Assembly (NCBI GenBank): GCA_900088475.1
Contig: FLMG01000914.1
Location: 21,399-85,398 of the forward strand
Source of the DNA: Hyphochytrium catenoides
Taxonomy: Eukaryota > Protista > Hyphochytriomycota
Length of the DNA: 64,000 nucleotides
Direction of reading: 5' to 3'
Shown here piece by piece: positions 1-64,000 of the stretch. Under the pieces are notes generated by a model that saw nothing but the letters and a program-made list of their open reading frames with translations, did not search any database and was not told the origin of the DNA. Position 1 is the first letter of the stretch. Each line of letters opens with the position of its first letter. Position numbers and translations under genes: made by a program.

Positions 1-1805
1 TCGTATCATGGCAAGAAATTCTGAGGAGGGTCTTCCAAAAGCTTCATTGCTAGACCTTATTTGCTTTCATGCTCTTAAGAAAGAGCTCTGTCTCTTCTCC
101 TTCATCTCTATATCTCGTGTCGTTGCCTCTCTCGCATCACTTTATCGCTCTGGCTAGACCCGAATGGCACTCTATGTCCTTAACGATTGCCTTCGCGGGG
201 ACCCGTGGATGTGCATGGGACAGCGAGATCGTTGGCTATTCCTCCAGTACATAACTTTGAAGCATTAGCTGTTGATTGCTGATGATGACGAGTTTGATAA
301 GTAGAGGGAACACTTCGTCAGTCACGCTACGTCTCCATTAGAATGGATGTCTGCGCGTCCATGGTGGCCCTTCGCCAGCGAAGAAAGACTGAGGAGTATC
401 ATAGATTCTCAGCCGATACATCCAGATGAAGCGAAAACCCCTAAGCACTGGAGGTTTTGGGCCAAGGCAGAGCCCTAGCTAGAGACGTCTACGCTGAGTG
501 AACACTTTTTCCGAGAACAACTTCCCCTGCATGCGCCAGAAGAGGGACTTCCGTTCACAGGCACCACTGAACACAATGAAGTAAAACTGTTAACGCGAGG
601 AAGATGGGATTACCTCTAAGATCCGAGCGAGGAGATTATATCTCTTTCACCTATCATCGCAAGCATCAGCCATCACCCAGCACGACAGAGACCAAGCTCG
701 TCCCTTGAATGCCCTATGCTCTCCCGTACACCTAGCATGGCAGGCGCTTGTCAAAAACAGTCAATATACGCCTCTCATCAATAAGAAAAGGCACTGTGGC
801 CGGAAAGTGGAGTGCTTCACACGAGAGATCCAGAGACGGAGCTCGTGTGAGGCACAACATTGCCAGAGATTCTCTATTGCAAAACTCTTTTGCCCCGGTC
901 TTCGGTCTTCGAAATCAGGAAAGAGATCAGAAGCACGATTTTACTTTGCGGATCCCAAGTATAGTAAGTACAGTGGTTAGCGCAGACTTGCACGATTCTA
1001 TACTTAGCGGCGATCATTATATTTAGTCAGAGTTTCTCCTGTAGAAATACTTGCCCGCCGCGAGGGGTACCTTGCAAGTATTTGACAGATTTCTCTGTTA
1101 ATTTACGAGGAAGGTGGTTGTGTAGTAAACACAAAAGACAGGCCTCGTTTTTACCCTCCCCCTCCCCTCCTCTTTCACTCAGCAAATGTTTGATCAATTC
1201 CCCCATATTTCCCATATGTCAATTTGTGAATTATTGACACCTGAGTTGAAGTTATTTGTCCTCAGTCCGCCGCCCTATTTTGAAGCACAAGAACCAGCAT
1301 CAACCCCCTTCCACATAGAATATCTAGTCAACTCTGTCTTTACTTATTATACATTATTAACAATATCCTAGCTACTCTTCTCCCCTCTGGCTCGTACTCC
1401 TGACTTTGAGCCTCATCTTCCTCGCCTTTTCACACGAAACTTACTTCAAGCTTAGCTCCTATTCGTATGCCGCCCCATGGTCGTTTCAAAGCATTGAGCA
1501 TTGATCTTTAGAGCGTCAGGTCTGTCTATCACCCGATAATTAACCGCCTTAAGGTTGCCTCGTCCGACCTTCCTGATCCTCCTCCACCCAAAGAGAGAGA
1601 GAGAGTCAGTCTGTCTCTCTCTCTCTTTCTCTCTCTTAGCATGGGAGGACTAACATTCAATATGGCGATTTAGGCTCTGTCTTGCCCTTTTCTCCTGTCT
1701 CTCTTACTTTCCCACGCCTAAGAATCGAAGAATCAGATGATGATGAGTCTGTCTTTCTTCTTCATTGCCTCTTTCATCTGAGAGGTAAGAAGCGAAGATG
1801 GCAAT

Positions 1806-1871
<66 letters not shown>

Positions 1872-2041
1872 AAGGTGCGACCTCATGGTAGATACTAACA
1901 CCATAGTGGCTGAAGTTGATCTGGCTTCTTCTTTCTCGTCTTTCTTCTCCTTTGCGTCTCTTGCTTTCATCCCTCGTTCCTCTTCTCTTCTCCTGTCTCC
2001 CTCCTTCCTCGCTCCCTCATCTCTGGCCTTTCTCTCCTCCT

Positions 2042-2108
<67 letters not shown>

Positions 2109-2599
2109 GTTTCAGCTTGGGTGGACTTCTCCTCCCGACCGTACCGCCCGCTCACTTGCTCCTCTTCCTCTTCAGTCCGATGAAGATGTGTCATTCTCTA
2201 GAGCAATGTACAAAGAGAGGGAACACAAAGTCATCCCCGGTTGCTCTGTCTTCATCTTCTCTCTCTCTTCTTCCCTCTCTCAGTCTGACTTCTTCTCCCC
2301 TACTAATCCAGAGCAAAGAGAGAGAGAGACGAGACTCAGAGAAAGAGAGAGAAGAGAGAAGAGAGAAAGAGGGAGAAAGAGAAGCTTGCATTATGAAAAG
2401 CGAACCTATGCAGCAAGCGCAGTAGGGGAAGATTTCGCGCTCTTGCGGGTGTTCCAACTCTAGGAATAGCCGATATTTCCTCTTCACTTTCTTCTCTTCC
2501 TGCGACTTTCATCTTGCCACCAAGAAAGGAGAGCCGCTAAGTAGCAGCTTTTTTTATTGATAGAACAAGAGAGAAAGAGAGAGAGAAAGATAGAGGACG

Positions 2600-3678
2600 A
2601 TGGCTGAGATACTCATCTCTGCAGCTCCTCCCACGCGTTGGCGTGAGCCTTTCAACAACACGAAGAAAAGGACAATCGCGCGGCCGCTGCAGAAGCCTTC
2701 CAAGGCCAAGAGCGAGCGCATCGCGCTTGTGCTGGACCTCGACGAGTGCCTTGTACACAGTTTCCACTTGAAGAACGCCGCCTCATCTCTCTCTCTAAGA
2801 AGCAACGACAACTCTTCTTTCTCTCCTAGCAACTATGCTTCTCCTTCAAGTTCGCCCGCCACGTCGTACAGACAGAGAGAATATCGGCCGGTGCATCTGA
2901 ACGCCTACCTCGATAGCTTCACAGTGGTGACAGAGCTGGGAGACACCTTCAGAGTGAACAAGCGGCCGGGGCTCGACTCCTTCCTGCGCATTGCTGTGCA
3001 TTTCTTTGATCTCTATGTCTTCTCTGCCGCCCAGGAGACGTATGTTAGGCCAGTTATAAAGCAGCTGGTATGTGTGTCGCCTCATTCTCTCTCTCTTCAT
3101 TCTTCTCCTCTGTCTCTCGCTTCGTTCCTGCGCCTCTCTCTCCGTAGGCCATCTATGGATCATCTCCCTCTCTCTCTCAGTGGTGACAGCCTGCTCTCTC
3201 TTTCCCTTCTTCTGTTCTTACGACCACGCACTCTCTATTGACAATGGGCCTGACCATAGACGCTCTCTTTCCCTCTCTCTCTCTTTAGGATCCGCAAGGC
3301 AAAATCTTCAAAGGAGTATTCTTCCGTCAGCACTGCGTTCCTTCCCAGCGCGGCGCTTTCATGAAGAATCTTGAGCTAGTTCGGCCCAATCTCTCCCGCG
3401 TCGTCCTGGTAGATAATAACCCAGCCTCGGTCGTCCTGCAGCCTCGCAACGCCATCCCTGTCTCTTCTTTCTTTGACGATGACAGAGACAGAGAGCTGCA
3501 GTGCGTGCTAGACGTGCTGATGAAGCTGAGAGAGGAAGAAGACGTGAGAGAGGCGCTTCACGCGATGTTCAAGCTGGAGAACAAGCTTAGCAAGTATAGG
3601 GAAGAGCTTATTCATCGTGAGCAGCGGAGTGTCATCAAGAGATTCGTCGAGAAGATGAAGAAGATGGCAGCCAGTTAG
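2600..3678 (+). CDS. CTD small phosphatase-like (SCP/FCP1, NIF domain, HAD family), 2 exons (2600-3067, 3289-3678)
   Basis: LVLDLDECLVHS catalytic motif, VNKRPGLDSFL, DPQGKIFKGVFFRQHC, LVDNNP, NAIPVSSFFDDDRDREL. A phase-0 GT..AG intron (3068-3288) joins the two ORFs in frame. Confidence 0.93.
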
Positions 3679-3934
3679 TCGCTATCATATCGAGAGAGAG
3701 AGAGAGAGGGTCGCTTCTCTTGCACTCAGCATGAGCGCAGGGGAAGACAAAGACAGCTATCGGCGGGCAGCGCCCACTATTTCTCTATATTTATTCGGTG
3801 CCTGGGGCAGCGGGTATGGCAGGAGGAAACGTCAAGAGCGGCGCTGCTGATGAAGGAGATGCGCAGATCGTCACAGAGAGAGTGAGAAAAAGAGAAACAG
3901 AGAGAGAGAGAGAGAGAGATCCAGACTCCTCCTC

Positions 3935-5671
3935 TCATTTCAGCTGGCTTAGGACGTACTCTACAGCTTCTTCTGCTGTACTGGCCTGCAGCAGCATGTA
4001 TTTATTAGACAAAAGGCGAGCAAGAGCAAGGGAAGGATTTGTGAGAGTAGATAGAGAAAGAAAGCTACAGCCTATAGGAAAGGGGAGAAAGAGAGAGAAG
4101 GAGAGGAGATCATGCAGCAGCGACTAATTACTTCGTATATAATATGCAGTGAATGGCACGGCAAAGAGGCAACTAGATATATAAGTGGGAAATAACCCCT
4201 CACGAGCGGAGAGGGAAAGAGAGAGAGAGAGAGAAGGAGGACATAAGCTCTTCAATTTTATAAATGGGACAAGATAATAAACCCTCTTGCCCTTACATTC
4301 GCCTGATGCAAAGCGGCCTCACCTGTCTCATCCGCGTGTCAAAGGCCCAAGAGTCAATGCAAGCTAGCGGCTTGTCCTTGAAGAGCGCAAGAGAGACTTC
4401 TGCCAGCGTGTGCAGATCTCCTCCAATGGCGATGATGGCGGCGCAGCTGTTGCAGAGAATGGTCTGCGAGGCTGTTCCCATGCCTGCGGACAGGAAGAAA
4501 GTTTGATTCCGGACGCCTGCTCTCCTCCTTCTCTCTTTTATCATCTCCAGGTTACTTCCTCTGTCTTCGGGTCTCTCCTAGTATCTCCCACGCATCATCG
4601 CTATGACGCTTACCGCTCGATCCCTTATACGCTCTTCCTTCTTCCCCGCCTCCCCCAACTGTAACTCTCTCTCTCTCTCTCTCTCTCTTTTTTTCTTTCT
4701 TTCTTTTCCTCTCGCTCTCTTTTCTCCCTGCCTCCTATCCTCTCGCGCTCCCCTGTGACCCTACCCTCTTGTTCTCTTTCTCTCTCTCTGTCTCTCTCTC
4801 TTCCTTTATCTCTGTCTCTGTCTCATCATCCCCTATTGCTTTTCTCTCGCTCTCACCGTCTTAAACATCTTTCTTTCTCTTCTCCTTCGCATGGAATGTT
4901 ACCTGTGGCTATGGCATACTCAACATAAGGGTTGGCGTGGTGCCGGTTATCTGAAGAGAGAACTGCGAGAGTGTGACCTCCTGCTTCTTTTCCTCCCTTT
5001 GACGCCGCCTAACCGTCCTTTTAGTTTCCTCTATAGAATGAAACAGAGAGAGAGAGAGCCAGAGAGAGAGAGAGAGAGTGAAAGAGAGAGAGAGTGTGCA
5101 GTTCTTACCTCCATCACGCCGCTGCGCCCGTCTGTCACCACGCAGCAGCCGCTCTTGGCCAGTAGGGCTCCTACCTGCACCGCGATCTCATAAAGTCGCT
5201 GAAGAGAAGAGCTCGATGAGACAGGGAGTGTTTTCCTTCTCCTGAGTACCAGCCTCTTTCCCCGCTCCTCGTCTTTCTCTCTCTCTCTCTCTCCCTCTGT
5301 CTCTCTCCCCTCTAGGTTTTCTTGTCGTCCTGAAATCTCGCGTGATCTTAAACCATCTTGTTCTCTGCTAGCGCTTATGTTTCTTCTTCTCTTTACCGTC
5401 CTGGTAGAAAGACTTTAACTTTATTGCCAAGAGCTTGGTGTGTCTCAATATCACATTCTCCGTCTTTCCTTTGTCTGTCTCTCCCTCTCTCATTCTTTTT
5501 GCTTCGAACTATCGTGATTTCCCTTGTCCTCTTCTTACCTCCTCACAATCCTCCGAGCCGACCACGCCTATCATTTTCTGTTGAAGATTTCTTCTCGCGA
5601 TTTTCCGTCTTCCTCTGGGTCGAGGTGTCCGACCAGTCTCGGCATCGTTCAACCCTACGGAGGCCTTTGTT

Positions 5672-5718
<47 letters not shown>

Positions 5719-5966
5719 CAGAGGGAATAAAAGAAAGAAGAGGGAGAGAAAGGAAGAGATTGCAAGAGATAGGGTGAGGAGGGTAAACTTCAACTATGCG
5801 AGAGCTTAGGGGAGAAGAACAACGTACGAAACTGACAAGAGAGAGAGAGAGAGAGAGAGACTCAGACCTGATGGATACAAGCGCCCTTGACGATCACCTG
5901 CAACGGAAAGGGATGACCAGGCACATAGTCGCGGAACAGCCCTAAGAAGTCATAGCCATGAGGCAT
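3935..5966 (-). CDS. SLOG/LOG-superfamily Rossmann-fold nucleotide-binding protein (TIGR00725-like), multi-exon
   Basis: Exons 5664-5539, 5198-5109, 5008-4903, 4483-4323 and 3985-3935 splice in phase to ...KMIGVVGSEDCEE|RLYEIAVQVGALLAKSGCCVVTDGRSGVME|AASKGGKEAGGHTLAVL..ANPYVEYAIATG|MGTASQTILCNSCAAIIAIGGDLHTLAEVSLALFKDKPL..|ASTAEEAVEYVLSQLK*. The 5' exon(s) and start are uncertain. Confidence 0.85.
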
Positions 5967-6379
5967 CACTCGTGAGACGCTCTATCTACGACACAGAGAA
6001 AGACATGAACCTCACTCACTCCTGGAGCTTCATAAATGGCTCTATGTTTCTCCCTTTATCGCCTTTCTTTCTCTCTCTCTCTTTCCCGTCCTCCTTTCGC
6101 TCTCTCTTTCGCTTGCACTGCCTTCAAATCTCTCTCTTTCTCTCTCATACCCAGTCGTTTTCTATCCCCTTTCTCTCTTCTCGCCCATTGGGTTTCTCTA
6201 CATGTATAGCCCTCCTTCCTGCCTGTGTCCTTCAAAAGTCTCAGTCATGTCTGGAAAACAGTCATCTCCCTCCTCTCTCTCTTTCTCTCTCTCTCTCTCT
6301 NNNNNNNNNNNNNNNNNNNNNNNNNNNNNNNNNNNNNNNNNNNNNNNNNNNNNNNNNNNNNNNNNNNNNNNNNNNNNCT

Positions 6380-7641
6380 TTCCCCCCAACCCCTCTCTCT
6401 CTCTCTTCCCCCTCCACCCAACCCTTTCTCTCTCCATCAGCTGTCGCGCAGTACTTGCCTCCAATGTAGAGCTTGGTTGGACATCCATCGTGGCAGAAAG
6501 CGATCTTATAGAAATCTAGCTCCGTGAAGCCCTTCTTACTCTTCTTCCGAGAGGGAAGGGCGCTTTCCGCCGTAGGAGACAGCTGCAAGGCGGTCGTCAA
6601 ACCCACTCTCCATCGCCGATTCTCTGTCTCTCTCTCTCTCTTTTCCATGTCTCTCTCCCTCTCTCTCTCTCTTTCATTCTCTCTCTCCCTGTGGACTCTT
6701 CTCTCATCCTCCGAGAGCTGCCGTACCAGTGAGTTGACTTGCCTCACGAACTGGTCTTTGAACTTCAAATGAATGTGTGGCGGCAACTTCCCGCTCTGCT
6801 GGAGCAAAGACCGAAGGAATGCTGCCACTGTGCGCGAAGAGGAAGAGTGAGAGCTGCCCGGCTGTCCATCCTGAAAGGGAGACAGGCGTCAACAAAGAGA
6901 GAGAGAGAGAGAGAGAGAGGAGATACATACTGAAGGATAAAGAGGAGAGAGGAGTGGAAAAGAGGGAAGAGAAACCTGGACAAAGAGAGAGAGAGAGAGA
7001 GTGGAGAGAGAGAGAGAGAGAGAGAGAAAGAAAGAAAAGAGTAACCGTAGAGACAAGGGCGACTGTAGCTCTTTGGCCCTGGTTCCACTTCTCTGCATCT
7101 CCTGAGGTCCCTGCATTTCCCTTTACTTTCGTCCCATTTTCCTTTCATTCTCTATCACAGTGTCTCTCTCTCTCTCCCTCTCTCTTCCTCTCTCTCCTCT
7201 CCTCTCTCCGTGCTCTCTCTCCTCTCCTCTCTCCGTGCTTTCCACACACACACAGATTCTCCCCCTCTTCCGTGCTGTCGTCCTCTCTCTCACCTGGATA
7301 TGCGCTGAATGGTCAGCAAACTTGACGTTATGAAAGTCAAAGATCCTCGTGATGTCCTCTGGCGCCACCGGGAGAGAGAAGTCGCCCACTGAGCGGAAGT
7401 AGACCAAGCTGCCCACGACGCGCTCCACATACTGACGGGGGAAGACCTCCTCCTCTCTCTCCTCTCCTCTCTCTTCCCCTCTCTCTTCGTCTCCGTCTTT
7501 CTCTCCTTCTCCTGCCGCTCCTGCTCCGTGGTCTCCTAGGAGAACTGACTCTCCTGCCTGATCTTCAGGAGGGAGGGCAACCTCTCCGAGGTCCTGATGT
7601 TGATTCTGTTGCTCATGGGAAGAGAGAGCGGTCGCCGACAT
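6380..7641 (-). CDS. Hypothetical coding exons, possibly the N-terminal part of the SLOG gene
   Basis: MSATALSS..RIFDFHNVKFADHSAHIQ ends at a GTGAG donor. A phase-0 acceptor near 6871 gives DGQPG..VAAFLRSLLQQSGKLPPHIHLKFKDQFVRQV, which runs into an N-gap. No family recognised. Confidence 0.45.
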
Positions 7642-8786
7642 AGTCCTTTCCTCTCTCTCTTCCTCTCTTTCTCTCCCTGCCCTCTCTCTCGGTTTTCTCT
7701 CTCCTTCTCTCTCTCTCTCTCGCATTCACTACATCTCAACGTCTGAATGCTCTAGATGTAAATTGAAAACGAGAGGAGAGAAAGACGTAGACTCTCTCAC
7801 TCTTCATCGCTTTTCTCTTCTTCTCTCTCTCTCTCTAACACACTCTCTCTCTAACACTCTCTCTCTCTCTTTCTCTTTCACTTCTCTCCGTCTCTACTTT
7901 CGTTATCTTCTAGCCAGTAAAGACGCACAACGAGCTGCGTGCAGTGAGAAGGCGAGCCAATGGAGGAACAGAGAGAAGAGAGACTCCTACGCTGACGTGA
8001 CAGATGTTGCTTCTTCGCCGAAGAGAGACAAGAGGAGGGACAGGTAGATGATGGAGGTTGGAGAGTGATTGTATGCAGGGTTTCAATGAGGACAGAGAGG
8101 CAGAGGCAGAGGGAGGAGGGGAGAGAGAGAAAGAGAGGGAAAGAGAGTGGGAGAGAGAGAGAGAGAGAGAATGAGAGAGAGAGAGAGAGAGAAAGAGATT
8201 GATGCGAGAAGAAGACGCCGTATCCTTTCACTGATATCGATAAGGCCGTTAGCAGCTGTATGAAGGTGAGTCACACGAAGACTTTCATGAGACAGAGCGC
8301 TCTAATGTCCGCCTTAATATTAAATGTCAGACGATAGAGACAGCGACAGACAATGAGAGACAGAGAGGGAGAGAGACACAGAAAGAGAGAGGGACAGAGA
8401 CAGAGAGGGACAGAGACAGAGAGAAAGAGAGAGAAGCGAGAGAGTGAGAGAAAGAGACAGAATCAGAAGAGAAAGTAGCGAGAGAGAGAAGCCAGAGAAC
8501 AGAGACAGATAGGGAAAGGGAGAGAGAGGTGCCAAGTTAAGAAAGAGTTGGGAGAGAGACACGAGAGAAAGAGCGTGAAGCTGAGAAGTGATGGCCAAGC
8601 TGTTCGTACGTAGGAAGAACGAGAACAACTTCTGACGCCTGGAGCTGACGAAGAGACAAGGAAGACATTGACATCTCGTGAGAGAGAAGAGAGACATTTC
8701 GAGGAGAAGAGAGTGGCAGAGAGAGAGAGAGAGAGAGATCTGACTAGAAGGCAAGCCTGGTGGCAAGCTCTCTCCTTTGGCGTCTG

Positions 8787-9412
8787 ATGGAGGGCGCCGA
8801 AGGAGGAGAGCGGCCGTCGCTGGTCTCGAATGGTCTCAGTGAAGCTGCAGGGCGCAGTGCTGGGGAAGGGACCAGTAGGAGGACGCCAGGGAAGAAGAGA
8901 GAGAGAGAAAAAGACGTGGCACAGGCGAATTTAATGGGAACAGACAGGTTTGAAGAGACTCTCTCTGTTTCCCACTCTCCTCTTCTACATGTCTCTTCCT
9001 TTCCCTTGTGTCGCGCGTTCGTCTGTCTCTGTCTCTTTCTTTTCCTCTCTCTCTTTCTCTCTCTTTCCCTCTGTCTCTCCCTCCCTCTCTCTCTCTCTCT
9101 GTTCTCTTTCTCTTGTCTCTTTCTTCTCTCTCTCTCTGTTTCTCAGAACTGGGTAGTTGAGATGATGAGCCATAGAAATTTCTCTCTCTATTTCTCTCTC
9201 TCATTCGCTCTCTCCTCTCTGGTTAATGTTCCTCCTCATGATGTTTTCCTCGCAGGTTCTTGAACGATGGATCCTACGCGCCCATTCTCGAGTCCTCAGC
9301 CGTCCCTAAGGTATCGCCCTGAGCTTTGACCGGATGACATAGAGAGAGAAAGAGATAGCGTGTGTGTGTGGAAGAGGATAAGGGGGAGGACACGAAAGAA
9401 TAGAGACAGACC

Positions 9413-9443
<31 letters not shown>

Positions 9444-10497
9444 AAGAAAGAGGCTAGTATAAAAGTTGAAGAGAGAGAAAGACTTTTCGGCAGTCGCTAA
9501 AGGGACATTTTTGGTCTGTCTTCGTAACATCCCCTACCTTGTGCGTCTCTCTCTCTCTCTTCTCTCTCTTCCTCTCTCTTTTTCATCTTCTCTCTCTTGC
9601 TCTCTCTTCGTCCTTCTTCTACATTGGCAGGTCTATGAGGCTGAAGGTGCCCTCCCTTGCTCGTTGGTCCCCATCTTCCTGGACCTGGTACTGGACTCTA
9701 CACGGTTAATAGATCACTTCTCCTGGAACCGGTTAGTCGCCCCTTTCTCTCTCTCTCTCTCTTTCCTTCTCTCTCTCTCCCTCTCTCTCTCTTCTCTTTC
9801 TCTCAAAATGTCTCTCGGGCGTGCACTCCTCCCTATCGGTTGCTCTGTCGCCGCCTGTCTCTGTCGACATTTTTCTCTCTCTTCGTCTCTCTGTCTCTCT
9901 ATCTCTTCGCCTCTCCTGACCCTATCCCTCTCCCTTCCCCCCGGCCATTTACTGTCTGCATCTCTCCTGGCCAGCCATGAGCGGCACATGACTCCGGAGA
10001 AGTTTGCTGCAGGTTTGGTTGATGATCTGAATGTCTCTCCCAAGTTCATTCCTCGGATCGCAGAAGAGATCAGACGCCAGGTGGCGGCAGCAGAGAAAGA
10101 AATCGAGGTAAAAGTTCTGCTTTTTTTCTTTCTCTCTCTCTCTCTCTCTCTCTCTCATTCACTCTCGCCCTCTCTCTTCCTCTCTCCTCTCTTTCTCCCT
10201 TTTCTTTCTTTCTCTCTCCCTTCCTTCTCTTCTCCCGCTTCCTTTTCGCTCGCAAACATTGAGCGTTCGTGTTCTCTCCTTTCTCTCTCTCCCATGACCT
10301 GGAAGTACGCGGCAAGTGTTGGGTCTGGGATAGGAGGCCTGCATCCCATTCGCCTGAACCTGCGCGTCAAGGACACAATTCTCATAGATCAGTTTGAGGT
10401 CAGGCTTTCAGCGTAATGATGGCTAAAACGAGAAGGGGAGACCAAGAGAAAGAGAAGGAAAGAGAGAGAGGGAGAGAGAGACACGCACACAGAGGCA

Positions 10498-10531
<34 letters not shown>

Positions 10532-11965
10532 CAAGGAAAAGCAGATAGTAAACGGATGTAGGGCTAGGCAGGCAAGGAGAGACGGCGTGTATCCGCGCGC
10601 AAACGGGACGAGAGCACTGATCAGACAGAGACTTTTCTGAGAAAGGGATTTTTCTGAGGAAGGGGAGAGACAGAGAAGCCAGGAGAAAGGAAGGAGAGAA
10701 GATAGAAAGAGATACGCAAGGACGTTGATGGAGAGAGACCGTGAGGAGAGAAGACGAGCCATTTCTCACGTCTCTTTCCAATGCCCAGTGGGACTTGTCC
10801 AATCCCAGTAGAGATCCAGAGCGATTCGCAAGTGGAATGTGTAGAGACTTGGTAAGGTTCCGCTTTTTCTCTCTCTCTCTCTCTCTCTCTGAGGTTAAAA
10901 AAGCTACACTTCTAAAAGTACTACTAACTCATTTCACTCTTCTGACTCTTGCACTTTCTCTCTCACTTTCCTTGTCCGTCGCCCTTCAGGGACTGAGCAC
11001 GGAGTGGGAGGCCGCCATCGCCGCAGCGATAAGGGAGCAAGAGCTCTGGTATTTGAAGGTATGTGGACGATGCTCAGCTAGCTGAAGCCCTTCATCTCTT
11101 ACCTTCAGCCATCTGTCTCTCCCTGCCTCTCTCTCTATGTCTCTCCCTGCGCCTCTCTCTCCTTCTGTCTCTCACTTTCTCTTTCTCTCTCCTCCCTCTC
11201 TTCTTGGTCTCCCACTTCCCACTTCTCAAGTTCGTTGCTCTCTCTGTATCTGTGTGTGTCTCTCTCCTCTCTCTCTCTCTCTCTCTTTTCTCACCTTACG
11301 TCGCTTCCCGTCGTGTGCATTTCCCTTTCTTCCTGCCTGGCGTCAAAGGCTCGCAGACTAGGAGTTAAAAATGTCTCGCGCCTACCTCCCGTCAAGCCTG
11401 AGGTAAGAATCTTTCTTTCTCTCTCTCTCCCTCTCTCTCTTCCATCGTTAACGTTGCCCGCCTCTTTCTAACTTTTCGCAGAATGTCTTTAGAGACTTGA
11501 AGCAGGCCCGGCGGTGGAGCCCACACCTTCACTATCTAAATAGAGGAGAACTGGTCGCAGCGGAGAGAGAGCTGGTATTCATTTCTCTTCGCTCTGTCTC
11601 TTCCGCCATCTCTCTCCTGCTGCTCTCGTCACTACTCCTCACGTGCCGCGTCTTCTTACACCACTTCTTGGTCTCAGATTGTGCCCGGCGCTGCCTCGCA
11701 CGCGCCAAAAGGTTCTCCGGGTCCGTCCGCCTCTCCTTTGGGCGGATCTTATAGCCCTGCCGCCTCTCGGACCGCCTCTCCTAAGAAGAAGAAGTATCCC
11801 GCAGCCTTCAAACCTGTTAACTCTTTCCTACTCTTCAGCAGGTCAGTTCCCATGGTCGCCTCCATATCTTTCTCTCCCGTTGTCTCTCTTATCTTTTACC
11901 GTCCGGAGTGCTTCTGGCCTTTCAGAATGCTCCTGTTGAACTGTTAGTAAGGGAACTTGCAGAGG

Positions 11966-12015
<50 letters not shown>

Positions 12016-12411
12016 TCTGTCTCTCTCTCTCTCTCTCTGGCAGAGCGTATATCCTTGACAATGCTAGGGTTTGACCGCTGTCTCTTTATGATCGCTACTA
12101 GCGATGTGCGGCCCCAGGTTCTCGCTCTAAACCCGAACACGAATGTCAAAGAGATCTCACGAATCGTAAGCGAAAGATGGAAGGCGGCCGGAGAGGAAGA
12201 GCGATCCAGGTAGAAGAGTCTTCTCCATGCTCTCTCTCCTGTCCATTCTTCTCTCTCTCCACCCCATCCTTCTCTTTTTGTCTGTCTTGGCTGGTTGGGC
12301 TTCTGGCTCATGTCGGGCGGCTTACTCTCTAGGTACCAAGCCCTCGCTATGGCTGAGAACAAGAAGCGATTGCATGAGGTGCAGAGTCAGGCAGAGAGTC
12401 AAGGATCGTAA
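8787..12411 (+). CDS. SNF5: SNF5/SMARCB1 (INI1)-like SWI/SNF subunit with a C-terminal HMG box, about 12 exons
   Basis: Repeat 1: LVPIFLDLVLDSTRLIDHFSWN..MTPEKFAAGLVDDL..IAEEIRRQV. Repeat 2: HPIRLNLRVKDTILIDQFE|WDLSNPSRDPERFASGMCRDL|GLSTEWEAAIAAAIREQ, then WSPHLHYL. HMG box: KPVNSFLLFS|DVRPQVLALNPNTNVKEISRIVSERWKAAGEEERSR|YQALA. Start codon uncertain. Confidence 0.88.
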
Positions 12412-12649
12412 GGAGGAACAACTCCTCGTAGCAGCCGCTCTTTTCCTTCTACATCTCGAGGTCAGCAGGGAGAAGATGGAAGCATAAAGGCATAGAATCG
12501 GACCGGAGCAGCAGAAAATATGGAGTGGGGCAAGTCCCTGATAGTCTGTGGTCAACTGGTATCTCTCACCCCAGCGCTTGGCTGCTCTAACAGCAGCCGC
12601 GCTGGTTGTCAAACGCCTCATCTGGGATGAAGACTCTAGTAAGAGAGAC

Positions 12650-12692
<43 letters not shown>

Positions 12693-13533
12693 ATGGATGA
12701 AAGGGTTATAGGCTCTTCTCGCCAACCCCTGCGGGTACGGATCTCATATCCCCTCTTCTTCTCCGAGGCCTGTACTAAGTACAGTTGGAGAAGTCGTCTC
12801 GTGGTCAGTCATTGGAAATGTGATTAGTTGGCCTCCCTGCTTAGAGGCTAATAAAAGAGCGCTCTCGTCCTCTATCTCCTGTCGCCAACGACCCCTGCTA
12901 TTGCTATTCAGATCCACAGCCACCTGACCCGATAGCCAGCCTCTAAGCCAACGGCCCTGTACTTCGTATCCACGTTTGCTGAGCCTCTCACTTCGCCTGT
13001 GAAGACCGCCAGGAACGTTAGTAGAGCGAAGAAGGTGACAGTGTCCGCCCATTGGCCGATTCTCCAGTTGAGAGCCGAGAAGCCGAGAGCCATCATCGGC
13101 AATGTCGTGCCTTTTCGGAGATTTATTTTCTCAATGACAGAGCTCAATCCCCAGCATTCAGAGTTCTGAAGTTAAGCCGCTAACGGACATCCTCGGCCGC
13201 TTGGCGCGCGTTGCGTGGGTTTTTGAATTATGGGAAGGACAGAGCGTGACAGTCGCTGTTCCAGGCGTTCTGAGGACCATGCAGAGACCTCCAGTTCTTA
13301 TTGAGGCTGCTGCTCTGTCGCAGTGTATGTCTATAGTCTATAGGTCAGTGCTATGCGCCGGTCCAAGGGACATCGAGGCAGCAGACTTGATGGGCGCAGG
13401 TTAGGAGGGTAGACACCGCGGGCTGTGCATCCCCCGCGCCCTGCTTCCCATGTTACGAAGAGAAGCTTTCTGAAGATTCGACAGGCAAACTGAGGCTCCC
13501 TCAATAGGAAGGGGAAGCGTAACAGTTCTGGTG

Positions 13534-14596
13534 ATGCAGACCCCTCAGGCAGAGCGACCAGGGTCAGGTGGGCCGTGCGTCGTCTGCGCCATTGAGGCGC
13601 CTCTGTGGATTCTGCCATCCCCGCCTCTGCACCCCAAGACCTGCTTAGTAAAGAAGACGGAGAGCACAGCAGATGGCTGGGACTATCAGCAGCTTGCCCT
13701 CTCCTGGCTGGCAGCCCAAATGCCGAAGTCAGATGTCAATGGGAGCTCTTGTACCTCCTGGACAGGAGGAGAGAATGCAGCGCTCACCTTGCACGAGACA
13801 GACCTAGAGCTGGGCAACCTGCTGATAGTTCAAGAAGGAGCGGAGTATGAGCTGAGAGAGGCACACCTTCGAGGCTGCTGTCACATAGAGTATCCACTAA
13901 GAGAGACGGCACAGCAGAGAGAAGGCATGGAGAAGCGCAGCGCAGTATGCTTCCTCGTAGAGAGGGAGAAGGAGGACGTCTTTTTCCCTGGCACGCCACT
14001 CTCTCCCCAGTCTCAGGGCCTTGTGAGCTCTCAGGATTGTGAGAAGGACGAGATTAGGAGGAGCCACTGGTGCTTGTTGCTAAGTGGGCTGAGCTTTGAA
14101 TCCGCTAAGACATTGATGGACGGACTGCGAATGTACTTCCCTCACCTCTCTCTCTCTTCTTGCCTACTCACGTCTCCTGTTCCGCATCACCCTTCCTCGC
14201 TATCTTGCCCTCCGGACCGACAGATGGACAGCCAGTCTTCGTACGACGTTCCAAGATACTTCTCTTCTCCTGATCAAGAAAGAAAGCCTCTTAAACGGCC
14301 GAGGATGGCCATTAGCCCCGCCAAGTTCTATACTTCGCCGCCTACCTCTTCAGGTCCCTCTCTTTCTCGACCCAGTCAGGCGCTGCAGTCTTGGCAGAGA
14401 CGGATGGAGCTGCTGAAGTCCATTCTGAGGAGGATGCCAGGCGGAGGGCCCAGTGTGGGACCTTTAGAGAGGACGAGTCAGTCTTTTCCCAAGCAGGTCC
14501 TGCACACCATCATCTTCATCTCTTTCATCTGTCACATTCAGGTGGTTCTGTCGTCTGTCATAACCATGAAGTCTTCTTACATTCTAGTCCTCATGT

Positions 14597-14642
<46 letters not shown>

Positions 14643-17600
14643 GCTCAAGAGCTCTCTTGATCTCTCCCTCTTGACCTTTCCCCAGCTTTTAACTTTCAGG
14701 TTCGGTCCTACATTCTTTCAGTCTCTCTACTCTTCGCTTTTGCTCGAAAGCTACTCTTGCTGCTTAGATCCACTGTTGTACTCTTCCAACCTTTAACACT
14801 CTGGCTGCTCCCCACAGTCCATGGCCTTCGACTACTTGGACTCTCTCGTACGGTCGGCTGCCGCAGAGGGCAGGCCCTCAGAGGACCTTCGAGTCTTCTG
14901 CTTTGAGACGCCGTTACATGGGAAGCGGCGCTTTCTAGTATGCGAGATCGGGGCTTTCCTCTGTCAGGTGAGAACTTGACCAAGGTTCTCGCAGCCAGTG
15001 ATTGCCTTCAGGGACGAAGCTTCCCGTCGATTGTCGGTGGAGTTCGCTCTGTTTCTCTCCCTTTTTTGTTTCTTGTCTACTGCTCTTGGCAAGCCCTTCA
15101 CCGTCTATTCTCCCCGCTGTCACTTCTTCCTCCAGCCGTCCAATCGCCCATCCAGCGCTTAACGTTTGACCTGCAGTATGCTTCTATGCCTGCAAGCTAT
15201 CGACACGTATACGAGATTGTACGGGAGGGCACACCTTGTCGGCTATACTTCGATATGGGTGAGAGAAAGAGAGAACAGCCAAACAGTTGACACTGATGTA
15301 CTTAAATTGCTGTATCTTTCTCCCTTCTTTGACTTAGAGTTTGATCGCTCCCTCAACCAGGCGAGAGATGAAGACTTACTAGTCTCCACGTGGCTCTCCC
15401 TGGTTGGATCACACCTCCTGCGGTCTTTTGGAGTGACTCTGAGAGAAGAAAACGTGCTCCAGTTGGACTCTTCTACTTCCACCAAGTTCAGTCGTCACCT
15501 CATAGTAAGTGGCAGTAGATAGGATGTCACGTTACGAGGGTCAGATGCTGAGGACAGAGGTCTAGCGGAAAGACGTCTTTCCTTGTATTAGATAGGAGAG
15601 GAGCAAAGACAGTGACTATCATCGTTTTTCCTTTTCTGAACCTCAGATCGACATGGACGGAGCTCTTTTCAAGGACAACCTGCACGCCGGACAGGTGCGC
15701 CTCACAGAGCATAGCTCTGTTGATTCCCTAGGGCCTGTGATCTCATTGTCTGCCCCACGATAACTCGGTGTCTCTTTTTCTTTCTCTCTCTCCTCTCTGT
15801 CTTTCTTTCTGTCTCAAACCTCTCTCTAGTTCTTCCTCTTCTTGCTCGTTACCCTGTCATGATCTTACTTATTCTCTCATCCCGGGCTCCAGTTTGTAAG
15901 GGAGATCGTATACGAGCTAAAGGATAGGGTAGCCCAAGATGACTCCAGTGTCCCAACGGAGAGAGAAGAGACTGGGAACACTTCAGACTTGAAATCTCTC
16001 TGGGTCACTTGCTCTGACAACCAGCAGCGCTTGTTGGTGGACCTGGGCGTCTACACTAGGTAAGGGATATTTTAGGACAGGAAGGGTTTCATTGACAGAA
16101 AGAGAATGAGAGAAGGAATACGAGATAAGGAGGAACAGGCAAGAATCAGGAAACAGGAAAATGAAACCTGGAAGGAGACGTTGAGAGAGACACTGAAAAA
16201 AAAACAGAGATTGAACGAGATGGAAGGAAAGCAAGAAGTCAGTACTTTCTTCACCGCCTCCTCATGCCTAACTTAAAGATATCTGTAGGAATCGAGCCTT
16301 TCGCCTTCCTTATTCTTCAAAGTACGGCAAGCAAGCTTTCCTGCTCCCCATGCCTTTGTCGACGCAGAAGAGCTTCATCAGTTTATCTTTTAAGGAGATT
16401 GTCCTTCGGGCACTTGTCTGCCCCTGTGGCAGGACAGCGCGAGGTAGCAGTGCGAAGCGTGTTAGCTGCGACGGAGGGAAGCGCGGGAGTAGGGAGGAGG
16501 ATAGAGAGGACAAGGAAAGAGGCGGCCAAGAGAGAAAGGAGGAAGAGATTGGAAAGCACGGGGCTTCAGGTATCTCCCTTATCAACAGAAGAGGGAGAGA
16601 GTGGGACAGCGAAGGAGATAGACAGAGGGAAAGGGAGGGAATAAAGAGGGTGAAAGACAGAGAATGGAGAGATAAGGCAACGACCAGGCGGACAAAGCTG
16701 AATCTCTTATGTGAATGCACTGGAGGCAAGGATCGAGGGATGATGTCTAGCTCTTCTCTCTCTCGCTCTCTCTCTTCTCTCTCTCTCTCTCTCTTTCTCT
16801 CTCCTGGGATGTTGAAAACAACGGCTCCTAGTAGGTTCTAACAATTGTCCCTCGTCAGGCGAGGGACAACAAGTTGCCAGCCACCTTCTATGTATGAGAC
16901 AATTGGACTTGAAAACCACTCGAGAGCTAGGGGCACTGCCCGGCGACCCGGAGACCTACTGCGCTTCGTACAGGAGAGACGGGGAAGAGAGAAGATCCGC
17001 CGGGCAGCGCTTGTCTCCGCCCTTGCTTTCTTTCTCCCAATATAGTCAGGAGTACCGGGCGGGTCAGGTGCCAGTGACATCCTCTTCTTTTGGCAGCTCA
17101 AAGTCTCCCTTCCCGATGGTTGATGACTTCATTGAGTACCTCATCACAAGAGGAACTGTGAAGGTAAACCATGCGGTCCTCTTTCGTGGCTTACACCCCG
17201 CTCTCTCTTTCTTTCTCTCTCAGCCTCTCTACCCTTTCGTTTGGTGGTCTCTATGCCCTCCGACTAGCCCTGGTATCGCTCTCTCTCATACTCCTTCCAT
17301 TCCTCTCCATCATCTTCTCTTTCTCTCTCTGTCTGTCTGTCATGTAGGGTGAGATCCGCTCCTGGTCCCTCTCTGGCGCCGGAGTGCAGCAGCGCCTGAC
17401 ATACAGCATCCTTCACTATCGATATTGCCATAACATTGGCAGGCACCATAAAAGCAACAACATCATCCTCGTGGTGGACCTGCAGGCACTTCTCTTCTAT
17501 CAAAAGTGCCTAGACCCCGACTGTAGAGAGGTCGATTATCGGTAAAAAGCGGAGCAATAGGGCTCTCTGCTTCCCATGGTTTTTCTTTCCCTCGAATTGA

Positions 17601-17783
17601 CCCCTAGATCCCCACTCGTCTCCACTTGAGACTCAGTCTTTCTCTGTTCTATGTCTAAGACATCGGTTCCGTCCTTTCAGGTCCCCACCTACGAAGCTTC
17701 CGGACGAGGTGGTGGCGGCTCTCACGGAGTATTTGGCTTTCCTTTCTTCTGACTCTACGAGTCTAGCAGAGAGAGATTCCTGA
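13534..17783 (+). CDS. PRIMPOL: DNA primase-polymerase PrimPol (AEP family with C-terminal Zn finger), multi-exon, with long N-terminal extension
   Basis: GKRRFLV; RHVYEIVREGTPCRLYFDM|EF (DxE motif); LDSSTSTKFSRHLI (SxH); FKDNLHAG; VDLGVYTR|NRAFRLPYSSKYGK; SPFPMVDDF; RYCHNIGRHHKSNNI..YQKCLDPDC Zn finger; stop TGA at 17781-17783. Confidence 0.93.
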
Positions 17784-17814
17784 ACCTTCATCATCTCTCT
17801 AATCCCTGTAGAGC

Positions 17815-18345
17815 TCACCCTCCAAGGCTAGACATGGGCTACTGCGAAAGGCTAGCGTCCTCCATTAAACCGCAATCTCTCGGCGATTGACCAGCGGACA
17901 ACGACAGACCTAACGAGGGTTATCAGGAGGGAAGGGAGGGAAATGTCTATACAGAGCTATCACAGACGAAGAAGATGATGGCTTGAATCATACCTATTCA
18001 CCGACAATTAATACTTTTAAAAGGTGGCATAATGTACACTAGAACCTGGAGGATGGTGACTGCAAAGGCTGCAAGTCATCAGCCAGATAGCGTTCCTATG
18101 GGCTTACATACTGGGACAGAAGAGAGACAGAATGGCACCTTCTCTCTCTGAGTAACGCCGCCCATCATCTCATTAAAAGTCGACACATATCCGAGGCAGC
18201 TATGGCCCATCTTCGGCCGTCTTGGTGGGTCGCCTAGTGAACAAAGGTGAAAGGGAAGAAAAATAGATAAGGAAATGCTACTTTGAACGACCAAAGCCCC
18301 TCTTCTCTCTTGGGACTCTGTTCTTTCCTCTCTTGCTTCGTAGTC
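17815..18345. repeat. Diverged direct repeat, copy 1 (partner at 23529-24045)
   Basis: Shared blocks such as cataatgtacactagaacctg, actgcaaaggctgca, gagacagaatggcaccttctctct and aaaagtcgacacatatccgaggcagctatggcccatcttcggccg occur in the same order in both copies. Confidence 0.9.
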
Positions 18346-18581
18346 CTCGAGCGAGCTTCGAACAACACTCGTTTGACATAAAAGAGTACATAACCAAAAT
18401 AGTAGGCTCCTGCCGCTTTCCGCTTAGAGCCTTTTTAGGACGCCCATAACTCTACTATGCGATCCATGCTTGTATGTGATACACAGCGGTGGACGTTGGC
18501 GTCGTGTTGCCAGGAAGGAAGTCTCACTCTGCAACCGGAGATCATGCCACTGGGAGTTGAGCATGCTTTCATCAGATCTCG

Positions 18582-18712
18582 TCCTCCTCGTTTGAGGGGG
18601 AAGGAGAGGGTCAAACTCCATCGGGAAGCGCTTCTCTCTTAGATAAAAAGGAAAACGCCTCCTGGCCTTCGCCGTCCCCACTCAAGCTCTCCTTCTCCTC
18701 AAACGAGGAGGA
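18582..18712. repeat. Inverted repeat / long hairpin
   Basis: tcctcctcgtttgagggggaaggagag (18582-18608) pairs with ctctccttctcctcaaacgaggagga (18687-18712); the first 16 bp pair perfectly. Confidence 0.8.
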
Positions 18713-19258
18713 GGCGGGCGGACCCTTCCTAGCATTGGCAAGACAAAAGAAGTAACGCGTCCTTTTCTTTGATGCATCGTCTCTCTTCGCTCTTATATTA
18801 ACGTTTGTTACCCGTTGATTTCTTACTTCTCTTCGTGCAAGCTAGTAGACCTACCTTGTCTCCTCGATAAGGGCGAACTCTATGGCCTGGTACTACTGAA
18901 GAGATGATCGCCGTAGGAGTACTAAGAGAAGAAGAAGAAGATAAAGAGTAGCCCCAAGACGACAAGAACAGAGATCTTTAAACGGGAGAAGCCGGCTGGT
19001 AAGAGCCTTCTCTTTAGATAGACTTGATATAAAGCATATATTTTGCATATATAGTATGGGGCACTTCCGCTCTGATCACGTCATCATCGCCTCTGTACTC
19101 TCTCTTCTCTCTCCTCCGGTGTGATCCACCACGTTGAGTTTACCTTTCCTTCTTCTCCTTCCAACAAGCCCGAGGTAGGTGGAGCGGAGGGCCTCACGCT
19201 GCTGACCTATATCGCGTTTCTATAAGTGCTACGTTTATAGTAGAAAGCCTACCAAGCG

Positions 19259-19938
19259 TTAATCTTCTAGACAGGCCTTAGGTACGGGGCGCGGTAGAGA
19301 CTTAGGTAGGGGACGCGGTCGAGAGTTAGGTGCAGTGGAGGGCTTAGAAGGGCTCACTTCTTCTGCGAGTCGTCGTCTCACAACCCTATTGCCCCCGCCC
19401 TTCTCTGCGTCGGGGTTAAATGTGTACGAGACACTTTGGAGGCAGGGATGGGCAAAAGGCCAAGGGACAGCAGCGATAGCGCCACCAATATCCGTCCGTA
19501 CCGTTGGCATCAAGGAGAATCTCTCCCGTTCCTGGGAACACCCTACGTGGCAATGAACCGAGGAAGGGATGTGAAAAGAACTCGGCAGTTGCGCCCGAAT
19601 CTTCTTCTTTCTGTCGCTGTAGCGGGGCTCCATAGCTTAACATTCGGAGAATACACCTCTAGCTCCCTGTAGTACGATAGAAGGACATCGTCTTGAAGAA
19701 CCTCTTTCCAGCATGCATTGGCAGTACGTGGCGGCTGGCATAGATACCGTTCAACCGGAGCATAGGACGAGAGCTTCCTCTTGCTTACGGGCGCTTCGAG
19801 GGCGCTTTCATAGAGAGCTCCTGCGGAACCGCTCTTTAGGGCTTGGGGAAGCTGTTCAGGAGCCGCAGTAGCTGTGTAAGGCTGAACTGAGAAGAGCGCA
19901 GAGATGAGAAAGAGCGACAGAGAAGATAGGGTGTTCAT
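19259..19938 (-). pseudogene. Secreted Cys-containing protein, paralog A (two apparent +1 frameshifts)
   Basis: Signal peptide MNTLSSLSLFLISALF. Three overlapping ORFs each align to consecutive parts of paralog B: YLCQPPRTANACW / LPRRVFPG..YRCCPL / HPCLQSVSYTFNP..RRRL..RPVPKACLE. Confidence 0.7.
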
Positions 19939-20067
19939 GGTAGACTTTTGCTTGCTTGCAGGAAATCTTTCTCCCCTGGTCCTCTGAAGTTTGGACCTGT
20001 GGTTTCCCTTCTGCTCTCAGGTCTGGTGGCGCGGTAGAATGCTGCTGTGGCTGTCGGGCGAGTGTCC

Positions 20068-20102
20068 GGCGCTTGAGGATTCAGAGGAATGTTGCCGAAT
20101 GA
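20068..20102 (-). promoter_or_regulatory. Conserved upstream motif of paralog A (TCATTC..AACATTCCTCTGAA; initiator-like)
   Basis: The same motif lies a similar distance upstream of the ATG in paralog B. It loosely resembles the oomycete INR/FPR core promoter. Confidence 0.35.
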
Positions 20103-20376
20103 GAGGTGTGAAGGCAAAGGAGCGGCAGAGGGAAGGGGGAAAGTCCATTAGAGAAAGCTAAGAAAGCGCAAATAAGCCCTTCTTCTTCTTCTTCTCTGTA
20201 AGCGAGGAGGAGGACGAAAGGATTGCAGAGAGGGAAGGACAGAGGAAGGATGCAGCAAGGAGGACCAACAACAAGGAAGTAACTCTGATAAAAGCCACGG
20301 ACAGACAGGGCGAAAGAGAAGAAAGAGACCGACAGGGAGGAGTGCACTTGCTAGGGAAGCCGTGGCTGAAGAGTAG

Positions 20377-20418
<42 letters not shown>

Positions 20419-21840
20419 AGAGGTAGAACTCTGAGAGCAAAAGATAGCCAGAGGAGGAGGCAAGAGGCCGTGAAAAAGCAGGCAGGGGAGGCGTAGAAAG
20501 AGACAGAGAGTGAGTCAGTAGTTCTATTATTACTATTCACAGGTGTTTAGGTTTTTTGTGCTTGGTTCTACCATCGCCTTCAACCTCTTGATAAATATAA
20601 AATAGACTAGACAAGTAGACACGAAACAGTAGAAAAAAGAAAGAAAAAAGAGGCTATAATTTTGGCGAAAGTGCCATTTTATAACTACTACTATACTTTA
20701 TTTTCACGTCATTAACGGTCTGATAAAAGCGTAGGAAACGGTTGTACTTTTATTTACTTACTAGTTGGAGAAACTAATAAGCGGAGTAACTACATACTAG
20801 ACGTTATGCATAGCCTACGAGTACTGCCGTCTCTACCACCTCCACACTCCACCACACCACCACTACTAGAGAAGACCTCCGGCAACAGCTCCAGGAAGCT
20901 GACCCAAGATCGCATCCTCCATATGCGCAGGCAGGGGCATCCGGTGGAAGACCATTTCAGCATTGCAACGTTGCAAGAGGACAGAGATTCGTCTGTAAGG
21001 GTGGTAGTGAGACATGAGAGAGGAAGACCTACACTCCCACACCTATCAAAGATAGCCCTAAGCCATTCTTTCAAGGTCAAATGAACGGTTTCCGTTGCCC
21101 CGCCACGGTTGTACTGTACGGGTCACACTGTTCACTGATACTAATAAAATATACATAAAGTAGTTCTACTGCTCTAGTAGTTAACCGAAAGTAAAGTACT
21201 CCTACCAGTAGTACTAAGTACTAATACTACAGAGCCCGAAACTTCGAACTCAGGGGCCACATAATATAACAGTCTTGGCTCTCCTCGAACGGCAACATCC
21301 TAGCCTCTGTTCCCTCGCGGCCGCCGCCAGCGTCAGTGGTCAGTCTCTTCTCGCACTTTTTATGCGGTGTCTTGACGTACTTTCTTGACGTTGCCCATGA
21401 CCCATGACGGCGGGTTTCCATTCTTCATCGACTTGCAGCAGCAGGAAGCACCAGCCCTTTCCTTTCTAACACTATCACCTCCTTCTCTGGAAGAAAAAAC
21501 TGACTCTCTCTCGCTTGCTGTCTTCACCTCTTCTCTTTCTTTTGCTCCTTATCCTCGTCCCTCCTCTCGCGCTGTGTCTCTTTTTGCCTCGCTTTTGTCC
21601 GTCTTTGTCTCACTCTCTCCACAATCTTTTACCAACAGCGATTGATCTTGGGGGTTTGTTCTCTTTCGTCCCCCTCTCTGTTTCTCCTCCCTGCCTGCCT
21701 CTGCTCCTCCTTCCACTTCTCTTCAACTGCTTCCGACTAGCCGGCTTGCGCCTTCTCTCCGTCGTTGTCTGCAATCTTTCTTTCTCTTATGTGGCCTATC
21801 TCCTTCTCGTTCTTATCTGACTCTCCTTTTACTTCTCCGT

Positions 21841-21876
21841 TCATTCCATAACATTCCTCTGAACCTACAAGCGCCC
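21841..21876 (+). promoter_or_regulatory. Conserved upstream motif of paralog B (initiator-like)
   Basis: tcattccataacattcctctgaacctacaagcgccc matches the reverse complement of 20068-20102. Confidence 0.35.
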
Positions 21877-22011
21877 GGCTGGTCACACACCCGTGGAGAC
21901 CAGCTGCAGAAGTCAAAGGCACGAGCACCCAGCAGCGAAGAGGGCCATAAACACATCCAGACTACTGAAGACCAGAGGAGAAAGACTGTCTCAAGCAAAC
22001 AGGAATCCGCC

Positions 22012-22688
22012 ATGAACACCTCATCTTCTCTATCACTTCTTCTCGTCGCTGCTCTCTTCGCAGCGGGACCTCTTTCAGCCATTGGTGCTCCTCATAAGCT
22101 GTCCCAAGGCCTCAGGCGCAAGCATGCAGCAGCCATCGATGAACAAGTCGCTGAAGCCCCGTGACTGAGAGAAAACTCACTAGCGGCGCCCCGGCTGACG
22201 ATTACTTATGCCATCCCCCGCGTACTGCACATGCATGTTGGCAAAAAGTTCCTCAAGACGACGCCTTTTTGAAATACTATAGGTGGCTGGAAGACAAGCA
22301 TCCCAGCCGCTACTGGCGGCTATGGTCCCCCGCTACGGCGGAAGAGGAAGAAAATCGACAAGCAGCTGTCGTAGAGCCCGAACTCGGCGACATTCCACCT
22401 CCTCTGCCAGAAAGAGTGTTCCCAGGGAGCGAAGAGATAGTCGCCAATGGCAAGGATACGAGCGGCTGGAGTTATCGCTGCTGCCCCTTACCTCCTACCC
22501 ATCCCTGCCTCGCAAATGTCTCTTACGAGCTTAATCCCGGCAAATGGATCACTTTGTCCGTCGCACGACGACGACTCACACCTCAAGCGACTCCTGCTCC
22601 TTCTGCCTCTAACCCTACTAGCCCGATACCTCCTACACAGTCAGGGCGTCCCGTACCACAGTCTTGTCTAGAGAAGGTTCTCGAGTAA
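22012..22688 (+). pseudogene. Secreted Cys-containing protein, paralog B (one apparent frameshift at C-run 22157-22160)
   Basis: ATG 22012 gives MNTSSSLSLLLVAALFAAGPLSA.. which stops at gcc ccg tga. The -1 frame continues VTERKLTS..YLCHPPRTAHACW..RVFPG..YRCCPL..HPCL..RRRL..PVPQSCLE. Confidence 0.7.
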
Positions 22689-23528
22689 GCTTTCCTCTGC
22701 TGAAGTAGCAGCTCCTGCAAATACGGCAGCGAATTTAGCAGCGTGCGCCCGCCGGCCTGCCAGCTGCCTAACTCGGGTAGAGTGGAGGAAGTGAGAAGTG
22801 AACAAGCGCAAAAGCTCGATGTGGGCGGTGTTACAAAATGACGGGAAAGAGAGGAGAGACAATGATGATTATGGACTATGATAGGCGTGAGGACCCATCG
22901 TCCATGCTTTACACACTATATATAATAGAAGGCTGTTACCACTTGCTTCTACTTTTTGAAGGTTAGGTAGCTCGCAAACACTGAAGGACAGAAAGATAGA
23001 AATGACCGAAAGGGGAAAGAAGGTAGCGAGGAAGAAGAAGGGGTCACACCGCAGGCAAGAGAAAGCAAGCACTGTCAACGTCTTTTACCGGTTCTTCTGC
23101 ATACACTTTCTAGAGGAGGTATCGCTAGAGTCTTCTGATGAAAATCTACCTACAGAAGATATCCTTGTCGTCGTCCATTATCCCTTACAGAATGAGGAAA
23201 GAAAGAAGGATGAGCTTTATCTCTGTTTCTTCCTTACATATTCTTCCCTCTTTCTCAGCTCAGACGATGCTTTATTCATACTGGAGAGGAAGAGAATATG
23301 GTGATTCCTAGCCAAAGTCTCATCAATCTGCTGTACTTGGCGCGCAAACTTTCAAGTCCAAGCCACGCTCCTCCAGTTTTCTCCTGGGTAACGAAGAAGT
23401 GATAGCGCACGTCCAGCAGACGTTTTGCCGGGGTTAGTAAGGAGACGACGAACAGTGATAAGAACCACGGCAATAGATTTTTAAAGCGCTATCATATAGA
23501 GAGTCCTCGTCTGAGGCCATAGTAGTGT

Positions 23529-24045
23529 CACCCCTCCTAGAGGAACAAGGGCTGCTGCGGGAGGCTAGCGTTCTTGACCAAGGCGCACTCTCTTGTCTAT
23601 CGACCGAGCGGACAACGATAGACCCTAAAGAAGACTATACGGTAGCAGGGGAGGGTTAATGTTGATACAGAGCTGTCACTGACAACCATGATGATGGCTT
23701 GATTCATATATCTATTCACTTACAATAACTTAGAAGGACATAATGTACACTAGAACCTGAAGGGTGGCGACTGCAAAGGCTGCAACCCATCAGCCAGATT
23801 GAGATTCTATGGGCTTACAGACTGGAACAGAGGAGAGACAGAATGGCACCTTCTCTCTGAAAGTAAGGCCGCCTATCGTCTCGTTAAAAGTCGACACATA
23901 TCCGAGGCAGCTATGGCCCATCTTCGGCCGCCTTGGATTGACTATTGAACAAGCGCAAAAGGGAAGAAACAACAAACGAAGAACTATAAACAACAAAGGC
24001 CCCTCTTCTCTTATGGGACTCCTTCTCTCTTGGTTCGAAGTCCTA
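23529..24045. repeat. Diverged direct repeat, copy 2 (3' flank of the intronless phosphatase)
   Basis: See copy 1. Homology ends at about the phosphatase stop codon (aggact.cgaa.caagagag on the minus strand). Confidence 0.9.
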
Positions 24046-24852
24046 GGCCACAACGACAGCTGTCTGTTGCCTGTCATCACAGCTCAAGTGCGACGTTGCC
24101 TTTACCAGATCGTCATAGTTGAGATAGTCTTCGTCAATGGGCTCGTCATCGTCATCGTACCAGCATTCGTCCTCTCCGAGGTACTCTCTGTACTGATCAA
24201 GCATTTTATCCACCGAGAACATCGCTGCCAATTTAGTCCTTACATCCCCGTTCCAGTCCGCAAACTGGGTGATGAGGATAGTCCAGAGATGCGTAAGAGC
24301 ATCGTCCGCCTCGTCATCATAGAAAGAAGGGACAGGAATGCCGTTGCTTGGTTGCAGGAGGAAAGAGGCGAAGTTGTTGTCGACGAGGATGGTTCGTGCC
24401 ATGTTAGGGCTGGCCACGTAGAGATCCTTCAGGTACATCTCGGCCTTCTGCACACAGGAATCCCTGTAGAAAACCTTCTTAAAGAGCTGCTGGTCAGGGT
24501 CGAGCACCTTCACCACTGCTTCGCCATAGATCTCCTCAGCTGCGGAGTAGAGGTAGAGGTCAAAGTGCTGGGCGGCCTTTTCAAGAAAGGCATCAAGTCC
24601 AGGTCTCTTGTTCACAATGGCTCCTTCTCCGTCTGACATGATAATCTCAAAGGAGTCTGGGTAGCTATTGTCAAGGTCTGGACGGTCCTCTGCCTGTCGA
24701 TAGTCTCGCACCTGCCCTAAGAACCGTGTATGTACCAGGCACTCGTCCATGTCTAACACAAGGGCTATCTTCTCATCGTACTTGGTGTAGAGCATAGCTT
24801 CGCTGTCATAGAGGTTGCTGACCAGAGAGTCTGGGGACACAGGCGGCTTCAT
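24043..24852 (-). CDS. CTD small phosphatase-like (SCP/NIF), intronless paralog
   Basis: 269-aa ORF with LVLDMDECLVHT, YRQAEDRP, IVNKRPGLDAFL, YLKDL, ILVDNN, SNGIPVPSFYDD and an acidic C-terminal tail. Confidence 0.95.
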   Translation of the reverse strand: MKPPVSPDSLVSNLYDSEAMLYTKYDEKIALVLDMDECLVHTRFLGQVRDYRQAEDRPDLDNSYPDSFEIIMSDGEGAIVNKRPGLDAFLEKAAQHFDLYLYSAAEEIYGEAVVKVLDPDQQLFKKVFYRDSCVQKAEMYLKDLYVASPNMARTILVDNNFASFLLQPSNGIPVPSFYDDEADDALTHLWTILITQFADWNGDVRTKLAAMFSVDKMLDQYREYLGEDECWYDDDDEPIDEDYLNYDDLVKATSHLSCDDRQQTAVVVA

Positions 24853-27800
24853 TGTGCTTCTATAGTGGTGCTTCTTGATATAAACTGCAGCCCGAGGAAG
24901 GAAGTCTAATAATTGTAGGTGAAGAGGGAAACCTCAAGCACTTCCTGAAGTGATAGGGCGAGCGAGGTAGTAGGTGCTCGCGGCCGCGATTGAGGAGGAA
25001 AGGAGATGGAAGAAGGAGAGAGAAGATTGCGGATTGAAGAGAGCTCTCGACTATTTCTTGAGTTGGCGTCCAGTAGAAGGTAGGCTCTCTGAGGACAGGA
25101 GGAAAGGAAAGGTGGCTCAGATGGCTCAGAATGGGAAGAGAGCTCATGATGAAGACCAGAGTTACTGGTAAAGAATGGAAAGGAAAGAGAAACAGCAAGA
25201 GAGAGAGAAAGAGAGAAAGAGAGAGAGAGAGAGAGGGGGAGAGAGAGNNNNNNNNNNNNNNNNNNNNNNNNNNNNNNNNNNNNNNNNAGAGAGAGAGAAA
25301 GAGAGAGAGAGGAGAGAGAGGAAGCCAGTGAGCCAGATACTAGTGCGCGACAGGTGCCGTCTGAGGGGAGACAAAGGTCATGATGCCGCCACAGTAAATG
25401 ACTGGCTTAAGATCAACAGGCCCTCAGATGACCTTCAGCTTGTGTTTGTTCGCGCGACCCCTAGGCAATATACTGACTATCGATCGGGTCGATGAGGAGT
25501 GAGTTTGGCCTCGTCATCTTGTCCACCCACCCCATCATTGGAATGGCCCAGGTATCTAAAGGTAAACCGCTCATTTTATTTTCGGCAGCTCTAAGACTGG
25601 TACGCCGTCTAATCCTATTCCGTTCATGGGCCAAACTACAATAACTGAGGCTTCTGCCTTATGTGGCGGGTGGGACGGCTTTAAAGTCGCCTTTCTCTTC
25701 TGTCTTTTATGATATATCGAATTCGTCATATTTCGTATCGGTGTCTCTTGACAAACAGTGCGTATATGTCCATAATTAGGAATGAGGATTGACATGAAGT
25801 GTGTCATGCAGAAAGGGAAGACACGGATTGGACTGAGTGTAGCATTTGTGATGTTAGAGGAAAAAAGAACCAAGGGTTTAGCACGTCTGGCTTCCTTTTC
25901 ACACTGCTTCACTTCCCGTCTTCCTCTTTACCTTTCTCAACAAGTGCCATCTCTCTCTCTCCTGTTCACTGACTTACATCGTTATGCTACACTCTGTCTC
26001 GACAGAGTGATGCTGTTTGAGCAAGAGTTATGTGCGGACAGCACTTCTAATGCCCAAGACAATATCAGGCAACCCGAACCAAATAGAACTAAAGGAGCCT
26101 TGGTTGCCTAACATTTCCAGACATATGGATAGGACAAGATAGGCAAGCAAAAGCAACAGGAAAAAGTGGAAAGATGTAGGATTAAACATAGAAGAAGGTT
26201 ATTAATAGTGAATAGAAGGGTAACATATTCAGAATCAGTTCTAGATTTAGGTCACGAACCAAACTTTAGGTGATGTAAGAGGTGAGCATAGAGCAATTTT
26301 TTGGGGCAAGTGACTTTGAAGCAGGGTGGGCCAGACGAGATACGCTATCCCATACATTATACCCTCAGGAACCAAGGCAGAGGACAGGTAAAGAAGCCAG
26401 ACCCAGGAGAGTGTCTTCCGAACATCACGAACAGCTTTATACATCGACTACATCTCCTGCTTCACCGTCATAAAACAGTACTAGTAGGTCCGTTACATCC
26501 TTCTTTCTTTCTGTCTCTCAAACATGGCCTCTCTGTCTCGCTGGTCTAACACTGAAAAGATGGGCATTACACTCATCTATGTCGAATTTCTCACTCGTTC
26601 TCAGACCGAATCTCACCAACACGCCTTCCGACTTTCTTCTCCTACTCTCCACTGTCCAGAGAGAGGAGGAAAGGAGTACCTTGAAGCTTGAAGATGATGA
26701 GACAGCGAGGAGAAGAAGAGGGAAAGAGAAGAAGGAGAGAGAGGGACAGTTGGCAAGGCAAGAATCGCCTGCAAAAGAGGAGGAAGACATAGACGATAGG
26801 CATCTCATCACGAGCCGAAAGCCCGTATTACTATTAGGAAAACGTTATATTCCGCAAACAATCCTCATCAGACACCTGATCTGAGGCTTGGTTCTACTAT
26901 GGAGTGCTGCCATCGTCAGCATGGACGGACGCACAGCGTCGAATATGATTAACCCGTTGCTTCTAGGGCACTGTTGCTGCTTCTAGTGTTCCTAGTGCTA
27001 GACAAGTTAGTAGGTGTACAGAATAGGTCTCGCCGGAGGTGGCGGCAAGAGCATACCTCAGGTGAGCAAACAAGGAGAAAACATAGAGAGACGCCGGCAG
27101 CGGAGGATGACTAGGAGAACGAGGTGGGCAGCATCGTATCGTAGATCCATCTACGTCCCCGGTATTAGGAGGTGGAAGTGTTTGTCCTTCACGGCCCGAT
27201 GCCTCTCTTATAGACACCACTTGGAAGACGACATGAAGTTTTCACTCATTGGCCGTCAACTAACATTTACTAGCAGCTTTTGGTCCGCATTGACCCTTCC
27301 CGCGCCTAGCGCTTCTGTCGCATAGTAATAAGCGACATGAATCCTTTTAGCTCTGGACTCGGTTCTTTTTGATGAGCTACATGCGGGCGGTGGAGCATTT
27401 GCTGTACGAATACAATAAAAGAAAGTCTTCAAGTTACCGCGTCCCAGATCCTCTGGTTGGACCTCCATGGGGATCATATTAGGCGGAGGCAGACGGCGGA
27501 GGCAGACTGCACCAGAACGGAGGTTGCCAGTGCTATGCCCCTAATAAGTAAGCAACCAGTTGAGCTTCTTGGGTTGCTAAAAGAAATGACCTTTGCCGTC
27601 AAAGACGGCAGCAGGAGAGGCTGTGAATGCTGGCCACACAAGAGAGCGTTAGACACAGCTAGGTTGCATTAGATCTATGATAGGCCGCTTCCGCTGCAAA
27701 AGCTCAAACTCTTAAAGCGTCGATGCATCCGGAAGATATGACAACTGCCACCTAGAACTGACAAGAGGGGCCATGTGATTTATAGCCGTACGGTATCCAC

Positions 27801-28239
27801 TTTTATACCTGAGTCCATCCAAAGGTGTCCTTCCTTCGGCTGACCTATCCCCTGAGTAGGATTTATAATAAGAGCCATTATCTTATTAAACGTGACTTTG
27901 ACAAGGAAACCGGTATCAAACAAGTGATTGCTCGGTGTAAGCAAGGACACTATTGGCGGCGAAGACAATCACTGCTTCTTCCATGGTTACAGACCATCAA
28001 GCGCTTGTCTCTTGGCTTGTCTCCTTGTCGCGTATCCCCTTGGCGTATGCGCCGATACGTTTGAAGCTTTGACTGAACGAGATGAGTCCTCGTCCTAAAT
28101 AAGGCTAACATTTTTATTGAAGAAAGGGAAGTCCATATAGCTGTGTGTGTGTCTGAATTGTTTAGGTGCTCATAGTGTAGGATACCCTACTGGCATGGCA
28201 CTCGCCAATAATTGAATCCACTCAAGAAGTAATCATGCT

Positions 28240-28435
28240 CTTGGGCTCAGGCATGACAAGCGTAGGAAGTACCGTGGTAGGTAATCTGTCATGGGGCTCA
28301 AGGACCGAATCTGGACCCTTTCTGACTCCTGGAGATAATAATAGCTCTCAAGATACCATCAAGAATGTGTTCGAACATTCTACCTGGTGAATCAGGCAGC
28401 ACGATCTCACCATCATAATATGCTAAAAGGCGACT
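28240..28435 (-). pseudogene. Possible decayed Uma2-like / Crinkler-type PD-(D/E)xK nuclease fragment
   Basis: Two frames give YYDGEIVLPDSPGRMFEH.. and ..RKGPDSVL..PTLVM, which resemble the DGE..P..H, K.PD and PxLVxE elements of Uma2-like REases. Broken by a frameshift and stops. Confidence 0.25.
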
Positions 28436-29328
28436 CCCTAAGATTCAGGTAACTGCTTTGTCAAGAGCCTTGCCACTTGATGAATCAAGCGAAGGTTACG
28501 GCTGAAGAGGTTGTCGTCAAGGCTGGAAAAACCGTAGTGCTGGATCTCATTTTTACTTTCTTGTTTAGGTCTGGAAAGTGAAGTCCTGCTGGCCTGGTTT
28601 TCTTGTCTTCTGTGCAGTGGCCTGCGACAGATATCTCATAGCACTTACATGGCGCTGTGCCAGTCTAGGCAATCAAGCTGATGAAGAGCTAGGTAGCAGC
28701 GTGAACTACTATCTTTGACTGTCGACAGATACATATCTACCAGCCTTCCTTATCAATGAATGAAAAAGAGAACTTAATACCTGCTAATTCCCGATGGCGT
28801 TTTAAAGTACGAAGCAATGCAGTGGTGTCTCTATAACAGACTTTGCCTTTAGTTTGGGGAAGATATAGACTAGAAGAGGAAAAGCGACCGACTTAAGAGA
28901 CACACCATCCGTACCTATTCGCCATCACCTTTAGAAGATGATGAGTGATGATGCTGGAGCCTCCTGTCCAAACTGCTCGCTGAACCTTCATTCAACTCTG
29001 GAGAGCTTTACTCCGCCGCCGGAGACCTTTCGTTTATCCTTTTGTCAGCAGAGTAACTCAGCTCGGTGCTCGTGTGCTGGATTCTCCCCTTGATTGCTGC
29101 TAAGCGCTGCTGTCTGGTCCTGACAGGAAAGGGGATCGCTCTCATCCAAGAAATCCTCTTGTGGCTCCCCCCCTCTTACCCTTCAGATCTGGTGCGCTTC
29201 TGCCAATGACATGCTGCCTTGAGATTGTTCCTTTCTCTCTTTCTTTCCCTCGTCAGATCTCTCCTATTGCTTGTCTCTTCTCAGGCTGTTGCTGCTTGCT
29301 GCTGCTGCTGATTCTTCATTCATCCTGC

Positions 29329-29329
<1 letters not shown>

Positions 29330-29363
<34 letters not shown>
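29330..29363. repeat. (CTG)n/(CAG)n trinucleotide microsatellite
   Basis: About 11 tandem GCT units. Confidence 0.9.
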
Positions 29364-29366
<3 letters not shown>

Positions 29367-29771
29367 GAGCGGAGGAAGCCAATGAAGGACCGTTGGAGGC
29401 AACAAAAGAAGCTGATGGATTGTTCAGATTTAGGAGGCCGCTAACGGCCTTGTGTGAAGGGACATTTAATGTTTAGGTGGGTGGGATATGCGTTTTAGTG
29501 ATGAGGTAAATACTGTGTATGAGGTGGGAGAGATGGGTGGGCGCTAGCTGGATTGAGAGAGCCTTCCTAGATTTACCGAAACATTCGCCGGATTCTGATG
29601 CGTACACGGCGGATAGAGTCGAAGGCGATCATAGGGCATCACTCAATCCTTAACCGTATGAGGCACAAGGAAGGTCAGCCGAGATGATGTTCAAGGCGGA
29701 TTGTGGATCTTTGGGTGCAAGGTTATCTCTCTCTCCTCTCTCTCTCTCTCTCGCTCTCTCTGTCTCTCTCT

Positions 29772-29836
<65 letters not shown>

Positions 29837-30289
29837 GTCCTTTCGGTCTCTCTCTCCTCTAGCTCTTCTCCCTCTCGTTTGCTCTGAATCCGAAACTTCC
29901 TCTTCTTTCTCTCTCACCTCACGCCTAGTTCTTTCCCTCGACTCCCTCTCTTCCCTCTCTCTCTCTTTTCTCATCGAGCTCTTTCCTCGTCCCAACGACT
30001 TCCTCCCTCTCCTTATCTGCCAACGTCTCGCATCCTGATGCTTCTGAATCAGCAGTGGCTCGTACTCTCTCCTGCCTCCTTTACCCTTACCTGTCACCCT
30101 CTCTCTTGTTCCCACTCTTCACCGGCTGATCCTCATCACTCTCCAAACTGCCTTTCAACCCGCGCGGCTCTCTTCCTAATTCCCCACGGACCATAGAAAA
30201 GAGGAAAGCAAGGCGGCGTGCGGCAAGAGAGAGGAAAGAGATAGACAGCGGAAAGAGGAAAGACCCACACAGCAGCAGGTGATAAGACC

Positions 30290-33200
30290 ATGGCTTCGAG
30301 CAGTTCAAGCTTCGGAGAGAGTGTGATCCGCCTGGCGCCTAACACATTCATCCACGTCCTGGACACCAACACCAATGTCACGCGCGTTGTCAGCGGGCCG
30401 CTCACCTTCACGCGCCAGGTTAGAGATTGTCGCCGCAGCTGGAAAGGCGGACAATGATTCTTTGGTCCTTGCTAGAGATCGTGATCCTTCTCTTGGCTCT
30501 ATAGCGCCTTCCTTCGGGTTCAGCTCTCTTTCCTAGCGGCGCTGCCTTGATCCGGTTTTACCTCTTTGCAATGTTATATCTACTGACTCCGTTGTGAGGA
30601 GTCGTAGAACTTTTCAGTTTGCCCAAACGCGCATCTTCCTCTGCTCTCTCTTCCCCTCTGTCTCTCTTCTCTCTTTCTCTCTTCCCCCTCTCTTTTCTCT
30701 CCTGTCTCCTCTCCGCTGTTCGATTTTGAGTGTTCTCTCTTGGTGGTCGAGGGCCTTCACTCTCTCTGTTGGGACAACCCTATATATCGCCTTCTGCCCT
30801 CTTCCAGTGGCCCTTATTCATCTCTCTCTTCTCTATGTGTCGCTGTCGCTCTCTCTCTCTCTCTTTCTCCAACTCCGATGCTTGATACAGGAACATGAGC
30901 GCATTGTTCTTCCTCCAACTCCGATGCTTACTCTGCCGGCTCGCCACTACGTTGTCATCGGCAATCCTGTCCTCAGAGATGAGAAGGGAGAGCCACTGAA
31001 GGATAAGTTTGGGCAGATCAAGCTCAAGCATGGAGACCTCGAGGTCTGTGCCAAACTCCATGCACTCGCCTCTCTACACTGCTTTATAGTCNNNNNNNNN
31101 NNNNNNNNNNNNNNNNNNNNNNNTCTCTATCCTTTGCCCTCTCTCTCTCTCTGTCTTTCTCTCTGTCTCTCTGTCTGTCTCTCTTTCTCTCGCACTTTGG
31201 TTGGTCTTCTTTATTGGTCCGATCGTGCATGGGCTGACTCCTTGTTCTTCTTCTTCTCTATCTTCCTCTCTCTCATCGCCAGGTCCGGCTCTCCGACCAG
31301 TACTCTGAGCCTTTCCCTCTGTATCCGGGAGAGTATCAAGCCTCTCCCCAGATCGAAAGGCTGCGGGTGATCGAGGCAAACGCGGCGCTGCGGATCAAGG
31401 CGACCAGAGACTTTGAGGCGAGCGAGGGGCTCAGAAGAGCTGCCGGCGATGAATGGCTTTTCTCAGGACCAGGTCTTCTTACCACCCACCCGCTATATGT
31501 CATTCCCCTCTCTCACTCTCTCACTCTCTCTCTNNNNNNNNNNNNNNNNNNNNNNNNNNNNNNNNNNNNNNNNNNNNNNNNNNNNNNNNTCGTTGTCTCT
31601 CTCTCTCTTATTTGTTTTTGTTATTCTTTCTCTTACTTTCTCTCTTTCTCTCCCTGTCTAGCTGTTTGTCTCTATGCACTAGCTCTTGGTTAGCTCTGAC
31701 CTGCCGTCCCCTTCTCCTCTCTTCCGTTTATGGGAGTCTAGACAAAGCTAACATTTTAGCGCCGTTCAGGAACTTATATCCCTCGGGTAGAGGAGGAAGT
31801 CCTCGAGACAGTGAAGGCCATTATCGTGGAACAGAACCAAGCGCTTCGGCTCAGAGCCCGAAAGGAATGTGTGGACGGTAGGGGAAGACGCCGACGCCAT
31901 GCTTTTCCTAGTCTATCCCCGTCTGTTTTGTATACTCTCCGTGTGATGGTTGGCTTGCTTCTTCTCAGGCTTGGCTTAGCTCCTCGTCTGAGCAGGCCTC
32001 CATCTTCGGGTCTGGTCACTTTATGCCGTAGAGAAGCTCATTGTTCTTCTTCTCTCATCTTATTTATTCTGATTCCTCAGCTAAAGGGACCAAGAGAAAA
32101 ACTGGTGAGGAGTGGCTTGTTCGAGAGCCAGGAGCTTATCTTCCCACTGTAGAGGAGGAGCTGGTATGCAAGCTCTCCGCGATAATCCTTACGGAGAGGA
32201 CAGCGCTGCACCTTCGCGCCACGCGGACCTTCGACGATGTCTATGGGAAAAAAAGGTATTCAGATACTCTTGTTAACGTTCCTCTCGCTGTTGGCATCAT
32301 CTATGCGTTGTCCCATGTTGGCGTGTTCTCTTCCCTTCCGTCGCTTTGTTCTGCCCCTCTGGTTTGACCTGCCTCTGACCTTATGGCAGACGAGCGGGAG
32401 AGGAATGGCTGGTGACCAACGCGATGGCCGAGACACACGTCCTGGATGTATTCGAAGAGGTGATTGGGGACGGGATCGTCGACATCACAACCTTAACAAA
32501 CAGACAGTTCTGCGTGGTACGTAGTTAAGGCTTCCCGTTGCCATAGCAAATGGAGCCTTCGTGCTATTGTTCGGTCGTCGTAGTTCTTGGACTGGTGCAT
32601 CTGCGCAGAATTTGTCTGGCCTCTGTCTCTCCCTCTTGGTCTCATTCTCATTGCTTCTCTCTTCTCTGTCTGTTCTTTGGTATCTCTAATTGTCTCTTTA
32701 CTCTCTATTTGGTCTATTCAACCACCCTCTGTCTTTGCCTTCCAGTCTTCCTGTCTTGCTCCTCACTCTTTCGGCTTGTCTCCCCTCTGTACTTCTCTCC
32801 CGCTGTACCATAACTGTCTCTCCCGGGTAGGTTGTCGATCCATTCGTGGACGGTGTTCAGCGCCTAGGGACCTGGCAGCTTCGTCAAGGAGAGCAGACCT
32901 TCTTTCTGCAGCCTGGAGAAAGACTTCTCAACGGCATTGAAGAAGTTCTTGTCTTGGGAGATGACGAGGCGGTGCTCTTGCAAGCGCGAGAGGCCTTTAT
33001 CGACACCAATCCTAAGGGTTCCAAGGCGATCTGTGGGCAGGGTGTGAAGACAAAGAAGGAAGGAGAGAAGGAGATGGCCTCTGACAGTGTCGTGCGCAGA
33101 CCAGGAGATAGGTGGATGATCTATGGACCCTGCGAGTATATTCCGCCGGTAGAGGTACGAATCAATAGTTCTTTCTCCCTCCTCCTTCTCTCTCTTTCTC

Positions 33201-33357
33201 TCTCTTCCGTGTGTGTCTCTCGCTTGCTTCTTTCTCTCTCTCGTCCTCTCTCTCTCTCTCTCTCTCNNNNNNNNNNNNNNNNNNNNNNNNNNNNNNNNNN
33301 NNNNNNNNNNNNNNNNNNNNNNNNNNNNNNNNNNNNNNNNNNNNNNNNNNNNNNNNN

Positions 33358-33389
<32 letters not shown>

Positions 33390-34452
33390 TGCTTGCTTGC
33401 TTCCCATGTTCCGTTCAATATCATCCTTTTCGTGCTCTCCTCTCCCTTTCGCCCTTATAGGTGAAGCTGGTAGAGACACGAAAGGCCATTCCTCTTGATG
33501 AGAATGAAGGCGTCTATGTGCGGGACATAAAGACTGGTCAAGTGCGCGCCGTAATTGGGAAGACGTACATGCTGCAGCCAAGCGAAGAATTATGGGAGAA
33601 GGAATTGCCTGAGGAGGTTAGACTTGGACCCTGGCGTCCTTTCCGCTCTTCTTCTACCCGCTGTCGCCCGTCTCTTGCTTCAAAAGACTTTTGCTCGAGT
33701 CCGCGCATTGCCTTTTGCGCTTCAAGGTCTTCTCCTTGCTCTTTTCTATTCTTCTCCCTTCTGGACTAGCCCTTCTTCTTTCTCTTCATTTCTCTCATCC
33801 TGTCAGTCTCCCTTTTCCAGGTTGAGGAGCTGCTAGCTCAGCAGGCAAATGGAGCGACTGTGTACGTGGAGCCCCGAAACGCGCAAGGACACTGGAACCT
33901 GAAGAAAGAACAACCCACGAAACCACGAGATAAGACCAAGGTACAGAGAGTCTTTTGAGAGAAAAGCGCAGGAAAGATAAATTATACATAGATAGAAAGG
34001 GAACAAAGAGAGCCAAAGTAAAGAAACTCACACCTACAGAAGAGAGAAACAGAGAAACAGAGAAAGATTGTAGAGACTTCAGGTTCTTCAGGGTAGAAAG
34101 AGAAAGAGCATTCCAAAGCATCAGTGATCCCACTCATGATCGGTTTATCTTTATCCTGCCAGGTCGTCAGCTTCCGGGTTCCCCACAATGCGGCGATGCA
34201 GGTTGACAAACGACTTGACTTTGTCCTCTGGATCTTCGGTTAACCTTGAAGATCCTCTGTCTCTCAGGTTTATGACTATAAACGCAAGGAGAGCCGTATC
34301 TCCTTCGGTCCATCTCTCGTGATGCTGGGACCTGATGAGCAGTTTACAATCCTTCGCCTGTCTGGTGATAAGCCCAAGCGGCCGAAGGTAAGGCCCAATC
34401 AGCGTCACGCAGTTCAGATATGGCGCAGAAACATCTCTGAATTCTGACCTTG

Positions 34453-34505
<53 letters not shown>

Positions 34506-35237
34506 CACACCACACACACACAGGTTATCCATACTCTCTGTCTGCAGCTAGGCCCAGACTTCATGACGGACATTGTCAACGTTGAGACTTCTGACCATGC
34601 ACGCCTGCAGCTGACGCTCGCCTACAACTGGCAGGTGAGGCGTCTGTGACTACTTCTTGAGGAAGAAAAGTTTAAAATAGAGCGACATGAGGGGGAGACG
34701 CTCTATGAAATGTCGCACATGACACAGAACCAATCTATCTCTCCCGCCAAACACAGCTGTAACATAGTTTCTTCGCTGTCTCTGCAGTTCGATGTGGACA
34801 GGACCTCTGAGACCAGTGCCGCAGCAATATTTAACGTGAGAGACTTCGTGGGTGATGCCTGCAAGTCTCTGGCCTCCAGAGTGAGAGGAGCGGTGGCCAG
34901 CGAGAGGTATCCGCTACATTCCTTTCTCATTCACTTACAGCAGTATCTCTTCCCCAGTCTTTCTACTCTTTCCTCGCTCTTTTTCTGATTTAAACTTCTC
35001 TCTCTCTCTCTTCCCCTTCGTCGCCGTTTCCCCCGCTTCTTCTCTCGTCTCCCTTATTATCTCTCTCTTTCTCTCTTAAACCCCTCCCCATAACATCTCC
35101 GTTGCTCAGCTTTGATCACTTCCATAAGAAGTCTGCTGCCATTATTCACGGCGCCATTTTCGGCCTGGATGAAAGTGGCAAGATCCGGGATCATCTTACG
35201 TTTCCTAACAATAGACTGGTAAGCCATCTTCTCTCTG

Positions 35238-35274
<37 letters not shown>

Positions 35275-35346
35275 TGTTCCTTTGTGTCTCTCTCTCTGTG
35301 GTCTCAATTATCTGCCTCCCTCTCCTGTCTTTGTCTTTGTCTTTTT

Positions 35347-35397
<51 letters not shown>

Positions 35398-35445
35398 TTC
35401 TGNNNNNNNNNNNNNNNNNNNNNNNNNNNNNNNNNNNNNTCTCTC

Positions 35446-35510
<65 letters not shown>

Positions 35511-37016
35511 ACACTATCCATCCCTATTTGCCCTCTGTTCCACGCTCGATGGCACCAATAAGCCTGTTTGTCTTACTTTGGGTTTTGCCAAGGGCTCTTC
35601 TTGCTCTCTCTCTCTTCTGGTGCTGGCTGCCTACATGTCTCTTCCCTCTTTTGTGTCTTTCGATGTCTCGCTATGCGGTACTTAGGTGATCACCAACGTG
35701 GACATACAAGCTGTAGACCCGGTAGATGCCAAGACGAGAGAAAGTCTCCAGAAGTCAGTTCAGGTATGGCTTCCTAGAAACTTCACGGCGCCACTTTTCC
35801 TCCTCTCATAACAATCTCTCTCTCTCTCTTTTTTCTCTCTCTCTCTCTCTCTCTCTCTCGCTTTATCTCTCTCTCTCTCTCTTTTTCTCGCGCTCTCTCT
35901 CTCTGTGCCTCCCTGTCTTAGCTGGCGATTGAAATAACTACAAAGAGTCAAGAGGCCCGTGCGCAAGCTGAGGCTCAGAGAGAGGAGGAAGAGGCAATGG
36001 GTTCTCTCCAAAGACAAAGGATTCAGAACGAGAGTGAGGCGGAGGCGGCCAAGAAAGAGCTGCTGCAGCTGCAGTCAGAGACCGCAGTCGTCAAGGCCTC
36101 AGGAGAGGCTCTGGCAATGGCCAAGGCCAAAGCGATGGTAAGGCCCTTTCTTGCACCTTGCGTCGGCATGTACGCTTTGTGCTATTCTTTTGTCTCTCTC
36201 TTTCTCTCTCTTTCCTATCTCTCTTTCTCTCTCTCTCTCTCTCTCTCCTCTTTCTCATAAGAATTTCTATGTCTCTTCAGGCGCTGGAAATTGAAGGCCA
36301 AGCAAGTGTAAAGAACGCTCAGCTGAAGGCCGAGGCTGAGTCAATCGCCAGCGAGGCTGAGCTGAACATGATGAAGGCGAGGTCTAAGGTAGAGCTGGAG
36401 CACCAGCGCCTGATGAATGAACTGGAGATCAATAAGGCCAAGCAGATCGGAGAGATAGAGGTAATGTTACTCTCTCTCTCGCTGTCCTTACGTTCTCTCT
36501 CTTGCTTTCACAGACATACACGCTTACCCTATCTCTCTCCGATCCGTTTTGCCGGCCTCTCTCTCTTTCAAATTTTATCTATGGCTATGACTTCAGTCTT
36601 CCCTGTGCTTTGCCTGTCTTCTTCCACTTCAGATCACTATATTGAGCATCTAAGGTCTCTCCGCCCACTGTCATCGGTGGCTGTACATCTTGGCCTCTCT
36701 CTCTCTCTCTCTNNNNNNNNNNNNNNNNNNNNNNNNNNNNNNNNNNNNNNNNNNNNCTCTCTCTCGCTCTCTCTCTCTCTCTCTCTAGGTGGCCAAGTTC
36801 AGTGCCATGGTGCAAGCCCTCGGTCCCTCTACGCTTGTGGAGATGGCTCGGGCTGGCCCCGATGCGCAGGCTCAGCTCCTCCAAGGTCTGGGTCTGCAGG
36901 GTTTTCTGATCACCGACGGAAAGACGCCAATCAATCTTCTTCAGACGGCGAGCGGGATGGTGGCCCCTCCTACTCTGCCAGTGAGAGGAGCAGCCGGCCC
37001 TGCCAGTGCCCAGTAA
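30290..37016 (+). CDS. MVP: Major vault protein, about 18 exons
   Basis: N-term [29 protein letters not shown]; PFPLYPGE; vault repeats ([43 protein letters not shown]); [23 protein letters not shown]; shoulder [30 protein letters not shown]; cap helix [18 protein letters not shown]; C-term [11 protein letters not shown]. All exons are joined by GT..AG introns. Confidence 0.97.
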
Positions 37017-37602
37017 CCCTTCCTCTCCTTTATCCTTTCTCTCTCTCGCTTTCTATGTTACTCTCTCGTCGTTCTGTCTGTCTGATAGGGCCGGTAAGCG
37101 CAGAGATGTACACATTAATCTATAAAGTCATAGCTGTCACTCGTGCACGGTTCAGAGCCCTTGACTCTCTCTCTCTCTCATAGTGACTAAGGTCGCTCCT
37201 GTCCTGCATCAGTCTCTTTCTCTCTTCCGCTGTCTCTCCCCTGTGTTTACCCTTCTCTTATGAGCATGATATCTTTCTGTGCATGCCACTTTACTAAATA
37301 TCAGCTCTGATAGGACCAACTGGCAGCACTCTCTTTCTTCAACCCTCTCGTCTTTCTCTCTCTCTTTTGTTCCCTTTCTATCTCTTCTCCCCTTCTCGTC
37401 TCTTTCATTCTCTCTCTCCTCTCTTCCTCACTCTCTCCCGCAGTAACACAAGTACCTTATAGAAGTAGAGCACTTATGGCAGCAATCACGGGTAGGAAAG
37501 CGCCGGACTGGAAGAAGTTGAGGTTGGCACTGATGGAAAATGGTGACTCTTCGTAGGGGCACAACAACTGATCTTGAAGGATGAGCACTTGATGTCCTAT
37601 CA

Positions 37603-37656
<54 letters not shown>

Positions 37657-39047
37657 GGGAGCATCACACCCACCAAGAGCCTGATCGAGAGACAGAGAGA
37701 GAAACAGACAAAATGAAAGATAGACAAAGCAGGCAAGGAGGGAAAGAAGGTGAGAGAGAGAGAGAGAGAGAGGGACGAGAGAGACAAAGAGAGAGAGAGG
37801 AGGAGAGAGGTTGGCTCTGTGGTGGCTCTTCTCTTGGAAGAAATTTCTTCTCGTCCTGCTGCTGTCCTTTCTGTCCTCCCCCAGGACAGGAAGTAGCTGA
37901 CTAGTTTAGTATACGCCTCACAAGGTGGGTGGGGGGCTATATTTTGCTATACTCGTGATAGATATTTGAACTTGGGGAAGTACATCAAGTATAGTGCCTA
38001 CCCATCCCATGGCGGGCTACCTGTAGCCAATCACAGGTCACGGCCGTTGCGGCTGCGCCTTATTCTTAGCCAGAGCGCTAAAAATAGACCGAGCCATGAA
38101 ACAAACCAACAACCCTTCTGAAACATTCAGAGTTCCATCCACTTCGTATAGAGTTATACCAATGAATGAAACAAACAATTTGTTTCATGTTTCTCATTGT
38201 CATGCACGAGCTACCCAAGATGCGGAACGATCTGAACCACCAAAAGTCTTCCCCGTCTTCCTAGCAGCTGTTTCTCCAACTCCCGTATCCCCAATAACCC
38301 TCCTCAACTTATTCAGTTCCCGAATAAACCTCTTATCATCCCGAATAATCACCCTATTGCGGCAGACTGATGGCCGGTCGGACGGCCGGCGCCGCGATTT
38401 CCGGTGCGAACATCAGACGAGAACTTCCCTTGCCAGACAGAGCCAGCGAGAGAGAGAGACGCCGCAGGTGTGGACAGACAGAGACGCATCGTGGTTAGGC
38501 TTTGCAGGTGCTTTGGATGGCGCAGAGGTGGGCCACACTGTCCTGTTATCCATAGAGATCTTGTCTGCTTGATAGTTTCTGAGCAGAAGGAAGGGGTACG
38601 CCAGGCCCTTGTACAGCGGTGTCCACTCGATTGGGGACGCTGGGCTCTGCGGTAGGAGAGCGCCAAGAAGAATCTTCCGTGGTGGCGGTTTGACTAGTCT
38701 GAGCGGGTCGGTCACTGAAGAACTTTCGGCGTTCCTAGAAGTAAAAGCGCGGCGATCAGTGGCGGCTGGCGGAGGTTTGAATAGCTCGAGGAGATTCTAA
38801 GTTGTGAGCAGCCATCAGTACAGACTGCTTGCAGACTCGGGCCGAGCTGCGCCAACATAGCGTTGAACACTTGGACCATCTTTGGAGAAAGTTGGACGCC
38901 TCAAAGGGCAGAGGAACCCAGCAACGCAATATACGCTCTATAGATTCATAGAATGACTCGTCGGTTATAAAGGAAGTTTGGTCTAAAAGCTAGACGCAGG
39001 GATTGGAGTGAGCGAAGAGTGCCTCTTTATCTCTAAATCTCTCAACC

Positions 39048-40088
39048 ATGGCAACAATGGAACTGCGTAACATCCTATCACATCTCAAGCTGGCCTACCC
39101 AGCGGTCCTTACAGCGGGACCAGACCCTCATCAGACTCATTTAGCCTACAGAGTAGGCACCATCCCGGCTGTCTCCCATTTGAGAAAGAGAGCCTTCCAG
39201 GCCGTTTACGCAGAAGTCAGTGGTGCTACAAAGTATCTGGTTGCCCTATACGATGGCGTCCAGCTGTTCGTCGCAGGAGGCCTCGCGGGCGCTGTCAGCA
39301 GGACCGTTACGGCCCCTATGGACAGAGTAAAAGTTGTCCTCCAGGCTGGAGCAGCTCCAAACTCTGGAAATGGGGCTATTCGCGGGGTGGTGCGAGATAT
39401 TTATCTAGACGGCGGTTGGCGTGCATTCTTTAAAGGAAATGGCGTGAATGTGCTGAAGATTGCACCTGAGACAGCGATCAAGTTCTATACAAACAACCAT
39501 CTGACCGCACTCATCGCTTCTGATCTCTCCTCAATCTCTATCACGGAAAGGCTGGTGGCAGGCGCACTCACAGGCATCATCGCTCAGACCTCCATCTACC
39601 CGCTAGAGATCGTGAAGACAAGGCTAGCACTCTCTAAGAATGGAGAATATAGAGGAATTATGGGCTGCCTGAAGGGGACAGTGGCGAAGAACGGCGTCTC
39701 TGCTCTGTTTAGAGGCTATGTCCCATCTGTTGTGGGTATCATCCCATACGCAGGAGTAGAATTGGCGGTCTTTAACAGCTTAAAGGACTGGTACGATCGC
39801 CAGTACGGCGTCAAACCTTCGGTGCCAGCACTGCTGCTGTTTGGCTGCACGGCCAGCGTCTCTGGGCAGCTGGTGGCCTATCCTCTTAACCTTGTGCGTA
39901 CCAAGATGCAGGCGCAAGGCATGCAAGGACGGCCAGTGGAGTACAAAGGCATGACAGACTGCTTTATGAAGGTGCTGAAGGCTCACGGTGTGAGGGGACT
40001 GTACAGAGGGATCCTACCGGGCTTTGCAAAGACATTGCCAGCGATCAGTATCTCTTACACAGTCTTTGAAACTCTGAAGACGAAGTAA
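39048..40088 (+). CDS. Mitochondrial carrier, SCaMC/ATP-Mg-Pi (SLC25A23/24/25/41)-like, intronless, no EF-hands
   Basis: Three PxD/ExxK/R repeats (PMDRVK, PLEIVKTR, PLNLVRTK); AGAVSRTVTAP; GNGVNVLKIAPETAIKF; GIIPYAGVELAVF. Confidence 0.92.
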   Translation: MATMELRNILSHLKLAYPAVLTAGPDPHQTHLAYRVGTIPAVSHLRKRAFQAVYAEVSGATKYLVALYDGVQLFVAGGLAGAVSRTVTAPMDRVKVVLQAGAAPNSGNGAIRGVVRDIYLDGGWRAFFKGNGVNVLKIAPETAIKFYTNNHLTALIASDLSSISITERLVAGALTGIIAQTSIYPLEIVKTRLALSKNGEYRGIMGCLKGTVAKNGVSALFRGYVPSVVGIIPYAGVELAVFNSLKDWYDRQYGVKPSVPALLLFGCTASVSGQLVAYPLNLVRTKMQAQGMQGRPVEYKGMTDCFMKVLKAHGVRGLYRGILPGFAKTLPAISISYTVFETLKTK

Positions 40089-40364
40089 AAGAGAGGAGAG
40101 GAAAGGAAGATCCCAGCTCCAAGAGAACAGCAATGACGAAGAAGGTTAACTTTCTATTATTATTTATGCGGCGATGCCGCACAGAACTATTTATCTCCCG
40201 CACTCTGTCCGTAGAGGAAAGGGAGGACGTTAGGCACTGAGTCTTTCTATTATTATCCCCATAATATAACATGATCAGTAGGAAAAATCCTGGATGATGC
40301 CGCCGCGGTGTCCCTCTCCACCTCTTGTCAATGACCTACGCTTCTCTCTATGTCTCTCGTTCTA

Positions 40365-42455
40365 TCAGAAGAGGTTCTTGGCCTTCTTTAGGTTCTGCTG
40401 CTTCCACTTCGGAAGTTGTTGGAAGGCTTCTCTCCCCATGCCAAAGACTTGCTGAAAGTCACTTGGACTCAAAAAATCTTCACGGCGATGCTCATCAACG
40501 CTCTGAAAGAAAGGAGAAGTGAAAACTGTTAGACGTCACCAAACAAGACACAGAGAGGAAGGATAGCGAGACAGACGAGTGCAGCAATGGCAGAGAGGAG
40601 AGTAGGGTACACCAGAGACCAGAGAAAAGAATACAAGGGAGAGAGGGCACGAGAGAGAGTGTGAAGAGAGAGGAAGAGAACCACAACGGTGGCAGGAAGA
40701 CAAAGAGAGGGGATGAGAGAAAAGCTCAGATAGCTGAAAGATGAGAAATCCCGCTGACTTCTATGCAAGCAACCGTACACAAGTGGCGGAGCTGTGCTAG
40801 AGGAAGAAAGACAGACAGACTAAAGAGGGATATTGAGTGAGAGAGCTCCGTACCGGCGGATAAGGTGGAGTCGTCAGTGTCGAGTAAGGAAAGTACCGAG
40901 AAGTACTGCCCGTGGCTCTCCACTTCTCTTCAGTGGCCCCAACAGGTCCAGGAGAGGGAGGCCACCGCCGTGCAATGGAGGCTACCGAAGAGACAGAAGA
41001 TGACTGGACCGAGGCGGGAGAGCGAAGGGGAGAAGGAGCCGGGCCTCTTGTGGAGAGAGACGGTGGAGCAGGTCCATTCCCAGATGTGGGCCGGTTAGGA
41101 GAGGACAAAGGAAGAGAGCTGTTGACTGCCTGTGGCGGAGTGATTGTCACTTGAGGGCGGAGAGGAGAAGAAGGAGGACGAGGCTTTCGCCACCCTGGAC
41201 TTCGAGCAGGAGCTGGCGCTGGAGGATTGACAGCAGGAGGGGGAGGAGGAGGAGGAGGAGGAGGAGAGTCTCTTCCGCTATGGGTTGGCGGTCTAAGGGG
41301 AGGACGTGAAGAAGCTCCATTAGTACTTGCTTCTCTCCTGCGTTCTTTATCTCTCTCTCCGTTCTCTGCTGCTAACCTCTTGGATGGGGACCGAGAGAGA
41401 GGAGACGAGATGGGAGCGCTAGCGGGAGAGATTGACGCTTTCTCCGTCTCTCTCGGGGTAGACGGCCTAGACGAGGGAGTGGATGGCTGAGACTGAAAAG
41501 TCCCAGGAGGAGGTGGAGGCGGAGGCGGCCATTGCCGAAGCCCAGAAGGACGACGTTGCACCTCTTCCTCCCTGTGTTCTCTCTCTTCCTTGACAGACGG
41601 AGGAGGAGGCGGAGGAGGGCGATGAGAAGGTGAAGAGGAGGGAGAGTGAGAGGAAGGCTCCTTCGCCAGACGAGGGGAGGGAGACGGAGAGACTCTAAGA
41701 GAATGACGGGGTGTCTGGGATCTGGAGCTTGCCGCAGAGCTCGTCTGCGCGTCGCTTGAGCGCCCGGAGTTGCCAAAGAGATCAAACGCATTTTCCTCGT
41801 CTTCTTCTTCTTCTTCTTGCCCTCTCAGACTAGCTGAAGGGGCCTCAAGGAGGAGAGGAGGAGGGACAGGTCGTCTTCTCGATATTCTTGTCTCTCTCTC
41901 ACTCTTTCTCTCTTCTCTATCGTCAGAGAGAGAGAGAGAGGCGGTGGCGGTAGAGAGGGTGGACTCTGTGTATCCTGCCGACCTCGGGCCCGTCTTCTTC
42001 ACAAAGTTGCTGAGATTCTTAGCGAGAACTTTGAGAGAGAGTCTCTTCGGAGCCTCTTGGAAAGACTCTCTCTCTTCCTCCTCTGGAATATTGGATGACG
42101 GTGAGTCTTCTCGAGAGAGAGAGGAAGAGTCAGAGGTGGTGCGGTAGAACTCTTGAAGCTTCTTCAATGCTGCCTCGCGCTCAGTGGGAGAGCTTCTCCG
42201 GACGGTTGCCTGGAAAAAGAAGGAGGGAAGGAGAGAGAGAAGAGCGCGCGAGAGCGATAGAGAGCGGTGAGAGAGCGAGAGAGGAGAAGAGAGAGTTGAG
42301 AGAGAGAATATGGGAGAAAGAAAGACAGAGAGAAAAAGAGAGAAAGGCCAAAGGGACGAATTAGAGCAAGATAGATAAGTGGGAGACCGGAGAAAAGGTA
42401 GCTAACACATTGCGTTGAAGATCAAGAGATAGCACATACTACATTGTGTCTATGT

Positions 42456-42500
<45 letters not shown>

Positions 42501-43033
42501 TGGGGAGGGGAAAGAGAGAAAGAGAGAGACCGAGACAAGAGAGACGGAGAGAGAGAGGTCAAGAATTTTCTAGACTGACATAGCAGCGTGGCGGAAGAGA
42601 TAAGTCCAAACAGATAGTGTTGTCTGACCCACTCTCTCTTTTTCTCTTTCTCTTTCAGTCTCTCTCTTCTTCCGCGCGCTCTGTCTCTCCCTCTCCTCAG
42701 GCACGAGCTGTCTCTTTTCCTTACCCCTGTAGGTGCCAGAGGACGCCTATTCTGCCCGTTCAAAGGGAGGCCAAAGATGCTCCGAGGTTCCTCTCTCTCT
42801 TCTTCTCCTTGCAGAAGCTGTGGGGGAAAGTACACGCCAACCCATCGCAGCTGCTGCGCTCTGGAGGAGGAAGAGGAAGCTGTGAGGGGAGGAGAAGAGA
42901 CAGTGAGCACGGTGCAGCCTCTCTCTCTCCCGTGAGCGATGGTGAACTCAAGTTCTCCCGTCGGGAGAATGCTCCGCTTTGTTAGCTTGTCTTCTCCTCG
43001 CTCATAGTACTCAGGCTGGTAGGGCAGCGGGGC
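40365..43033 (-). CDS. Proline-rich protein with C-terminal villin headpiece domain (5' end unresolved)
   Basis: Exons ~43033-42725, ~42209-40854 and ~40503-40365 splice in phase. They give poly-Pro tracts followed by [14 protein letters not shown]|[45 protein letters not shown], a canonical headpiece ending at the stop. Confidence 0.85.
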
Positions 43034-43203
43034 CTGAAAGAGAAGAGAGAACCAGAGAGAGAGAGAGAGAAAAGAGGGAGAGAGGCGGAGAGAGAGAAAA
43101 GAGGGAGAGAGACGGAGAGAGAGAAAGGAAAGAATTGGGAGAAGAGAAAGCTTGAGATAAAGAGGCAAGCAAAGGATCCGAGATTTAAAAGAGAGAGAGA
43201 GAC

Positions 43204-43269
<66 letters not shown>

Positions 43270-43949
43270 CAAAGGAGAGAGAATGTCTGGGAAACACGCT
43301 TGTGAGCCTACCAATATAGCGCTCATCTCTCCTCTTTGTGTCCCTTCTAGCCTTCAGCCCATGTCGTTTGGGACATTCTCTCTGGATGAAACGAGAGATC
43401 GTTTCTCACTTACGCCTTGGCCCCAGATCCAAGTTACGACAGAGATGGGGAGAGAGAGAGAGGGTAGAGAGGTGGGGAGAAGAGAGAGATAGAGAGGGGG
43501 AGATAGAGAGGGAGAGAGAGAGAGAAGAAAAGTAAAGATAGTGATAGAGAGAGGAGGAAACGAGGGCGAGTGATGAAGGGTTATGAGACAGAGGTAAAGA
43601 TATCAGAGGAAGGAGAGAGAAGAGAGAGACTGAGGCAACAAGAAAAGAAGAGAAGCAATCAAGCGGGATGCCCTAAGGATCCTTTGATGATCAGGAGGAG
43701 GAGAAGAAGCTGTGTAGTGGACAACAGGAAGGCTGCCCATCATCTGATGAGGAAGTGGGAGAGGGAACCCATCAAGAGGATTCGGAAGTGCAATCGCTTC
43801 ACTTAGTTCTACTAGGAACGAGCGAGCGAGCGAGGACGAGAGAGAGGTCACAGGCGAGAGAGAGAGAGAGAGAGAGAGAAAGAAAGACAGAGAGAGAGAA
43901 AAAGAGAGAGAGAGAGAGAGNNNNNNNNNNNNNNNNNNNNNNNNNNNNN

Positions 43950-43980
<31 letters not shown>

Positions 43981-44033
43981 AAGAAAGACAAAGAGAGAGA
44001 GAGAAAGAGAGAGAGAAAAAGAGATAGAGAGAG

Positions 44034-44064
<31 letters not shown>

Positions 44065-44516
44065 GAGAGGCAGGATACGGGAAAGCAAGGGGGAGAGGGG
44101 AGAGAGAGAGAGAGCTTGTTGGTGGTGAGAGAGCGAGAGAGACTAAACAGGCACAATCTGCTTCGTAGAAGATGAGAGAGGAGGGCAAGTCACCTCAGGC
44201 CCAAACGCAGACAAGACAGAGCCACAAGAGAGATAGAGGAGGTTGAGTGGAGTTTAGGGTCATTAGACAGCGAGTAAAGGGTGCGTTAGACGGAGACAGA
44301 GAGCGACAGAGAGAGCAAGAGATGTAATACAGCAAGAGACAGATAATTTCGTAATTAGTGCATTCCTAGTCTTCCTCACCACCAGTTAGTTGCATTAAAA
44401 GTTGGGCTAGTTAGACTGTATGGGTTTGTGAGATAGATTCATCCTTAAATAGGCGCATTGAGAAGAGACAAGTATGTCGTTACTTTCTCTCCTCCTCTCT
44501 TTGCTGGTCACGCTCT

Positions 44517-44547
<31 letters not shown>

Positions 44548-44974
44548 CACGTCCCATGTGGAAGAGGATCTTATCTCTTCTCTTTCTATCTCCTCTTTTG
44601 ACCTCTCTCTCCGCGATGTTGGACGAATGCATCAGTACAAAGAAACATACTGAGTTTATTGCTATGTTACAAGGGGATAAAGAGAAGAGGGAAGGAGAAT
44701 GTGTGTCTCCACCTCTATAATAAACAGAGGGCATCAGAGGGTAGAAGGGGGAAGGAAAGAGCGGAGACAAGCAACGGAAGGCAGTAGAGAAAGAAGGGAA
44801 TAGAGGGAAAAGAAAGACGAGAAGCGAGAGAGAAAGGGAGACAGAGCAAAGTCAAGAGAATGACGAAGGTCTGCAGATTGGTGGTCACACCAGAGAGCCT
44901 CTCTAGAAAACCATCATATATCTATTCTCTCTCTTCTCTCTCTATCTCTGTGCGTTGCTTTGTCTCTCTAAGAC

Positions 44975-47900
44975 TCATACAAAGTCGCCCTCACTGTCAA
45001 TGACAAAGGCGCCGGAGGCGGTGGAGACACTCTCTCTCTGTGCGGGCTGAGGTTTAGAAGAAGAAGTGGAAGAAGAGGGAGGAGGTCGGAGAGAAGGGAA
45101 AGGCATAACCGTTGCGCTGTCTTTCCGCCTGGGAAGAGAGGAAGAAGGACTGGTCGTCTTCTCCTTCAGCACTTCGTTAATCATCGCAGCCACGTCTTCT
45201 TCTTCTTCTCCCCACTTCTTCCCAGCTTTAGAGGAAGAAGATGGCAGAGAGACTTCGAACTTTGCGGGAAAGAGACTGAGTCCTTTCTCTCCTTCTTCTA
45301 CTGGGTCCTTAGGGTCTAACTTGTCCAAGATAGCGTCGATCTCATCGTCAATGCCAATGGAGTGAGTTTCCTTGCTCGTTGTGTCTTTAGAAACGGGAGA
45401 GCGGGACTCTCCGCCTCTCTCTCTCTCTCCTCCTGCACCATTGAGCTTCTTCAAGTCATGAGCACTGGCTTTGCCCTTGATTAGGCTTTGAGGAATGTCC
45501 TCGTCCACCACATGTTGCTGGATGGAGAGAGAGTCCGAGTCGTGAGACTCTAGTGCCGAGAAACCCTGAAAAGGTTACAAGGAGAGAGAAGAAAGAGTGA
45601 GACATATAGAAGAAAGAGAGAGAGAGGGAGAACAATTGTGAGACCGGGATAGGGGTGTTATACAGGCTCAGCACAATGCTCTAAGCGACAAGAAGAGGGA
45701 AAAACAAACAAACAACAGAGCCAGGAATCGCGTGGCGCGTGGGTGGCAACAATAAAAGCGAGACAGGAAGGAAAGCTGCGAAAGAGCTTCGCAAAGAAGA
45801 GCCAGATCGAGAAGAAAGAAAGAAAGAGAATTTGGGTTTGCGTGACAGAAAAGAGAGAGCTAAGACCGAAAGAGACAGAGAGAGAACGACAGAGGACCGT
45901 ACCCCTGGCTGTCCTTCTAGTACCACTGAGTACATGACGCCGCTGTTCGAGCCATCGCCCATTTGTTCGTGCAGAGAGATGAGGTAGATCCCATAGATCG
46001 CAACTGTAAGGACAGAGAATGGGTTAGAGAGAAGCTAGAACGCCTAACGGTGCATACTAAGTCAGGGACAGGAGAGAACGGAAGAGAGAGAGACAAAGAG
46101 AGTGAAAGGTTGTCATAGCATGAGAGTGAGAAGCAAAGCAAGCGAAGCATTGTTAGAAAGGTGCCCTGCAGAGACGAGATAAAAGGTAGAATTGCTGCCG
46201 CAGAGGTCGACTGGTAGAGGCAGTGGCCCTGACGTTTAGAAACAAGAGAGAAAGAACTTTCGGTTCTCACCAGTGAGAGCGGTAGGAAAGAGAATCCACT
46301 GCATGATACTGAAGCTTCCCGCCTGCTGGAAGTACACGATCGCGTTTACATTGCTCACCTATAGGGCCGACCCCACACGGTCAGAATAGGTAAGTCGACA
46401 GGCCCACTGGAGCCTCTGTCTCTCCTCTTCTCTTTTCTTCCCTCAATTTTTAGCTATTCTTCATTCCACCCCTAACCCTTCTCTGCCTCGCCATTCTGCT
46501 CCGTCTCGTCTCCCCTGGTCGCTCTGCCCGTCCCAAGACCTTATCTATTGGAACTTACCCCGATCCAGAATGCCTGGAAGACTGGGAAGGTGGACATCGT
46601 GTCTCCGTGCATAGTGGCGAGGTTGAGAGCGTGAGTCTGGCTCAGCAGGCAGCAGACGCAACCCACGAGGAAGACGTAGGTCCCTATAAAGCGCGAGAAA
46701 TGAAGACCGTCAGCAGAACCACCATAGAAGCTGCTCAGTCGGATGAAGAGGAAGAAGTAGGCAGCTCTCGCAATCAAGGTAGAGGGAAACGACCTCTGAA
46801 AAGGTAACATCTTTTGAGTGAGAGAAGCACTGTCTTGGCGGAGGCTTACCGAAGAATTTGAACTGGTTATCGCCTCGAATGGTAGTGACGGTGAGCTCCA
46901 TCACGCATTTGGCTAGTAGGACGGACTGCGCACCGAGAGTGCCAGACAGCTGAGAGAGCAGCGAGAGAAAATGGTCACGGATTGACGCGGAAAGTCAGGC
47001 GGCGTACAGAGGAACAGAGAGAGAGAGAGAGACAGATTAGGACATTATGAGAGCGCTTTCCAGAGCAAGATCGAGGCACAATAGCCGTTCTGGAGAGTAG
47101 CTGTAGAGCTCATTTGCAATGCAGCAGGTGGTCGTAAAAAGTCCCGACATAAAGAGACAGAGCGCTAGAGAGAATGAAAGAAAGAGAGAGAAAAAAGAGG
47201 GGGAAACGCGATGAAGACCGGCAAACATCTGGAAGTCAGAGAGAAAGCAGAACTAGCAGTTCCGTACCGCGGCATAATATAGAGGTAGTCTTCTTTCTTC
47301 TTGGATCATCTCCTCAGGTCTTCCTGGTTTCAGCACGGCGAGCTTCTCTATGTGATTCCACACGTCAGCCGCAGGCGTGCCCTTCCAGAAGTTGGCTCTT
47401 TCTTCCCCACCACCTTTCTTTAACCCTCCTATCCTCTTGCGCCCGTCCTGTGTGCTTCCTCGGAGATCTACGTCTTCAAACTTCTCTGAAAGAGAGAGTG
47501 AAAGAGACAAAGAAAGAGAGAGAGAGAGAGTTAGAAAAGAAGGGGCTACAGATAGGAGACAAAGTGAAGATCGCCCCAAGCAGAGAACATGAGAGACAAA
47601 GCCAGAGATTAACGGTCGTCGAACAGAGAAGGAACGTAGTTGGCTGGCTGTACCATCAGGAGAAGAGACTTGGGCAGCTATATTTCTAGAGCTGGCCTCT
47701 AGCTCTCCCTCTCCTTTGCTTCTGTTGCCATACTCGGCAATGCGCTTGATGCGCAGCGAGAGAAGAGAGACAAATCCAATGACGATAATGAGGTAGAAGA
47801 TAAACGCAGGCTCCAGCCACAACGTCCATAGTTCAACAGAGGTAAAATGCCCCTCGGGCTGAGAGGCAGCCGCACAAAGAACAACGCCTAGGGGAAGAGA

Positions 47901-49068
47901 GAAAGAGGAAAAGTTAAGTGAGAACGGCTGAACGTATGGAGAAGGCAAAAGGATGGAAAGACGGGTAGCGAACCAGTCGATTGAAAGGGGAAAGAGAGAA
48001 AGGAGAGAAGGATTGCTCAAGCAGTACGATCAAAGTGAGAATGGACAAGGGGACTGACGACCGATAGGGTACTGCGGAGGAGATAGCTTGGGAGAGAGAA
48101 AGAAAAGAGAGAAAGAAGGAGAGAGAGAGAGACCGCAGTTGGCTTTCCGTAAATGGGAGAAAATGAGAGAGGGAGATAGGTAGCGAGAGAGGGAGCGAAG
48201 AGGGGCAAAATCCGACCGATGGTGACGAGGACAACGCCCTGTATGTCGGTCCTATATAGCGGCTGCTTGAGCCACCAGTGAGCGAAGAAAACATTCGCAA
48301 AGATAGTGGAGCCACCGCCCAACGAGGCCACGAGCGTCTGAGGTGCAAAGCTAAAAGGTCAAGAGAAGAGAGAAGAGAGAAAGAGAGCGAGAGAATGAGT
48401 CAGATGCCTATCGGCAAGCCATAAGCACAAGCCAGAGTAGAGAGCAGCAGAGAGTTACCATCCAAGATATAAAGACCTGAGGACGAGAGAAGGACAGGAG
48501 GAACGCCACCAAGGAAAGCTCACCCTAACGCCAGCAGATCTCCTACAGAGCCACCGATGACCAGGAACATTCCAAGCCACCAGAGCGGCCTACGGCACGC
48601 CAGAGAGCAAGAGTCAGCGGAATAGAAAGAGAGGGCGAGACATCAACGGAGAAACAGAGAGAGGGAGCACGTACAACCTAGAAAGAGAGAGAGACAGAGA
48701 GACCAAGAGAGACATAGAGAGAGTCAGAAGGAGGGAAGCGAGGTGGGACGCCTGAGTGCTGTGAGGAGACAGAACAGCTGACAACGAGGAAGAGAACAAT
48801 CGAAAGAGGGAGGAGGCCAAGAGATAAAGAAAGGGAGAATGAGGAGCACTCCGTCCCAAAAGGAGAAGCGAAGCCTGACTGCCTCTAAGCAGCGGCTTCC
48901 TCATTTCTCTCCTGTCTCGACTTACTGCTTATAATACACTCCTCCACCCTGCGTCTCCGCGTTCATATGACTCTTCTTCTGCACATTGACGCCCAGGTTG
49001 GACCCGATGGCGGCGGAGATCGCCAGCACCGTGCCGACCATCGTCCTGAAGGCGTCATTGTTATCCAT
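44975..49068 (-). CDS. NIPA-family (DMT superfamily) magnesium transporter-like membrane protein, multi-exon
   Basis: MDNN..GTVLAISAAIGSNLGVNVQKKSH; PLWWLGMFLVIGGSVGDLLALG; FAPQTLVASLGG; FAHWWLKQ; LSGTLGAQSVLLAK; QTHALNLA..PVFQAFWI; AIVYFQQ; disordered C-terminal tail. Confidence 0.9.
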
Positions 49069-51341
49069 TTGAAGGCCGCACCACCAGCTCCGTCACAAGA
49101 GCGACAGCAGCGCCCCGTAGAGCTTGATAAAGGAGAAATCTCTCTCTCTTTCAGCTAAGCAGCGCCTTCTGCTCGATACATCGGCCAGACGGAGATGGAA
49201 ATAGAGATTTTATCGGAGTGAAGAGAGAGGGAGACGCGCGGCGATCTGCAAAAAGAAGAGAGTCAGGGCAACGGAGGAATGAGAAGTCTTTCATGGAAGG
49301 TGCTGCTATTATAATAGTTTCATGAGGCCGGAAGAGGGAAGTGCAGATGGGATGACCAACCCACTAATCCCGTCAACTGTCCCTCTTCTTTCCTCTCTTT
49401 CTTTCTCTCCCTCTCTCTCTCTCTCTCCCCCTCTCTCCCCCTCTCTCTATCCTTTTCTNNNNNTCTCTCTCTTCCTCTCTCTCTCTCTCTCTCTCTCTTT
49501 TTCTCTCTCTCTCTCTCACTCTTTCTCTCTCTCTTTCTCTCTCTCTTTCTCCCCATCCTCTCCAGCCCACACGCCCAGCCCAGCCATTGCCGCGGGTCAT
49601 TTGGCTAAAAATAAATGGTACCTTTAGATATGCCGCCATACTTCAGATCTAAGCTGTAACCCTCACATAATCACCTCATATAACGCCGATAGGAATGCTC
49701 ATCACTTGTCGTAAGTCATTCTGTTTGGTCCTCCATCTCTCTCGATAGATCTCTGTCTCTCTGATTCTGGGTTGAAACCATAGAAGAATAGCGATGTATT
49801 GATGATAGACGTGTATCTCACTGTCGCTCTGTCTCGCACCTCTTAGCGTTGTGATTCTTATTCCAGAGTCCAATATTCCCAATGTACGGATCCAACACTT
49901 CTGTCCACAAGAAGGGGTTACATCGTTAATCTTTGATAACCTATATGGAATCGGAGTTAGGATAACCAGACATTGATGACGAGAGATGGTGTTAGACAGA
50001 GTGGTGAATAATGACGGACTTTACGTGTAGAGACAGCATGGACTTGGCTTGAGAATCTCTTCCAGGATCTGAAAGAGCTCAAACATTGCAATCATAAGAT
50101 CTGAAAGAGTTCTGGAAAGAGTTTGCCATCCCTTAGCAGCCGGAGACTGATAACATACTGGCGACGCACGCTGTTAAAGAGAATCGCAGCTACCTAAGAG
50201 AGAGAGACCTAGTACCTCACGCGTTGCCAGTAACCAATAGAAGGCAGATAACAGCCTGCCTCCCTTACTGTAGTGTGGGTTCATGGCTGTAGAAGAGGAA
50301 GAAGACGTCTGCTGGACTATGTCTCCTCCTTTGTCTCCGTCTGGTTACTTTCAGCTGTGTGCGTTGTCTCACCCTTTGGCGGCGTCGAGTGCAGGTAGTG
50401 TGGCTAGGATATAGTCACCGTGTTCGTTATTGTCTAGAATATTGAGGCTCTGAAACTGGTTTACTACTGAGAAAGCACTCATCCCGCTTAAGTGGTCGCT
50501 AACCGGTAGATGTACCCTTATCTGGACCCTCGGTGGACTAACTCTAAGAACTGCACTAGAGCAACGCCTACTTGAAAGGACACATCTTACTTCTTCCTCC
50601 TTGTTGGCCCCACGAATAACAAGAGCCATCACCACACACTAGTCTCCAGGAGTGTGGACAGTTATTATTGCATGTCTACTAGCCAACAAGAGAAAAGAAG
50701 CACATCCTTACACAGGAGGAAGACACTGAGCCACAAGCGCTTACGTACCTTTGATGATAAGGAAAAATGCATCACCAACCACCATACCGGCCACAACCAG
50801 ATGGTCATCGTAGTTGAGGCGCAAGCCACAATAAGCTGCAGCTTTGCAGGTTGAATTGTTAGTGAGCGAGGAGAGCCATCGTCAGGGATTTCATCCAGAA
50901 GTGAAGATCGGGTGCCGGTACAATTTTTAAAGAGGGTTGACGGCTGCAAAATTCACTCTGACGGACCCGTCTTAGCTGCCTCAGCCTCCTGCTTGTTGTC
51001 ATCATGCACTAGACCCCGCGGCCATCGTACGGACGTCAACACTACTACTACCTTCTTACAATCAATAACCAAGAAAGCGGCAGCAGAAGATAATAGCGAG
51101 CATCATGAGCCCCTTCTCCCCCAGGCTTCATTTTCTTCCTGTCATGGTAGAATTGGATCCATCGTCAAAGGAGTTAAGAAGGGTACGCTTCGTAGCAGAG
51201 CCATTCATTCAAACGGTAGTTACTTCTAATAGTTCTTGTTCGCCGTAGGAGGTTTTGAAGGGCAGTATCAAGGCTATCTATATACATTATCTTATTAGAG
51301 TTTGACATCATCGTAGGGAGGAGGAGGTTATGGGCTATCTT

Positions 51342-52283
51342 TCAGCAATCAGCCGTGGCGCTGTTAAGATCTATCAATCCGAGACCATCATTGTCTCTAA
51401 TGTCATAATGAGGATCTGATGCTCCGATTCGCTTTGTCCAAAATCTGCAGCTTCCATCACTATGTTGACATCCTCCGGCTGCAACAGAGCATTTTGGTTT
51501 GATGTACAAAGACCTCGTATTGATGCCGCCGCTGGAAAATCTGAAGAGTTGCGACTGTCCTCCCGGTGTTTGCCCAGGCGGGTAGCAGTGTTGTCGGCCA
51601 AATCGAATGACCGATTGAAGGTCCGACCTATCGACATAACCAGGAAGACTATACTCATAGAATGGTAGTGGATACTCACAGAAGCCAATATCGTCACCAC
51701 AGATCACAATGACCGATGAGATGCGATCATTCCAATTGAGCGGAAGGTCACCCGGAGAGTCAGGGAAGAACTCCAGCGTTTGTCCCTTGAAATTTGATGT
51801 TTCAAAGGCCATCAATCGGCATCCTTCCCTCACCCAAACAGTTGAGATGGAGTCATCGACAAGAGATTCAGCGGGGATTTTCTTATTACGTGGCCGAAGA
51901 GGAGAGTTTGACCAGAATTTGGAGAAAAAGCTGTCAAGGGCACCGTATTGAAGTTCCGTTTGTGAATCGGAGAATCGTCCAAGCCTGGGAAGTGACAGCA
52001 CGTCTGATGTCTGGATGCACGTGTTCGGAGTAGAACCATAACCGTCCGCGAAAAGGCAGGCCGCGGCATTTGGAGGCCTTGTAAAGCTGAGTGTTTTCTC
52101 TTTCTTCTGGTGCCCTCGGAAGTTGCTGTGGTCGGTAGCATTACTACTCTTCCTGGCAATAGTGCTCGTAGCAGTACCACCCGCGACAGGCATCCCTTCC
52201 GTCCACACGCAGTAGAGATGTGGAACTGCGAACAGCCATCCAAGGCAAAGGTAGCGCATGAAATAACTACCTGCCATGAGCAT
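51342..52283 (-). CDS. Putative secreted beta/gamma-crystallin (Greek-key) domain protein, intronless
   Basis: Hydrophobic N-terminus; DDSISTVWVREGCRLMAFETSNFKGQ..NWNDRISSVIVIC has two N/D-N/D-x-I-S-S/T motifs and the F-x-x-x-N-F-x-G hairpin; Cys-rich C-terminal half. Confidence 0.72.
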   Translation of the reverse strand: MLMAGSYFMRYLCLGWLFAVPHLYCVWTEGMPVAGGTATSTIARKSSNATDHSNFRGHQKKEKTLSFTRPPNAAACLFADGYGSTPNTCIQTSDVLSLPRLGRFSDSQTELQYGALDSFFSKFWSNSPLRPRNKKIPAESLVDDSISTVWVREGCRLMAFETSNFKGQTLEFFPDSPGDLPLNWNDRISSVIVICGDDIGFCEYPLPFYEYSLPGYVDRSDLQSVIRFGRQHCYPPGQTPGGQSQLFRFSSGGINTRSLYIKPKCSVAAGGCQHSDGSCRFWTKRIGASDPHYDIRDNDGLGLIDLNSATADC

Positions 52284-55200
52284 AGAGCCGAGCCCAAGCA
52301 GCACAACAAAGTATAACGCAGGCCAATGGTCGCGCTTGCGGAGCGGTGGCGGCAGTGGTCAAGTTGGATGATTAACCTGCTGGTGGTAGTGGTAGATCGG
52401 TCCAGGAGCTGAGTAGCGGCAAACCTGCTACAAGAGGTCGTTGGTCGGAGATGCTTCAGCGGCTTGGCACCACTCTAGTTTGCTTGCTCTTGGAATGGAG
52501 ACTTGCAGAATGAAGCCCTGTTCCTATTATGCCCGGTGAGCAGAGGAGTTGGCTTTGATCCGCAGCTTACGATAGTAGTAGAACTACATAGTATCCCTAG
52601 CATCCAACCATTCGATCCGAGATGATGACACGGCCTCTTTGTTGTGCGGTATGCAAGCTGATGAGATGATCCAGGAGCGGAAGACCACTTTCGGAGGAGA
52701 CGGGCTAACATTTCTGATGATGAGCCCACGAAACGCGAGTCACTAAATTTGAAGAAACATAGACTTCCGGTAGTACTGCAGCTCTGTCGATAGTAGAAGT
52801 AAAGTAGGAGTAGTCCTATGATGAGCATCAGCAAGAGTTGTGCGTGCGGCGCTTGAAGAAGAGTGGACTGTGGCGATCATCACTCAGTATGGAAGGCCGT
52901 CTACTAAAGTTTAGGCTCATCATAACCCAAGTGCTAAAATTGAGCTCAAAGCTTTTGGTCAATAGCGTCTGCTGTCTGCTCGCGGTAGAAGGTAGAACGA
53001 CTGGTTCCTCGGTACTGGAATCACTAGGATACTCGTGTGCCAGCAATATTATCAGTGTTCTTAGTGCCACTCCCAGTGTTCGCGACAACAGAAAGCATGA
53101 TAATGAGAAAGAACTGTTCTGTTCGATGTGGAGAGACGTCATTGCCACCACGATGAACCTTTGCACTGCTCGACGAGGAGGACGACTACCGGTAGCTGGA
53201 AGGAGTAGAAGTCTGTCTCATTTTTTCTTGCTGCAGACTGTCTACTGATGTGATGAGAGAAGTGGAACAACTCTTTTTTGAGCCTCCAAAAAGTTGATTG
53301 ATTGTCTGGACACCTGCTTGACTACTAGTCAACAGGTTCAACAACCCGGGGTCTTAGCCAAGAAGGAGAGTCGATGGGTGTGCACAGGCGTCATTGACTG
53401 CAATATAATAAAACGTTCGGCTTGTTCTAGCTAGTGAAAGTCTCTTGCATTGCTGCTGTCTGTCTTCTGCGTTGGATTTATCAGATGGCACTCCGAACTG
53501 TCTCACAGGACAGCAAGCCGCACTACTGAAAGACTTGATTTCCTTTGTGCCCCTTCTCGTCGTAGAGTCTTTGCCTTTCCTTCTTCTTCATCTCTCTCTG
53601 CTTCGGTCCTGATGTGTTGCACTTGATATCCAGGGAAGTAGTTCAGCAGAAGTGATAGCAGCAGGTCTGGTACAATAGTTAGCGACTTCACTAAATTATT
53701 CAAGCAAGCAGAATTCTAGACAAGGCCTGGCTGGGCACTCGGCCGGTTGTTGATCAATTGATTCATTCATCATTCTGATATGGAGGACATACGCCTTCCT
53801 TCCCATCTTCTTCATCACGAGCTGCGCTAACGAGTGAGGAGCCGGTGCGGCCAAAAGCCAACACGTTTGGCAAACTTGGGCGTAGTCGGGTCCGACGCGC
53901 AGGACAGGAGGAGGACGGACGGACGGTGCTGAGCGTAAGCAACTACGAGCAGGCAGCTGGGCGGCTTGGGCTGGCGTGGTTGTTCGCAGTCCCTCTGCCG
54001 TGCTGCTAGACTAGCGTTACTACTGAGTTGTTGCTTCTACTCGCTGTCTTTTGTTTTTTGTTGGTTGTCTATGGGTGATTGGTTGCCGTGAAGAATGAGC
54101 TGCTGCTGCTGGTGCCGGGCACTCCATGTCTCTGTCTTCTTCTAGCTTCTGTCTCCTTCCAGGACTTTTGTTCTGTGGCTGCACAGAACTGTCTAGAGTT
54201 TCAAAAAAACGCTAATAGAGAACATCTGTATCGACGCAGAGGAGTTGGTCTCTTACTACTACTGTCAAGCAGAGTGACTAGCATACTACGGTTTTACCTA
54301 TGTAGAGAACAGAGAGCCGCTGTATGATTCAAGGGTTAGCCCTTTGCTCTACTTTCTCCTCGGCTGCTCCTCTGCCCTAGCTGACTGCGATTGAAGGCGT
54401 ACCCTTCCCCTCTTCTGCTGTCCCGGCGGGTTGATGTAAGGGCGTTCCTCTAATAAGAAGGCTCTAAGGCCTCGTCGCGGCCAGATACTCCTCGCTGTTC
54501 TTAGCCTGTGGATGCCGTCGGCGATCCTGGCTTATTATCAAAAGTCTTCTGTCGTCCGAAGATGAGTGGAGCTCTCCAGCATCTCGGCGGTCAACTCCTC
54601 CAACTTCTCCCGGCATCCAACAAGAAGCATGGAGGTGGCTTGGCGTCTCTCACTTCGTCGTTTCAGCACACAGCTCTTGACGTGTCATTGACGGACTCGC
54701 TGCGGTTGGAATCTCTTCTATATGCAAAAGTCCGAGCCGACTATCAGCGCCGTTGGTCGCTGAATACAACGTCAAACCACTGTGAGACTCCTCCCTGTCA
54801 GGCTGTAGGACTGCAGTTTGCACCCTAGTTCTGGGAACCATTTGGTGGGGCTATGCCTCGTATCCTCGACTGTGTGCAGCGGCTTGTGCCTTTGAAGCTC
54901 CCATGTGATCATCGCCCTTCTTCACTTCTTTCGGTCATGCTTCTCAGCAATAATAATGGTAAAGTGTCGTTGGCGAGCCATGAGAAGAATGCGCTTGGAC
55001 CCTTCTCTTGCTTGTCTGACTGGAGATCGAGGAGGATGAACTTGTTGTTGCCCATTCTTTCTTCTCTTTTTTCTCCTCCCTCTCCTCTATATTTTGCTGA
55101 CGAAATCAACTATGATGCTTCTTCCTTTGCTAATAAAATGGTGGACGAGGAGAGAGCGCACAACAAAAGACCAAGACGTTGTAGCTCAGAGAGAAAGAGC

Positions 55201-56056
55201 TAACGCGGAAGGGGCCAGCGAGAGAGAGGGAGAGAGAGAGAGAGAGAGAGAGAGACGCAGCCAGTGCGACAGCGAGGAGATGGGAGGAGACAAGCGCGAG
55301 AGTGCGAAGAAAGAATAGAATGGCATCTACGTAGGAAGGAAGACTTCTTATTGCTGTGCTATTATGTGAATGATGGAAGAAGAGTCGAGGCTATTAGATG
55401 GCGTGCAAGAGGGAAGAGAGAGCAGAACTAAAACGAGATAATACTGCTGATGGGACCAGGGTTTGAAGGTTTGAGGTTGAACGGCAAGGGATGCGGAGCT
55501 GTTGACAGGAAGAGGGAGGAGAGAGGCTCTTATTAGCGACCCTCCAAGAGAAAGATCTCCGTCACACATCATAATATAAGTGCTGCTTGACAAGCGGAAA
55601 AGAGCGCTCTCCTCTCAACGACTATGAACGGCAAATATGACGCACAGCAGAAATTGCTGTTCCAAGTAAGATTGCCTTCAGCTGAAGAAAGAAGAAGAAA
55701 GGCTATCCAACGGAAGAGAGGAGCAAGAGAGCGACAGGTCATGAGAGATACCGAGAGTAGCACACGTTCACACGTTGCTTCAGTGGGGAGCGACAGATAT
55801 TGAGGTTGCTGAGGGAGACTTCGGAAGACGAGCAAAAACCAAAAAGAAGACATGAGACTGCCGAATGGAAGAAGAGAGAGAAGAGGCTGTCGAAGGGAAC
55901 GAAGCGGATAGGAGAAAGAGGTAGCTAGAGGACTAGATGGAGGCAAAGGGCAAGGTTCTGCTGACAAACCCAGCGGTAGGAAAGGCGCCACCACTCGTCT
56001 AGACCATACAAAGCACGTTGACAGCGTTAAATACTTAATAAACTATGATGATGGGC

Positions 56057-58411
56057 TTAGAATACATCCTCTTCCTCCTCCTCCTCGGCCTGCTGGCCAT
56101 ACTGGCTCTTTATCACCTCCATCTCGCTCTGAATCTTCTCTAACCGCGCCAGATCCAGCCCTTCCACACCCATCTTCTGCAAGACAACGAGCAACTGAAC
56201 GACTTTCTCTCCAACAAACACTGTGGACGGCGCACGGAGACTCTTTCCTCTTGCCATCTTCCCAAATACTCGGAGCTCTTCCTCAGCCATTGCCATCGAG
56301 GCGTCAGCAAGGACTACAGCCGAATTGACAAGCTCTCTGCCCTTCTTCTCTAGCTCCTGTGGGATATTGAAGCGCCTCATTCTCTCTATGTCCACCTTAT
56401 ACTCCGCGCTCTTGAATATCTTATGGTTGGCTTTGTACGCCTCTTTTAGCAGCGCGATGTACTTGTCAACCACCTGCGGCTTGGTCAGCGCTGTGTCCTT
56501 GTACACAGTTGGCGCCGCTAAAATCTGCGCCATTCTGCTGTCTAGCTGGGTCATATAATGCTCCAGCACGGACATTGTCCATAGCTTCTGATAGCATCTT
56601 CCGGCAGCTTCTCTATCGGAGAGGGAGAAGTACATCTCCCCTGTCTCTTTGCTCTTCATCGTCAGCCGACTGGCCCACGTCTCCTCATAAGCATGTCCCA
56701 TTAGCAAGCCATAGCTCTCTAACCGTGGCAGCGCCTCTCGCACCAGCGCCAGAACCTCGTCTACCGAGCCAAACTCTGCCTCACAGACACGATAGGTGAG
56801 CTCTTTGATGGCCTCTCTATGCTGAACAATCTTTTGATTCTGTTCCTTTCTCGCTCTCCTCTCGAGCTGTTGCACGAGGGTCAGCCCTCCAACATCCTTC
56901 TGTGTCGTGTTGTCCACATCCGCAAACAGGCTCTCCACTTCCGCCTCCGTCTGAGCAAGCTCCAGCGCCATTGTATCTTCTAGTTGTGGAGACTCTGGCG
57001 AGGATCCGTCCCTGAGAGAAGCGGGGAAAGCAGGAGATGAACAGGATAGAGCTTGATGAGAAGTATGGAGAGAGCCTTGAGACCCCGCTCCGGCCATTGC
57101 CGTCAAGCTGACAGTACTTTGTCTCGAGATGACAGCTTGATGTTGCATCACCAGTGCATACAGGTGCTGCAGGACCTGCGCACTGTCTTGCTCTGTGACA
57201 GAAGGGCTAGGAGGAGAAGGGAGAGAGGCAGCAGCCGAGGTGTCGTTCGGAGAGACCTCGTCTGGGGTGTCTAAGTAAGAACAGTCCACGCCTTCCACTC
57301 TCATCTTCTGTTGCACCTGTTCCTTCGGCATTCCCATAGATAATAGCTTGAAATATTTGGAAAAAGCGGGGTCATCCTTCACGAGCATGGGAGCCGCCTC
57401 TGGCACTGCAGGAGGGAGAAGAGACCGTAGCAGATGAGAGCTCATGGCTGGGAGAGAGCGAGACGTTGAAGGAGACTCTGTCAAGCTTTGTCTGGTGGAT
57501 TGTCGATGAAGACTGCTCGTGCTGTGGCTCCTCTCCCACGTGGGTTCCCGAATAAGTTCACTGCCACGGCCCAGCCCTAGACCACGCATTGACGACTGTC
57601 GCACAGCCCTTTCTACCTCAGAACGAAGATTCTCAAGCTGCTGCTGAAGCTCTGTCACGCTCTGCATGTCAGAGAAGCTCTGCTGGCTCTGAAGGCGGCT
57701 ACTTTCCTCTGCAGCCTGGCTTGAGAGGTGCCCTTCTTTGAGTCGAGCGATCTCACATTCTATCTGCTGCATCTTGGATAACTGCACGGTCTCAATCTCT
57801 TCCATCTTCTTTCCTAAGTGCTGCAGTCTCTCCTTCTCTTTCTCAGTCAATACCGACACGCCTTTGTCATCCATGGGAGTGGCTAGAGGCACAGCCCGAG
57901 CACCGCTTCCCTTCATTGCCTTGGGCACCTCCGTGTCTATTGGCTCTGTTGTTATCGTTCCCTTCAGCTTCCTACCGCTCTTCTTCCTCTGCGGCCTCCC
58001 CGCTGGCGCCACTTCTTCCTCTTCCTCTTGTTCTTCATCACTAAGCCCCGGAGTATCAGTGTGATATTCATCATCCTCGCTGTCAGAGGCGCACTCATCC
58101 TGGTTCTTCTGCGAGAGAGCCATGCAGAGCGTTCGGTGCCGTTGGAAGTCCAGCCTCTGGCATGATCTACTGCAGTAAGACGTTACTAGGCAGATGGCGC
58201 ACTTGACGGCTTCTTCCGCTGGCTTATCCCCGCAGAACTGGCAGGCACCAGCCTCGTCCTCCTCTTCAATATCATCATCTCCTTGCTCCGGTGGAGAGAA
58301 GAAGGACGCTGAGTTGGGCCTGGCGATGAAGGAGCCGCCTTTGAGTCTCATCAGGAGCTCATCTTCGCTATCACTGTCACTGTCTGCATCCGTCCAGGCG
58401 GCTCCTGGCAT
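56057..58411 (-). CDS. 784-aa protein: MYND zinc finger, coiled coil, CCDC53/DUF2360-like motif, CHUP1-like C-terminal domain
   Basis: CQFC..KCAICLVTSYCSRSCQRLDFQRHRTLC (MYND); VKDDPAFSKYFKLLSMGMPKEQVQQKMRVEGVDCSYLDTPD (DUF2360-like); the helical C-terminus resembles the CHUP1 C-terminal region (see findings). The single long ORF is certain; the C-terminal domain call is less so. Confidence 0.85.
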   Translation of the reverse strand: MPGAAWTDADSDSDSEDELLMRLKGGSFIARPNSASFFSPPEQGDDDIEEEDEAGACQFCGDKPAEEAVKCAICLVTSYCSRSCQRLDFQRHRTLCMALSQKNQDECASDSEDDEYHTDTPGLSDEEQEEEEEVAPAGRPQRKKSGRKLKGTITTEPIDTEVPKAMKGSGARAVPLATPMDDKGVSVLTEKEKERLQHLGKKMEEIETVQLSKMQQIECEIARLKEGHLSSQAAEESSRLQSQQSFSDMQSVTELQQQLENLRSEVERAVRQSSMRGLGLGRGSELIREPTWERSHSTSSLHRQSTRQSLTESPSTSRSLPAMSSHLLRSLLPPAVPEAAPMLVKDDPAFSKYFKLLSMGMPKEQVQQKMRVEGVDCSYLDTPDEVSPNDTSAAASLPSPPSPSVTEQDSAQVLQHLYALVMQHQAVISRQSTVSLTAMAGAGSQGSLHTSHQALSCSSPAFPASLRDGSSPESPQLEDTMALELAQTEAEVESLFADVDNTTQKDVGGLTLVQQLERRARKEQNQKIVQHREAIKELTYRVCEAEFGSVDEVLALVREALPRLESYGLLMGHAYEETWASRLTMKSKETGEMYFSLSDREAAGRCYQKLWTMSVLEHYMTQLDSRMAQILAAPTVYKDTALTKPQVVDKYIALLKEAYKANHKIFKSAEYKVDIERMRRFNIPQELEKKGRELVNSAVVLADASMAMAEEELRVFGKMARGKSLRAPSTVFVGEKVVQLLVVLQKMGVEGLDLARLEKIQSEMEVIKSQYGQQAEEEEEEDVF

Positions 58412-59913
58412 CTTTCCTCTACTGTTCAGGTCTCAATGTACGCGCAGGTCTTCCGCTCGAGCGGGGCTGACGGCTCCTTCTGAGCGATGATTGTCAGCTC
58501 TGAACTGCCACTACTTAGCTCAAAAGGTTGAAAGACACATCCATCAGACACTCTACTTCTTGAAGACTGAGCTTTGGAGAAGGAGCAAGGCGCGCAAGCG
58601 GAAGCGGGCAGAGCCGCGGCTTCAGGCACAGAGTTGACGTGAGAAGCAGTGCGGAGAACAGGAGATGGCGGTGTCAGCCCAGTGGTAGGAAGAGAACAAA
58701 AGGCGATTCGGGTGTGAGAGTCTCAGAGACGCCAGGCAACAGACAAACATCTAGAAAAAACGGGTAGGAGATAGACCAGTCCCTCCTTTTGTTCTCCTGG
58801 TTCTTTGTCCTAATCTCTCTCTCTTTCCGCTTGGACTCCCTCTTCACGGCCCTCTCTTCTGTCAACCTCTCTTTCCTCTCGCTCTTCTTCGCTTCTATCG
58901 TCCGCTGTTCCCTTCCCTCTTTATTGTCTCTCTCTCTCTCCCCTCACAGTGGACTCTCTCTTTCTCTCTCTCTCTCTCTCTCNNNNNNNNNNNNNNNNNN
59001 NNNNNNNNNNNTCTCTCTCTCGCTGCCGCTGCGGTGACTCCCACCACTGGACCTCGCATCCTTTCTTGACGTCCGTTACCGGCCAGTGTAGCTCCCCCTT
59101 CACTTCCAGCAAGAACGGACCTTGTGAATTTACCTAAAGAATAACCGCCTCGCCCAGTTGACACATCCTATTCCCTTCAGCTAGGATATAATTAATAGAG
59201 CCCGGGTGTTTGTAGCTCTTTCTAACCTGATCCTACGCCGCATGGGGTTACCCCCAACAACTTCGCACCTCTCACCTGGACAAGGTAGGGTAAGGTCCCT
59301 TCTTGAAATTGGTGGGCGGGGAAACCTCCGCTGTCTCGTCCTCCCCTGCCATCTGGCGCCACCCCCCGTTGGGCTGGGCGATCAAAAACCATCTCACGGC
59401 CTCGCGCGCACCAGCCAATCAAACCCTCCGAATGGCGTCCGAAAATTTTTAGAACTAAGAAGTGTAGCATTATTGACATTTTGCCATATTGCCATAGCTC
59501 ACAATATGAGGCTGTTCGTATGTTGTTAGTGTTAAGTGGACCCGATAACGCTGTAAAATAACCTTGCTATGGACTGAATTGACAGCCAAGACTGTCAAGA
59601 TTTGGAATCTTGGCAAGTTTGTGTGGCTGTTGTTGTGGCGAAAGAAATTCTTGGACTCAGAGTCGCAGTGTCTACTGACGCTTGGGCCTGGGGACCTTCT
59701 GCGACACTAACTCTGCCCTATTCCTATTCCGAGTAGCACAGATATTTATAAGGAATAGTGACCACCATTACTCAGAGATAGACCGCCACCGTTTATCCTC
59801 AGTCTGGGGGTGGGTGGGACCAGGGTCCAAGATTCCATCAAAACTTTGAGGCGGCTGCCCTGTCTCCTCCTCTTTCTCTCTCTCTCTCTCTCNNNNNNNN
59901 NNNNNNNNNNNNN

Positions 59914-59949
<36 letters not shown>

Positions 59950-60284
59950 AATTCGCTCGGTTGATAATACTCGATAGTCTCTCTTCTAGCTCCTTCTCTC
60001 TCTCTCTCTCTTGTGCCTGTCTCTTGGAGAACAGGACCAAAAGCACAGAAATGGCTGGCTCCTGTCTCCACCTGGAAAACCAGACGCATAGATCTCTCTC
60101 TCTCTCTCTCTCTTTCTCTCTCACTCTCTCTCTTCTATAATCGCTCTCTCTCTCTGACTCTCTCCATCTTCACAACAGCTTTTCTGCTGTTCTGATTGAC
60201 CGTCCGATCCTCCCTTATGTTCCCTCTGTTTCCTCTCTCTTGTTTCTCTAACAGTTGATGTACAGTGCGGGGGCTGATGATGGC

Positions 60285-60329
<45 letters not shown>

Positions 60330-60331
<2 letters not shown>

Positions 60332-60784
60332 CGAATTTCTTTCTTCTGGCTTCCCGAGCCGCCTCATGTACCGCCGCTAATTCTTGAAGAGTCTCTCTTC
60401 TCCCTCCAACCATGTGGTGAGTCTTCTTCCTTTCCTATGTTTTCTCTCATTTTCCCTCCTCTGCAGCAGCTTCGTGCCTTCTTCCCTCCTTCTATGATGC
60501 AACAGCAGCTGACCTTCAAACTCTCTCTTCTCTCTCTCTCTTTTCTCTCTCTCTCTCTCATCTCCTCCTCTCTACCGTTTGCTTATGTTGGCCTCTCCTG
60601 TGGCTTCTTTCTTGGAACATCCAGGAGAACCTCCCTCCTGCCCTTTGCAGTCTCTCCTGACAAGAAGGCTGACCGATTGCTCAGCCATGACGTTATATAT
60701 CTTCTTGACCCTTCACTGCCTTTGATCTTATCGTCTGTGCACCCATCCCCTTGCCTCGTTTTCTTTTCTCTCTCTATTTGTCTC

Positions 60785-60816
<32 letters not shown>

Positions 60817-61041
60817 AATTTGTTCATTCTTCTTCCACAGGCTTGTGCCCTGATGGAAGAATAGAAGGAAGGTGTGTCTTCACTCTGTTTTCTTTTTTCC
60901 ATGTCGAGGCCTTTGCAGCGGCGACAAAGAAAAGAAGAACCTTGGCAGATAGAGGCAGAATGTACCTCCTCGGGGGCAGCTGTGAGGACCGCCATGGCAT
61001 AAGGTTCTAAACGATAGAAGAGAAAGCGGACGGACAGAAAG

Positions 61042-61075
<34 letters not shown>

Positions 61076-63190
61076 NNNNNNNNNNNNNNNNNNNNNNNNN
61101 NNNNNNNNNNNAGAGAGAGAGTAGATCTACAACGGAGGAGTAAGACTAGAGTTATAATAAAGATCCCACAGAAGAGCACCAAGCGATCTGGCCAAAATCT
61201 TCTCCTTATGATCCTGAAACAGAGCAAAAAAAAAGTATGGAAGAACATCGACGAGTCGCTCTTCTTCCGCTCCATGAAAGGCGAGCTTCCTATTCTATAA
61301 AAGGAAAGGGATTTGGTAGCACCTCAAGCTTGCTTCTTCAGCTTCATCCGCGGTCAGGGAACAGAGATCGATGTGCATAAAGGGGCGAGATGGCCAGAGG
61401 AGAGAGCGGAAGTATGTGCATATCCCCGATGATATATTAGAACTTCCTCCTTCTCCTTGGTCCTGCGCGGTGCATGTCATAGCGGGCTAAAGGACGCAGT
61501 GGATACTCGGACTGGATCTTTCCCTCTTCTCTGGGACAGGATCTTTCTCTTGTGTTTGTTATGTCTTCTTCCATCCTCTGCCAGGATCCAGAGCTGATGC
61601 ACCATCGATCACGGTCAACATCTTCGGTCTGAGGCCTTTGTCCCAATCCTCGCCCCCGCCCCTGTCATGATGGCCCAGGGTCGTAACTTTCGAATGCTCT
61701 TGTGCACCTGCTGAGACTCGCATCAACGATGATGCCTTCTCGCCTCTTCTCTTCTCATCATTGTCTCTTTCGAAACCTGGTGTGCAAAGTCATCAGCTCC
61801 TTTTTTTTTATCTTCTTCTCTGCGACGTTTGCCAGAGCCACTGGGTAACTCTAGTCTCTTGAAAGAGAATGGGCTGGAAAGGCTTACAAAAAAGCGCTAT
61901 CGGGCCCCCGTGTTGCATGTCAGCTTAGCTTTTCTTTCTCAGATTGTGGCCTTATTACTTCTTGCAGCGCGATCTTTATAAATTCCTTCTCTTCGAAAGC
62001 TCGGCGACTCTTGCCAACTGCCTCTCTGACGCTGCCCGCTCCTTTCCTTCTTTGTGAGTGCGGCTCTTAAGCTTCTTCTCCTCCAGTTCTCTAGGCCTGA
62101 ACAATGTTCATGACGAGCAGTGGAGGACCAAGCTTCTTTATCTATGAATATTTGTTGTCCACTCTATGTAAACGCATCGCTTTGACCCTCTGCCAAAGCT
62201 TTGTACAGGAAGGAGCATGTGTATCTTTTGACCGCTGGATCATTGGCTCTCCTCCTAGAGAAACTAAACAGGTGCACGGCACTCCGGACTCCTCATCATA
62301 AGTAAACGGCTCCATCCTCGGAGTCTCTCTTAATATAAAAGCTACTGCTCCTTTAGATGAAGAGACAAGACCAGCAGAAAGTTCATTGCGCAACAGGGGC
62401 GGCACCCTGGGGAGCGATGCTGTTACTATGAAGAAGATGCTGTTACTATGAAGAAGATAACTTTTGATAGTTCGTTGGAGCGTGTCTGTGAGCTGTCAGG
62501 AGTAATGTCTGTTAACTATCAAGCACAAGTGTCTCAAGAGCTTTTATTATAGCGGGCTCAGCCCATAGTCCTGAACCTCTTATGTCTTGTCTAGCTTCGC
62601 CGTTGATTCATAGCTAGCGCACTTCCTTCTTTCTACGCCCTTTCTCGTCACCGTGGTGCTATCAATGCCTGGCAATGCAAGCCCGAAGGCCGGGATGAAC
62701 CTCATCAATTGTGTCATCTTAGGAGTTGGAATGTCTTAGCTAGCTCTACTGAGATATCAGCGCTAGCCTTTCTCTTTCGTCTGCCGCCGTCAAACCATCA
62801 CGACTTAAAAAGTTTCTGGGGACGCGGAATGAAAGGATGACGAGCTCTCCTCTTGAGTCTTCGCCAGTATTAAAGGAGGAAACGGAGCTGCCTGGCAGGA
62901 GATTGAGCGGGGGAAATGCTGACTTCCATGATGCCACGGTCGCTTCCTCCTCCATAGAATTAGAGAGCGACTGACCTCATCTACATAGTAGATCTAGCGG
63001 TCGGTCTGTTGATAGAGGAGAACGGTTCCTTCCCTTGATTCCCCTTGTTTACGTTTTCTAATGCTCTCGCGGGAGGGATTGGGCATTCGATCGTCAGCTT
63101 AGCTGGTGGCGCCATCGTCGCCTGTCTCACAGCGAAGAAGACAGAAAAAGACTTACCTTGACGGTGCTGCTGAGTTGCTCTAGGCACCAT
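60330..63190 (-). other. Possible fragmented or decayed multi-exon hypothetical gene
   Basis: A series of short minus-strand coding-like segments with some splice-like boundaries, but stops interrupt every frame. No family recognised. Confidence 0.25.
62416..62458. repeat. Perfect 20-bp tandem duplication (gatgctgttactatgaagaa x2)
   Basis: Direct reading of the sequence. Confidence 0.9.
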
Positions 63191-64000
63191 AGGTAGACCA
63201 TGCCCGAGGTAGAAAGTAGTGGATGATCATAACATCCCAGGAAGCTCTCCATCTGGAAACGAGACTAAGATACTTAGGGAGACTACGGTCTTAGGCGTCT
63301 TGGTGGTCGCTCTTCTTCTCTTTGGCACCACAGCGGCTAGGCATAGCGTCGGGCACCCGCGGAGAGCCAGAGAAGGGAAGGAGGATATGACGTAGACAAC
63401 TTCCTAAACTTCTTGACCATTACCTGCGATTGGCCGCCGATGCCCAGAGAACTCTTTGTTCTGCGTCCCTTATAAGCTTGTGAGTATAGGCGAAGAAGAG
63501 CGAGGAAGGTCATTTCTTAGTTCATAGTCATTCATCGTCTTAGGTTAGCACTTATAGAAGCGAAGGTAAAAGCCGTGAAAGAACAGCTCAGCGTCTTCTT
63601 CTTCCTCCCCAAGACCTGCTGCCTCTCCTTTCACCTCAATCTCATCAGCAGCAGCGACATCGGTGCTCGAACTACGAGCCGCTCTTCCCTTTGTTTACTT
63701 CCTAGGTCGCCTTCTATTTATAGAAACACGAATGATCATCATCAACGACGTCCAACCGTCCTTGGAAGACGTTCTCTCTTCAGCTGCTTGGCCGTACTAA
63801 CTCTCTCTGGTCTGCTCGATAGCCCGCTGCACCTCCTCCTACTCGTAGTCGAGATGGAAAAGTCATTCCTTTCGCTCTTTCTCTCTCTGTCTCTCTTTTC
63901 TCTCTCTGTGTCTCTCTTTCTTTCTCTCTCTTTCTTTCTCTCTCTCTTTATCTCTGTTCTGTCGGACTAAGCTATAGTGTGAAGTACGTTACCCCGACAG

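Follow-up and report, generated by a model that had tools for sequence, protein, structure and literature searches.

Is the actin polymerisation domain of CHUP1 confined to plants? The literature treats CHUP1 as a class of actin polymerisation factors that is specific to plants and serves chloroplast movement (10.1101/2020.01.14.905984 and later citing papers). The question is raised by an open reading frame in a 64,000-nucleotide stretch of DNA from Hyphochytrium catenoides (contig FLMG01000914.1), referred to here as the window. For this reading frame the initial annotation proposed a divergent CHUP1-like domain outside plants, a proposal that the absence of any significant match to CHUP1_C, in profile or in structure, would overturn. 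Our data suggest that the reading frame encodes a cytoskeletal regulator whose C-terminal domain is a very remote CHUP1/IPGA1_C homologue with the same fold, a reading to which we give a probability of roughly 0.6; an actin function is assigned to it by analogy, with no biochemical data for any member of the family and no RNA data found for the gene. The features discussed here, in window coordinates, are the following.

56057..58411, minus strand: intronless, complete open reading frame, 784 aa plus stop codon
58124..58243, minus strand: MYND zinc finger, aa 57-96 (Pfam PF01753, 7.3e-8)
57596..57850, minus strand: predicted coiled coil, about aa 188-272 (aligned with oomycete orthologues)
57242..57391, minus strand: single CCDC53-type motif, aa 341-390, LVKDDPAFSKYFKLLSMGMPKEQVQQKMRVEGVD..LDTPDEVSPND (Pfam PF10152 and orthologue alignment)
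57137..57163, minus strand: short conserved motif LYALVMQHQ, aa 417-425 (orthologue alignment)
56912..56986, minus strand: conserved helix, aa 476-500 (helix 2-25 of the structural model, followed by a low-confidence linker of ~10 residues)
56120..56890, minus strand: CHUP1_C-like all-helical domain, aa 508-764 (about 257 aa)
56666..56668, minus strand: codon of Arg582 (aligned with CHUP1 R820 by hhalign)
56060..56086, minus strand: acidic C-terminal tail EEEEEEDVF, aa 776-784 (sequence and family alignments)

The gene is intact. As first annotated, the reading frame runs uninterrupted from ATG to stop, and both ends of the protein, DSDSDSEDEL at the N terminus and EEEEEEDVF at the C terminus, match the termini of oomycete orthologues; across the whole family the C terminus follows one pattern, an acidic run and then D-x-hydrophobic at the end. 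Six oomycete orthologues share 33-37% identity with the window protein along its full length and 36-39% within the C-terminal domain, which is the best-conserved portion of the protein and has 73 positions that are invariant in the window protein and all six orthologues. An exact-sequence look-up in the protein collection returned no entry for the window protein or for the neighbouring carrier.

All three elements that the initial annotation placed upstream of this domain, a MYND finger, a coiled coil and a CCDC53-type motif, are present. The finger is complete, with a zf-MYND score of 32.8 bits against a gathering score of 22.7 and with 8 of 8 ligands of the C4-C2HC type read from the sequence (C57-x2-C60-x10-C71-x2-C74-x5-C80-x3-C84-x7-H92-x3-C96), and it resembles the solved MYND domains of ETO/CBFA2T1 and DEAF1 in sequence matches with E from 5e-4 upwards. 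Known MYND proteins are mainly transcriptional co-repressors or dynein-assembly factors, and we know of no MYND protein fused to a CHUP1-type domain. The predicted coiled coil, when scanned alone in Pfam, gave weak generic coiled-coil matches only, with CCDC53 absent, and is probably a dimerisation segment that is not specifically CCDC53-like. Within the short motif LYALVMQHQ, residues M422, Q423 and H424 are invariant among orthologues.

The CCDC53 (PF10152) match is well above threshold, at about 50 bits (50.2-50.5) against 24.6, and arises wholly from aa 340-381, which correspond to model positions 106-147. Since only this 42-aa motif matches, we rejected the central region as a whole CCDC53 module. 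The motif occurs three times in five of the six oomycete orthologues, the first copy being truncated in the sixth (P0006), and once in the window protein. We found no solved structure that contains it, and among the papers listed in the literature searches none was relevant to it and none gave it a function. A possible likeness to the villin headpiece was considered and dropped because the spacing differs.

Does the C-terminal domain share the fold of CHUP1? We modelled the window domain and a Prymnesium relative with AlphaFold without templates; the C-terminal crystal structures of Arabidopsis thaliana CHUP1 (8WAF/8WAG) were released in 2024. The window domain model was confident, and for both models no PDB entry came close to 8WAF/8WAG, which matched over the whole domain. 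CHUP1_C ranked first in a Foldseek search of 350,542 PDB chains, and first again when an exhaustive aligner was applied to 48,161 representatives. Foldseek TM by target to CHUP1_C was 0.63-0.65; nearly all other PDB matches had a TM of 0.30 or less, and the maximum, 0.44, belonged to small designed helical proteins. For both models the match takes in 94-97% of the crystal chain and lies 4-6 Z above every other PDB chain. The structural alignment of the window model pairs model residues 33..289 with CHUP1 757..982. The window domain has the 8WAF/8WAG fold over its whole extent. In the ESM Atlas, the top shape matches were streptophyte CHUP1/IPGAL1_C clusters (TM 0.63-0.67, 248-250 residues aligned), while a feature search gave no usable match.

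Immediately upstream of the domain, the conserved helix carries an F496 that is invariant among orthologues, and in the linker that follows it, model residues 23-32, pLDDT falls below 50. In CHUP1, residues 716-755 form a short N-terminal helix and a disordered linker that contact the partner subunit (10.1101/2020.01.14.905984). We infer, from position only, that the helix and linker of the window protein may be the counterpart of this region. The proposed check by AlphaFold and Foldseek thus returned CHUP1_C as the top structural match; because the outcome that would have refuted a CHUP1-like domain outside plants did not arise, that reading is supported, by the two template-free models, the ESM Atlas and the weak co-linear profile match described below.

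The domain is not restricted to this organism. About 70 relatives were found in oomycetes, haptophytes and other marine eukaryotes; a word-indexed homologue search limited to aa 480-784 returned no match, and the family was recovered by a full-length query and an exhaustive profile search. The presence of the same fold and of relatives in water moulds and haptophyte algae makes the plant-only label doubtful, and the CHUP1-type domain is probably much older and wider than plants. Many members carry polyproline upstream: a long FH1-like tract lies directly before the domain in the haptophyte/marine members P0028, P0029, P0044, P0061, P0062, P0067 and P0070. Neither the window protein nor any of its oomycete orthologues has a long polyproline run. 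CHUP1 requires its polyproline region for profilin-dependent polymerisation.

Arg582 occupies one of only three columns that are invariant in all 31 family sequences (R107 in alignment A3). It aligns with CHUP1 R820 in every hhalign run, albeit in a low-confidence alignment; the R820 numbering was checked on PDB chain 8waf_A. R820 is an actin contact of CHUP1, and the R820D substitution abolishes both actin polymerisation by CHUP1 and chloroplast movement. CHUP1 F958, a dimer contact, aligns in the A4 run with an Ile of the Prymnesium relative P0039 that is equivalent to window Val742, which is hydrophobic but non-aromatic.

These observations bear on the main rival explanation, in which the domain is homologous to CHUP1_C/IPGAL1_C and, rather than assembling actin, serves as a microtubule-associated or scaffold/dimerisation module, the protein being an adaptor built of MYND finger, coiled coil and CCDC53 motif. 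IPGA1, which also contains the plant domain, binds to cortical microtubules (PMC6793458), actin polymerisation has been demonstrated for CHUP1 alone, and the polyproline that CHUP1 needs is missing from the window protein and the oomycete orthologues. However, the C-terminal domain of IPGA1 has not been shown to be its microtubule-binding part, the arginine essential to actin polymerisation by CHUP1 is invariant in the protist family, and an FH1-like polyproline tract, the hallmark of profilin-actin delivery, stands immediately upstream of the domain in many members. We consider this explanation unlikely, while keeping it in view.

We also asked whether a generic elongated helical bundle could superpose on CHUP1_C by chance, without common ancestry or function. 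Sequence comparison leaves room for such convergence. The window domain and CHUP1_C are 12-16% identical, and CHUP1 was not found when PDB sequences were searched with the window protein alone, with a 7-sequence profile or with a 31-sequence profile. The family HMM gave no significant match to CHUP1 residues 798-878 when set against 3000 shuffles, and our own plant HMM gave no family member more than 5.0 bits, inside the shuffle range. In newer precomputed Pfam, plant fragments carry PF26700 (IPGAL1_C), whereas the oomycete orthologues carry PF01753 and PF10152 only. We further aligned profiles with hhalign, using no secondary-structure term and a plant profile of 9 reconstructed (spliced) loci and fragments, which is shallow. 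Three family alignments gave P = 0.0035 (A4, 191 columns), 0.057 (A2) and 0.12 (A3), so that two of three runs are not significant, and the probability reported by HH-suite itself was 0.5-9%. The score of the A4 run (27.3) was reached by none of 333 block shuffles (mean 14.3, sd 2.65, max 26.2). Against central plant fragments alone P was 0.099, and it improved only with the whole-domain plant profile.

The register of these alignments speaks against convergence. It is identical in the three family alignments and equal to the structural anchors, such that alignments made from sequence only keep the structural register at both ends of the domain. The initial annotation had listed five CHUP1 strings and paired them with segments of the window protein; the strings are real and occur in order in 8waf_A. 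Pairs 2, 3 and 4 were reproduced by hhalign with all three family alignments and pair 5 approximately, in one run, while pair 1 (LVQQLERRA ~ MIGEIENRS) lies within the structurally aligned range and outside that of hhalign. The residue offset is 724 for pair 2 and 693 for pair 3; these values are exactly those that anchor the structural alignment, obtained independently, at its N- and C-terminal ends. The central ERAVL and WPE motifs, said to be unconserved, were only partly so: WPE is absent, yet Arg582 is aligned with R820, the Arg in DERAVLK, and REAAGRCY of the window protein with REAAFEY, and a family-invariant Ala falls on the invariant Ala of the plant 'REAA' in the hhalign alignment. 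Together with the coverage of the crystal chain and the Z margin in two independent models, the few invariant residues that coincide between the families, and the domain position and upstream polyproline common to CHUP1, this register leads us to infer homology and to regard convergence as improbable.

The idea that the gene is a decayed, inactive relic, to which the missing WPE motif of plant CHUP1 and the single CCDC53-type motif (three in oomycetes) could point, can hardly be maintained with a reading frame intact over 784 codons, a confident domain model and 73 invariant positions in the best-conserved part of the protein; inactivity of the domain, which had been suspected at first, is likewise unlikely because oomycetes have conserved the domain (at the identities given above) and the R820-equivalent Arg is kept.

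How might a CHUP1-type cytoskeletal regulator of this composition work? We hypothesize that the protein would dimerise through the coiled coil together with the conserved helix that directly precedes the domain, and that the paired C-terminal domains would bind actin, with Arg582 acting as R820 does in CHUP1, so as to favour the assembly of filaments at a defined site. At the N terminus, the MYND finger may dock the protein onto a partner that bears a proline-rich peptide. The CCDC53-type motif occupies the position held by the FH1-like polyproline in CHUP1 and in haptophyte relatives, and it would probably help to deliver subunits or recruit partners. The whole scheme is inferred: that the protein dimerises, that it binds and polymerises actin, and what the finger and the motif do.

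If the domain is homologous to CHUP1_C, the origin of the module moves well outside streptophytes and the module is uncoupled from chloroplast positioning. It would also indicate that groups to which major pathogens of crops and fish and bloom-forming algae belong have an actin (or cytoskeletal) assembly system that is so far unstudied. The C-terminal orphan motif of CCDC53 gains a testable context, because here it sits in the place of the FH1 tract. We raise, as a tentative possibility only, that CHUP1-type factors are an old and widespread fourth class of actin nucleators, found in stramenopiles and haptophytes with a formin-like layout of polyproline followed by a C-terminal domain, in which the oomycete lineage has replaced polyproline with CCDC53-motif repeats. 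Were this true, the orphan motif would be a candidate element for actin/profilin delivery or nucleator coupling, linking two actin-assembly systems.

The window protein combines parts known from separate systems. With the MYND-finger adaptors (ETO/CBFA2T1, DEAF1 and ZMYND10/11) it shares a complete finger, in an unrelated domain context. With the WASH subunit CCDC53/WASHC3 (PF10152) it shares only the C-terminal motif of ~42 aa (DDPxFxKYFKL..MG.P...v..KM..eG.D), whereas the N-terminal coiled coil of CCDC53/WASHC3 is unmatched; oomycetes encode their true CCDC53-like protein in a separate gene (P0007). The FH1-FH2 formins have a layout, from targeting region through polyproline to a C-terminal helical module (probably dimerising), that many family members match. 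We rejected a direct relationship with FH2, since the window protein has no Pfam match to FH2 (PF02181) and FH2 chains reach a TM of 0.10-0.22 only against the domain models; the label 'formin-type', applied earlier, is valid only by way of the partial FH2 resemblance of CHUP1 itself. The plant CHUP1 paralogues IPGA1, IPGAL1 and IPGAL2 have the same C-terminal domain family as CHUP1 with predicted coiled coils upstream, and they are plant-only and have neither a MYND finger nor a CCDC53-type motif. CHUP1 itself (8WAF/8WAG, PF26700) and the window protein have in common the C-terminal placement of the domain and, upstream, a short helix and flexible linker, to which relatives of the window protein add polyproline. 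The window domain has about 31 residues more than CHUP1_C (~11 of them N-terminal to the conserved Arg, ~20 within the central helical hairpin), and the protein is without the WPE motif, the chloroplast-anchoring N terminus and the polyproline of CHUP1. Finally, CHUP1 belongs to streptophytes, whereas the protist family is found in non-photosynthetic organisms of the oomycete lineage and in haptophytes.

Our data indicate that the C-terminal domain (aa 508-764) of the 784-aa window protein shares the fold of the C-terminal domain of Arabidopsis CHUP1 and is a probable remote homologue of it. An AlphaFold2 model of aa 476-784 was built without templates from a 7-sequence alignment (mean pLDDT 85.8). 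The initial annotation had proposed comparing such a model with CHUP1 by Foldseek, and among 350,542 PDB chains the three CHUP1 C-terminal chains ranked first, with 8waf aligned over 267 columns at E 3.6e-3, probability 1.00, and TM 0.63 by target. Nearly all other matches had a TM of 0.1-0.3, the highest (0.35) being a small designed repeat protein. A model built independently for the Prymnesium relative P0039 (28-sequence alignment, pLDDT 95.8) agreed, with CHUP1 at TM 0.65 by target. Copying of the CHUP1 structures by the models is excluded, since those entries date from January 2024. Searching the ESM Atlas with the window model gave two streptophyte clusters as the best shape matches (TM 0.63-0.67 over 248-250 residues), followed by a third match at only 0.45; the first, named "Protein CHUP1, chloroplastic", carries PF26700 (IPGAL1_C, the Pfam family of the plant domain) in 97% of its members, and the second also contains IPGAL1_C.

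CHUP1 716-982 forms a wholly helical dimer that partly resembles FH2 and that, together with its upstream polyproline region, stimulates profilin-bound actin to polymerise and severs filaments (preprint 10.1101/2020.01.14.905984). With R820D, at a predicted actin contact, or F958D, at a dimer contact, in vitro activity disappears and chloroplasts no longer move in vivo, and activity is also lost on removal of the polyproline region (10.1101/2020.01.14.905984). These authors called CHUP1 plant-specific, which later papers repeated, and among the papers listed by our literature search none mentioned CHUP1 alongside oomycetes, haptophytes, diatoms, or stramenopiles. What is new here is a non-plant form of the CHUP1-type domain, in new architectures. 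The initial annotation had read the domain as a candidate CHUP1-like actin module; its fold and probable remote homology are supported, while a function of the window protein in actin assembly is inferred. The leading alternative accepts the homology while giving the domain a microtubule or scaffold role, and IPGA1, a plant paralogue with the same domain, is a microtubule-associated protein (PMC6793458).

Convergent evolution of a helical bundle is a less likely reading of the resemblance. HMM-to-sequence searches between the protist family and CHUP1 or plant proteins failed in both directions. The Pfam copy used for our own scans lacks PF26700 (a plant CHUP1 fragment gives 0 families), so these scans are silent on it; PF26700 is also absent from the newer precomputed Pfam annotation of the oomycete orthologues, and the plant family's Pfam model misses the protist domain. 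Plant fragments carrying PF26700 were gathered with one 81-residue CHUP1 stretch as query, and ten plant loci were fetched to make a spliced reference and, from it, a reference-anchored plant alignment. Against this plant profile, the 28-sequence protist alignment scored 27.3 in hhalign (P = 0.0035) over 191 columns, nearly the whole domain; the other two protist alignments gave P 0.057 and 0.12, and the central plant fragments alone gave P 0.099. None of 333 controls shuffled in blocks of eight columns reached 27.3 (mean 14.3, sd 2.65, maximum 26.2), the eight highest-scoring shuffles aligned at most 74 columns, and the reversed protist alignment scored 17.8. As a single comparison specified in advance, this profile-profile signal appears weak but real.

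More telling than the hhalign statistics is the shared register. All hhalign runs placed model residue 58 on CHUP1 782, Arg582 on R820, Pro684 on P902, and 'LVNSAVVLADASMAMAEEEL' on 'IKLSSVQLARKYMKRVAYEL'. The resulting offsets, 724 N-terminally and 693 at Pro684 (P902), coincide exactly with those anchoring the two ends of the structural alignment of the window model with CHUP1; the corresponding offsets for the Prymnesium model are 758 and 721. Only three columns (R, L, and A) are invariant across 31 protist sequences, with the Arg falling on plant-conserved R820 and the Ala on an invariant Ala of "REAA". Numbering was checked on 8waf_A, where chain index 69 is Arg (R820) and index 207 is Phe (F958), both as given in the CHUP1 paper; the CHUP1 strings quoted in the initial annotation were verified on the same chain, which also supplied the residues between them.

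The gene and its surroundings contain the following features.

Features of the window (coordinates, strand, description)
56057-58411, minus strand: single ORF, 784 codons without interruption
56060-56086, minus strand: acidic C-terminal run, with the ending EDVF in the window protein
57137-57163, minus strand: L[FY]A[LMI][VL]MQHQ motif, aa 417-425, after the CCDC53-type motif and ahead of the C-terminal domain
39048-40088, plus strand: mitochondrial carrier ORF, 346 aa, three repeats, Pfam Mito_carr E 5.6e-67
9466-10416, plus strand: partial SNF5/SMARCB1 domain, E 3.7e-10
58963-59011, 59875-59945, and 61055-61111: N runs (gaps of 21-36 bases in the assembly) immediately upstream of the gene

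With its reading frame intact, the gene is unlikely to be a decayed relic. As first annotated, it encodes a MYND finger, a CCDC53-type motif, and a coiled coil. The gene is a single exon. It lies in eukaryotic DNA (G+C approximately 50%) with a mitochondrial carrier gene, an ordinary neighbour, and a fragment of SNF5 that probably represents a single exon from a longer gene. The whole window has 12 N runs, and those near the gene's 5' end sit within or adjoin long (TC)n/(GA)n microsatellites. In a run search, the gene's words were fully present in DNA runs of one organism, with small shares in soil and rhizosphere metagenomes; no RNA runs were listed, so expression is not shown.

Pfam found two families in all. 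The zf-MYND finger (aa 57-96; 32.8 bits, cut-off 22.7) keeps eight of eight zinc ligands and also matches solved MYND domains (ETO/CBFA2T1 and DEAF1) in a PDB sequence search. When parts were scanned separately, the CCDC53 score (50.5 bits, cut-off 24.6) arose entirely from a 42-residue motif (aa 340-381, model positions 106-147), so the protein borrows the C-terminal motif of CCDC53 and is ruled out as a CCDC53 orthologue. The coiled coil (approximately aa 188-272), scanned alone against Pfam, gave just generic coiled-coil noise, and no solved structure in a PDB search contained the CCDC53-type motif.

Full-length search found orthologues in six oomycetes (Aphanomyces, Globisporangium, Pythium insidiosum, Achlya, and two Saprolegnia species) at 33-39% identity. 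They share an N-terminal DSDSDDEL, the MYND finger, coiled coil, CCDC53-type motif, "VMQHQ" element, C-terminal domain, and acidic tail; the ORF matches the orthologues at its start and at its end, which shows the gene to be complete. The C-terminal 309 residues are 36-39% identical, with 73 invariant positions. Five orthologues contain three copies of the CCDC53-type motif (the first truncated in P0006), while the window protein contains one. The L[FY]A[LMI][VL]MQHQ motif is kept in every oomycete orthologue and has no assigned role. An acidic run and then D-x-hydrophobic end the whole protist family (EDVF in the window protein, DDVL in oomycetes, DDEI/DDAI in the haptophyte-type P0028, P0039, and P0067), a terminus that may be a docking motif of unexplained role. 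P0002 (Globisporangium splendens, 1055 aa), named "peptidyl-tRNA hydrolase 2, partial", has approximately 290 extra N-terminal residues, lacks part of the MYND finger, and probably reflects merging or mis-splicing in the prediction of the orthologue. P0007 (Phytophthora oleae, 502 aa), called a WASH1 WAHD domain protein by one source, matches the CCDC53 model over its full length (E 4.1e-53, positions 1-147, two matched stretches) and probably represents the genuine CCDC53-type subunit in oomycetes.

When 1.84 billion representatives were searched exhaustively with a profile, 70 matched at E 1e-3 or better. The distant matches bearing names were the haptophytes Prymnesium parvum and Diacronema lutheri, the remainder coming from metagenomes or assembled sequencing runs; no plant protein was among the 20 of 70 matches looked up (4 with an organism name). 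Many distant relatives have a long polyproline tract directly upstream of the domain, and some an N-terminal PH or GYF domain. Relatives P0061 and P0044 (Prymnesium, Diacronema), P0065, P0028, P0029, P0067, and P0070 join the domain to an N-terminal PH or GYF and very long polyproline (APPPL repeats, P9-11 runs). Another, P0063, combines the CCDC53-type motif with a short proline stretch.

As the most likely mechanism, under the actin-assembly reading, we infer that the window protein would dimerise via its coiled coil, possibly helped by a conserved helix (aa 476-500). The paired C-terminal domains would engage actin, with Arg582 among the residues used, and promote filament assembly, while the MYND finger would anchor the protein on a proline-motif partner and so set the assembly site. 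Helix 476-500 precedes a flexible linker, as the partner-binding helix in CHUP1 716-755 does. CHUP1 and the haptophyte and marine relatives have polyproline in the slot that the CCDC53-type motif fills in the window protein, so subunit delivery or cofactor recruitment is a possible role for this motif. The layout of the distant family members, PH or GYF followed by polyproline and the domain, is formin-like.
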